Source of the DNA: Rhodosorus marinus CCMP1338
Taxonomy: Eukaryota > Plantae > Rhodophyta
DNA length: 64,000 bases
Assembly (NCBI GenBank): GCA_029953675.1
Contig: JAMWBK010000004.1
Location: forward strand, 2,046,001 to 2,110,000
Reading direction: 5' to 3'
This document shows, one piece after another, positions 1 to 64,000 of the stretch. The translations under genes were made by a program, and so were the position numbers. Numbering within the stretch: position 1 is the stretch's first letter; every line of letters starts with the position of its first letter. The notes under the pieces were generated by a model. The model worked only from the letters and a program-made list of their open reading frames with translations, did not search any database and had not been told where the DNA came from.

Positions 1-3000
1 AACGGTCTGCTCCCTACATCTCCTCTGACATGAGCAGGGCTCAACGATTGATCAGCGGCCTCCGCGAGCATCTGCATGTTGTGTATCACACCTACTCCTA
101 CAATAAAACGCTCTACCAGCCCACCCCACCAACACCGCGTATATAAACGCGCTAGCTCCCCTTAATCTAATTACACACTACGCACGGTACGCGGCACTTA
201 CTCCCTACCGCAACCCCGCCAATGCTGAAAACAAAAAATTGTACCACTTAATAAACATCAATTTGGCCTAGCTCAATTGATGTCCACTTTCAATTTGACG
301 TTAAGAAAAACTAACAGAAGCGGAGAGGGGATAGGGAGGCCATGGTAACCCAAACCAGTCTTGTTTACGAGTTGAATGCCACTGCAAAGTGACCACTTTG
401 ATGAGAATGAAGGCCGCCCCGGGGGGGAGGGGGAGAGGGGGGGTTGGTGTTCATGAACGTATGTGCGGGAAAGGAACGAACTGGAGTTGCTAGAAGGGGG
501 CAAGAGGCATGCCATGGGAACGGCTGGCGAAGGGGGGTTGGTTTTTTTCGGGGCTAAGCGAGTTTCTAGGTTCTCATCCACGTTAACGCGTTCTATCAAA
601 TCTCTCCCACCAGAATTCTGGAAGACTACAATTGTGAGAAGAGAAAAAAAGAAGAATCTTGAACGGATGATAGGCAGTCAGTCGAGTCTAAATTATTGGA
701 AATGATTCGTTTTCGGAAAATCTCGTACTCTTTTTACGGAATTCATGCTCTGAAGCACAACAAAAAGAGCGGGAGGAGGGGAAAGTTTTCTAATTGCAAA
801 ATTTTTACAAAGGGCGTCTTGGGTGATCAAGTTAAGGTGTTGACTCGCATACGTGGAGAGGGGTGGATAGGAGGACGATTTACATGGAGTATGGGTGCAT
901 TTTGATTGCTTTTTCGAAATAGAAAAACTCGCGCGTTAGGGGTTGTTGGATTGGATGTACGTGGAGAGCCGTCGGAGCCAAAAGAATGGAAAGAGGGGAG
1001 CAAAAATAGCGAGAAAAGAAAAAGGTTTTGAAGGTTTATTCCTCACTGAAATTGAGTAAGTATTGAATTTTTTTTTGTGGATGCTACCAGTGCGCAGGGG
1101 TGTGTAGCCCGAAAGGAGCAAAAAAAACACCACCGTTTGTTAATGAATCAAGGGGAAAATTGTTAAGTGCTGTATTCACATCCACAAGTTTTCATGAAAA
1201 ATACTTGAGGTATCTGGAAACCCAGAAAAGAGAAACACTTACAGAATTCCGTATACTGATTGCTTCATCTTTTTTAAGGGGACGGGCGCTGGTTTTTGTA
1301 GGACGGATGGGAAAAAGTTTCCTCTGAATGAAAGAACGAAATGGAGCTGTCTTTTGTCTCTTTTTAGTGGGAGGGCTGGTCGAATTGGTGATCCCAAGGC
1401 TATATCTGCGAAAATGGATTAGGACAAAAACAAAAATGTCGATGTAATATAATAGTTAATTTTTAAAATAACTTTGAAGTTGGGTAGTTGTCCGTTTTCT
1501 CTGCGCATCTAAATTCCACCTCTTACCCCTTCAAACTTTAAAATTATTCATGTCGCTATAGCTAATATAGAAGAAAAACAGAGGAATTCGGGACATTGGT
1601 GTCCATCTCAGAGCCCCAAACTCGTAGCATCAAGTAGTTGAGCTTTCGGGCATTGAGAATTCACCTATTCCCGAATAAAAATATGTCGAATAGGTACTTC
1701 CAATACAGTATCGACCGCGCTTTCTTTTGTCGCATTCGTTTTCTGTTGGGGTTCGTTTTTTAAAAGAAAACAAACTCATTCCCTGTCGCCTCGCCACAGC
1801 AAACTTTTAGCCAGTCCTTTCAGCAAAAGACAAAGGTAGTGGAACAACTTTTTGTAAAAGTTTCTCTACTGTTCAGCTGAGCGGGGGCTATGGGCCGATT
1901 CCAAAAAAAAATCTACCGTAATACTAGAAAATATCCCGCGCGAATCCGGTGTCCGCCGGGGGGACCCGGGGGGAAAAAGATTGTGTTCAGATTTGAAAAA
2001 GACATCTTGCTGAGTGCTGCTGGCTCCGTTTTTAGGACCTTGTAAGGCTAAGTAGGGTTCTTGTTGCGAAAATCGACAACAGACAACAAAGAGACAAAAA
2101 ACTGCAGATGCCGACACACCCCCTCATATCCGCCTTCAAAATCGGACTGAATTCCTAACTTTCAGCATGTTGGGATTCAGTCTGGCAGAAACCAGCTTTG
2201 ACTTCCTGAACAGTGAGACAGGCTTTCCACCTAATAAGACTGAAACGCGAAAAACCTGGGACGTTTTAGGACTGAGGAAGCCTTTGACAGCCGGGTAATT
2301 GTCAGTGCTCAAGCTCCGTGCTTTTTTTACGATGGAACACCTTCTCCAGCAAAAAACTACAAGGAAAAGGAAGCAGGGTCACGGCTGCGGTAGCAGGAAA
2401 GAGTGCGTCGGAAAAAGGACCCCGAATTGACAGGAATATCTGAGAAAATACTTGGCCAGGGCCAGAGCTTTCGGTGACACAGTTCTAGCACGTTTTCCCC
2501 TTAATTTGACGGAGGTCTGTCGTAATTCACAGTCTTGATCCCCTCTGTCAAAAGATAAGTAGGCGACGAAATTTGTTCCTCCAGCCATTGTTGCTTCTCC
2601 TTTTCACGGATGGTCACATTTTCCAATTCAAATTCGAGTACAAAAAAGGACACTCACCTAGTCGCCAAGGAGTGCGCGGATTCGACTTGGCACAAGATTA
2701 ACAAAAACACCAGGTCTCCCCCGGCGATCATGTAGTAGTACATATTGACTGATTGAGTGGGTGGTCGGCTTGAAATCGAGCTGGAAGCAATGGTAAGAAA
2801 AACGATTTGGCAAAACTTTTTATTATTAGCTTATCCGAAGAACGATGCTCTCAAAAAAAAAAAAAAAGCCTCTTTCAGACGCTAGCTACAATCAGCCTTC
2901 GCGCATCGCTTTCTGCCGCTCGTGGGTGAAGTCTCTCGGGCTAGAGAAAGTGCTGGAGTTCTCTGGATGCGTGAGTGCTTCGAGGATCAAATTGAGCGTT

Positions 3001-6000
3001 GGTCGCACTTCCAACTTCCTCTTAGTTTAGCCTTCTGGCGGAGCACCTGCACTTGAGGCTCGTTCCTTGCTTTGAGTGTAGCCGCCTCTTCTCGGACTTG
3101 ATAGCCCTCGAATAGAGGGGAACGGAACACTTGCAGCTAGAGTTTAATTTTGGACACAAAGCAAACCGTCGTAGAGCTTTTTGTCTGTTTTTGCACTTAC
3201 GCCCATGAAATTGTCCCCGGAATGTTGTTCCTTTGCGGAAAAGGGGTGGGGCACTGACGCGCTCAGGTAGTGGCTCTTTTTTTTGGCCACCGGCACTCCT
3301 CTGAATCGATTGCTTGATGGATTTTCTTTAGCACTGGTTCTGTCAGCTGGGGATTGATTTGTATCCCTGGCTACACCTTGGCAGTAGAATACGTCGGCCC
3401 TTATCGACTGCACTTCGTCTTAGGGTCCCATCTGTTGAGCCTTTGCCATCGTAAGAGCTTTAGCGGTAGGTGGTCATTGGTCGACGGAAATTCTTTTGGA
3501 TCTTCCCCTTGTAGGGAATCCCGTATGACCAGCACTGGCTGAGCCTGTCGCTGGAATTCAACTGTAGTGCTCCTTGGCTTCACCTTGATGAAGCCAAAGC
3601 AAGAGCGCGCAGCTGATTCGTCTTGTCGAGCGCAGATTTTGGATCTCGGCTCGCAATTGGCATCCAAAAAGGTTAGGCGAAAATACGATTGTGATGTCGT
3701 CTGATCGTCTGATCTAGGACATAATTCGTACTTGGACGGTAAGCCACAACCCTTTTGCGGGGGTTGTAACCGTCTGATGATTGTCCCTTGATATTGGCCA
3801 ACACCATTTCCCCGCTTCCATCTTCATGGAACCACGTGGACAAAGCAATCTAGTCTCACCGGTTAATCTGTTCTGTGAGCCAGGCGGGAAACATCTTAAG
3901 TCCGCCCGGCGTTCGATCAAGTGCGAAATACCGATTGTCACCAAGCAATAATTCCCAATCAGGATACCCTCTTGACAGAATTGACAGCGTATGCATCTCT
4001 GAACCGGAGCGGACTTGTAAACCTGGAGCCGCATTTCAATATGGATTGTCCCGATGACCATCTTGAAGGTAGCAAACCCGATCTCGGTACAATAGCTGAG
4101 GGCGATCTCAATCAAAAAAAAGCACTTCTTAGCACATGGGGTATGAAAAGATCAACAGCCACGACCATCTCTCCACAAATATCTAGGCTCCAACCACACC
4201 AAACCATACCCTTTTCGCGTCCTGGTCTGAGATCCCGATTGTCCCATACTAGGTTCCAAAAGAAAAATCACGACATGCTCTCCCGCTACCGCTGGGAGGG
4301 AGCCGAAACCAAACAAACTATTCCCACATTTGATTTTTTTGGTCTGTCCCATTTCATGATTGCACCTTCTCCCTTACTCGAAACCTATTAATCTGACGTA
4401 AAACCTCTCGTCAATCAGATGTAAAACCTCAAAAATAGATAATTAAAAGGGGAGGGTCTTGTGCTCAATTATTCTAATATTTTGCAGAGCGCGAAAATCG
4501 AGTTGTTCTTCTTCGAGGGGAGAAAGAAATCCAACAATTGGTTCAGAAACCCTTCCAATAGAGCTCTAATAGAATTTTAGAAGGTTCTCATCCGTCCACC
4601 ACTACAGCGGCCAAAACATTAAAAAATTTCAACCCGAGAATGGGCTGTATTTGATTTCCGCTCCAAATTAGATATTCTCATGAAATATAATTTATGGAGT
4701 GATTTGATTAATCGTTCTCAGCCACCTCATTCAATGCAAGTTGTCAGTCCCATTGGATTGGGTGATAAAGGCTTTAATTTGTTTTTCGTTCTCGTTTCAC
4801 TGTTTCTTCTTCGTTTGTTTGTCCACATCCACGAAAAAAAAATCCGTCGCAGATGTTTTTGGGAGGCATGTCAGTGACTTCACCGTCGGCTGATCCCCGT
4901 AGGTTTTCCTGTGCTCCTGGGTGGATGAAAATTTTACAAACTCGTCGGTTGAGAGCGCATCCTGCTCAGAATATCGCTCGTATTCAGCGCGCCCGGATCT
5001 CAGTTGTTACAGGATGATTCGTGTTAAGAGTTGGATCGCGTGTGTGGAGTTTTCGGTTGGAAACCACTCGCAGTGGACGAAAGAGGCTCAATCACAATCG
5101 CTAGCCGATCAAGACTGGAGCTCCGAGCTCTAGAGGATGACAGGTATTGTACAGCGCGCACCCACTATGCCTGCTTCGGCTTAGCGAGGGGCGGTACTAG
5201 TGATCGAGTTTGGGTTCACGATAATGCTGGGGTTAGGCGTATGTCTCGCGACGCGGGAACATCGGAGCTTTACCCCCCCCCCCCTATTGGACCCCAGTGA
5301 ACTCCAATAACGAAACAGCTTTCGCCTTTTTGAGGACGAGAAAACCATCCGCATCGAAATAGAATCTCTTTGAAAAACAACCCCACTCCGAACAACCTTT
5401 TGTCTGTCATCGAGGATCACAAGGCATGATGAAGATAGCCTCTAGTAAAACGACAACCCAGGGCAGTCTAGTCCTTATCCTTTCACCTGGCAGAAAAACA
5501 AAGAACAGAAGACAAAACTCAAGTATGAATTAAATTTCCTACTTTTCCACGAAATTGATAAACTAAGTCTCGTGCGAAAACTTTTGTTTGGGGCTTTTGA
5601 GAAGACGCTTTAATTCATCAAACGAGAAAACGTGGAAAACATGTAAATCCGATTATTTTTAAACCGATTCTCTAAATAGACTCTTCCCAGGTTGCCCGTC
5701 GAGGGTTCTGTCCCTTACGTCCTGTCCCATTAAAAACCTTCCGGTTCAACCTATTCTGCCACTAAGAAGCAACTATTTCCTTTTCTATCCAATCGATTTC
5801 CTTTTTGTGAAAGAATATCCAATCATCTTCAGGGAAGCGATTTCTTACTGAATTCCTCAACCAATTTAATCCTTACAAGTTGGAAAACCAGCACTCCCCC
5901 ACTCCCCCCCCCCCGCCTTTCCTCTTCTTCTGCATTGTCTTTTTTCTTTTCATAAATGAAACAACGGCAATCGCACAAGAAAAATCCAGACCACTTAACC

Positions 6001-6775
6001 CAATCAAAACAAATCAAATAATTTAATATATATGTTGTATATGAAATTTATTATGCTCAAAAAAATTTGATGTCCAATAAAAGTCACCCCTCATGAGCAC
6101 CTTAGCTTTTAGTTCTTTGACAAGTAATTCAATGTATTTAGAGGCTTGGTGTTATGCTTCCTAAATATTGAAATACTTAAATTTGGTGAATTGAAAAGCA
6201 AAGGGGGGGTTGGGGCGGTCATCCTTTCGTCCGACTACTAAATGCTTTTAGTACTATATTAGTACAATCTTGTGGAAACTTCGAAGAAAATTTGGTGTGT
6301 TTGTTATGACAAACACTTTCAGTAGCTGTACAATTGGAACTTCAACGCGGGGCTCACTTCATCGATCACTCTCTGTGAAAGACAAACTCCTCGTGTTTGG
6401 AAAAGAAAAAGACGGTTTTACTTTTGTCTGGGGAGAGCCGATGCGTTCAGCACGTGGGAAAGGGCGTATTGGGAAAAAACCTTATATATTGGGGACGAAA
6501 TGATAGAGCGTTTTCCATGAAATGGAATTTTTTTATTGTTTTTCTTTGCTGAGATCGGATCCGTGTGCTTCGATCCCAATCTGGACATACACAGGGAAGG
6601 AAGCTGCTGTTCTTGCTTGAGTTTTTGTAGAACCCGTAAGAAGAAAACAGAAACGACAAAAAAGGAAAACTCTGAACATCACACAGACCCTGTTCTTGTG
6701 TTTTTGTAGTTTACGTGCTTTCATCAATGGGGAGGGAAAAAAAAAAGTTGATCAAGTTTTCTGCCGAGTTTCTGT

Positions 6776-7408
6776 GTGCGATCTATATATAATGCGTTTT
6801 TTCCAGAGTCTCAGGAAAAAGAGCCTTATGAACTGTACTCACTGTTGGGCCGGAGTGGACTGAATGCCCTTTTAAGTTCGGTCTTATTGGCGGATCACTG
6901 GTATGTGAGTTTCCACAAGTATTCCGTGCAAATACTTTTTTTTCGCTATCCATTTTGGTCTCTGCCAACGGATGGCTTTGAAAAGCAATGTCCGGATGCC
7001 CACCTCTGTCGGATCCCTCTTTTTTTAGCTTCGAGTAGGGACTGGAAATTGTTGTATCGAGTAGTTTTTGTCGCTGTTCTCAAGTATCTTCCCACCCCCC
7101 CCCACCCCCCGTTCTCCCTACATGGCCTCGAACGTCCTTCCTACAGGTTTGGCAGCCTTGACTCCTCTTTGTTGGCGTTCCTGAAAGGGCTACCCGAGAT
7201 CGTCAAGCCCACTACCAGGTACCCCCCTTGGACGTTGTCCGTTACACATCTGTACCTCTTTTGCGGAGAAATCTACTTGTTCAAGCCTCATACCTGCAAC
7301 AGTACGGGTAGAGAGCGCAGGCGGATTTTCGACTTCAGCTGCGTCAGGGGGATTACACATTCCTGTCACTCTGATTGGCAGGGACCTATAAACAATGGTC
7401 CGGTGTGA
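6776..7408 (+). pseudogene. TBC (Rab-GAP) domain C-terminal half; fragment or degenerate gene
   Basis: Translation contains PYELYSLLGRSGLNALL..HW, F-EKQCP..LCRI..FL..DWKLLYRV..AVLK and LLAFLKGLP, which match the C-terminal TBC helices (consensus WFLTLF..LP..LRIWD.F..GWK.LFRVALALLK). Intron-like inserts are in frame. I found no IxxDxxR or YxQ motif upstream on this strand. Confidence 0.4.
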
Positions 7409-7581
7409 CTTAGCAATGTCATAGCCGCAATCGGAGCTGTAACCAGTTTGCTCTATATTGGATGGCACTATAGTGTCGAGAATTTCTCAACAAATCTCCT
7501 TGCGAAGCAATACTGGACCCGGATAAGAATGTCGACTCTCTGCAAACCCTAATGCTCACAGTGGTCGGTTACCGATTTTCA

Positions 7582-7607
7582 TACTAGATCGCCTTACTAG
7601 ATCGCCT
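7582..7607. repeat. 13-bp perfect tandem duplication (tactagatcgcct x2)
   Basis: Read directly at 7582-7594 and 7595-7607. Confidence 0.9.
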
Positions 7608-7629
7608 TGACAGAGAGAGAACATGTCAT

Positions 7630-8300
7630 GTATTCAACCCTCCACGTCGAGAATGGGCTGGAGCGTTCTACGATGTGAGCGATGGCGACGGAACAAACTT
7701 ATTCCGGACGTCTTGACCAGGGCAGCTGCAATTCCAGGCAGGCAAAACGCCGAAAAATACTGCCATCGAATGAAGAATCCGTATTACCGTCTAAATGGAG
7801 CAATTCTCCGAAAACCCGCGCCGGACGCAGGTGAGGTGGCCGCTAGACCTAGAATTCTACTTTAGTCTGCGCCTCCACTGGCGAGCTCTCAACTAAAGCG
7901 TTCACGGCTAGATGGTGATCGACTTAGTGTTGCGCTGCATTAGGCAGCTCCCCAGAAAGGGTTATGGTTGCTTCGTAGACGTCTACAATTCCCGTCAAGG
8001 CTCCGCCGCATCCCCGCAACTCAAGCGGGGACCACTTGTGGTGTGGTCAACTCGGTCAGGTTTCCGTGATCTCACTTGCAAAGGCGACCTCAGCTAAGCA
8101 CATTCACATCGGATACAACTCTAGGAGGTTGGGCCGTTCTGTATACTTTGTTGTGGCATTGCATTTCATAAAAGGGAATTTTCGGGGGCTTTTCGATCGC
8201 TACGCAGTGGGGAACGTTCTTACTAGCTGTCGACTGAAGCTGACCGGAAAGCAGCCCACGCACTCACTACGACCAAACCGCAGTCCATCAAATGGATGCC
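7630..8300 (+). mobile_element. Highly decayed piggyBac-like (DDE) transposase relic
   Basis: One frame with several stops reads QFQAGKTPKN..LDLEFY..VIDLVLRCIRQLPRKGYGCFVDVYNS, then after a frameshift GDHLWCGQL. This resembles the piggyBac order KQY.P.KP.K.G..VV.RL...G+.++.DN+F+S..L...G...CGT. No terminal inverted repeats identified. Confidence 0.35.
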
Positions 8301-8376
8301 CGCAGAGTGCCGCTAGGTGTCACCTAGATATACACTGTATGTTCACCGCCGGCCAACCAAGTCACAGAGGTTCATC

Positions 8377-10001
8377 CTAACTGGCTGTCAGATTGATAAG
8401 CTTTCCAGTTTCGAGCGAAAGGTCAGAGATCGTAACCCTTCCTTTCTTGTTGATATATTCAGCCACTGCTGCCATCTAGAGATTCCATGGTCGGGGGAAA
8501 TTGCTTCAGCTAGAGAGCAAGTAGTTCAAGGGTCAAAGACAGCAAGCGTACCTCTTCTTCCTCGATGCAGATAAATTTTCCGCGATCGTCGAAAACACCT
8601 GTGATTGTGCCCTCACTCTCCAACCCCTTTTCGAGGAAACGCAGGCGAAAAGCAGTAGAAAAGTCTTAGCAGAGCGCAGTTCAAGAGCACGAGACACCTC
8701 CAGCGGTGGTGGGCACGTACATTCACTCGATTGATGACGTCCTCAGTTCTGAGCTTGAAGTGGGCCGCCAGTTCTTCGAGTACGATGACCTTGTGGCTTC
8801 GAATGTATTCAACAAACTCTTTGAGAAGATTTTGGGGCTCCCTATGGACATCGTCCGCACCGCTCTAGCAAAGGATTGCAAGTGGAAGAAAACAAACCCA
8901 TCAGAAAATGGCAAGACGGGGCAAAGCTGTCCGAGCAAGCCAAAGTACTAGACTGACAAGCGTATCCGGACACAGGGTCACTCACCCCTACGCTGTCGAC
9001 AGTGAATGAATCCTTCCATTTCTCAAACTCCAAGCGTTCCTTTTCCTCTTTTTCAGCTTGTATTCGCATAGCCTCTTCTTCCTGGTCATTAGCGAGCAAA
9101 AACAAAACTCAGATCACAGAGTGGGAGCGCGGAAGCCAAGACAAGAGGACCGACTTGTGGGCTATCAAGCAAAAAAGATCACTAGGAATGTACGAATTCA
9201 GGAACTATCGGGATTGGATTCGAACAATCCTAGTAGTCGCTGTCTTCTAGCCTCATTAAGAAGCCCGTCAGGGCAAGAAAAACTTGCCAAGACGCTACGC
9301 TTTAGCAGCCATAACTTTAGAAGCACGAAACCTGAGTTGGTCGATCCCAGGAAGGATCTTTCCGAGTCCTAATAGGTGGGTGCGTCTTGATGAAGAAGAG
9401 TAAACAGTCCTCCTTCCCTAGCGTCCGCTCCGTCGAACTGTGTTGGAGCTAGACACTTGCGTTGAGGTGAGCAAGTTAGCCTTACCCTCTCCCTCTCCAG
9501 TTCTTCACGCTCCTCATCACGCAATCTTCGCTCTTCATCCATCTCTTTCCGTCTTTCATTCTGGCGTTCTACTTCAGCAGCAAGAGCAGCAGCTCGTTGA
9601 CGCTTCGCTTCCTTGTTGGCTTCCTTTTTCTTCCTCCCCTTGCCGAAAACCAGCGGATCTGCATCGCCCTCTTCGGGTTCAACATCATCGCCCGGGCCCG
9701 CATCCTCACCAGTTGGACCAGTATCACCACCTTGACCTCCATCAACAACCTGGGCTTCTTCTTGCAACGCTCTTCCCGCTCGACGACTCCTTAGAGTACT
9801 CTGCCGAACTCTTCCCGACCCCCTCACCCTACTCCGTCCAGCTCGGCTCTCCTTCTTCGCCTCCTCCACCAACTCCTCAATCTCCTTATCAGCCTCCTCC
9901 TCTCCCCGTCTCTGACTTCTAATCAGCAGTCCAATAATAACAACCATACACAATCCTACAAACACTGCTGGAAGCAGCATAGACAAAGTATCTTGATCCA
10001 T
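8377..10001 (-). CDS. DDRGK1: DDRGK domain protein 1 (UFBP1), UFM1 E3 ligase adaptor; multi-exon
   Basis: N-terminal transmembrane helix, E/R-rich coiled coil, then spliced exons EFEKWKDSFTVD, LLKEFVEYIRSHKVIVLEELAAHFKLRTEDVINRV, GTITGVFDDRGKFICI and MAAVAEYINKKGRVTISDLS. The DDRGK signature is present. Confidence 0.95.
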
Positions 10002-10247
10002 CTCTCACGAAAACACTTCCTCTTCACATCAATTCCTGCTTGACAAGCTTTCCTAACAAACCCTCGAAACAAGACCAACAGCTTTCTTATACATTTCGCG
10101 CTCTCAAGCAACGCAACATTTCCCAATCGTATCCCTCACTATCTTCAGGACGACTGCATCCTTTCCGGAAACGAAACCCCCGTGTGTCTGTCCGTTCCTC
10201 ACCACCTCCGAGCAGAAAACCAAAAGAAATATCAACGTATCCACACG

Positions 10248-11231
10248 TTATGATAACCCTTCCCACGTCTTGCTTGCCTGTCCAAGATCGTCCACCTTAT
10301 CGAAAGTGATTACCAAACTACTCCAGAAGATAAGTACGTCTCTCACCAAACACCTCTCCACCAGTCCCTCCCGAAGAGTCGGGTGTAGGGCTTCCTTCTT
10401 TGAAGAGGACATATGTAAACCTGCCCGCCGTCGTTGACAAGCCAAAAGCTTTTGTGACTGAATGAGCGAGTAATGGAATTGGTACAAAAAGCTATCCTCT
10501 CTCAAGAATGAGAGCGCTCCGGTGGTGATAGATTTTACCCGTCGAAGGAGGAAGCTGCCTTTGTGCAAGGAGGAGCACGTATTGCTCATGCCACCAGACG
10601 GGCTTTTTAGTTTTTCGCCACAGTTCAGAAATGCGACGAAAGCTTGACCTGCTTTCACAGCTAAGAAGTGTATCTCGTTGCTGTCGAATGTTGAAACCAA
10701 ACCCTCCGGGAGCAGAAAGACTGAATGAGCGGCATGGGATTGGGAACGGTGTTAAGATTGAGATCAGTTATGATCGTAGAAATGTGACGAAGGATGCCCT
10801 ACTCCCTCACTGGAAATGAATCTTCCGTAGCCGCTGAACGCTGGAACCACAGCTTCCTAGAGAAGAAAGACCTTTGACTGAATGAACTGGACGCCATCTC
10901 TCGAGAAATGGATCTGAAATGATCAGCGGAGCTTCATGAAACTACTTCTACATGAAAGGACGCGGACTGTGATGACATCATCGCTCTCGAAAGATGGATC
11001 CCAACCGTCTTGCATAGGCAAGACATTTGACCAAATGAGCAGAACGGGAATGGTTGCGCAGCGCTTAAGGTGAGGGATGATGTCCATCTCGACGAACATT
11101 TTCTCCGAACCCGTTCTTGCTTTCTTCGCTTCACCTTGCTGCCTTAGTGAGAGGTCCAGTGAAGAGTTTTCAAAGGGGAAGAAGCAGGAAACTCCTGATT
11201 CAAGTTGAAGTATCAGAAACCCATTGTGCAT
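10248..11231 (-). CDS. Hypothetical protein, probably multi-exon
   Basis: Two protein-like ORFs (102 and 150 aa) on the same strand with GT/AG signals between them. No family recognised and the exon structure is unresolved. Confidence 0.3.
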
Positions 11232-11308
11232 TATTAAAAATAAGTTACGATACAGAGACTAGGTACTTAAATATAATCATCAAGCATTCGGAGCTCCAGT
11301 TTCGGGGC

Positions 11309-12023
11309 TCAGTTAGTTGAAGCTTCTGGGGAAGACCGAGATCCTCGATCTGAGCTATGCGAGAAAACGTCTGTTTCATGTGGCACGTACTCAGGAGAAT
11401 GGGGTACAAACATATGTTCGCGGCCTCGTACGAAGACGGCATCTTTTTTGGCCAAGTAGTATGGCCAAAACCCCAGCAGAGACCCAAAAAGCATTAGGCC
11501 ACTGATACTGAGAAAGAATTGCTTCTTCGACAACCCGTACTCCCCGTGCCACGGTCCTCGCATTGCTGGATGACGGTGACGCTGTTGATACACTGTCGCC
11601 GGTCTCCTATGTACATAGCTCGACTTGACTCCTGAGTTTTTCTCATCTGTCAGTTCAGGAAAGCAGAGAGACGAATCCTGGCATTTAGTAGGCAAGAGAG
11701 TGATAGCCCAAATTCTCTAACAGCTTAGTACGCACCGAGCACGATCTTGTAGGACGAGCTTATCTCCTGAAACATGGCCTCTGCACGTGGTTTGTTCCTC
11801 TCCGCATGACAATCTGGGTGCCACTGCTTCGCCAAGGTACGAAATCTCGCCTACCGCAAAATGACAAGACACAAATGATAAAACGATTCAGTTCAAAAGT
11901 CGCTCTTCAACCCTCGAGCGCCTTTCATTCAAAAACCACCTTAATTTCAGCCACTGAAGCGTTTGGAGAAACCCCCAGAACGTCATAGTGACATCTAGCA
12001 CATAGCTGCAAGCAGCTTCTCAT
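11309..12023 (-). CDS. J-domain (DnaJ/Hsp40) protein with C-terminal membrane anchor
   Basis: Spliced exons MRSCLQLCARCHYDVLGVSPNASVAEIK | ARFRTLAKQWHPDCHAERNKPRAEAMFQEISSSYKIVL carry the HPD motif. A third exon has a hydrophobic helix (FFLSISGLMLFGSLLGFWPYYL). The J-domain exons are too short for the ORF track. Confidence 0.85.
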
Positions 12024-13349
12024 TCCGACTACTGCAAAACTAGACCTAACACCATGAACTTCAACTCCAAAAACAAAAACAAAACACACAACCTACCCTC
12101 CCCACTCCCCCCCAAAATACAACCCCCCTAAACCAAAAAACAAAACAAAAACAAACACAAAACCAGCGACTCCAAAGCACAAACAGGTAAAGAGAGAAGA
12201 AAACAAAAACTACAAACTCACTTCTACTGCCTTTCGCCTCCTAGAATACAAATCACAGAATCAGAGCCTTATGTAGAATACCTACTCCTTCCCCCTCCTC
12301 CCCAACTCAACTCTCAACTGAGGAACAAGTTCCTGTTAAAACAAAAGCTGAACACAATTAGCGTCAGCCATCTCCCACCTGTTGACATAAAACTCCAGGT
12401 CTTTGTTTGTTCCTTTCATTCCAACCCCAAATATATCAAACATTCAATTTCGATAGGAGAGTTCTAAAATTTAGATAAACCTTCTAAATTATGTTAATCT
12501 GGACTATGCATATTTGAAGTAGGGCACTTAATTTCATTAAATATTCTTATTTAATATATAATTTGAGATATTATTGATTTGGAAGGGCTTGAGGAGGGGG
12601 TACTCGTTTTTGTTAGGGTGCGCAAATTATGACTAACTGTTTTAAATTTTGGGGATATTGAAGGAAAAAAATCTCAGGTGGTGTCAGCAAAACTTGGGTT
12701 TGGCCGATCGGCAATGATGGATAGGTCTGTAGTTCCCTAAGGGGTAGAGGATTCCTCGTTGATTGTCTTGAGGACCACATAGTGAAGCTTTTGCCATGGT
12801 CTGGATTCGCGAGGCTTAGGAATCTGTCGCGTTTAGTTTTGCTCTGTTTTATTTTGGATGGAAATTTTTGTCGACGTTCGGTAGCGCGTTGAGTGATTTG
12901 AGAGTGGCTGAATCGCTGGCGGGTGCTTGGGTTGATCAGGTATTGCTGAAGTCTGGTGTGATATGCAAGGGTGGGTTTGTCCCTTGGAGGATGAGTTTAG
13001 AGCTGGCTACGGCGCAGGCAACCAGAGAACATACCAACTTCTCCGTGGCGAGAGAAGAGTGAGGTTGTGAATGCTGATATACTGCCTACGCAAATTAGTG
13101 AAGGAACAGTTCACATTGAAACGTAGTTATCATTACAGAAGGCCAAGCACATTCGAGTCAGACATCAGTCTTAAAAAAGGCTTGAGATAGTGGCGTCCCC
13201 CCGTCATTGGCAGTTCGAGGTGAAGACTTCTCCTTCTTCTCCAGATGATCAATCAACTCAGGACAGTGCAGCGCTAGTCGACTGTAAAACAGTCGTTATA
13301 TGAAAACGAGCCAGAGGCAAGGGATCCGCGCTGAGGCTCTTCTGAATAC

Positions 13350-14740
13350 TTAGGTGAGATCCTCTTCGTTGGATTTCAGTCCGTTCTTAATTCTCAGGAG
13401 GATCTTCGTTTTCCACGGATCCAGGGTCGCGATTGAATCAAATTCATAGACTGCGTTAGTGAAAGCCTCAACGTCTCCATTCTCCACCGCTTCTACTATG
13501 CCCTGTAGGAGCCTTGACAACAACAGCGAGAAAGAGTGACATGGTAAGGGGCAATTCCGAAATGCAAGAGGAAGGATCTGATTCTTACTTGTGTTCTCTA
13601 CTTCCACGGAATGATGGATCAATTTCCGAGTAGCGCTGAAGAGCACGACTTGCACCGACATCATCGCCAAGACAAAGGTGGCACATTCCTGCTCTCAGCA
13701 GATGCTCCTTGGCTCCGTAGCGAAGGAGATTGGAATCCAATGCGGCCTGCGCCACCGATTCGTACAGCTCTATAGCTTGTGGATACTTCTCAGCTAGAGC
13801 AGATAGCTCTGCGATCTACGATTAGACATTTGTGAGGAAGCACTTTCTCAATCGCCGTGATGAAGACAGTTGTTTCAGTCGCGGGAAGGTTTTGGCAAAG
13901 CGGACCTTCACTCGACAAGAATTTGCATTAGATTTCGCATCCTCCCCTTCGTAGAAATCTACTGCCAGTGTGTACCGTTCAATGGCCTTATCAGTCTCAT
14001 CAGTCGATTCGTAAATCTCAGCAAGCTCCTACAGAATGTCGCAAGATGGCATGTCTAGATTAGCCAATCATGAAAGGATCTGATTCGCTTCTCTTGAAAA
14101 TTAAGTCTAGTTGAATCACAATCAAGCGCTTGAATATTCGCCGAAGCTGGGAAGGAAGAGATGCCGCTCGTCTTTCCCTCTGATTCGTACCTTGTTGATC
14201 TTCGCGCACTGTGAGAACCGACCAAGGTCTTCGTATATAGCTAAAGCTTTTTCCATGGAACTAATCGCAAGAGGGACGTGTCCGTTCTTGAAAGCTTTTG
14301 CGGCGTCCATGTATTTGGTTGCCGCATCGTAGGTCCCGCTGGGCGTTTGGCTATAGCAGTCAGCGGCCTTAACAAAGGACTCGCCAGCCTTCTTCCATGA
14401 CTTTCCCAGTTTATACGCATTCGCAGCTTTCACGAACAACTGAGCGGCACTTTCATATCTTGTGCTACAGAAGGAAGCCAAGAAAACAAGCAGAAAACAA
14501 AAAGCCAAAAAACACAGTCAGCTGATCATCAGCCCTCTCCCCTAAACACTCACGCTGTGGACAGTTCTTCTATCACTTAAAGAAAACTTACTCATCTCCC
14601 AATCCCACCAAGTTCTTCATCCAAGAGCTCTTAACCTTCAGTGTCTTCTCAGCCTCTGCGAAGTATTTCGCACCCTCGGCATCCCTAACACCGCCACCAC
14701 CTCCCGTCCCACCGGACCCATCCACTGGCTTGTAACTCAT
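13350..14740 (-). CDS. SEC17: Alpha-soluble NSF attachment protein (alpha-SNAP/Sec17); multi-exon
   Basis: RYESAAQLFVKAANAYKLGKSWKKAGESF, AIYEDLGRFSQCAK and the C-terminal DVEAFTNAVYEFDSIATLDPWKTKILLRIKNGLKSNEEDLT are typical alpha-SNAP sequences. Confidence 0.95.
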
Positions 14741-14874
14741 TGTCTCGGTTACCCAAAAGCAAAACAACTATCCTTCAGCCTTCTAAACACTAATCACAAC
14801 AAGGCAACCAGAAACGCCATCTTCCTCTTCCTCAAATGCTCTGACTCGCCCTCTCGCGAACTCCTCACGATCCG

Positions 14875-15900
14875 AATTCACTCTCCTCAAACCCCTGTCC
14901 AAAATTCCTTGTTCAACGCGGTGTGGCGACTTGAGATGTGCAGGAACTGGAAAGATGAATCAGGGGGTTGTACAGCAACCGAGACTGATGCTGTATAGTA
15001 TTTTCAGTCTCTTATGGGTCAGCTGAATAATTCAGTCACTCTCCTCAAACCCTGTCCAAAATTCCTTCTTCAACGCCGTGTGGGGACTTGAAATATGCAG
15101 AAACTGGGAAGGTGAACAAGGGGGTCGTTCAACACCCGAGACTGATGCTGTAGAGTATCGTCAGTCTCTTATGGTCATCTGAATAGCTCATCACTGCAGA
15201 GAGTCCGATTGATAGTAGCTACTGGCCAGACAATACCCCACACCCACACTAGATGCTGTCAGCGATGTGCACTGGGAGGATGAGTCGGGAGTTGTTCAGC
15301 GCCCGAGTCTATTCCGCTAGTATCGTCTCTAATGGTGATCTGAATAACCCATCACTCCAGAGCGTTTGACGGATGATAGCTACTGGCCAGAGACCGCTCC
15401 GCTCACTCTCATTGCTGCCAGCGTACCGGATACGAACTGTGAGGATGAATTGGGTCGTGCAGCATCTGAGAGTAATAGAGTATCACCAGCCTTTGGTTAT
15501 TGCCTCAATAAGTCTCACATCAGAGCGTTTGATCGAATTCACTCTCCGCAACCATGTCCAACATTCCTGCTTCTACAAAACTTCGACGTGAGATAGGAAC
15601 GGCGAGGATGAATCCCTGGTTGCTAAGGACCCAACACCGAAGACGTACGGTATCATCAGGCATTGATGAGCGTCTGAATAAGAATCACTTCAGAACCTGT
15701 TAATGATGATAGCTACTCGCAAGAGAACGCTCAAAGTACTCTGTGAACCGTTCACCAGCATGAGGTGTTGATCTGGGAGGAAGAAGGGTCGCAAAGCGAC
15801 CAACACGAATGCTTTATCTGTCACTGGCCTCAACGATCTTCCCGTTAACTTCTGATTTGATAGTAGCCACTATGCATAGAAACGACTTGCTCTCCAGTCA
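14875..15900 (+). repeat. Degenerate tandem array of about six 157-173 bp units
   Basis: A recurrent G(A/G)(A/T)GA core lies at about 14954, 15111, 15279, 15444, 15607 and 15780, with CT(G/C)AATA at 15023, 15179, 15340, 15504 and 15674. Units 1 and 2 (14879, 15037) are near-identical. The spacers fall into two types. Confidence 0.85.
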
Positions 15901-16095
15901 AGGCCTACCTCTCTAAGATTTACGAGCCAGTTGAGTGAGTAAAAACTGGGGGGGGATTAACAAGGGAATAGATCCTGATATCCTCTTGTTGTTAGTACTT
16001 CGAGCTTTTCACACATTTATTAGCAGCGGCGTATCGTAGTTTCCGTTCTCTTCCTGTTAGCAATGTTGATTGTTTGGAGTATAGTTGTTGACCTC

Positions 16096-17733
16096 CTACC
16101 CGGTACTGGTACCCGTTCCTTCTCGAAAGTTTTTCGCAATTTGTGCCCGGATTAGTGAGGATAGATCGGTCTTGTTCGACGGGCCGGTGTTCATTTCAGA
16201 CTTGTAGGGAAAGTTTGAGCTAGCATTGACCTCGTTCATGAGCTCAACGGCAAGGCGATCGTGAAGCGGTGAGTCAACCTTGATGAGGCCGAGGTCTTCT
16301 CTTCGGAGTAAAGTCTGTAGGGCAGTCAAGGCAGGCTCCGCTACAGACTTCGAAGCTTCCAGTTCGTTGGTGCTGATTTCCCGGATATCCACAGACTTTG
16401 AACCTCGGCTTGCTTTCCTAGTAGTCTCATTGAAATGGTCTTCCTGCTCCGGGGCCAAAATTGTTATTGTAGAGCCTTCGTTACCCCCGCGAGCAGTCCT
16501 TCCCACCCTGTGCAGGTATGTCTTAACGTGAACTGGGATGTCATAGTTGATGACAGTGTCAACCTGCGCAGCGTCAATTCCCCTGGACATGGCATCAGAG
16601 CAGATGACCACCAGTCTCTTATCCTTCCTGTTAAGCGATTCTACAACTTGCCTTCGTCCGTCGGAGCTCAACCCCGCCGAGAATTCCATCACTGCGAAAG
16701 AACTGCGTGTCGACACAGCTGCGAGCTGCAACAACCTGGCCAGCTTGTGTGAGGACTCCACAGACTTTGTGAAGACAATCGAAGAACTTACAGTACTAAC
16801 CGATGGATCATCCCACGGCCTGAGCAAGTTCAACAAACCAGCCAACTTCCACTGCTTGGAAGGAACAATGATCGCGGATTCACTCAGGGAGGCCGGCATG
16901 GAAAACTTGACCTTTTTTTGTGGCGTTTGGTGTTCCGTGGCGATTATCCTCCGGATGCATTGCAAGTGCAGACCTGCAAGCCTTTTCGGGTTTCTCGTCT
17001 GCGTTGCGGAAGCGAGGATCCTTCTCACTGGACAGCGAGGTGCACAAACGCCTTCCTTTGATCCTATGATCTCTCCACCTTGCTCACGAAAAATCTGCCC
17101 CGGCGTGGATTGACATCTCGTCACTTCATTGAAAAGCACATCTACCCAGTTGTTGTAGTGCTGCTGCAGCAGCCTGTCCGACTCATCGATAACCAAGAAC
17201 CTCAAGCTAACTAAGGAGAACCCAGGCGAGGACGTTATGTGATGAACTATTCGACCCGGCGTCGCTACCAGAATATCCGGAGAATTTTCTCTCAGCACTT
17301 CTGCTTCTGCGGCCATGGAACCACCCTGCCCTACCGCCAGTAAAGTAGTCAGCCCAAACGGCTTGCCCAAAGTATCGAAAACGGATTTCACCTGACTCGC
17401 GAGGTCTCGCGTAGGCGTGATAACCAATGCACGAATGCGTTTAAAGGAACAGGTCCTAAGACACTCAACCACTGGTACCGCGTATGCCAACGTCTTTCCG
17501 CTTCCTGTCGGAGACGAGATAATAACATCGCCTTGGAATACCGACCTCTCCAGCTTGAGGATTAGTGTAATCACCTCTGCCTGCATCGGGAACCAGGTCT
17601 CCACGCCCATAGATCGAACGACATCAGCAACTTCAGCTCCAAGGCCCACGTCTTCGATCGCGGTTTCACCTTCATCGTCAACGTACAGGTCTTCCAAAAT
17701 CTCTACCTGCACCTTGACTCTCGCCGCAGACAT
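16096..17733 (-). CDS. DBP6: DEAD-box RNA helicase DBP6/DDX51 (60S biogenesis)
   Basis: 545-aa ORF with Q motif (FPMQ), SPTGSGKTLAY, PTRDL, DESD, SAT, RGID and YLHRVGRTAR. A short upstream exon is possible. Confidence 0.9.
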   Translation of the reverse strand: MSAARVKVQVEILEDLYVDDEGETAIEDVGLGAEVADVVRSMGVETWFPMQAEVITLILKLERSVFQGDVIISSPTGSGKTLAYAVPVVECLRTCSFKRIRALVITPTRDLASQVKSVFDTLGKPFGLTTLLAVGQGGSMAAEAEVLRENSPDILVATPGRIVHHITSSPGFSLVSLRFLVIDESDRLLQQHYNNWVDVLFNEVTRCQSTPGQIFREQGGEIIGSKEGVCAPRCPVRRILASATQTRNPKRLAGLHLQCIRRIIATEHQTPQKKVKFSMPASLSESAIIVPSKQWKLAGLLNLLRPWDDPSVSTVSSSIVFTKSVESSHKLARLLQLAAVSTRSSFAVMEFSAGLSSDGRRQVVESLNRKDKRLVVICSDAMSRGIDAAQVDTVINYDIPVHVKTYLHRVGRTARGGNEGSTITILAPEQEDHFNETTRKASRGSKSVDIREISTNELEASKSVAEPALTALQTLLRREDLGLIKVDSPLHDRLAVELMNEVNASSNFPYKSEMNTGPSNKTDLSSLIRAQIAKNFREGTGTSTG

Positions 17734-19061
17734 CTTGAGCTCCTCTAGACCGTTCCGCTTCCTTCTCTAAACAAAAGCGCCATACACAGTGGTCCCAATA
17801 CTTGTCTCTCAACGTATGTACCTCTGCGTTCTTCTCGATTCCCCATCAAAGCGTTTCCAGTTCAAGCGAGAGGATCACTTTCTACGAGAGTTTCGCGGAT
17901 CGCTGTGACCCTCTCGAACGCCTGAACAATTGCGAAAAGCCTTATTGCCGTGTCCTCAACACAGCTGCTTGGTCGGCACTATTGAAAGTCTCCAAATCTG
18001 CTAGAAGCTCTTCCTCAGTCGCAGTTTCATCAGAAATGAAACTGCAAAATGCTACGCCGGGCGTCTTCAGAGAGAATTAGAAAGCTTTCGCAGCTCAGCG
18101 CACGACGACGTCAGTTGAAAATTTTCGCTTTCGCCCTCCAGCCTTGCCGTGATTGACCGTCCAGAATCACTTCGGCGTCGCCTTAGTCTGATTAGGATAA
18201 TTTTCGGCAATTAGCAAAAGAAACAGACAAAACGTTGTCGACTAGAACAGGGGCTCCTGCTCTCCCTCTTCGTCACTGGGATGTTGGTCCGATCATCGTT
18301 ACCGTCTTCGTTTGAGAGACTAGTTTGGACTGTTGAAATACATATTCAGCTCTCTTCTTCTTCACTAGTGCTTTCTGGTTCTATCAAATTTATCGTCGTC
18401 ACTACGCCACCATCGTCGTCCATTGACGTGGTTTTGACAAAGTAGCTAATCCTTCGTCGAATTTTCCTTAGTTGAAATTGAGCGACGGGGTCCAGTAGTG
18501 TAGAGTTTGGGAAACAGGGATTCTCCAGTCTTCCTGGTCCGTCTTGCAGTGTAGTGCTCTTCTGTATCAGCAGATAGCTTGTTAACTAGACCGACTCCTC
18601 CGCGGGCAACAACTCCTCCTACTTTGTTGGTAGCGAGCTTGTTTGGAGGGAATGTTGGAGGATTTCTGTTTCTATCAATTTCGTCGTCGTCGGTCAGTAA
18701 AGCGATTTTGGCGAAGTCGTGAATCTTCTTTGTGGTATTTCTAGCTGCACATGACTGACGTCATTCAGGATTTAGCATTGCACACCATATGATCCGGTCA
18801 TCTTCATGGGTTTACTGGTGAGCTTGTCTTCAGCAGCTGATTGTTGTCTCTACTGACCTCCTTCGCGGGCAAGAGAATTTTTCGCCCTGTTGGTGCAACG
18901 GGCTTTTTGGGAGGGAGTGCGGCCGAGAGGGGGTGCATTGAATGTGGATGCATAGCGCGAGAGGTAGGGCGAAGAAGTTTGTTGAGGGAGGTTGTGGTGG
19001 AAGGGTTGAGGAGGCAGACTTTTTTTTTTGTGAGTAAATAGGATTGCTTTTTTAATTAGCA

Positions 19062-20087
19062 ATGGGGGTTGATGGGGTGTTGGTGGAAGATGTTGAGGGT
19101 ATGCGCATCGGACTGGATTCAGAAAAAAGCTCAGTTTCCATAAGAATGAGGACGTTGTTTGGACTGAAGGAGGTCGCGAAGGTTGGTGTGAATGTGGAGG
19201 AAGAGGTTGTCAAGAAAGCTGTTGAAGCGTTGGCGTCGGCTATGAGGGATGATCCTTCTTCCCTGGTGAAGCATGAGGCGGCGTATGTACTGGGGCAGAC
19301 AGAGAATCCGCTGGCCGTAAAGTATTTGGAGGGGACTCTCAGTGACATAGGTGAGGATCCTATGGTGAGGCACGAAGCTGCAGAGGCTCTTGGGGCGATT
19401 GCTTCACCCGATTGCGTGGAAATTTTAGAGCGGTATGGTTCCGACGAGGAGCAGGTCGTCAGGGAGACCGTGGAAATCGCACTTATGAGAATTGCCCAGA
19501 AGAGCGGTGAAAAGGAGTTGACAACAACCGAGCACCCAATCTACAAGTCAGTCGACCCAGCCCCGGCTCTGAACGAAAGCGACGGGTGAGACTTTCCCCC
19601 CGTTCTAGGTTGGCTTCCTTTTATTAGGTTCTCACTTTGTCCCTTTCCTTTCCATGATAGAGTTGAAAAGTACAGGGAAATGCTCCTGAACAGAAAACTG
19701 CCATTGTACGACCGATACCGAGGAATGTTCTCGCTTCGAAATCTGAGCTCCACTGATCCACGAGCGGTGCAGGCTCTATGCGAAGGATTTGTGGACAATT
19801 CTGCGCTTTTCAAGCACGAGCTGGCTTACGTTTTGGGTCAAGTACAGTCACCAGATAGCGTCAAAGCACTTTCGAAGGTGCTATTTGACCAGAACGAACA
19901 TGAAATGGTACGCCATGAAGCCGCCGAGGCCCTCGGATCAATAGGAACTAGGGAAACCAACGAAATCCTGGCTGGCTTCCTCAAAGACAAGGCGGACGTT
20001 GTACGAGAAAGCTGTGAAGTAGCTCTCGACATCACCGAGTACAATCAATCGGATCAACTTAACTATGCCGATACGATATCAAGATAG
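19062..20087 (+). CDS. DOHH: Deoxyhypusine hydroxylase; two exons (intron about 19586-19660)
   Basis: HEAT-like repeats with all four His-Glu iron-binding motifs (KHEAAYVLGQ, RHEAAEALGA, KHELAYVLGQ, RHEAAEALGS). Confidence 0.97.
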
Positions 20088-20220
20088 GTCTCTATTTGTA
20101 CACAAGAATACTCGTTATCACTTATAGGTTTCGTAATTCGCTAATTATATGTAAGTACACGCGATTCCCTCCCCTTGACCAACACCGCTCCCAAGCACAA
20201 CGACTCCGGTCGTCCCGCGT

Positions 20221-22060
20221 CTAGTAATAATCATCGAAAGATCGAGCCGCTCGTCCTGCACTCTCGGAATCCACCACCTCCGAAGCATCCACTGGTCGAA
20301 GTAGATCCAAATCGCTAAGCCTCCTCTCTTGATAGTACTGCTTTCCATCAAGTAGTTTCAATTCCCGCTGGAAATGAGCGACAACACCTTCAAGCGCGGA
20401 TCTCTCCCCATCTACAATCACACGTGCAAGACCCGCCCTCTTCGATCCTGCTTTAGCCTCCGTGTTCTCCCCAAAACTTTCCAACTGCTCCTCACAAGCA
20501 GCAATTACCGATTCACACATCTATCCACACACAGACAAAACGCATCATCAGATACTTGCATCCAACCCCAAAAGAGCTTGACCGGTCTATAACCAGTCCA
20601 ATCTTATTTGTGCGTAGCACTGCAGATGAAGCCAAGTTTCGCCATCCACTCGAAAAGCACTGACACTCGGGACTGACGGATCAGCGAGCGCAGTGCTGTT
20701 CTAGGGGTCTTGAGCAAGCTTCTTCATTCAAGCGAGAGTTTTGGGGATCTACAGCCATTTCCTTCGTCCCTGTGGCATTTTTTTCATACCGTTTGTTCGT
20801 TTTCCTTGCTGACAGGAAGTGCCATAAAGTCCCAAACGTCTGATCTGAACACGGCCTCGAGGAGAAACGCGTCAGGACCACCAAGGCAAACCAGCCTGAG
20901 GTATTGAGCGACGTATTCAAGTTGCTCAATATCTTCTTCTCGATATTCTTTGCATCCAGCGGTGACCCGAAAGTTGAGCGAGATCGACATGTTCATCTCC
21001 TGAAGAATATCAACTTTGTCGTCGTAGTAAGGATCTAATGGTGACACTCCAAACTCCAGGTCAACAGTGTCCAACGTGGGACCTGTTCAGTCCAAGTTGA
21101 AAAGGAAAGAGTTGGTGAGTTGACCCACAGAGCGCCAAGGCTGGCGTAGACAACTTACTATTCTCGTATACTATCCCATAGTCAATCAGAAACTGGGAAT
21201 TGCTTTCTGCATTTCTCGTAACCACGACCTGATCTCCACTGAAGATATCCGAATCTGCAACCAGCGCTACGTTCTTGTCCTGACCGAATAAGCCTCCTTT
21301 GGTTGCCCTGACCACGCTGTTGCCGGAGCGTGAGGTCGGAAACGAATCCGCGCCTGGAAGCAGCACTATTGGGAGTGAGGATGGAAGCTCAAACGCCCGG
21401 GAGAAGAGAATACCTGCAAGCAATGAGTGCGCCAGAGATTGATTAGCTCGATCCGACTTTGCGTTAGTTCTGCGGTGAACTGCTCTCGTTGTGCGCGATA
21501 CCTTGAGCCCAAGTGTAACGATCCAATGTGATATCTTTTTTCATCTCTGCTGGAAGCGCCTCCAAGACGCTAGAAAACTCTTCAGAGATCCTCACTTTGA
21601 TACTGTTCACTTTTTCCAGTAACGCCGACCCGCGAAGGTATTCGAGCTCCGCGTCTGTCCAGAACATTGGCAGGTCAAGCGTCTCGGGTAGGGAATCCAC
21701 ATATTCCTTAAACTGACTGTCCAAAATTCCATACTTCACACAAATCAAATACAGCGCAAGCGCCGTCACATCGTCAAGATCCTGTACATTCAGCACCGAC
21801 GCCAGTTCCTTCTCAACAACTCCCGGTGCAAACGCCGAGCTCTCGGGAAACGACAACAGCTCTGTACCGGACCTTACACCTTGCGTGCACTTCCCATCCA
21901 TATCTACTACCCTAGACTTGGCATTCGCACTCACCCAGCCCTCCAAACTAAACCTAACCACCCTCACCCTCCTACTCGATGCACATCGTCCACCTCCCCC
22001 GCCGCGATTTCTACATCGAAATCCAATCCCATCACCTAATACGCCAACAAATCCCATCAT
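20221..22060 (-). CDS. LSMT: Plastid-targeted Rubisco LSMT-family SET-domain protein, catalytic motifs degenerate; four exons
   Basis: Transit-like MMGFVGVLG.., then YVDSLP..LPMFWTDAELEYLRGS, SNSQFLIDYG, YLRLVCLGGPDAFLLEAVFR..VSKENEQ and YYQERRLSDL, matching plant LSMT. The NHS motif reads PTS and the FIQY Tyr is absent. Confidence 0.9.
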
Positions 22061-23146
22061 TACACTCTTCTTAACATCCAAATTTCAAAACATAGAATTA
22101 AACAACAAATACAAATAGCCCAACTCCTCCCCATCCATTCCCCATTCAGCTCCTTCCCCATCGCGGTCTCTTCTTCTCCACCGCAATCCCAATTCCTTTC
22201 CTTATCAAATCTCGAAACCTCCGCCCCCAAAATAATTGACAAAAAATCCTCAATTAAAAAATTAAAAATAAACACACCAAAATATCGCCTCGAAATCCTG
22301 GCGCAATCCTTGTTCTGAACGATGTTTTAAATATTCGAAATGTTTAGACGACATTTTTTGTTTGTTTGTTTTCAATTCTTCATTGAGATTTTTTTTTTGG
22401 CTGAATCGCGGCCTCTTTCTCAATTGGGAGAACAATAAATTTGTTATTTTTACCCACCCCCTTCTTAGCTGACCATATTATTCGCGTGTGGATTTTTACT
22501 TTTGTTTGATGGGGCCTCGGGAAAATTTTATGGTTGATTGTTTTGAATAAAAGAATAATTAGATACAGTGTGTAATTGTTGTATTGTTGACTGAGGGGTT
22601 ATGTTTTTGGGCCATCATTGCATTGGTTTTTTTAGTGGTGAGTTGTTGAAGGGGTGGAAAACGGACCGTGGCACCGGTAGGGGACACTCAGCAGATGGAA
22701 GTTGCAGACAAGGGTTTGTGGGAGAGTAAGCCCACAGTTCGGACTGGAGAGCGCTCTGGCTGGTTTTGATGGTGAACCATCAGAGGAGGGTATGCTTTGA
22801 GGTGGTTGCCCTTTGACATGGCCTGTTCCGATATCTCCTGTTCTCAGATTTCATGTTCGGTTAGTGGATTTGGCTTCTTTTCATACTGGTTAGAGGTGTT
22901 GAGTATCATGTTTTGCTGATTCTTTGTTGCTTCAGTGAGTGCTTCTACAAGATGTTTTCCAGGGAGGACCGCAATGCAATCAGTACTTAGACAGTGGCTC
23001 ATGATCAAAAACCGGAAATTTGGCTCTGCGGCTTTCTTCTTCCTCCACCTTCACCTCAGGCTGAGCCAATCGAACGGTCCCAACGCGATTAGGTGCCTCT
23101 CCTGCATCTGTGCATTCTTGCAAAGCAATCGGATCAATGTGGACCT

Positions 23147-23850
23147 TCACATCTCTCTCAAGGCTACGCGGACATAGAGTGCATAGAGAGGAGACGACTT
23201 TCGATAGAATCGAAATTCAACATCTCCATCCGGTTCTTCTGCGTCAAACCTCTCGGGGCCAGGTATCCGAGTATTAAACGACCATTGTTCGTCGAAATAC
23301 CTCAGATCGTGCAACGCCGTGCGGCCTCTCTTTGTCCAGCAAAAGTTGACGAAAATCCAGACAAGTATTGGGAACACGCAAGCGTCGATATTTTTAATCC
23401 CAGGCATGCTAGCTCTTGCACTCAACCTTGACAACCCCGGCACTTCGCTGCGCTCGATCTTAACAAACGTAAAGGCTTCTTGTTCTCTGGGCTAAGTACA
23501 GTAGAGGATATCCATGTCTAACAAATACAAACAAAACCCGAACGAACCGATTCTTCAGAACGTCCTGGCGGCCAGGAATGACCATGTTTGGATTCCATTC
23601 TTTTGGTAGTTCGATCTCAAGGAACACAACGCTTCTTGTTTTCTGAACTATGAACAACAGAACGTATCCAATATACTACAAAAGATAAGCATAGACCGCA
23701 CCTAATGCTTCAGAGAACCTTCTGAAGTCCAGGAAGACCGCCAGGTTTCCAGAGCTCTGTGAATGCCACCACTTTGAAGACGGACGACAAATGTGTCAGT
23801 AAAAGCGTTTTGTGAGTGTCCGAAGCCTGCCTCCTGTAGAATAGGTTTTG
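23147..23850 (-). CDS. Hypothetical multi-exon protein
   Basis: Splice-compatible open segments (AVFLDFRRFSEAL | VQKTRSVVFLEIELPKEWNPNMVIPGRQDVLKNR | EQEAFTFVKIER). No family recognised. Confidence 0.25.
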
Positions 23851-23902
23851 GGGGCTAAGTTTTGGTACTGCTGGTCTATCTTGTAGAAGCCATCAATAAT
23901 CT

Positions 23903-24612
23903 ATGAACTTCACAGATGATTCGAGTATTGAGCCTTTTCTGAAGGTAAGGAGCCACAGTATTCCTTCAAGCTGCTGCGGTTTCGTGTTTTTTTTTTAGTT
24001 TTTAGACAAGCGTAGCTCTGTCTGGTTTATTTGAGCTCTCTAAACTCGTGGCCGTAGGACTTTGAAGCTCAATACATAGCGCAGCAAGAAGCAGAGCATC
24101 CAGATGCGGACGCGACGTTCAACTATGGATGGGCTTTGATACGGTCAAAGCCCGTACAGAACGTAGTCAAGGGGAGGAAGTTGATGCAAGGTATGCATGT
24201 CGCATCTAGAAGTATTCAAGCCGGCATCTCATTATAGCTTGAAAAATGCTGTCTTTTGTTTGCAATAGACCTTCTTTCGAGGGGCTACAACAAAACCGAC
24301 TGCCTCTACTACGTCGCCATGGCAGACTACAAGTTGGACAATGCATTGGTATGACAAACAAGAACAACCAAAACGAAAACCGAGAAAAAAAAGGATTGGG
24401 ATTTTTGTCAATAACAACTCTTATGATATCTATAGGAAGCTAGAAAGAACCTGGAAACCATTCTACGAGTGGACCCAGAATGCCGACCCGCTAAAATCCT
24501 TTTGCAGTCTGTTGACGACAAGATTAGCAAGGACGGATGGGTTGGAGTTGGTCTCGCCGGCCTTGGCATAGCCGCAGTAGCTGGGGTTCTCTCCGCAATA
24601 TCCAGGAAGTGA
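23903..24612 (+). CDS. FIS1: Mitochondrial/peroxisomal fission protein FIS1; four exons
   Basis: Spliced product contains ATFNYGWALIRSK, DCLYYVAMADYKL, EARKNLETILRVDPEC and the tail anchor DGWVGVGLAGLGIAAVAGVLSAISRK. Confidence 0.93.
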
Positions 24613-25040
24613 GCGTTGCAGTTCTCTCTGCCCCGTCGACATGGTCACTGAGCGTCAGTCGGAGGAATTGAAATGGATCTTCCATTCCTCAACTTTGTAA
24701 CGAGCGGTAAGGCAGCGGCCAGAAAGTAGCAGGCAAAAAAAGTTCTCCCAGCGTCAATCCCCTGCACGATCAGGAGTATAAACACCGCTGCACCAGTGCC
24801 ATCTCCATAAGTTCGGACGGAAGAGAATATCATCGCAGGAGTGTACATAGCCTGTGAAACTATTGAGAGTTGAGATAAAACGTCCAACCAGAATCAGAAG
24901 CATTTTGACGAGCTTCCACGAGGTGCCCCGAGGTCAATATTCTTCCTCTTGGACGTTTCTTTGTAGGCTTTCTTTAGATGTTATTGTCCGAACATGTAGA
25001 ACTGAGTTTGTGGTGGAGTACTTGACGGCTACAACCTGAG

Positions 25041-26110
25041 CTATTGAGTAATCATTGTGCCAATGCCTTGGTCTTCGAACAATTCTAGGAGCAAGGAATG
25101 AGGTCTCCTACCGTCAACGATATGAGTCTCCTTCACCTGTGCCTTGAGTGCGTCAGTACAGCATTGTACCTGTCAGGTATTCGGTATGCATGAGTTTAGA
25201 TGCGGCTTTTGTGACAGTCTTGACTCGTTTGGGTGGTTTCTTGCTTTAAAATCACCTTTGGAATCATGCCACCGGAAATGATTCCTTCCGAGATGAGGTC
25301 TTGAGTTTGCCCATAGGTCAGACTCGAGTACAGTGTCTCTATCTCCTTGGGATCCTTCATGACTCCTGGAACGTCTGTCATCATGATAAGCTTCCTGGCT
25401 TTGAGCTCCGAAGCAATATCTCCTGCGAGCGTATCTGCGTTGATGTTATAGGCAGTTCCATCGTCGCTAGTGGCAATCGAAGAGACGACGGGGATAAAAC
25501 CACCGGAAATTAAAGTATCTATGAGCGTACTGTCCACACTTGTAACTTCTCCAACCAAGCCCAGATCTGGGTTCTTCTGCTTTGCGACGATCATCCTCGC
25601 ATCCTTCCCACAGATTCCCACAGCCTTTGATCCACATTGGTTAATAAGGGACACAAGATCCTTGTTCACTTTTCCAGCGAGGACCATTTCTACAACTTCC
25701 ATCGTTTGCTCGTCTGTGACTCTGAGTCCGTTTCGAAAAACAGCCTCGATATTAAGCCTCTTCAGCATAACGTTTACTGCTGGTCCTCCTCCATGTACAA
25801 GCACAACGTTCACTCCAAACGACCTCAAAAAAGCCACGTCGCCCACAACCTTAGCCTTCAACTCCTCAGAAGCCATCGCTGCCCCTCCATACTTGACCAC
25901 CACAACCTCACCAACCAACGCCTTCGCCTTATCCTTTAAAGCCTCCGGATCAACAACATACCCATCATCTACAACAGAAACATCGCCCAATCCAGGCAAC
26001 TTAACCCCAGACAACTGAACGCGAGCCAGTCTACTCCTTCTACGAGCACACCTTTCCCTACCACCATCAATCCCTTTCAACCCAATCACAGAATTCACGA
26101 ATCCAACCAT
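25041..26110 (-). CDS. argB: N-acetylglutamate kinase, cyanobacterial/plastid type, with transit peptide; two exons
   Basis: [38 protein letters not shown] and GGMIPK | [29 protein letters not shown], preceded by an N-terminal extension MVGFVNS... Confidence 0.96.
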
Positions 26111-27377
26111 CCTGTATCGTATCGAATGTCCAGTAACTTGTCAAATCTACCAACATCTATATATATATATCAACATGTAAGCAGAAGGTAACTCTTCCTT
26201 ACCATTTAGACATTCTTCGAGATCGATCAACGTCTTCCCCTTCTTAAGAAATCCATCAACCTCCGACTTCGCTTGGCAATCTCCTCTCAAACCCAGCCGA
26301 ACAGGCTGTCCCATAGAGAGGATTGGAATTATAAAGGGTTGCTGGTGGGGAGAGACTGTTCCAAAATTGAGTTAGAATCTGGCTTTTAAAGCAGAAGGTT
26401 ACTTATATATATTGATCGGCATTGCAAGCAGAGAGAGCACTTGCTCCTTCACGATCTCCGCGGACTACTATCGAGCCCTATCCCGCGCGAAGATTCGCGA
26501 CCGAAATGGTTGCGCGTGTGATAGGCTGTTTGGAAGTTCTTTGAGCTCTAAACGGTTATTCTATGTGCTCATATGAAATTTATCAAAAGAAACCATCAAC
26601 TGTAACGCTTTTTTGTTCCTCTCGAGCTCCGCCTGACCATGTCGATGCCGTCCCATGAGAGGATTCGCAACGTCAGGGGTTGAGTAGTTGCGCCCCGGTG
26701 TGACAAGTCAGTCAAGACGCGAGGAGCTCAGGCAAGAAGAGAAACATGTCGAGATGAATTCTTTATTGTACACTGCGACAGTTCAGCGATCCATGTGCAG
26801 CTAGATAGTGCAGTGGTGGGCAGCCTGTGCCCATTTTCCGATTGCATCCTGAAGTTGTAAAAGTCTTGCCTAGGACGCACCTGGTGGCATCTGTGGGAGT
26901 TTCTCTCGCCGAGGTCTGTCGGTAGCCAAGACTCTTAGAGAGGGCACCAAGCAGTTCAGGGTCCGTCTCTTAGCAACAGGTGTCCGTGGTGCTTATCCCC
27001 GTACAAAGAAAAAGTATTTCATGAGTTGTTTCGAAGTGAGCTCAACCGGAACTTTTCACTCATAGATGTATTCCATACTTGGACATGTAACACTACCTTC
27101 AAGACTGGCTAACTTCACTTACCCCAGCTCGATCCAACTGCTCTCATCGTCATCAATTTGGATGTCCCACCTCGGACTGTTCCACCTGTGGGTCGATTGC
27201 TGATGATGAGGCAAACTCGGAGTGATAAAGAAGACGGTGGAGAGCGGCAAGCTGCTGTGCTCCTCATAACAAAGTAGGACAGAGAGCAACAGAGGACTGT
27301 ATTTACATGATTTAATTGATCCTTAAGAGTAGTGATTTCGGTAGAAGGTTCGTACCTGTTGCAACGAAAAGTTGGTT

Positions 27378-28341
27378 ATGGAGAAGTTGGGTGATCGGCA
27401 CACGAAGTTGAAAGATCTCATGCGTAAGAGGAAACTTGAGCGCAGAAAAGGGCAAGTTTCGAGTGTCCCTGATCAACGTCGTAGTCACCAGCCTAGTTCA
27501 GCCCAGAAGGAAGTGATTGCGGAGAGGGAGGTTGTGGAGAAGGCGACGGGGTTGGGTGGGCTTGCCGGTTACGGAGGGGGTGATTCTGATGGAAGCGATG
27601 AAGACAGTCACTCTAGTAGTTCTGAAAAGTCTCAAGGGGAGAGGCTTCCATCGGTAATGTCCCACGAGAAAGTGAAAAGGGATGATCCTCTTTGTTGATG
27701 TCTGGATAATTGAGAGTATGCGGTCCACCCGTTTGTTTGTCAATTGGCAGAACTTCTTCGATCAATCGCGAACGTCAGGCGCAACAAAGGAAGTAGAAAC
27801 AGTGAACAAGGAAGAAAGGCCTGCTGAGCTTGAAGGATTTGAGGATCAGCTTGCGCAACTAGAGGACGAGGTTCAAAAGGAAGTTGAAGAGATAGAGGAA
27901 GAAAAGCACGAGGTATTGTCGAACCCATCAATGTTCTTCCGAATCTGAGTAGACAGCAGTTACAATCGAATCAACATCATCATAATTTGTAACTCGTTAC
28001 GTGAAGCTTAACGCACTGCAGTGATTTCATCTCTGGAGAGCTTAACTGGAATACCGTTCCAAACGTTCGTCTAGGTGGAGTTCGACGAGCTCGAGTTGGA
28101 AGACATGCACAGGGAGGATGAGCAGGACGAAATACAGAAGAAAGTGCAATCGTTTAGGGAGAGAGTTGTTGAGGTCACACGCAAACGAAGTCGGGACAGA
28201 ATGATCAAGTCAGGCGTTCCAGAACAGGTGCCTGTGACCAAAAGAATCTCGGACAACCGAGCTGCAGGTGCCGCGGAGTCGGAAGATGATGATGGAGACG
28301 ACATTGATTTCGACCTGGATTGGAGGTCAAAGGGATTGTGA
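27378..28341 (+). CDS. ZNF830/CCDC16-like splicing-associated protein; three exons
   Basis: KLKDLMRKRK near the N-terminus, LPS|NFFDQ (family motif LPEGFFDD), an acidic coiled coil and the C-terminal DFDLDWRSKG (family DWR.KG). Confidence 0.65.
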
Positions 28342-28645
28342 GGCGTACAGCAGCTTTGCAGCCTGAACATCCCGCATTCTGGCTACTGCAATCCGGTGTG
28401 GACGAATAGTGGACCTATACCCCGGATACTGGTCAACCATTCGTCGGGACGTTCCGGAAATCGATCAGTCAGATACTTGGCGTAGCTGCTTACTGGTCTA
28501 CGCAAGCCGAGTCGAGTTCACGCTACCCACTTAATATGAACTAACTGAAACTATATGATTTAAGGTTGTGCCATGGTACATAGGAAGAGTGAATCAATGA
28601 AATAAAAAGGGGGACCTGTTGATAGAAGTTCGCACCGCACATAAA

Positions 28646-30350
28646 TCAAGTCTTCGCCTTCTTCCGAGCTCGTTCCAATATCTCATGGTCGTCCTCTTCG
28701 ACTTCTATCCCTCCCCCCACGCCAGAATCAGAACAATCACCATCATCCGACTCCTCGGACGAATCTTCAGATGTGAACTCGGGGAACTCTTCAAGTTTCC
28801 TCGCGACGGACTTCACTTGCTGCAAAAGCTGTTTCTCTCTGATCCTCAAAGCGATGGCAATTTTTCGACGAACGGCGAGCTCTCCAGACCCTTCCCCCTC
28901 GATCACCTTCAGATCTTCTTCAAGGCTTGTGCGATATTGACCAAGTACCTTTTCAACGATAACATCGAGCTCGTCTAGCACTGATTCTTCCAAGCTCGCA
29001 CTATCCAATGCCTCGAAAAATCTGAAAAACCAAACACGACACCAAAAGGACACAGCTAAGCAAAAGCTTTTTCGCAGGCGTTTCGGATGTGACTGTGCTC
29101 GTATTGTTTAGGTTGCTGTGCTACTTGCGTTCAATACCAAAGTACGCCAGACGACCATGACTGCCCTGTCTAAAATTTTACTTACGCTTGAAGGGTTTCA
29201 ACCTGTGCGTCAACATCACTCTTATCGACTTGAGACTGGATCACTTGGGCTGACAAAGTCGCACCGCGAAGGAGCGCTAGCAGAGCGCACAGTCCGATGT
29301 ATCCACTCTTCCTGAAGCTGAACGGGAAGAAGTAGTCGCTCTTTAGATCGTATCCACAGAATTGTTCCAATAGTTCTCTTCTGGACAAATTCCTGTTCGT
29401 CGCGAAGGTTTCAGATGAGAAGCATATGGTTGAGCTCTCGCAATGGAATTGATCGCAGCAAAATCGACATCTGCTCCAAGTCGGTCTCACCGATTATCTA
29501 CTCGAAACGAGACAGGGCAGTTCTTAATCAGCCGTTCCACAGACTGAGATATGAACTTTCCGGGTAGCGAGATCTCATCGTAGCGGTTGACTGGTAGGTC
29601 AAAGTATGGTGATTCTATGTACCCATATAGTTGTACAAGTCGAGCATTTGCGAGGTTTCCGAAAGTATTGTATACCTCTTCTCCAATATCTATGTCCTTT
29701 ACGGCCTCCATTGTGAGATGATCGGGTCCAGATTCAAAAGTCTCCTCGTCGTCATAGAAAACCCTGGCATTGTTCAGAGTTACAGACGCGTTGAGAACAT
29801 CTGCGAGTGGGGTCATGGCCACTGAATCGTCGTTATACTCGCCGGACGAAAAGCTGTAGGCCTGTACTATACACAAGAGGTGGAGCCATTCCTCAAAGCT
29901 CATATCCAGACCTTTGGAGCGCAGAATAGGATTCACTATTTCTTTGAACCTTTTTTCGGCCTCCTGACGGGTAGGTGAGAGTTCGATTGAGCAGCCGCGT
30001 AGTTGATCGAGCTCCTCGGGTGTCCAAAGTATTGTCGCATTGAGCGTATTCCAGTGGATTTCGTCCAGGAATCGAAGGTATGGTACAAACTTTGAGCTGT
30101 CGCCCTTCAACATCTCGATCTTCAATGCCACGCCCGTTCTCTCGATGGCGGTCAGATCATTGGATATCGATCGGTCACCAACAATTCGCCATTCTTTGGG
30201 TACACGAAACAGAATTTCGCCGCGCGAGATGCTCTCCTTCGCGATCATTCCCCGGGCATGCAGACCGGGCAAAACGACAATCTCAACCTTGGGATTAAGG
30301 CAAAAGCCATGGCTATCGCACCATTCTGTCAAGACATCGAGCGTTTTCAT
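28646..30350 (-). CDS. SETD6/Rkm4-like N-lysine methyltransferase; multi-exon
   Basis: ARGMIAKESISRGEILFRVP, SKFVPYL, LWTPEELDQLRG, AMTPLADVLNAS and GEEVYNTFGNLANARLVQLYGY, plus an LSMT-type C-terminal domain (YRTSLEEDL..RRKIAIALRIREKQLL). Confidence 0.85.
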
Positions 30351-30962
30351 CAAGATAGAGCGCTCACTTACGATCACAGGCCATGCATACTAACACAAGC
30401 AGCTTTATTCGTCCAGACTTTGCCAGCCAAGACATCAGCCCAGGCATCCCGGACTCCTGACTCTTTCAAGTAAGCAGCGCAGCACCATTCCGTCATTTTC
30501 AAGGACTTTCCAAGGGTTTTCGATCGATGACGATCTGGAGGCCCTTGAAACTATATCAGGATAGAAGAGCTACTGCAATCCAGCCAGCCTTTCAATTCTT
30601 GCATCTTGTTCTAGGTCTCAACGGCTCCAACTCGAACGAGTTTCTCTTGAAGGAAACCAGGAGGGAAGCCGTAAAGTTCCGAAATCGCTAGATCAAGCTG
30701 TTCGAGGGTTCTTTTCTGCTGAAGCTTGGTCACATTAGTGGTGAAGAAGTTTAAGACGAGACGAACTAGACGGTTGTTCGCAGAGCGAAGAGGCACAGCC
30801 AAGATGCGCACCAGGGACAAGTCCCTACCAAGTACTCCCTTTGCCTAGGTTGTTGACCTCAGTGACCCACATGCCGAAATCAAAGCCTTTAGCACAGGAC
30901 GGAGCTACAGAAAGGCCATCAATATCCTCACTTGCCGTGAAACCTAATCAAGATATCAACCT

Positions 30963-31022
30963 AGAGCTCAAGCAAAAGTATGCAGCAGAGCTCAGGCAAA
31001 AGTATGCAGCAGAGCTCAAGCA
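30963..31022 (+). repeat. 24-bp tandem repeat, about 2.5 copies (agagctcaagcaaaagtatgcagc)
   Basis: Read directly. It encodes ELKQKYAA repeats in the + ORF 30841-31050. Confidence 0.9.
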
Positions 31023-31152
31023 GGAGGTTTCGGATACTAGAACGTGGTAGGGACGTTGCTGGACAGCGGATTTGGTGGGGGGTCGCCTTTGAGTGAGTTG
31101 GGCTTTGATTTAATATTACAATATGTAAAGCTCTTCGACATAAATACTATTT

Positions 31153-32130
31153 CTACAGCACAGCTAAGGGCGAGTCGGGTATGCTGGTTGACTTGACAGA
31201 GGAGTTGGAAGTCTCCATCGAGACGCGATGCAAAGCTGAGCGTATGGACATGGCTGGGGTGACCATCTTTCTTCTCGGGCCGGTTCCGGTAGCCTGGCCG
31301 GGCTTATTCTTGTCCGGAGCTGAGAAGCGTCGACCAAAAGCAGCGCCGAGGTCAAGGTTCTGGAAATCGGTGCTGTTCATTGGAGTGTCTTGTTGGGAGA
31401 TTTCCTGGAACAGCTCATCCGAAGCGACATCGGTCGTTCGTGATACCTCCCGAACGAGACTTTTTAAGTTACAGCACCCTTCAAATTCACCAACAATGGT
31501 GAGCAGATCAATCGCTTTCCCTGGGAGGTGCTGGTGCGGGAAATGTTCTTGGGTCATGGTTACTGCCGCCGAGATGGCCTTGTTGCTCAACAACATGCCC
31601 ATCGTGTCCTCTAGATATCGCTTATTGGCGTTGAGGCACTCAATTGATTGTGTGGCTGTCATTTCCCTGACCTCCACGGCTGTGAAGTAGCAGTAAAAGT
31701 TCGAGATACGCTGCAGCGATTTGTAACTGTTCGTAGTTGCAACACAAGTCAGGTCTCCCAAAGCAACCATTCTGCACAGGTCCCTGAACACGCTCCCACT
31801 GCAGCAGCACTGCCCTCCGAATATGGTTGAACAAGAACCATCTTCTAGTACTTTCAGAAGCTCGATGTTCGGAACGAACAGCACCGCTTTCTTTTGGGAG
31901 GCCAACTTGGCATACCCATCAAAGCTCTCCTCAAAGATTCCGCAGTCAGCGCTCTCTGTCACCAACCTGGCGACGTCCACTTCAATCGTAGGCACCGGGA
32001 AAACCTCCTTCAAACCGTTAAACACCGACCGCTTTCCAACGCCCGGCCTCCCATGCAGAATCACACTCCGATCATCCAACAAGCACTTGATCGAAGTAGA
32101 AATCTCGCAATCCCTGAACATTATCTCCAT
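31153..32130 (-). CDS. Stand-alone ClpA/ClpB (Hsp100) NBD1-like AAA+ domain with degenerate catalytic motifs
   Basis: Collinear with Clp NBD1: IMFRDCEI (VIGRDEEI), VILHGRPGVGKR (Walker A), CGIFEESF (RGEFEERL), VLFVPNIE (Walker B ILFIDEIH), ALGDLTCVATT, AISAAV and LPGKAIDLL (LPDKAIDL). Intronless, 325 aa. Confidence 0.85.
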   Translation of the reverse strand: MEIMFRDCEISTSIKCLLDDRSVILHGRPGVGKRSVFNGLKEVFPVPTIEVDVARLVTESADCGIFEESFDGYAKLASQKKAVLFVPNIELLKVLEDGSCSTIFGGQCCCSGSVFRDLCRMVALGDLTCVATTNSYKSLQRISNFYCYFTAVEVREMTATQSIECLNANKRYLEDTMGMLLSNKAISAAVTMTQEHFPHQHLPGKAIDLLTIVGEFEGCCNLKSLVREVSRTTDVASDELFQEISQQDTPMNSTDFQNLDLGAAFGRRFSAPDKNKPGQATGTGPRRKMVTPAMSIRSALHRVSMETSNSSVKSTSIPDSPLAVL

Positions 32131-32282
32131 CGTTCCCTGCTCACTCTATCCCTTCTCACCAAACACGTTACAAGTCTATGAGAACTCTCTTCCCCTACAG
32201 CCCACCCATCCCGCCGACAAAAAAAACAACATCTTATATGTTGTCTTGCGTGATCAGGAGAACTTGATTGCATTGTCGGCAC

Positions 32283-32317
32283 AGAGAGAGAGAGAGACAG
32301 AGAGAGAGACAGAGAGA
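32283..32317. repeat. Imperfect (AG)n microsatellite
   Basis: agagagagagagagacagagagagagacagagaga read directly. Confidence 0.9.
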
Positions 32318-33139
32318 TGATAGATCCATTTTTTATTTACTTTTAGTGAACTTGGGTAGAGCTATTGAAAACTCCCATTCTGTTGAAGTTGAATAATTTA
32401 TTCATTATATTAGAACCTTTTTCGTCGATAGGGACCCCTAAATAAATAAAATACAATAATATTTAACAGTAATATAAAAATAAATTACTTGTCCTCTTTT
32501 TCACTTTTAAAAAAGAATTTTCGCCGGCGACATTTTCGGTTGGGTTCCAAAAATACACTTTCGACATCGCTTCAAAAGAGTGTTATTTTATCTATAAATC
32601 AACGATCATGATGACGAATAAGCATCACGTTTTCGATATTTGCAAAATGGAAAAAAAATAGAGGAATTGGCGAGCATATCTTTTTTTTTGTTCTGTTCTT
32701 CAAGAGGTTGACTGGTGACTCGATTGGTAAATTGGTTCCTGTTCACCTCTTCTGGGGGAGCTGAGGAAATTGGTGGAGCGCGGGGGGGGAGGGGAGGAGA
32801 GAGGGGTCAAAATTAGGAGGCTTTTCCTAGTAGAAGACGAATATTCTAGATTAAGAGTATTTATTGGAAATTGGAATGTTTTCGAAGGTAGTTTTGTCTT
32901 CTTCATCTATTAAATGGAAGGTGGGCGGACTTTGGAGAGGACACTACTGCGTGAGAAAAGCCACTGGCAACTTTCGTCAGGCCGAGCGGTCTGCCCTCTT
33001 AATGGTACATAGAACAAGGCTAGCGTCATCTGTATTCCTAGGATGGTCTTGCTCTTAGGAAGATTTTGACACCTGTTTTAGGACGACGCATATCTTGTGT
33101 TTTTGAATTGATTCAAAAGCGTATAAGCTGCTGAAGTGC

Positions 33140-33517
33140 CTACTCGACTTTCCCTATCGGGTAAAAACTAGTAGCTTCGCGCGCCCATTTTGGATGGGCT
33201 ATCGAGGATCTCCAAACTAAATGGTTTTTCGTTTTTGGATTTATCATGAAGCAATATCGGAACGTTACGGTTCGAGTACCGCCGGGATGGTTTGCTTCGT
33301 ACAAGTCGTATGGATACTCGCCAACGGCATGAACTGTTCTCGTTGCGACGATGGAAACAACGCATTTTTTTGCTGTGTTCGAGCGGAAAGAAGATTGGGG
33401 AAGAATAACTTCACAGTACATTATGTTTAGAAGCGTGGAAAAGAGGCCATCGTCTATTTCTGCGGTGTAGATCTTAAAATTGGTGCATAACATGGGCTCT
33501 TCAGGAAACCTTTGCAT
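33140..33517 (-). CDS. Hypothetical protein (125 aa)
   Basis: ATG-initiated ORF with globular-looking composition. No recognised motif. Confidence 0.2.
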   Translation of the reverse strand: MQRFPEEPMLCTNFKIYTAEIDDGLFSTLLNIMYCEVILPQSSFRSNTAKKCVVSIVATRTVHAVGEYPYDLYEANHPGGTRTVTFRYCFMINPKTKNHLVWRSSIAHPKWAREATSFYPIGKVE

Positions 33518-35539
33518 AGGTTACTGCTCAGCGGGCTGAGTGCTCGCATAGCTGAAAAATAGTAGCAGCATCAACAACATGCTGCGTCTGGTTTGATCAA
33601 ATGAGCGTTTTCTCGACGTCGAATTTCTGGCTCTGAGAGGACGAGGTTGTTTTTTCATCACATATGGCAGGGGCTGGGAATGGTGGGCGACGAGTTAAAA
33701 TCTCCACTGGAATCTGGATGATAATTTCTTGTTGGTTTGGGTATTCGGATGCGTGGACGACCGCTTGCTTGCAAAAGGACTTACGCCCATACGAGCTTGT
33801 ATCCCCATCGCTCTAGGGACCGGAGATGAGGCCGGGCGCAATCTTCGTCCCGGCGATAGAAAAGGTCTGGTTTCTGAACGTGTTTGTGGAGGCAACGTCG
33901 TTGATAATGGCAACAGCTTGGGTCTGGAGACTCTGGAACCTATACAACGTCTAAGGATACTACAAAAGGGAATAGGAGCACGACTGCACATCCAGGGCCG
34001 TTAGTTTTACAATAAAGCAAAGGAGGACAGAGCCAAAAAATACGCATGGCAGGAGCAAAGGTTGCAGAAATTCGCGTTGTACTCTTTTACATACGAATGC
34101 GCATTGTTGTTGTGCCACATCGTCAGCGTCCCTCCACGCCGCAGTGTAGAGGCTCTGAATATGTTTTTTTGAAATATGTGGTTGCTGGCGATAAGACTCG
34201 TTTCTTAAAGACTTTTTCTTCAATACCTAATTTCGACACAGAAATGCAGGGTCCAAGACATTTGATGCTTCCAGAGTTTGTGGAATTCTATGAGCAATTC
34301 GGGACCGTTTTTAGAAACCGTTTGAAAACCAGGTACACTCAAATCTGTCAGATCTGGGTCGTTCAGTTTTCTCTCATTTTTCCATAGTTTATGTGTACAA
34401 ACCATCGCCAAGGATTTTCCCTGTTTTTCGGTAGTTGTCATCTGTTTACCTCGATATACGTTCTTCCAGGCGTAACCCCAGGCGCTATTTTGACTCCCTC
34501 ACGACTAAATATGCACTATTTGTGACTGGGAGCTACGCTAGTATGGTTCAGATCTATCTTGTTTATATTTAGAACACTACTTAAGGTCGGCTTGATCCTT
34601 GTGTTAGATCTTGGTGATCGGTAAGCCAAGATGGCCTCTGCTGTAGCGCATCCACAAACATCGTTGCCTTTCCTTTATTCGTACCTCGACCCAGGCAACG
34701 AATGCATTGAATAGGCTACCGGTTCAACGCCGCGCCATAAAGGCAATCCTCGTTGACGAGCTTGGGAGAGAACAGTCGGACAACTCTACCCTGAATATAG
34801 TGTTTGTCTACTAAGGTACCAATTGTCTATTCTACTAGTACGGTATGGTTTCCACGCCTGTGCCGCATGTCCTCGACCTCACAACACAGGCGTGTTGGAC
34901 GAACCGCATTCACCCGTTTTTCTTGGAAGTCGATCCTAATTTTTTCTCGCCTTCTTATAACGTACATAGAAATTACGCAGGACCCGATGTTCAACCAACA
35001 CGACTTCGGGAAGTCGGTGGGCGCCAATGTCTTTTTAGTGAAAAATTCGTTTTCTCTTAATGCTGGGTCGTGGAAGGCAACCCCAGATGATTCAAGAACC
35101 TCTCAAGCCGCTTTGGAGTTCTCCGTGTTTGGTTTGCCAGCATCCTTTCCTGCCACTGACTAGCCACTGACCTTCGTGTTGAACTTTTTTTTCTTGTACG
35201 GAGCGAGCGTGTCAACCGGCCTCTGGGGCCGTGCATAAAGAGCTAGTCTTCGTTTTGGTTGGGGGAATTTGATTTTTTCGCAGGACATCGCGTTGGAAAC
35301 TGAAGACTCAGCCCAGAGAAGTGGTTTCCTTGTTGTGGAAGCTAATATCCTACGGTTGCAACGTGGTGTTTGAGCAGAAATTAATGTTTGCAGAATGCAC
35401 ATTTCTGGAAAGGGGGGGGAATCTATCACCCGAGTAATTCTAGTTGTTTGCAGTCTCATGTTCGCGACGTGAGCGTTCCTATAGAATCAGTTGAATTTGC
35501 AAACTAACTTTTGCTGGAATGTAAGACTCCAACTGTATA

Positions 35540-36760
35540 GGTGGTGCGTTCGTTTACAACCGAGTGGAGGGTGATCTCAAATGTTGCTCGTTTCCTAGCT
35601 GAATGTGTAGAGAGTCGCCCGACAACAAAGAATTTAACTTTCCTCGAGTTTTCAGTTCCGCGGGCAAGGTCCCGCCAACGCTTAATTGGAATTACTGCAA
35701 AGACGTGGTCAGTGTGTTGTGACAAGGTCCTTACAGAAAACCTCTTTCAGTTTTTGACGGTTCGGTGTCCATGCAAGAATTGAATTATCGCACAATCCAA
35801 TCGTCTAATGTGCTAGCTACGACATGTTCCAAAGCATACAGCTTTCTCCGAGTCTTCAGTTTCGCGAGCAGGTCCCGCCGACACATCAGTGGATTTTCTG
35901 TAAAGACCCGCTCATTTTGTTGTGACAAAGTCTTTACAGAAAACCTATTTCAGTTTTTGACGGTTTCAGGGTCCATGGAAGAATTGAATTATCGCACGAT
36001 CCAGTTCTAAACACTGTCCAACAATCTCATACGCGTCGTTTCTAATGTGCTAGCTCGGCGCCATGTTCCTAAGTGTAAGGACATGCCCTGCCATGCATTA
36101 TACCGCCGCAGAAACGATGTTGCCATTAGAATTTCTATGATAGAATAAGCTTGTACGCTTATACCCCGCGTAACACGGAAGGCCGCCAGGACCAGTCCTT
36201 TCGTCCTAGAGCGTGACGCGTTTCCGTTCGTTTCGCAATAGTAGCCAGCGAACCCAGCGAGAGTCATCCTCCCGTGGTTGCACCTGTGGAATTTCACGGA
36301 GAGCGATTAGAGCCTCAGGGGTTCTTTTCTAGGCCAGGAATTCGTACTGACATAGTAGCGAGGCACCCGGCGAGCGGATACATGTACGTGCTGGACGTGA
36401 TGGCTACTTCACCGCTCCAACGGCATTAGTTGAGGTACAACAATTGGAAAAATGGATAAGCTGCAGAGGCAGTGGAACAAGGGAAAGCTGTCACTACGAG
36501 GAGGCGATTGCATCAGAATGACCCCCGACGTGATCTTAGTGCCATTTATTCCGGACGCCTGGGACAAGCTGGCTTGGGGTTCCTCCGAGCAGCTACCGCT
36601 ACCGCACACTAGCACGACCACGAGACACACCCCTATCCTCGGCAAGAGGCCAGTTCAACCGGATCTTGTGGCAACGAAATGCCCAGATATAGTCCAGCAC
36701 GAACAAAAAGGAGACAGAGCATATCCCCGCTATTTCCCTTAGCCAGTTTTTAGATGAGAC
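35540..36760 (+). mobile_element. Decayed non-LTR retrotransposon 3' region with restriction-like endonuclease (CRE/R2-type)
   Basis: Across frameshifts it reads RHVPKCK..ALYRRRNDVA (H..C and RH/N.V), LEPQG..PGIRTDIV..GYMYVLDVMATSP (PD..D catalytic core), AAEAVEQGK..HY and VILVPFI..GRLGQAGLGFL. This is the canonical RLE order. Confidence 0.65.
35575..36075 (+). repeat. Tandem duplication with 203-bp period (two copies plus a partial third), coding-derived
   Basis: The anchor gtcccgcc lies at 35669 and 35872. Both copies translate to CCDKVxTENLFQFLTV..MxELNYRTIQ with synonymous differences (aag/aaa, ctc/cta, aca/acg, caa/cag). Copy 1 has a 1-bp deletion. Confidence 0.9.
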
Positions 36761-37400
36761 GTCTGGACAGGGAATTTGGGTATATGGAGAGCCTAATAAT
36801 AGAGTCAGTGGTGCGATGCGATAGGTAGCTGCCGAATAAAGGCTACGGGGTTGTGCTCGCCCTCAAATAATGGGCGCGCAAGGAATCAACAAATTCATTC
36901 AGCCTCTCTCGTTGCAGTAAATCGGGAAATCTCCCCCTTTTTTTCAGAACTGAAACACTGTAACGTTCTGGCCATTAACAATTGTATAATCGAAAATATT
37001 CAGGCTATCCCTTATTGACTGAACCCTTTGGAGAACCTGTACAATATTTGCAATAAATGATATTCATTTAATCTTCAATGGTTTCCATTTTTGAGCATTT
37101 TTGGCAGTTTGAATGTTATGGGCGGGGCTTTTTGCGAGTTCTCGGTTTCATTAGACCAAGGAGACAGAGGTCCTTTGTCTGGAGAAGAGGGCCGCTTTGC
37201 CTTGTTCTAGAGATCACATGACTCAAGAGCCAAGAAAGATGTTTCTAACGAAAATCGGTCTCTACGAGATTTGCAGGGCTCCTGTGTGACTCTTACCATT
37301 TCGGCCTTGTTGGTTAGATTAAAACGAGTCATCCCGTATACAGAAAAAAAACACACTATTGCTGTGTAAATGGAAAGTGCCAAACATTGCGGAGGTTCCT

Positions 37401-37450
37401 TGGTGAGGATTCCATGGTGAGGATTCCGTGGTGAGGATTCCATGGTGAAG
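37401..37450. repeat. 14-bp minisatellite, about 3.5 copies (tggtgaggattcca)
   Basis: Units at 37401, 37415 and 37429, with a partial copy at 37443. Confidence 0.92.
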
Positions 37451-37971
37451 ATATTGTATAGGTCTCTAGGTGGCGTTGCATGACCTAACGAAGACCCCTG
37501 ACAAACCGAGGGCCAAGAAAAACTTGCGACTTCCCCAAGGGGTGCAAAGTTCTCTTGCGACTCTGTGAGGGACTTCGGAAGTTCCACTTGAGACGTAGTT
37601 TAGTGGAGCAAGAATCTGGCTTCAACTAGTGTTTCTAGTCTCCCAAACTAAGGTGGGCCTGGGGTATGGTCCAATTGCCCCATTGGAAGAGTCGAGTAGA
37701 TTTCAGTGGTTCTGATGGCAAGTTATATCGGCGATTCCAACCGCGCTCGGCCAGGTTCAGGTGACCCAATTCTTGCCCCAACGCTTTTTGTGGGGGTTTG
37801 GTTGCTTGCCGAAGGAAGGTGAGGAGCTCGTCTGGCGGGTCTTTGTGAAAAGCTGCTGCTTCTCAAGAAGCAAGTGCCATCTTTTAATGAATTTTCATCA
37901 TACGAATGAGCTTCGATATATTGTATATTAGTTGTATTAAGGCATATAATGCTAACTTTGTCATGAATATT

Positions 37972-38286
37972 CTAAATAAAATTACCCTGCGGGCTGTCCC
38001 ATTGCCTCAATCTCCATATTGCGCCTAAACACCAGGTGTGACTCAGTGGATTTTTTATCAGTATCGGATTGGGGCTGGCCCGTTCAATGGGGCATGCCCC
38101 ATATACCCCATCCCCTCGCGAACCCACCGTACCCAAACAACCTTTCAAGAGGTCACTTGCGAAACCTTGTTTTTCTCGTCTTTGAATCATCACATTATTT
38201 GCATAAACGTTGTACGAGAAGACTGCTTTTTTTGTAATATTGTAGATCCACATGCAGTGCTTGCCGGCTCCAAAGCGAGCGGTCAT
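37972..38286 (-). CDS. Possible GNAT acetyltransferase fragment
   Basis: VYANNVMIQRREKQGFASDLLKGCL resembles GNAT motif A (R/Q-x-x-G-x-A). Nothing else supports the call. Confidence 0.25.
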   Translation of the reverse strand: MTARFGAGKHCMWIYNITKKAVFSYNVYANNVMIQRREKQGFASDLLKGCLGTVGSRGDGVYGACPIERASPNPILIKNPLSHTWCLGAIWRLRQWDSPQGNFI

Positions 38287-38832
38287 TCCTCTAATAAATT
38301 GTAGACTAACTGTCGAAATTCAGGTACTTTGAAATCCTTGAGTTCGACGTCAGGAATTTCGGCGGTGATACTTTGCGACACTAACGTTCTGTTAGACCCA
38401 TGCTAAACGTACATGTGTTCGCTTCAATGCACGCACTGCACTACTTATGCAAGGAGCAAGCTCCAACTTCCATGGCATGGCCTTCAACGACGGAGGCTGC
38501 CATAAGCCAAGTCAGGCCTGGTACTGTGAACTGCCTTCGGTAGGAATTCCGAGTCACACGGCTTCTTCGAATATATTCTGCCTCTCAATCGATTTATTCC
38601 TGGCTCTAAATCTTGCTCGAATATAGTTCCGAGAAGAATACCATCTATGAGTAGATATGTCAGCTGAAGATTATTTCGAAGTACTCGACTTCGTGCTTCC
38701 ACGGTGCACGACTACTCCCTCTCGTGCATACTGAAGATAGTTATCACCCCCTCTTCCTGCAGCCGCGACATGTTTTCGGTCACCCTGGGAATGTCATGTC
38801 ACAGCTGCAGGAAGAGAGTCCAGGATCAAAGA

Positions 38833-40471
38833 CTACAGAAAGAAGTCCAGATTTTGTGGACTTCTTTGAACCTCGTTACCTTCTAGTGTTGCTACTGACT
38901 GCGCCTCCTGTGCAGCCTTAATAGTTAGGAAAATCATTCTGCGGTGATCCGGCTCGTTATGAAAGAAATTCTCCGGCGGCGCGCTGTTCTCCATGACGTA
39001 GTTCTTGAAGAAAAAGTTCACGTACTTCAGCATCAGCCGAATAAGCTCCTCGTCCCTCTAAAAATAACGAAATAATGAGTCTGATGAGAGGCGGCGTAAA
39101 CGATCCCAAAACCCTCCGGGCTCGATTTTCCCGCTAAGCACACCTGAATGCGATGCATTACAACGCCGTCGATTCCCATGGACGTCAGTATCGCACTCTT
39201 GCAGTCTGGGCCGACGCATAGCATGTGCCACATAAGCTGAGCTATGTACCATGTCCCAACCTCACGAAAAGGACCGTGTGATTTAACGATTATTTTGTTC
39301 TGTGATCTGATTAAAGAATTCCCATAAGCTCCGAGATCCCTAGGCAAGAGATTTTCCACACCTGTGGCGGTTTCAAACTCACCGATCGAAAAAGAAAGGG
39401 CAATGGTTCTTCGCCTCTAAGGCTTCAACTTTGCCATTCCCCCAATCCACCACGCCATCCGGAGAAGTGCCGATTTTGGGCAAGCAATTGGAACCCTCAA
39501 TTCCATACTCCTCGAAGACATTGTTGTGATGTACTTCCATACAATGAAGTCCGGTTTCCTTGACCTGTGCACCCATCTCGCTGAAGTAGTTGACAGCTGC
39601 AAGAATGGATACTGGCTCATGAATTTTTCCCCATTTCATCCGCAGAGCCGTAACCCGGTTATCTTGGGGCTCTGCTGGAGGGACAAAGTTCTCCGGATGA
39701 TATTCGTATGGGAAACCACCTGGCTCATTTGCTTGTCTTGTCTTCCACAGAGAGCTGTCTATGGCATCATCCTCGACCGCAATCCTCACGTCTTCGAGTA
39801 CAATTTCATTCTCTAAGGATTCACAAGAGAATTCAGTAAGTAGAAGAAACGGAGCGGCACCATATTGGGAGGGAGCAGGCAGAGGATCTGATCAAAAACA
39901 CACCTGAGAATTTTAGCAGATCCTCAAAGGCGCCCAAGGCCTTTTCGTGTCCTTTGAGCGTAAAAGGAATTTGCAAATCCTTCGCGGTTTCCTCCTCCAA
40001 AAAACCCAAGACAGATGGCACAAACCTGTGAGAAGACGACTGAGATCAGCATCTTGTCCAGAGGCTGTACAATACTGATGGTTACATTGTCTAGATTTCG
40101 GGGAGCACGAACACGGGGTCTCAGAACGACATTCAAAACGCTTACCTGGAGGTGAGTCTGTTCCGATGCGCCAGATCCCATTGCTTCGAATTCTGTCTCA
40201 AATTGGCGAGCTCATCTGGGTCTGAAGGCACACCTGTAGACTCTAACAACTCAGGCAGCTGCCGAAACTGTGGATGTTTTCGCAGATCCTCCATAGGTAT
40301 GCTCCTCCAATATACATTTGGCATCATCCTACAAACGCCTCTATCCCCATGCCTTCCTTCCCAAACCGCATTCGACACAGCAAAAGCCAGTGCTTGCGTT
40401 CCATTATCTCCCATGTCGATCTCCAGAGAACATCGCCCACCAACTGAGCCAGTCCGCTCTGCCTCAATCAT
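38833..40471 (-). CDS. YqaJ/lambda-exonuclease-family PD-(D/E)XK nuclease; at least five exons, further 5' exons to about 40800 possible
   Basis: Spliced: QNSKQWDLAHRNRLTS|RFVPSVLGF, ALRMKWGKIHEP, KETGL, IGTSPDGVV, LEAKNHCPF, WYIAQLMWHMLCVG and RDEELIRLMLKYVNFF..PP. All hallmark YqaJ motifs occur in order with GT-AG introns. Confidence 0.88.
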
Positions 40472-41138
40472 TCACCGAGCAACATCAATCTCCTCCTCAT
40501 CAATATACCTCGCCAGAGCTCCACGGTCCACAACAACAGGCGAAATCCACAGTATCCTAAGCCAAGTGAAGCGAAATCGAACTCCGTCTCGTTGAGTTGG
40601 CGGAAGTTATCAATCGTGTTTTGAAAGATCCTATTCACATCTCCGCTGCCAAGTCTTCTCTTTCTGTACTCAAGGAAACCAGTCTTCAAGTCCAAACACA
40701 ACAGGAATCCATACCAACGTTTTCACAAATCCACTACCCCCCGAGGGGGAGGGGGGAGGAAAGGAGGAGGGCTTACCCAGCTGCCCCACTTTCGCTTCAT
40801 GCATGTCGTTGACAAGTCCTTCCAGGACCCAGAATTATCCATAGCATTCCACAGAATCTGATATAGTCCATTGCTTTCTGATCAAGTAAACTGTACCGAG
40901 GTTAAACCACCAGCAGCCTAAGGGCATTCAGGACAACCTGTCCTCTAGAACTGTCTCAATCATTAAAGTTCATAATGATTGATGATTATGGTTAAGTGGT
41001 CATCGGCAGAGTAGTTGTCCATCCGCGTTTGATGGGGGACGCTTTTGGGAGAGATAGTTACATGTTGGTCCTTGACGTGAAACAGGTTTGTTCATGCTTG
41101 GGAAGACGTTTACAAGCATGTGGAAGGAGATGTGAAGA

Positions 41139-41200
41139 GGGAGGGGGGAGTGGGGAAGGGGTGGAGGGGGAAGGTTTTGGTTGGGGTGAGGCGGAAGGGG
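41139..41200 (+). promoter_or_regulatory. G-tract cluster (G-quadruplex-capable) in the divergent intergenic region between the YqaJ gene and SWR1
   Basis: More than four runs of G3 or longer with short loops (gggaggggggagtggggaagggggtggaggggg). A regulatory role is inference. Confidence 0.35.
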
Positions 41201-41682
41201 AGAAATGATTTGGGAAGTAAAGGAATGATTTAAGTGAAGAGGAACGTGTGGTAACGAACTGAGGATCTTTTGTTTCGTATTTGACGTAGTTGATGTTTTG
41301 ATTTTTGGGGGAGTATTTAGATCTTGTTTTGATGTTCGTGCTTGGGTTTCGGAGGGGAGGAACAAGAGCTTTGGGTTTGGGTGGTTTGGTTGACGGGATC
41401 GGGTTTTGTTTTTGGGGAGGTAGTTGAAGGCTTTTGTAGTTCGCGTCACTGGTAGGGGAATGCTCTAGTTGTTTGGGTTTTGATCAGTGGGTTGGGTTTC
41501 CTGTTCGGTCAGCTGTCGTGTTTTTGGTACTTCTGTTTCTGTAGCAGAAGGTTCTGAAAAAGGATGCGAATCGTATCTTGAGGGTGGACTCGGAACAAGA
41601 GGGGCTCCATCACTCTCTCTGAAAGAGTTTGGGTGATGATCCCCTGTCGCCAACGGTGAAGCGCTTGTAGGTTAGAGACATG

Positions 41683-44600
41683 AGTCCCAGTCGGGGAGCA
41701 TCGACCGGTAAGAAGCCCTTTATGCAAGAGGAAACCGCTGTCAGACTTCTGGCTGCCAGATTAGTGGTACTGCAGCAAGCGACACTTGCCTGTGATGCTG
41801 TTTTATTTCCTTTTCCTTGCATCAGAATAAGAGAAGAACTTCTTGTTTAATTTTTATCCTCTTTCTCTTGGTGAGGGATGGCTGTCTAACCCCTCTTTAC
41901 CCTTCGCATTTACAGATTCTGGTCGGTCGAAGCGAGTTCGCAGGGAGAGAAATGTTTACTCACCGTCTAGGAACGAGGCGAAGCATCGACGAGGCCTGGA
42001 AAGGCTCAAAAACGCGGAACCCGTGCATCCTCCCAAAAAGCGAGGTCGACATTTTGAAGAGAAGCACAAGTTGGAGCCCATGACTCCTCCAAAGACCTCC
42101 GCAAATCTCCCCTTGGACCCTGACGCGCAGTTCAAGGAAATCTGCGAGAGACTTAGGAAGAGGACAGTGAGAGCAATCGACCTCACTGAGGCAAGAATTG
42201 TTGAAATCGACCGCGGGCTACCACGTCTGCAGGTCAACTTTTTTCAAGTAGGCTCATCCTCAAACTTGCTGAAAACAGCCGGTGCAGAGAAAGGACGTTG
42301 AGGCTGACGAAGTTGTGCGTATCTCATTCTTTAGCATGGGGAATTCGGCGAGGGAGAACTTGCTGAGGAGCACTCTCACGAGACGGAGGTTCTCAAAAGG
42401 GCCGCCAAAATCGAAGGCGAGAGGTCTACCACTAGTCGAGCTATGCCAAAGCGTCCCGAGCCACCCCATGGCAAGTCACACTGGGACTATGTTGTAGAGG
42501 AAATGGTAAACATATCGGCAGAAATAAGGGAGCACTCGCGGTGGAAGTCGCAGTCATGCAAGAGAATTGCGCGAGCGGTGCAAAGGTATGAATCATTCCA
42601 GATCCTCGCGAGTGGTTCGAGTGGCACTGTTGGATCGGATAGCTAAGGTGGGGTACTTGGGAACCTTTGTTCTGTGAAGCCTCTGACAAGCTTCTGTATT
42701 TTTATTAGGTATTTTGCTGATTCAAATTGGAGGCAAGAGAAACAGAGACGAGAGCTTGAGCTTCAGCTTCGACGGCAAGCTTCAGTAGCCTCCCGGGATG
42801 TGAGGCATTTTTGGAAACAGATAGAACAAGTGAGTTCATGTCACCTGAGCAGTTCTCAGCCTTTGTAGAAACACGAGCATTGATACAGCAGCATTCTGGA
42901 GATGTTCGCCTGAAAGAGTTCCGTCCTTCTTAACCCTTCTTTTAGATTGCAAAATACGTATACAATCAGGAACAAGAGGTTGAGAAGAAAGCTGTTCGAG
43001 AAAAGCAGCTTCACGAGCTACTCGGTCAGACGGAGAAGTATTCTTCCATGATAGCGGGAGATTTTCAGGAGATGAAAAAAGAAGGTAACCCCCTACGTGG
43101 CAAAGAGAAAAGACGCATAGATGAGCTTACCCTTTGGGTAGCCTCTTTCAGGTCAACCTCTCAATCTTTCGCATGCATCTGATATCTTGGCAGAGTTGTT
43201 AGCTCTGAATGAAACAGAACTGCAGGCGGAAAATGCCAGGGAAGAAAGCAGTGATTCGGATGGAGGTGGACGCAGGCCAGAATTCAGGTCCTCTTCTAGG
43301 AGAGTCACACTTGGATCCATATCCGATACTTCCTTTGCTGATACAGAAAGGTGGGGTGAAGCAACCAACTCGTTCAGTTTATTTCGACGGGGGAAGGGCT
43401 TATCAAACGCTTTGTTCTGTTGCAAAAGCCTTCGTAACTCTTTGTCAGCGACTGATGAGCCAGATGATGAGGAGTTTGTAAACGTCGACGAAGCGGTGGA
43501 TGATGAGGAGACGATGGCTGCTGAGGAAGCAAAGGCTCAAGAGCGCGGTGAAGGTGATAACGCTGAAGAGCTCACAACGTTGGCTGGCGAAGCAGATGTG
43601 GACATCATTGAATTGCTAAAGTCACAAGGAATAGATCCTGAGTCCTACTTGCGGGATCACGGAAACTACATGGAGGAGGAAGTTACTGTCGACGGAGAAT
43701 CCTCGACTGCACAACGCAGAGCTTCGTCACCAGATGGATTCGGGAGAGACGCTGTGAAAAGTGGCAGTGCATCACCAATGGCTGAAACCAGGAAACCTGA
43801 TACTGCGATCGCAGAGTCCAAAGGCCTTGCGGTATCTGACGACTTGGTCGCGTCTGGTGAGCAAGATGCTGCGAAGGATGAAGCTGGAGCACAATTACCT
43901 TTGATGCAAATGGTTCAAAAAGCTTCCCCGGGCGGTTCGGTGGACAAGCGCAACATAGACGAAGCTCCCAGAAAGTCAATGGAAAGTGGTCATCGGTCGA
44001 AGCGTGATATGGCGGTTATCACTAGCGCAACAAAAGACTCCGCGACAGGCCCGACCCTGGTAAAGAATACTACTGTTCATGAGGACCGAGCGGAGGTTCA
44101 AAACAGGATTGAAAAAGAGTCCAGAAAGGAGGAGACTCAGACGGACGTTTCGACGGATCTGGGGCCCCAACACAAAGAAGTTTCCATGGAAGTTTCAAAG
44201 GATGCTAAGCCAACTCCGACTGTTGCAAAGGACAAATCGGAGTCGAAGATCGGCGTGCATGGGGAGCGCAAGGAAGATACGGCCATGATAGAGGATATTA
44301 CTGATGCTAAGGAAACCCTAGCTGAAGAAGATTGTCAAGAAACTGTTGTTTCTTCTGTACCAAAGATCACTGTCAAGGAGCAGAAATCACTTCCGAAGGA
44401 GCTGAATATGCGATTGAATGGTATGCAACAGTATTGCAGCCATGCAACCACATCGCGTGGTTGGGCCACCTTGGGCTTACGGCCCCCTAGAAGGTTCTTC
44501 TGCGAGTACGTACTAACTCATCTCTCGTACGGGAAACCGGCATCTGTTAACTCGCAGAAGATAGTGAAGATGAATCAACCGAACAAGAGAACGAAACTGC

Positions 44601-47600
44601 TCCTCCTGAGCTACCAAGTGCGAGAGATGTCGAAACACTTGTAAGCGCTCCCTTGAAGCAGGAGTGCATGAAGGAGTTTGCGAATCTGAACGAGCAAGAG
44701 AAGGAACGACTGACGGCTGTGATGGCGGAACAGGGAGTCGAGCCAGCTACTTACTTTGACGACAGCGACGAAAGCGGGAGTTCTACTGAGGCTGTCAATA
44801 TTCTGAACGCGACTCCTGTTGCAATAACCAGCGGTGACCATGAGTACGATGAAGCTCAGGCTATGAAGGATGACATTGGCGACGACGAGGCAACTATGGA
44901 AACCGCGGAAAAGGAAATAACTGCAGCGGACGTGGCCATGGAAACGTCAGCATTGCAAGACGAGATGGACATTCCCTTAGAGGAGATTCTTCGACGCAGC
45001 GGGGTTGACCCCGCACTGTACAACCTAGCAGCGATGGATAACCCTGAGCCAGAGGAAGAGATAATCACGGTCGAGGTTTGCCTCGCGAGCTCTGTCTGAT
45101 TTTTTTTTTCTGCCCGCACGTATTCTGACAGATACCTCGTGCTTGTTCTCTTCTTCCGAACAATTTTGCAGGAGTCGGGGGGACGAGGCCGGCGACGGCG
45201 TAGAAGGAGGCCACGGACCACAGAGAGTGATGCGGGGGTAGAGGGTAGCGCTGTGCCAATGGCAACAGAAGTGGAGCTGGAGAGGCGCGTTGGGGGTAGC
45301 GCTGTGCCAATGGCAACAGAAGTGGAGCTGGGGAGGCGCGTTGAGGGAAGCAGTAAGGCAATCCAACTTAAGGATGGTGCAGGTGGAGAAGACAAGCCTA
45401 AATCTTTTGTTGAGGCCGATCCAAGTTCAAAGATCGAGGGCAATGCAACAACCGCGGAATCCGATCAGGAAGACCCTGCTCTGCCTGAGAAAGCATTGTC
45501 GAATCCGGAAGCACCTCAAGTAGGACAGAATAGCAAATCGGAAAAGGTTGGACTACAACCAAACCCAGGGGAAGCAGGTCGTTTGGTGTCGGATAAGGGG
45601 AGGGACGTCATCGAGAAAGGACCTTCCGAAACCCTTAGTATCGTGAGCACTGCTGAGAAGCATGAACTCCGCGAGCTCGTGAAAGTGGTGAAGACGGAGA
45701 ATGCGCATGATGATCAAACCGCTAGTGAAAGCGGCGCTGTCCATGCTTCGGATTGCAACGCTAAATCAGAGCAGGTCGTTGACGTTAGGCCGATTCCAGC
45801 TCCGAAAGAGGAGGAAGTAAGTGTTCCTCAGGAGAACGCGGAGACAACCAAACTTCCCCATGCCGCGAGCGTGCCCGCAGGAGAATCCAAGGAAGCGGTG
45901 AGTACTTCCCTAGGTTTCTTCGAGATATGCATTTTTCTGCCTATAATGTAGTACACGAGCTAATTTGAACGAGGGTTGACTTCACTTAAACTTCGTAGAC
46001 CGCGAACAATGAGGGAGACAACCAGATAGAGAAATTCGTTGCAGGGTTAGACGTTGCACCTTCCTCACCCGCAGCGTTTGTACCACCGAGCCTACTTCAT
46101 GGCGAACTTCGAGATTATCAGTCTGATGGTGTTAGATGGCTCGTGACCTTGTATGAGAAACTGTTGAACGGCATCCTTGCTGATGAAATGGGACTGGGTA
46201 AAACCATAATGACGATTGCTCTGTTGGCGTGGTAAGGTCCCATAGCGTTGTTTATTCATCTGGTTTCGTAAGTGCGACGAAACTTATTCGAGAGTTTTCT
46301 TGCACTTGTTGAAGGCTGGCTGAGCGACGTGGTATATGGGGACCACACCTCATCATTGTGCCAACCTCGGTTATGGTAAATTGGGAGGTTGAGTTTAAGA
46401 AGTGGTGCCCGGGACTCAAGATACTAACCTACTTCGGCTCGCTAAAGGAGCGAAGACGAAAGCGGCAGGTAGGATAGTCATCCAAGCAAATCCCCGTACC
46501 AGACAGGAACAATCTGTAGTCTGAACGCTTCACCTGCTTTCTGCCTATTGGGTTGCCTTGAATCTTAGGGCTGGTCGAAGAAAAATTCATTTCACGTGTG
46601 CATTACTTCGTACAAACTTGTCGTTCAAGACGCGCAGTCATTCAAGAGAAAGAGGTGGCAGTACATGATCCTCGACGAGGCTCAACATATCAAGAACTTC
46701 CAATCCCAGCGATGGCAAACCCTTCTTCACTTTTCAACCGCAAGGTACGCTCCCCAGGAAAGGATGATATTGCAACGACATTAGCAAGTCGAGATTCACC
46801 ATAGTGATTCTGTTCATATCACCAGGCGCCTCCTGCTTTCCGGAACTCCTTTGCAAAACTCTGTTATGGAGCTCTGGAGTTTAATGCACTTTCTCATGCC
46901 GCATGTATTCTCCAGTCATTCCGAGTTCCGCGATTGGTTCTTGAACCCAATCAACAACGCTATTGAACAAGAGAGCGCGAAACAGAACTTGTTGGTATGT
47001 TTCAGGGAATGCTAAAGCGGGCCTTCCATTCACCACTTACCATTCTGGGGAGCTCTAATTTTCAGCCATCATAATTGGATGATGTTACCTATCCATAGAT
47101 TGAGTACAATTTCTTCGTTTACTGAATCTGGTCTTTTCGCTTCCAAACACAATAGGTTGTCAAAAGACTTCATGCAGTGCTCAGACCCTTCATGTTGAGA
47201 AGGCTGAAACGAGAAGTGGAGAAAAACCTTCCTCCTAAGGTGGAACACATCATATATTGTTCGCTCAGCAAACGGCAGCGATTGCTGTACGAGGATTTCA
47301 TGGCCCGAGGGGATACACAGGTAACAACGCTCACCGCCAATTCATGAAGGAGCAAATTCGATTTGTACTTATATAGTGCTTAATGGCGGACACTGAGCGT
47401 CCTGCGCCCTACTTTTTGCTCCAGGAAACCTTGAACAGCGGCAACTTTCTTGGGGTGATGAACGTCCTCATGCAGTTGCGAAAGGTTTGCAACCATCCGG
47501 ATCTATTCGAGGGTCGTCCAATCGTCTCACCATTACATCTGGAGCCGCTGGAGTATACGATCCCTGCGATGATTGGGAACGTGTTGGATGAAGGCCCATT

Positions 47601-49501
47601 CTCGAGGGTGGACAAGTCTTTGCTCGGGTTGGAGCTGGTTGATTTGGAACTTGCAGGCCACGTTGGGTCTTGGCTGACCGACCGGTTGACTGATCTTTGT
47701 GCTTCGGATAAGCTCATGGCCTCAAAAGAGGAGATCAGCTCAGATTCTCACTTCTTCCACGGTGAGCGGTACAGGGGATAAGCATGACTTTGGCCCTTTC
47801 CCAATTTGGGGCTTAACTCGGTCCGAATTGATTTTCCCAGGAATGGTTCAGGAGGACTATCAAATCGTCTCCCGAGTAGTACACTATAGGAGGCGAGTTA
47901 CGATACGGGAAGCTGAGTTGTCCCGGTTTCGATGCTCATGGAGACCTTTGTATGGGTTGAGTTTAAGGAGTGCGGTGACAATAACCAGTCAACTGCAGGA
48001 AGCAAAGGTTTGTTGCCTAGTACTCGTTGAATTTGGATGGCTTGAATTCGGATAGCGCGTGGGATTATAAGCTGAAGTGACTCGCGATTATTTTCTCCTC
48101 AGGAAAACTTCCAGAAAAACCGCTGGGATGGTTTCAACAACAGCATTCTACCACTGCTCCCAACCTTGAACACGTTCGCAAATGCAGCACTCCCAATAAC
48201 GGAACGGTTTTGCACATGCATTACCCCAGCGCTTTCATCCGGAAGTAGACTGAGCTACAAAGGCAAGCAAAGAGCCGCGAATATTGAGTCGCGCGCGTTT
48301 CGCGAAGTCCAAGCGTACTCGAGACCTGTTGAAAACGCATTTCGATCAGCCTTCGTAAGACAAAGAGTAGCACTTCCGGACGCGCGACTTGTGCAATGGG
48401 ATTGTGGCAAGCTCCAGGTTCGTGGACGTTAGCGGACTTTTCCTAAGTTCTTCTTGAAAATTTAAACTCGGTTCACGTCCGTGTTCCAGGCTCTAAGCAA
48501 GCTATTGGTTACTCTCAAGGAGGGGAAACACCGCTGCTTAATATTTACACAAATGTCGAAAGTCCTTGATATTTTGGAGAGCTTTTTGAACCTTCATCGT
48601 CATCGGTATTTACGACTCGATGGGAGTACCAAGACGGAAGACCGACAAAAACTAACAGAGCGGTAGGAAATTCGAGCAGTCATAGTTCATGTGTGAATGG
48701 AGTCCGTAGAGAAAAAGGAACTGAGGTCAGCTCAGTGTCTAACCAATATTCGTCGTTACTTCAGGTTCAATACGGACGATAGGATATTCTGCTTCATTCT
48801 TACAACAAGAGCAGGTGGTGTGGGTCTTAATTTGACAGGCGCAGACTGTGTCTTGTTCTACGATAACGATTGGAACCCTCAGGTAGATGCTCAGGCACAG
48901 GATCGCGCCCACCGGATTGGACAGACAAGAACCGTTCACATCTATCGACTCGTAAGTGAGAAAACCATCGAGGAGAACATTCTGGCCAAAGCCGATCAGA
49001 AGCGAAGCCTGGAGTCCATCGTCATACAACAGTACGTACCAGAAACATAGCTTCATTCCACAGAGAAATCTGTAGTCTGGCTAACTTGGACTGCGTTTCG
49101 TCAGGGCCGGGTTCAACAAGGACGGATTCGAGAAGCTGAACGTCATGGACATTCTGAAACCGACGGAAGGACCGGATGGCCCCGTGGATGGAGGAATCAA
49201 TACCGAAATGGGCGCTGCCCTTGAAGTGGACGAGGACGTTATTGCTATACAGGAGCGGGCTTTGGCAATAGAAGTAAGCCATTTCGCCCCCACCTCTCTC
49301 TCTCGTCATTCAAATTTCCTTTGCTGAACTATTGTGTTCGTCCTCACACAGGATTTTGGAGAAGAACCAACCGCAAAAGCAGACACTCAAGCAAACCAGA
49401 CCATGTCGTTGGCGGACATTGAAAAGTCGTTAACCGCAATTCAAAGATATGCGCTGGATACGTTTAGGTTGTTCTATAACTTCACAGCAACTAACTCTTG
49501 A
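41683..49501 (+). CDS. SWR1: SWR1/PIE1/SRCAP-family SNF2 chromatin remodeller (H2A.Z deposition); many exons
   Basis: HSA domain ([20 protein letters not shown]), [61 protein letters not shown], split ATPase insert, [31 protein letters not shown] and [10 protein letters not shown]. Start and end are approximate. Confidence 0.97.
45243..45345 (+). repeat. 51-bp in-frame tandem duplication inside a SWR1 exon ([12 protein letters not shown](E/G)RRV x2)
   Basis: Units start at 45243 and 45294. Confidence 0.95.
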
Positions 49502-49503
49502 AG

Positions 49504-49547
49504 AAAGATTTACCTAACTAGTAAAAGATTTACCTAATCAGTAAAAG
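49504..49547. repeat. 20-bp tandem duplication immediately after the apparent SWR1 stop
   Basis: aaagatttacctaactagta followed by aaagatttacctaatcagta. Confidence 0.9.
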
Positions 49548-50390
49548 TCTTAAAAAATAAATTTTTTAAAGCTTGCTCGTTCTGATCCACGTCCAGCCGC
49601 GTGGGGACGAAAGCCAGCCCCAATCTGAGGCGTTCAAATCAAGCTGCTTAGCTCGACATACTGAGATTTTGACTGGTCAGGTTCTAGTCAGCGGCGCTCG
49701 CGATTACCAATGCTCGCAAATCGGTTCCCGCAATTTAATCCAAATCAGGCACCCCCTTCGCCTATTGCTCTCTACCATGCCTGAGCCGATACAGCCCACT
49801 TCGTGTCTGTCGGGTAACCCATTGTCGGACGGGTACGAGCAATCCAGATAAATCACGACATAATAGCATGCAGGTTATCTACTAGCTGATCTGTAAATAG
49901 GCTTGAAAGAACTGCTTACTCCCTCGCAGTAAAAGCTCATGAAGAAGATCCCCGGCGGCCTCTGTGGCCAATGACTAGGAACCAAAAAATGCCACCTTTA
50001 ATCGTATCTCCTTCGGACAATTAAAATGCTAAATCGCGGATGAAACAAAACAAAAAAGCAAGCTGTGCTTAACCCCACTGGCATAGGCCAGGCCAGAAGG
50101 ATTCTTTTCAACCTTCGCAAGTTTGCAACCACCTGCGGACACTGCAAAAAAAAAATACGTTCTACTAAAATCGTCCTTATCCACTCAATGCGTTGATCAG
50201 CCCTCTCGAGAACGTCGATGCGTCACCATCAAATCACGTCTTGCTCCAACTATACTTTCGCACGGCTAATTACAAGCTGGCTAAAATCAAAGTGGTCAAG
50301 ATCAAGACCATCTGATCCGTACATTCGCAGAACCAGTGAGATACGGTTGTTCCCCTTCGACAAACGTACCGCTGCGAACGCACAACCGCA

Positions 50391-53300
50391 TTAGGCTGTG
50401 ACACTCGGGGGCCTCACATGGGTCCAAGTAGGCTTCTTAAGCGTACGATCCTTCGATGGAACAAAGTCAACGCCACGACTAGCCAAGCTTGCAGCATCAG
50501 CACGTGAGGCCCCGTGCGGAATTGAGCTCACAGCAGCGTATCCAGTCGGTACCAGTGCTGCTGGTAGCTTTGTCTGAGCATGCAGCCTAAGCCATTCTTC
50601 GCTGCATCTGGCACCTACGATGCGTGCCAAGAAGAAGTTGGTTACTAAGAACGCGCGCGCTCTAGGATGGAAATGAGCTTACCTTTTGCCAGCACGACGC
50701 GGCTATGGATGTCTACACCGCCCTTTGGATTATCAACAGTATAGGCGATACAGTCTTCGACCGCCGGATGCATGACCATCGCATCCTCAACCTCATCAAG
50801 GTCGATCATGATCTCCTTTGTCACGACATCCGGGTCATCGAAGTCGTCCAAGTCAAGTCCCGCAGCACGATATACGGTTTCTGTGGGCGCGGGGGCCCTT
50901 GCTCCTGCGTCTTCCTTCATTTGCGTAGCCATTGTAGCTGAAGCGACGGCGAGAGTGCTCTGCAGGACACAAACGGATGAATCGATTAGTAACAATAATC
51001 AGCTACAGAACCGGGAGAGTCCTTTCTCTCACCGCTCCAGCCGCTGCAACCGCCAGCGATTTAGTATTGTCATGGGCCTTTTCGGCCCCAGAATGCAGTC
51101 CCCTGGTTTGCGCCTTCAAAGCCGCAGAATCGTCGCCAGCTGCGTTGGCCTCCAGGAGAACCTTTTCAATCGCTTCTAGGTTATACTCAGTGAATTGCGG
51201 GGTGGAAGCAATTCTATAAGCATCCTCTCTTAGCACGAGCGCCTCTTGCTCCAACTAGGATTAAAAGGTGAAACCGATACAAAGGTCAGAAAAATGTGAC
51301 GTGTGTGTGCGGCGTCTAACTAACTCAGGTAATTTTCATGCTTACCTCTGCACGACGAGCTTTTCCGTCCTCAACTCGTTTCCTCAACTCGACGTGCTCC
51401 TTTGGGTACACAGCGAGCAGCTTCTCCTGGATTGGGCTCTGTTTTGATTGAAGCACTTGCAGCTCTGACAAAGCCTTCGCATAACTCTCCTTGTCCGTTT
51501 GAGAGCGCTTTTGATGCATGATGAGCATTGCACTTAGCGTATCGTCGAGGTGCAGATACATCTTCCTCTTCCAAGCCAGGTTCTCCTCCTCGATGTCCCT
51601 GAGCCTAGTTTGATGATCCTCAAGCATTCTCGTCTGCTCAGCCAACTAAAATAACGGAACAAAAACGAAAGCAAGACGCTTTAGCCGGAGCTGCTAGCCC
51701 TCAAATAAACCCTTGAGAGGTCAATTACCGCGGCTTCGGTTTCCGCGAGATTCTCCTTCTCCCAGTCGATGAGCGTTTCTGTTTTCACTTCTCTCTCAGT
51801 TAAGATCAGGCCGCGCTTGAGCTCATCTGCTTTCCGGATCTCAAGATATGCGAACGCCAGTGCGAACTCGTCCTCACGAATCTTCCTGTCCGCCTCCAGA
51901 GTCTTCAAATACTCTGCGGCCTGTCTCTGTTTCTCCTCTTCAAGAAGCATGTCGTAGTGTCCCTTACGGGCGATGTAAGCCTCATCAAGTTTCCGCTCTA
52001 TATCTCGCTGATGGATAGCCCGAAGAGAGGAGAGTTCCTGTTCGCGTATTTTCTTCAGCCTCTGACGGTCTTCAAGCAACTTCACGCTACCCTCGGTCTT
52101 GAGCTTCTCCTCCTCTTCGGCGAGCTTCCGCAAGAATTCTTCCTCAACCGTCTTTCTTGTCTCCATCATGTCCTTTTCGCTCATCGCGATAACGCAGTAT
52201 ACTTCTTCTTCTGCCTCGCTCACTGCTCCAGCGGTGTCTATGTCCGGTATCGATTGCAAGACCGCTTCGATTGCGTCTTGTTCCTCCTCGTCGTTGTAGT
52301 AGTAAATAAAGCTGACATTGTTGAAGCGTACAGTGCGACCCATTTTCGCCTTGAAGGTATCTGGTGGTGGGATGTCCGTAGACTCTATCCTACGCACAAA
52401 TACTCGCTTCATGTCTTCTGAAGTAGTGCGAGGTTGATCGTTTCCCATGAACTGCGTTATGGTCATCCATTCCTGGTGATATTTGTCATTCTCGAGATCC
52501 TTCAAAGTCAGCTCCTGTCCATGCAACGTAGAAACAACCATCCAGGTACCGGCGGCCATGGCAGGAACCGCAACTCCGGCAGCGATGTCGGTCGCGGAAG
52601 GAAGAGTCTCCCTCGCTATCTCCGCACTTGCCTGTCTCGCTGCCAGTTCCTCCGAAGCCTTTCGTGCGTTCTCTAAATCTTCCTGTCTTCTCGCAGCTTG
52701 CTTCGCCGCCAACTCCGAGTCGAGTGCTCTTTCGCGATCTGACTCTGCGGCTAACCTGGCGGCCTCCGCGGCCTCCGCAGCTGCCAGAGCGGCCATTCGC
52801 CTCTCCTCTTCTTCCAGCTGAGACTGACGCCGAGCTTCTACTTCAGCTTTCCTGGCATCCCTAGCAGTACCATGCAATATAAGACATCCGTTCTCATCCA
52901 ATTCTCCGCGGTCACCGGTCGCAAACCATTCCTCAACCTCGTCTTCTCGGTTAAATGTGAGGATTTTCCCAAATTTGTTCTCCATCTCATCGTTGAGGTA
53001 GCCAACGGTCACGTTGTCGCCCATCACCGCGATATCCCCGATCTCGCCTGGTCCCAGCATCTCCCTGTTCTCCGGGTCGGTACTGAAAATTGCAATGTCC
53101 AAACCATCGCAGGTCTGTCCAAGAGTTCCATGCTTCACATGTTCTAGCGTGTTAGAAGAAGCTATTCCTGAACACTCTGGAAGTCCATATGATTCTAGTA
53201 TCGGCACCCCGATGGTCTCCTCATATGAACCAATCTCTTTCGAGTCCATGAACAGACCAGATAGCCGAATAAATCTGAGCGTTGTTCCTGCAGTTGGCGG

Positions 53301-54413
53301 AGCCGGGTTGGCTTCTTTTATCTCGTGCAACACAGTAGCGTCTGTTGAGAACCAGGAAATACCATGTTCCTGGACCAAATCCCAGAAAGTGACAGGATCG
53401 AACTGCCCCCCCGGGGGTATTACAAGCATACCACCTGAATAGAAAGAAGTCAAGAGGACCAGAATACCGTGCACTGCGTGAATGGGCTTCTGCCAAATTG
53501 TAGCACCCGACGAATGCAGTTCGTAAGTTTGGAAAAATATTTTCGCAGCGCTGCAGATATTCCTGTGCGTTAGAGGAAGAACAAGAAGATCAACGTCCGC
53601 TGCAGTGGCCAGGACAGCATCCTAACGGGAAAACAAAAACTCCGATGAATCAGTGGAAATCTCAGTCGAAATTCTTTTCTCTGCAAAAGAACGAACCTCG
53701 TCGTCATCTAAAGTGTAGTCCGAGGCACCTCCATGCCACGCCGGCTCTCCGATGGGCCCCCCACCAGCGTCCAAGGTGACCCCGTGATTCGTAGAACGAG
53801 CGGTCGACCAAAGCTTCAACTCCATCGACGTTGCCACCGCAGCTGCCTTTGTGTACACATCCGTGTCAGTTCTCGCCTTGGGAAGTATGTGTTGTGTGAT
53901 AATCAAAGCTGCCCTGAGGTTTTCCACGGCTGCCTTAATTTGGTCAACATCCAACTCGGGATTTACCGGGGCAGCGATAGCATGGACCCATTCAATGGCG
54001 AGGAACGTGACGACAGCCTCCACGCTATTGTTGAAGAGCATTGCAACTCTCGTTTTCGGTCGCACCCCGTTCGACCTCAGCGTATGCGCAACATCCTCTA
54101 TCTACAAGGTCAGCCGAGAAGGCCTGTTAGCTTCCAACTTTTAACAAGTACTATCTTGGAACTGACGAGACGACCCTACCATCTTATAGACCTCGATGTG
54201 GCTATAAACGACTTTTCGACCTTCCGCGGAGGTAAAGGATATGGCAGGCTTCGCTGCATACTTGCTTTTTGGGAGATCCTTAACGATGTGCAGCCTTACA
54301 ATCTCCTCGACTTCATCAGCACTGAGCTCGTTGATAAAAGCTGACTTCTTCCTCATCAGCAAGACTTGCTCGGTCTTCTTAGAATCTTGATGATGCAGAT
54401 TGTTATCCGCCAT
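50391..54413 (-). CDS. AAE3/PCS60-like adenylate-forming enzyme fold, predicted inactive, with about 600 aa of coiled coil inserted at the hinge; seven exons
   Basis: Collinear with oxalate-CoA ligase: AAPVNP, PLTHRNI, PIHAVHG, GGQFDPVTFW, LRFIR, PILESYG, GDNVTVGY, WFATGDRGELDENGCL; after the insert come IDLDEVEDAMVMHPAVED and EEWLRLHAQTKLPAALVP. All introns are GT-AG and keep the frame. Confidence 0.88.
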
Positions 54414-55799
54414 TTTTTTTTCCCTCAAAACCACTTGCACGCAACTAATCTCACTACGGCAGACAAAACTCCGCCCCCCTCCCACACCCCCTCAGACCCA
54501 CCTAAACCAGTCCTCGGACTCAAACCTGAGAATCCCCGACCAATTACCTCTCACATCATCTTCAAGACTCCACCACCTCCCTTCCTCATATAACCCCTTC
54601 CGCAGCCTTGCCCAAAATCCCTTCCGAAAAAGCAATCACGCTTCCTCCCCCAACCACTAACAACCCCCTTAACCCCTCCCTCATCAACCAAAAACCCCCA
54701 AAAGCCCATCCCCCCTCCTTTTTGCGGATCTCCACTTCAAAACCAGAAAAACTGGGCCTATCCTCAAAACAATCGAATTCAAAAAAAACAACCCCCCCGG
54801 AAGGCCCCTCCTAAAAACATTCGGACCACTTCCATTGATAATCCGATATTTTAAAACAATTTTCTTGGCCAGAAAACACTACAGCCATCGCAATACTGCC
54901 CAATGATGCTTTTCCCTCGAAAAGTACATTTGGAATGCTTGTCCAAAAATCTGCATTAAACTAATCAAAAAACTGAAAATGATCGTATTTCCCCCCTCCC
55001 AGATATTCCCCATATTCCCGGTATTGCTCACAACACCCCCCCCCCCCTTGTCCATCCTACCGTTTTTTAAATTTTCCACAGCAATCTAGATTAACTATTT
55101 TCCGGGGGTGTGAAAAAGGCTTTAATAAATTTCATCATTCAGATTCCATCTGAGGAAAAACAACTTTCCACCCGTTAGAGTTCGTATATGAATTGTCCAC
55201 CCGTTTTAAAGATCGGATTCAGAACCCCAGTAGGAGAGAGGTCTTGAGATCAAATACAAAACACACACAGGCTCGGAACTGTTCTCAGATGCCATTCATA
55301 TTTCAGTAGAAAACCGAAGTCGCCTAGAGATATCTAAAGAAGAGCTTCCATCACCATATTAATTATCATTATTAAAGTAGCATAGGATCAGATCCACAGA
55401 ATATGCGTATTATTCTTAATAAAGATCTACTATTGAATAACCGTAATTAAAATATTTCCTTTCTCTAAATCTAAGAATTGCTCGGTTTGGAGAGAGCGAT
55501 TTCACAATGAATTGTTTTATTGTTGTTTTTCAACGTTTCCTCTAAACGACCAGAATCGAAGGGTAGGATGGACTTTCCTTTTTTGTTGTTTTATGTTGGA
55601 TTTTCTACCCCCCCGCCGTCGGCGATGTGGAAAAGCTTAGGAAATGGATGGAAACTATGGGGAAAGGGATTGGTACTGGGGTTGGCGTGGTGAGGTGGTC
55701 ATCCTACTGGTGCAGGGGTCGTTGGGATGGTCGAGGAGTTAGGTGAGCAGGATAGGCGAAGGGTTGTATCAATTTCCTGGTACGAAGTGGTTTTGAAAC

Positions 55800-56297
55800 A
55801 TGGTAAGTCGGACACTGGGAACGTTAAGAGTAGCGTGCGGTAATGTTTTGCCGGCTGCGTGGGATGGAGAGTATTCTTTTGTTAATCAAGTTTATTATAT
55901 TTGTGTTGAAATTGTGTAGACGAAAGGAACGACGAGTTTTGGTAAGAGGACTTCGAAGAGTCACACTCTTTGTGTGAGGTGTCCGCGAAGGTCCTTCCAT
56001 ATTCAGAAGTCGAGGTGCGCTTCTTGTGGTTACCCGGCTGCGAGAAAGAGGACTTGTAAGCATTCTTTCAAAGCTTTATGTGAGAGAACAGCTGATGCTG
56101 AGGGTTTATGGGGATGTTTGTTCTTATTTTTGTTGTGATCTCACTGTACTCTAGACAACTGGTCGGTTAAGTCGAAGAGGAGAAGGACTCAGGGCACTGG
56201 CCGCATGCGCCACATGAAGCACATTAATAGGCGCTTCAAGAACGGCTTCCGAACAGGAACAGCTGCCGCAAAGCCGGCTAGCGCTGCAGCTGCGTAA
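55800..56297 (+). CDS. RPL37: 60S ribosomal protein eL37; three exons, the first being ATG only
   Basis: ATG|gtaagt ... [45 protein letters not shown]|[33 protein letters not shown]. Missed by the ORF track. Confidence 0.96.
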
Positions 56298-56614
56298 CTT
56301 TGTTGTGCATTTGCGGACATAATATGGGTTGTCTTTGTGAGCATGGTTTGTTTTTGACTCGGTACTGAATAATACACAAGTGTTTATCTTGAAGTACGTT
56401 TCCATCGCTTCTCATCGATGGTTCTTTGGATTCCGATGAGACCCGATTTACTTTGTAGAATCTGAACTAAGGAGGACAGCTTCCTGTCGGATGATGAACG
56501 TCTCAACCGTTTCTTTTTATCCGACGCATCGGGCACACAATTCTTCACTCGCCGCTTTGAGCCTTTGTTCTTTTCCATATGCTTGCGGGAGAGACGCAGA
56601 AATTGTTTATTTGA

Positions 56615-57067
56615 ATGTGTGCCACTCGTTTCATCTGCCAGGATCGTCACTCGCACACACGGAAATATGAAAGCGAAAACCACCACGGTGATTGCACAGT
56701 AATGTTCACCGTACAGCGAGCTCCTGTTTGTTTCAAATACGCGGCGACGGACTCGTCCTTATCGATAGCTCTTAAGAAGACATACGGAAGAATTCCCCTG
56801 GACAAAGCTCGCATAGAACGAGCACTAGTCCGGCCAAGAACGTTCCCAGTATGTCGTGAAATCTATGACCACCTTTCTTCAACCACAATGGAGCTGTTGT
56901 GGGTGCATTTACCCGCTCACAAAGAGTCGTCAACACGAGAAACCTCTCCTCAAGACCATCGTTTGATCGAGGATACAGAAATGACTGTTTTCAATAGATT
57001 CGAAAACTCAAAGAAGGGAGGTGACACTGAAAATGAAAATATTCATACCCGTTTCGCACGTGGTTGA
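56615..57067 (+). CDS. Hypothetical protein (150 aa)
   Basis: Open ORF between RPL37 and POLD4. No motif recognised. Confidence 0.2.
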   Translation: MCATRFICQDRHSHTRKYESENHHGDCTVMFTVQRAPVCFKYAATDSSLSIALKKTYGRIPLDKARIERALVRPRTFPVCREIYDHLSSTTMELLWVHLPAHKESSTRETSPQDHRLIEDTEMTVFNRFENSKKGGDTENENIHTRFARG

Positions 57068-57259
57068 AAAAGGGATCCAATTTAGTAATATAAATAATAT
57101 TCTCGCCAAATGAAATACGAAGGCAAAAATAGTGCTTTAAGAGTCATCTTTGCAGGGTTGGAATTCTTCGCGCACATTTTTCTTTGTGCGGGAAGAACTT
57201 GAGGAAGGTGGGTGGAGGTTGGGAAGGAGTTCCTGCTTTTGCTTTGGACAGTTTTCATC

Positions 57260-57962
57260 ATGGAGAGGTATGCTCGAATTCAGAAAACTCCTGCAAAGGA
57301 GTTTCGAAGAGGTCCTAAGGAGAAGGAGGAGCCTCAGAAGGTTGAAACCGGATATGGTGACGGTGAGGTTGATGCTCATGAAATGGGACAAAGCTTGTCC
57401 CGGTATTTTCCCAGAGCAGAATTCTGACTATGCACAGAAAGCGATACTTTGGAGGTCATCTGCTCCACCGTACTAACGATCCGATTCCATTTCCCGGTGT
57501 TTTACTGATCAGTGACTGAAGGGCTAGCGGCAGAAGCTCGAGAGCACGAGGCGAATGAACACAAGCTCAGAATGGTAAGCAAGGTTGATAGAATACAAAT
57601 CCATTAAGCGATCTAGCAGTATCCTGATCGCGTTGTTTTCGTTTCTCAGTTCGACTTGGACCCTCGGTACGGACCGTTTATTGGTGTAGGTGAGTTTCAA
57701 AGTGACCGCCAGTTAAAACTGTCCTCCCACGAGCTTGTCGCGCTTCCTACTGCCTTTCATTTCTAGTAGCTTTCTGTAGAATATGAAAAGCATTAGGACT
57801 TCTCAGTCCGATTTTCTTAAGATTTTCTTACGTTCACTTGCTACCGCATGAGAAGGACGGATGGAGCGATGGGAAAGAGCGCAGAGTTACGGGTTAGACC
57901 CTCCTAATTACGTGCGCGAGCTTCTCCAAACTGGAAAATACGAGACGGAAGGCAGACTTTGA
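57260..57962 (+). CDS. POLD4: DNA polymerase delta subunit 4 (p12/Cdm1); four exons
   Basis: Spliced: ..HKLRM|FDLDPRYGPFIGV|GRMERWERAQSYGLDPPNYVRELL, matching the family motif FDL...YGP..G..R..RW.RA...GL.PP..V. Confidence 0.87.
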
Positions 57963-58235
57963 GGCGCAGAGGGCATTTCATAGAAAGTCTTGTTAACAGA
58001 ACGCCGTTAGCAGTATAATTCTGGTTGTTGTTTTTTTATTTTTCCCATGGATATCGTTAAGGAATATATTGTTCAGGGTATTTAAAGCAAAGAGTGATGA
58101 GAGTTTGCAAGGCATCGCTAAGAAATTATTTTCTCTCACAAATTTCAGAAGGAACATAATGCGCCCTCGCACTATATTCGCGAGTTTTCGATCGCTACAT
58201 GAGATGAAGAATCACAGACTCAGGAGAGGTCCCGT

Positions 58236-58436
58236 TTAGCACTGAATGAAGAACCTTCGGTGGCACATCTCTGTGAAAATAGCAATAACAAGCAATAAGA
58301 ACAGCACCATGGCGTCAGAACGCTCCCCACCGAACACATTCCTCTCTTGGTTGTCATCATCCTGTTCTTCAGGTGCTCTCTTCCCCGGAGGAACTCCTTG
58401 ACTGCTCCCGCTCCCACCTGGTCTCTCACCTTCCAT
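58236..58436 (-). CDS. Small protein with a C-terminal hydrophobic helix (66 aa)
   Basis: ATG-initiated ORF ending AMVLFLLLVIAIFTEMCHRRFFIQC, preceded by a G/T-rich leader like the other genes here. Confidence 0.3.
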   Translation of the reverse strand: MEGERPGGSGSSQGVPPGKRAPEEQDDDNQERNVFGGERSDAMVLFLLLVIAIFTEMCHRRFFIQC

Positions 58437-60206
58437 TCTCACCTCCCTCAAAATATTAAATACAACACCACAATCACCCTGCTGATCTGAAAAGAAACTA
58501 GATTCCCAACCGTTACCGCTATCAGCCTCCTCCGAACACACTTCCAATCTCCAACCCGACACACCATGCGACCTCAAACCGACCCCATCTACTACACATC
58601 TGTCGGCTTCCTGCCACACTTCGCAAGCACGACCAAATGTGGCCAATTTTCCACATTCAACAAAACCCTTATTTTCAGGGCAACTCAAGACTCAACAAAA
58701 AAAAAAGTAACCAAATATACCGAAAAAAGCAGAAGATAATCAATCTTTATCCAATATTTGATTGATTCAGTCACTTCATCGATTCAGGATCGCTTTTATA
58801 TCTATTTTGACCTCGAGTGATTTCCTCATTGGTTAGACGATGTTTGTCAATCGTAGACGTTCTAAGCTCTTAAATAATTGACCAACAATGAGGAATTGGA
58901 ATTTGGACTGTCGTTAATATGTATGAGTTTTACGATGAAGAAACTCGAATATAGTAACCAATCAAAATAGAGCCGTCCGAAGATTTCCTGTTTTGGACCG
59001 AATGAAGTGGGATTGAGTTTCTGCCATGACTTGAGCACGCTGCACGCTTTGCGACAGGGGCAATCTATCTCCCCAGGTATTCGGGAGGTGTCCCGCTCAG
59101 CACTGAACGAGGAACCTTAGGTGGAAGTCCTAAGTAGATGTGGGGACAAGTAGGCATGAGATTATCTCTGTCATCGACGAATAGACTGAGGTAGAACCGA
59201 TGTAGACTCAAAGCTTTTCCAGACTTGTGAACCATTGAGTTCTTGCTAAAAGACGAGCAGTTTGCTTCTTTTGCTCAGTTCTACCACATGTACGACCAAT
59301 AGATGCGCGATCTGGCAAGTCCATGTTCAGTTTTATCAGCTCTGCTAGGTAGACAATAATTGCATCATTCTTGGATCTCTGCTCAAGTAGCAGCCTTGAT
59401 CAGGCATTATGCAATCCGCTTGCGCAATGCAAGTCATCGCCATGAACCATGCTCTCCCAGAAAGTCGCAGCTATTGCAAGCCGCTGCAGTGCAGGGGCTC
59501 GTCCCCTTTCGTTTATTATAGAAAAAACAAAATAAATCACGAGGGCAATTTCTCCCCTCATATTCTGCACAGCATCCCAGTCCTCTTAATCATCAGAAAA
59601 CCTGTCCCCACCCTACTTGCGAGCCATATCTCCTAATCTGAAGAAAAATATTGGTCCATTTTTTCTTTTTGTTGAAAATCACAATAGGGGTAACCATTTA
59701 GGACCTGAAGCGAGCATCTAAATAAACGGTAAAAAGATCCGATCAGCGTCTCACTTTTACTATAGGTCATAAATGGCACTTCATGCTCCTCGGAAATGCA
59801 CCTGCATGACCAGATTGAGACAAATGATAGACTATATAGTTCTAGTTAACGAATATAGGAAATATATTATATCTTAATGGAGGTATTTTAGAAGTATCTT
59901 TCTAATTGTAGAGAAAGTGTATCTGGTTTCAAGGAGCGGAATTTGGATATTGTTTTGTCAAAATGTGAGCAAGAGGTGAGAGAGTGTCCTCTGAGCGATG
60001 TGACCCGCTTCTATGTTTTGAGGGCTTTGGAGTGCTGTTGAGGACCTAATGGGATCTCTTGTTTTTGGTATATAATCAGTATTGAGGAAGGGAGTCTGAA
60101 TGAGAACGTTTGGAGGGACTTGCGGTAGTGAACGAGGCTTGGAAAGATCGAGTTTGAGCCATTTGATTAGTTTTTAAAGGAGTCAGATTTGTTTCCTAAG
60201 GCGGGC

Positions 60207-61034
60207 ATGCTTTGTAACGTGGAATCTGGAGAGGAATATCGACGGAATCTGGAAGGTGTTAATGATGAGCTCTGTGAGAGGTTTGGATGGGGAGGGGAGA
60301 CGGACAAGGAACCTGTCCGTTTGTATATGCATGTGTTGAGAAAGTTAAGACAGGAGCGAGGTGAGAAATCGGCGCGAGGATGGAAGATGGACGCTCCTCG
60401 AAACTTTGTTATATTCGACTGGGACGACACCATCTTGGCAACTACAGCTTTGTCTGACATTTCGAGAGCGACTGCGGGACATGTACCAAGCGGCACACAG
60501 TCGTTAGCTACGCAGTTGGCGGACTTGGATCGGACCGCAGTTGAGATTTTCGAGATTGCGAAGAGGATGGGCCAAGCAATGATTGTCACGAACTCGAGTG
60601 CGGGTTGGGTAGAAGATTCCTCTCGTGCGTTCTATCCAAAATTGCACAAATATTTATTGGATCACAACGTACAGATCATATCTGCCAGAGATCTCTACTC
60701 GCAAACATGCCCGGACGCTCCCTATAGATGGAAGAGCTCGGCTTTCTCTGAGGTTCTCAGAGGAGAAGGAGGGGACTGTCTGAACGTAACTGTCCTTGGC
60801 GACTGCTACAGTGATCAATACGCAGCTCATGCGGTACATAGATCGATTTGCGATCAAAGAGAAATCGTCATGAAGTTTGTGAAGTTCAGAGTTCGTCCGA
60901 CAGTCAGCTTGTTGCAGAAAGAACTCGGGCTACTCACCAGTAGTCTGGAGAAAATACTGAATTGCAAATCATCTTTTGACGTTTGTATTAGCTCCTCATC
61001 AGCAGAAGCGAACGGCTTGCAAGCGACATTCTGA
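60207..61034 (+). CDS. HAD-superfamily hydrolase of the FDWDDT type; intronless
   Basis: Motif I VIFDWDDT, motif II IVTNS..GWVE, IISARDLY, motif III WK..AF and motif IV VLGD. Confidence 0.75.
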   Translation: MLCNVESGEEYRRNLEGVNDELCERFGWGGETDKEPVRLYMHVLRKLRQERGEKSARGWKMDAPRNFVIFDWDDTILATTALSDISRATAGHVPSGTQSLATQLADLDRTAVEIFEIAKRMGQAMIVTNSSAGWVEDSSRAFYPKLHKYLLDHNVQIISARDLYSQTCPDAPYRWKSSAFSEVLRGEGGDCLNVTVLGDCYSDQYAAHAVHRSICDQREIVMKFVKFRVRPTVSLLQKELGLLTSSLEKILNCKSSFDVCISSSSAEANGLQATF

Positions 61035-61574
61035 GAAGCTGTTGTTACCTCAAGAGAGAGCACTAGTAGTTTATTAGTTAAATTACCCAACTAGGAAAGA
61101 ACAAACACATGGGCTTAAAATATGAACGTGAACCTGCCACACGATCCGTGCAGTCATTCATCGTCCTAATCTCGAGCGTGCATCCGAATCGCTCACCCTT
61201 TCCATTGTCTAAAGGCAATGAGATACATGCACTACACCTCCTCCCCCTCTCCCCCTATCACAGCTTATCAGTCGATTGGCGTCATATCAAGTCATTAGCA
61301 CAGAAATTAAGTGCTATGAGCTGACAATTTTTTGTGTTTTTAGAAAACTTTTGTACCATAAAGCATTTAATTTCGTACTAAAACAGATCGGGACTATTGT
61401 CAGTTGCACTGGCAGTCTTGGTTTTGGGTGGAGGAGGCGACCTAAGAGGAGGGATTCTCATGTTTAGAAAAGGATTTGCGCGGCGCGTTTATTTTGCTTT
61501 TCCTGAAACCTTCCGGGGTTGACGATTGCGTGAATTTCTGAGACCAGGGTTTTAAACCCCAGGGGTACAGACTG

Positions 61575-62790
61575 ATGTGGATTGGATGCATTGAGCTGAT
61601 TGGTTTGGTGTTTATGATAGCGATGCCGACTAGGGCATCAATGGATGCTTCAAATCGTAGCTGGATTGAGGATCTTGAGCACCCGGGAAGTTTTACAGCA
61701 GCTGCTGCTGGGGTTACCGCTCTAACGTGCTCAGTACTTGGGTATTTGGCTCTTAAGTATTTTGAGCCTACCTCACCGGCTGCGGCAAATACTCTGTACA
61801 AGTTGAAGCTGTATCGAAAGTACTTCTCATATTTTATTCTCTCGAAAGATAAATCCTATGATGCGACTCCGCCCGTTGAACTTGGAAGAGAGAAAATCCG
61901 GAAGAAAATTGTTTTTTGTCGACATGGCGAGTCCGAGTGGAACTTGGTCTTCAACAAGGGATTTGGTCCATCTTTCCTGCTTCGATTAATTAATGCGATG
62001 ATAAGGGAGATCATGCTGATTCCCACACGAGACTCCATTTTCATTGATTCGTCGTTGAGTGATGAGGGACTGACTCAAGTTGCTGAGCTGCGGAAGTTTG
62101 TTTCATCTCCGAATGCGCCAGTCTTTTTGAGAGAACCCAATGTAAGTGATATTCTGCACGAATATGTTAGAAGAGTAGCTCTCGGACATTATCTTGTTGT
62201 ACTGATAGATTTCGCCCTTTCTCTATACATATGCACAGAGCTCAACTTTGGTAACCTCCAATCTTCGACGAGCTATTGAGACTGGAAGTATAGCATTCCA
62301 GAACCGCATAGGCAAATCTGATGAGCAGATGCGGCTCTTTTCGAGCCTTCAGGAGATGAGCCGTAACGTTGACGCGAGCGCTCTTGCTGAGGCTGGAAAG
62401 ATCCCGGACTTGACTGTCGTCTTGGCAAACATAGATTCGAAAGCATTCGACCCAGTGAAGGTATACGATGCTACAGGCAACCACGGGAACAAATCCCTTA
62501 AAAGCAACGGGTTGATCCGGATGAGGGAATTCTGTGATTGGAGTCTGCACAAGCAAACGGACAACATCATTGTCGTTGCTGGTGGCCATTCTCTGTGGTT
62601 CAGAAATTTCTTCCGCGCGTACTTACCAGAGAGAATAGATTATATCGGAAAGAACAAGAAGATCGTCAACTGTGGAGTGGTCTCATTTGACTTGGTAGAA
62701 GATGAAAGCGGTTGTGTAATGATAGACCCGAACTCTCTCAATGAACTGTACGGGGGTTATTCTGGTGTGCAGACCAAGAAGGGGGCTTAG
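61575..62790 (+). CDS. Histidine phosphatase (phosphoglycerate mutase-like) family protein; two exons
   Basis: IVFCRHGESEWN, DSSLSDEG..Q, TSNLRRAIET, LQE and the second catalytic His in VAGGHSLWF. N-terminal hydrophobic segment. Confidence 0.85.
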
Positions 62791-63213
62791 CCATTTCAAT
62801 TATTGATTGTCCTAGGACTGTTTCTAGTTCAAGGCCGGGAACTGAATCGTTAAATATGATCCGCGCTTCGATTTCGATACTGGTTTTCCTATCAGTTCAA
62901 GTAGCTCCAGCACACCAAATGAGCATACACGAGTTGGAGATTTTGCGAACGGTTTCCTGCCAAGATCTCGCTTCACAGTGCTAAATCAAGCTTGTTTCAC
63001 AGTAAGAGTCCACTGAGCCGTATCGCGGGGTAAGCGACTGGCAAGCCGTCTGCGGTAACTGTCAACTTGCGGCAACGCTTGAGGATGCTTTCATAGTACC
63101 TCACGATTCAGCGATAGTTTGTATTTCCTTGGCAAGCCCCGGTAGTTGACATTTTGGTTTACTCTGGCCATTGGAGTTGAAACTATTCACATCTGCAAGC
63201 GGGAGAAAACCTT

Positions 63214-64000
63214 TTACAATTTCGCTACAGATCGTCCTGTGTAGTTCAGGTCCTTCGCGTTTATCAGAGAAGGCCCGGCTGGAGGGACGTCTTCAACACT
63301 TTCGCCAACAAAAGACAGAACGTTTGGTGATCCCCATGGCGGGAGGTCATTGATTACAGCCGCAACATTCATGGCCGCGAGCGCGCTCATTCCCCTTCTC
63401 GTCCAGACCGTAGCTGATGCAATATGAGGAACAACGACAACGTTTGGTAGATCTTTCAATCCTGGCTTCATGAGCGGTTCGTCCTCAAACACCTAATCGA
63501 ACCAGCACGCGCGAGTTAGCGTAGTGCTTCCAATGTATTTTCTAGGAGCTGACACCACGCTGAGACTTCACAGAGCACACTTACGTCCAATCCAGCGTAA
63601 AACTGTGGGTTTTCCCTGCAGTGTTCAACGAGCGCGACTTCGTCAACAACGGGTCCTCTCGCACAGTTAATCAACATGGCATCCTTCTTCATCATCTGCA
63701 GTCGCTCTGAATTCATGAGATGGAAAGTTGTCTTGTCCAAGTTGGGGTGCAGCGACAATACATCGGAGTCCCTGGAAAACGTGAGTACGCAAACTCATTT
63801 CAGAATGTGGGCCGAGGAAGAACAGGACTCGCCATGTAAAAGATCTCCTGCCTGAAGGCACCTTATGACTTCCTCCATGCTATCCGCGCGCCGCCATTCG
63901 ATAGTGGATTCTCCGGTATGGGATAGATATTCTCTATACGCCTCGAGTTTGGCTTCAAACTGCTTGTTCTGGTACTTGTCATAGTAAATGAGATTCATTT
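63214..64000 (-). CDS. HPR1: Peroxisomal hydroxypyruvate reductase / glycerate dehydrogenase, 3' part (5' end outside window)
   Basis: MNLIYYD, SLHP.LDKTTFHL, LINCARGPVVDE, AGLD|VFEDEP.MKPGL and VPHIASATVWTRRGM, with a C-terminal AKL (PTS1-like). Confidence 0.95.

Follow-up and report, generated by a model that had tools for sequence, protein, structure and literature searches.

A red-algal protein family with a degenerate acyl-CoA synthetase fold and a long helical insertion at its hinge

The window analysed here, a 64,000-nt stretch of the genome of the red alga Rhodosorus marinus, contains on its minus strand (54413..50391) a gene whose 1184-aa product retains both subdomains of the ANL fold, has lost the catalytic motifs of that fold and is interrupted at the hinge by a long and largely helical insert. 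Catalysis through a large domain rotation around a hinge has its textbook example in the ANL enzymes. We propose that the protein is probably a non-catalytic ANL pseudoenzyme, a scaffold or adaptor with a hinge-inserted helical arm, this being the role that one would assign by default to a conserved dead enzyme. It belongs to a family that is found in five classes of red algae.

A degenerate ANL fold and its red-algal family

The N-terminal ANL domain (aa 1-468; 52857..54413, two introns included; all features lie on the minus strand) matches Pfam AMP-binding (PF00501; 128 bits, 5e-37, cut-off 29.9), and the C-terminal subdomain (aa 1060-1160; 50466..50836, one intron included) matches AMP-binding_C (PF13193; 31.8 bits, 2.8e-7, cut-off 24.5) over aa 1074-1145. 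Both are predicted by AF2 to fold well, with a pLDDT of ~95 in each. The best sequence matches in the PDB are oxalyl-CoA synthetases (6qjz, 1.5e-41; 5ie0, 8e-38), with Pcs60 also found, and the same enzymes are the best Foldseek matches (6qjz/5ie2, E 1e-35), where the alignments of the full model span ~438 columns, that is the N-domain only, and are uninformative on the docking of the C-subdomain. By sequence, fold and tree (see below), oxalyl-CoA synthetase (plant AAE3, grass-pea LsOCS, yeast Pcs60; EC 6.2.1.8) is the nearest known system. An earlier note on this DNA, made from the letters alone, had read an AAE3/PCS60-like fold with both subdomains kept, and these matches bear it out. Pfam detects no carrier or condensation domain in the protein.

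Motif alignment agrees with what had been read at A3, A5, A8 and A10. The degenerate A3 P-loop region (LATAADVDLLVLPLTH, aa 217-232; 53565..53612) contains LATAADVDLLV where (T/S)SGTTSRPK is expected, the consensus used as the test for ANL enzymes being (T/S)(S/G)G(T/S)(T/S)GxPK. The A5 remnant ESYGLPECSG (aa 356-365; 53166..53195) keeps its Tyr and Glu but has Pro in place of Thr and Gly in place of the oxalate His, and the A7 motif WFATGDRG (aa 445-452; 52905..52928) is retained. At the A8 hinge (ILHGTARD, aa 461-468; 52857..52880; PMC8905533), HGTARD takes the place of GRxK(E/D), such that Arg416 is Thr and the hinge Lys418 is Arg (LsOCS numbering). The catalytic Lys is absent from the A10 remnant IPHGASRADA (aa 1142-1151; 50493..50522). 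The oxalate-specific residues, Ser289 and His319 in AtAAE3 (PMC8905533), are both Gly, and Ala297 and Ser298 of LsOCS, which line the AMP site, are Leu and Phe. Like oxalyl-CoA synthetase, the protein thus has the two-subdomain ANL fold, A4 His223, the A5 Tyr and Glu, and the A7 TGD, but it replaces the P-loop, A4 His221, the oxalate Ser and His, the A5 Thr, the A8 Arg and the A10 Lys. It also differs in its 591-aa hinge insert and, as stated before, in the absence of a PTS1 of the Pcs60 type, the C-terminus being ...PPSVTA.

An exhaustive HMMER search recovered a distinct group at 240-460 bits, separated by a gap from ordinary ANL enzymes, which reach at most 182 bits. The group holds ~20 protein clusters (50% identity) in which the motifs are dead and the hinge insert measures 174-715 aa, which answers the search for red-algal orthologs with the same insert that the earlier note had proposed. 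All named members are red algae, of five classes (Rhodosorus, Compsopogon, Porphyridium, Porphyra, Gracilaria), deposited as "hypothetical protein" or "AMP-dependent synthetase/ligase domain-containing protein", and the family is apparently restricted to this lineage. A metagenome scan gave 13 family-like loci (33-41% identity); for six of them the contig carries a marine metagenome label. One further candidate, P0083 (3462 aa), was rejected as a member: it is a multi-module NRPS, and its high score comes from this only. In a neighbor-joining tree of the N-domain the family is monophyletic (100% bootstrap), and the AAE3-like sequences sampled form its sister group (88% bootstrap). The view that no protein with such an architecture had been described stands in so far as literature searches on ANL pseudoenzymes, on red-algal oxalyl-CoA synthetase and on the accession numbers found nothing relevant, but the architecture is not a one-off, being shared across these clusters.

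Motif retention was counted in 25 non-redundant family members, with residue roles taken from PMC8905533. None of them retains the P-loop, the A5 Thr, the A10 Lys, the oxalate Ser or the oxalate His, and the A4 His persists in one. As judged from these motifs, canonical ANL chemistry appears to be lost in every family member examined, as had been claimed for the window protein. Substitution of the A4 His, the A5 Thr and both oxalate residues in 24-25 of these 25 members disfavours the sensing of acyl groups or oxalate in the canonical pocket, acyl sensing being among the functions first put forward. Upstream of the dead P-loop the family has invariant positions of its own (W176, W200, G203, D206 and D210). 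It further differs from oxalyl-CoA synthetase in a conserved N-terminal segment of its own, an invariant C-subdomain surface (GAR.SE.WL.L) and a K-x-P-x-W tail, in the window protein LKKPTWTHV (50415..50441), conserved family-wide. The A7 Thr-Gly-Asp together with Tyr319 and Glu323 is kept in 23-24 of the 25 members, which could mean residual adenine or ribose binding and a sensor rather than a passive scaffold.

In a rival scenario, which we consider rather unlikely, the dead head would bind an adenosine-containing ligand (AMP, ADP, CoA or similar), and closure of the C-subdomain would reshape the hinge arm, thus reusing ANL domain alternation as a conformational sensor. The adenine-stacking Tyr319, the Mg-binding A5 Glu323 and the ribose-binding A7 Asp are each found in 24/25 members and the A7 Gly in 23/25; both subdomains are strongly constrained, with a dN/dS, calculated against the transcript of a related strain, of 0.074 in the N-domain and 0.20 in the C-domain; and the insertion falls exactly at the pivot of domain alternation (PMC8905533), all of which would suit a ligand-gated switch. 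However, the contacts to the nucleotide phosphate and ribose have been lost (P-loop, A4 His, A5 Thr, A8 Arg, A10 Lys), the Leu and Phe at the positions of LsOCS Ala297 and Ser298 may fill the pocket, and the retained residues could be purely structural.

The hinge insert

By alignment and AF2, the insert comprises aa 469-1059 (50837..52856, three introns included) and follows the A8 hinge residue, ahead of the first β-hairpin in the C-subdomain, so that 591 aa stand where domain alternation has a short contiguous hinge. Exon 3 contributes to it the 376 aa that follow the hinge, exons 4 and 5 contribute all of their 100 and 74 aa, and exon 6 its first 41 aa, within a few residues of the 379+100+74+46 aa originally assigned to an insertion at A8. 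In the AF2 model it opens with a long A/E/R-rich helix (aa 466-546; 52623..52865), the fastest-evolving part of the protein (dN/dS 0.31). A disordered segment (aa 547-585) is followed by an α/β module (aa 586-694; 52179..52505), which is present in long-form members only, then by three long helices (aa 695-821, 828-923 and 925-960; 51207..52178, two introns included) and by an Ala/Thr-rich stretch of low confidence (aa 961-1066).

This composition only partly fits the earlier description of the insert as about 600 aa of coiled coil. Long helices are indeed predicted, but they are accompanied by the α/β module and disordered linkers, and in a crude a/d-occupancy heptad test helix 466-546 alone beats shuffles (4 of 1000). 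The conserved helices at aa 695-923 show no excess over shuffles in that test and a 3.5-residue periodicity that is weak or negative, and for this reason we do not take "coiled coil" as a fact. In many family members, hinge-proximal windows of variable length and fast evolution consist of 70-83% E+R+K, with 0.4-0.5 opposite-charge i/i+4 pairs per residue, and in composition they resemble ER/K single-α-helix (SAH) spacers. The first helix of the window protein departs from this pattern, being Ala-rich with 0.14 such pairs per residue.

The tail of the insert carries a helical module (aa ~895-989; 51120..51495) that is conserved family-wide: this module is matched by an HMM built on short-form inserts (22.7 bits, E 2.5e-6), with 600/600 shuffles negative. 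Since the insert tail is homologous across the family, the insertion is ancestral, and these sequence comparisons indicate one ancestral origin. The insert consists of a helical spacer that evolves fast and varies in length and, after it, a conserved helical module; to these the Rhodosorus lineage adds the α/β module and ~200 residues of very conserved helices.

A further possibility is that the protein has remained an enzyme and that its ANL fold, or else the α/β module, catalyses a non-canonical reaction. Two observations speak for this, namely the very low dN/dS of the block containing the module (0.036 at aa 573-715; the blocks that follow have 0.032 at aa 716-900 and 0.15 at aa 901-1026) and the invariant family-specific Trp, Asp and Gly near the former active site. 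Nevertheless, we judge it very improbable: none of the canonical ANL catalytic residues is left, most of the family consists of short forms without the α/β module, and no catalytic motif of a known family was detected in the insert by Pfam, PDB or Foldseek searches. Specifically, Pfam returned noise only on three pieces of the insert (E >= 0.014, all below cut-offs), phmmer found no significant match of the insert among PDB sequences, and Foldseek with the model of the α/β module (pLDDT 67.5) gave a best E of 1.0 against the PDB, such that none of the three approaches detected a relative of the module.

Gene structure, transcripts and selection

The gene is made up of seven exons and six introns, the latter all GT-AG and of 68-91 nt, with a CDS of 3555 nt; exon boundaries derive from the gene model and its comparison with cDNA. 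Exon 1 (54180..54413, start ATG at 54413-54411) encodes aa 1-78 and exon 2 (53697..54101) aa 79-213. Exon 3 (51729..53621) covers aa 214-844, and so the remaining N-domain, the hinge, the first helix, the α/β module and conserved helices. Exon 4 (51346..51645; aa 845-944) and exon 5 (51033..51254; aa 945-1018) are followed by exon 6 (50683..50959; aa 1019-1110, then phase 1), in which the insert ends and the C-subdomain starts, and by exon 7 (50391..50614; aa 1111-1184 and the TAA stop), which is conserved in the genomic contig L001 and in short-form relatives.

An intronless cDNA contig of ~4 kb from a related strain (L003; JGI 3300016967) aligns to the window in seven blocks, from 54480 to 49978, and so outlines an approximate transcript (49978..54480) of 5'UTR, seven exons and 3'UTR. 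Both this contig and L004 have an uninterrupted 3555-nt ORF collinear with the seven-exon CDS and identical at 6/6 junctions, and the MMETSP product P0077 also has 1184 aa. The seven exons form one mRNA and the gene is expressed, and the single intact multi-exon gene of the earlier note is upheld. Its suggestion to compute dN/dS led to the same side: the value for the whole gene against the related-strain transcript is 0.098, and the gene is under strong purifying selection. A pseudogene, a misjoining of two neighbouring genes or an assembly chimera can practically be dismissed, for although the deposited NCBI model P0001 differs from the present one at two places and some assembled transcripts keep intron 5 or 6, two independent sources supplied full-length spliced cDNA contigs, the same architecture recurs on the independent genomic contig L001 (50% identity) and in ~20 further clusters, and collinear spliced cDNA combined with a dN/dS of 0.10 rules out the pseudogene and two-gene readings. 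On balance, we regard the locus as a functional nuclear gene of R. marinus.

Comparison with known systems and possible role

The interrupted A domains of bacterial NRPSs (e.g., TioS A8-M-A9) have insertions at a2-a3, a6-a7 or a8-a9, which are catalytic methyltransferase domains of 260-390 aa in hosts that are active in the assembly line (PMC8341866). As in the red-algal family, other sequence is embedded inside an ANL fold, and by analogy with these domains the fold would tolerate large insertions near or within its C-terminal subdomain (PMC8341866). In contrast, the red-algal insert sits in a8 itself, where it follows the hinge immediately and precedes the a8 β-hairpin; it is helical, of low complexity and non-enzymatic by every test run, and its host is a free-standing protein with dead catalytic motifs.

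In SMC/Rad50-type proteins the head is an active ABC ATPase and the antiparallel coiled-coil hairpin is established. Their likeness to the red-algal protein is one of layout only, with a globular head assembled from the N- and C-terminal segments of a single chain and a very long helical insertion between them; there is no homology, and the red-algal head is an inactive ANL fold. A bolder reading of this layout, which we put forward as speculation and consider improbable, is that in the red-algal family the ANL alternation machinery became a non-catalytic mechanical or conformational device. Its head, formed by the two dead subdomains, would open and close, perhaps in response to a partner protein or to a ligand containing adenosine, and the helical arm (with the α/β module in Rhodosorus) would transmit or space the movement, an SMC/Rad50-like layout on an acyl-CoA synthetase fold in the service of a red-algal-specific cell structure.

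The reading that we favour, that of a non-catalytic scaffold or adaptor, would start from an ancestor related to oxalyl-CoA synthetase (AAE3/Pcs60) which lost the residues handling ATP and oxalate and acquired a helical insertion behind the A8 hinge residue, ahead of the β-hairpin that comes first in the C-subdomain, an arrangement that would then have spread over the red algae. The dead N-domain and the tethered C-subdomain may act as binding modules, each with its family-specific invariant surfaces, while the insert would be a spacer or arm that sets the separation of the two subdomains and offers additional surfaces for interaction. Neither adenylation nor thioester formation would take place.

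In the literature searched, we came across no free-standing ANL protein that is catalytically dead, and no structural insertion exactly at the ANL hinge. The family offers a natural experiment on what the ANL fold can do without its chemistry. At present such proteins carry the label "AMP-dependent synthetase/ligase" or that of "acyl-CoA synthetase"; when red-algal metabolism is reconstructed, they should not be taken for enzymes of these kinds. That they are conserved under strong selection in five classes of red algae suggests a cellular function which is specific to this lineage and has so far escaped recognition.

Gene structure and transcription

Translation of the minus strand between 50300 and 54500 reveals open segments linked by canonical splice sites, from which we derived a model of seven exons (54413-54180, 54101-53697, 53621-51729, which contains the hinge, 51645-51346, 51254-51033, 50959-50683 and 50614-50391, all minus strand). 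The six introns are each GT-AG and 68-91 nt long, and the 3555-nt coding sequence yields a protein of 1184 aa. The nearest database proteins are those of Rhodosorus marinus, namely KAJ8905908.1 ("hypothetical protein NDN08_002410") and MMETSP transcript products; one MMETSP and one JGI product are exactly 1184 aa long and collinear with the model. Furthermore, two 4.0-kb intronless JGI cDNA contigs from a related strain (L003 and L004) carry an unbroken 3555-nt ORF. The spliced coding sequence aligns to L003 with 91.8% identity, no gaps and all six junctions matching, and on the genome L003 splits into exactly seven aligned blocks between 54480 and 49978. The earlier note had read the seven exons as one gene, and the collinear contigs and 1184-aa products bear this out. 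Two separate genes are excluded by L003 spanning all exons with matching junctions, and a pseudogene by the full-length cDNA contigs with intact ORF and by an overall dN/dS of 0.098, which is not neutral (Nei-Gojobori, a single pairwise comparison of the spliced coding sequence with L003).

The deposited NCBI model KAJ8905908.1 (P0001, 1176 aa) departs from the transcript-supported one at two sites: 30 codons within exon 3 are spliced away (53436-53525, minus strand; GMLVIPPGGQFDPVTFWDLVQEHGISWFST), and the 3' end differs beyond ...VDFVPSKD (50391-50470, minus strand). The cDNA contigs and orthologs favor the 1184-aa model. In the related strain, some MMETSP isoforms retain intron 6 (50682-50615; product P0002, ending ...VLAKGKLIFILEGASS) or intron 5 (51032-50960; P0074, ending ...AAGAVREDSPIL), giving truncated products with the C-subdomain partly or wholly missing; these may reflect an assembly effect or genuine intron retention. 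Directly upstream of the start codon lies a strongly C-rich, pyrimidine-rich tract (54420-54800) which, given the cDNA 5' end at about 54480, covers the 5'UTR and putative promoter. A 203-aa ATG ORF antisense to exons 1-2 (53733-54344, plus strand) is most likely a chance ORF. The neighboring plus-strand gene terminates in a motif block typical of SNF2-family helicase C-termini (48697-49050); its 3' end is about 0.9 kb from that of the studied transcript, and the two genes are thus convergent. Other large ORFs of the window (16096-17733, 25196-26110, 29487-30377 and 31153-32130, all minus strand) match the DEAD-box helicase, amino-acid kinase, SET domain and AAA lid (Clp/Hsp100-like) families, which are ordinary in eukaryotes and show no link to the studied gene.

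Fold, active-site motifs and hinge insert

Both ANL subdomains are recognized by Pfam (AMP-binding, 5e-37; AMP-binding_C, 2.8e-7 at aa 1074-1145) and are predicted by AlphaFold2, from a 47-sequence alignment, with pLDDT of about 95 each, so the modeled ANL fold is intact, as the earlier note had held. The likeness it saw to AAE3/PCS60 is also upheld, since oxalyl-CoA synthetases lead the solved relatives by sequence (6qjz 1.5e-41, 5ie0 8e-38, Pcs60 2e-32; the next class, MatB, reaches merely 5e-14) and in Foldseek (6qjz, 5ie2 and Pcs60, E 1e-35). The protein shares fold and ancestry with these enzymes but lacks their catalytic and specificity features. To map the latter, residues with assigned roles in LsOCS and AtAAE3 (PMC8905533) were placed on an alignment with active AAE3-like sequences, and retention was counted in 25 non-redundant family members. 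No member retains the P-loop (SGTTSRPK, here A-ADVDLL), the oxalate-specific Ser and His (both Gly here), the A5 Thr (Pro) or the A10 Lys (absent). The A4 His221, an α-phosphate contact and tunnel gate (PMC8905533), is Ala here and survives in one member; A8 Arg416 is replaced by Thr and hinge Lys418 by Arg. Still present are A5 Tyr319 and Glu323 (24/25 each) and the A7 Thr, Gly and Asp (24/25, 23/25 and 24/25). The A3, A5, A8 and A10 readings made from the sequence alone are therefore right for this gene and for the whole family, and the motif pattern indicates that ANL chemistry has been lost. Canonical oxalate recognition is very unlikely.

In pairwise alignments the N-domain match stops at query residues 467-468 (GTAR/D versus GRIK/E) and the C-domain match restarts at residue 1074, with the reference 13 residues further downstream; aa 1060-1073 (DPDVVTKEIMIDLD) stand in place of the a8 β-hairpin. 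The 591-aa insert thus starts directly after the hinge residue, at the A8 position first proposed. Since the hinge lies within exon 3, the insert comprises the remainder of that exon (376 aa), all of exons 4 (100 aa) and 5 (74 aa) and 41 aa at the start of exon 6, within a few residues of the original estimates. The description as about 600 aa of coiled coil stands only in part: a crude heptad test finds coiled-coil-like spacing in the first helix alone (aa 466-546, pLDDT up to 93), leaving the label unproven for the insert, and AlphaFold2 also predicts a disordered stretch (547-585), a small α/β module (586-694, pLDDT 60-83), further helices (695-821, 828-923 and 925-960, pLDDT 70-85) and a low-confidence Ala/Thr-rich stretch (961-1066). 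The module has 24 invariant positions shared with four other long-form sequences, and no match in Pfam, PDB sequences or Foldseek. In the same single comparison with L003, dN/dS is 0.074 in the N-domain, 0.31 at aa 469-572 (the first helix plus the greater part of the disordered linker), 0.036 at 573-715 (the block containing the module), 0.032 at 716-900, 0.15 at 901-1026 and 0.20 in the C-domain. At the pivot of domain alternation, the polypeptide has been replaced by a long helical segment that contains a rapidly evolving spacer as well as a conserved module.

A family found in red algae

The architecture, at first seemingly a one-off, belongs to a family. Scanned exhaustively with HMMER, 1.84 billion representative proteins yielded a separate top group at 240-460 bits (P0082 and P0084-P0099, 834-1315 aa), which a gap divides from the ordinary ANL enzymes (<=182 bits); further members were added from a word-index search. 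All share the degenerate P-loop, the hinge insert, a strongly conserved "GAR.SE.WL.L....LP...VP..F" stretch in AMP-binding_C and a C-terminal K-x-P-x-W tail. Named members (Gracilaria changii, Compsopogon caeruleus, Porphyridium aerugineum, Porphyra umbilicalis and a second Rhodosorus marinus paralog) cover five red-algal classes. No named member falls outside red algae, most family sequences being nameless read-archive contigs.

A neighbor-joining tree of the N-domain supports the family (bootstrap 100%), its grouping with AAE3-like sequences (88%) and a long-form clade, with the α/β module (70%). The second Rhodosorus marinus paralog (P0090/P0247, EukProt EP00189; 1178-1226 aa, about 34% identical) shares the dead motifs, the hinge insert and the module with our protein, so the long form has been duplicated. 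L001, a genomic contig from another sample (SRR22824290), encodes at 4226-6745 an ortholog with the entire long architecture and 50% identity. In this ortholog introns 1 and 3 are identically positioned, intron 2 is missing, and the fourth intron is placed some 38 codons upstream of intron 4 here, indicating intron turnover within the family.

Inserts range from 174 to 715 aa (median about 296), many of them containing ER/K-rich windows of the kind that typifies single-α-helix spacers. A profile of the last 190 residues of short-form inserts, which lack the module, matches aa about 847-989 of our protein (22.7 bits, E 2.5e-6), while 600/600 shuffles were negative. The hinge insertion thus arose once, in the family ancestor, and the Rhodosorus lineage later gained the α/β module together with some 200 residues of highly conserved helices.

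Proposed role

Interruption of an ANL fold has its nearest parallel in the interrupted adenylation domains of NRPSs (PMC8341866), where the insertion site differs and the inserts, unlike ours, are catalytic methyltransferase domains in an active host. Library searches on ANL pseudoenzymes, red-algal oxalyl-CoA synthetase and the accession numbers turned up no description, and database names are generic. The ANL fold and the pseudoenzyme concept are known already; this architecture and its family are uncharacterized.

The main alternative to a scaffold or adaptor role is a ligand-gated switch, which would use the Tyr, Glu and Asp still retained in the nucleotide site. We rate it lower, because the majority of phosphate and ribose contacts are lost and the pocket-lining Ala and Ser are replaced by bulky residues. 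We infer instead a non-catalytic scaffold or adaptor, in which the two ANL subdomains would serve as binding modules, the family-specific invariants (W176, W200, G203, D206, D210, the C-subdomain WL motif and the K-x-P-x-W tail) would mark likely interaction sites, and the insert would fix subdomain spacing and supply additional surfaces.
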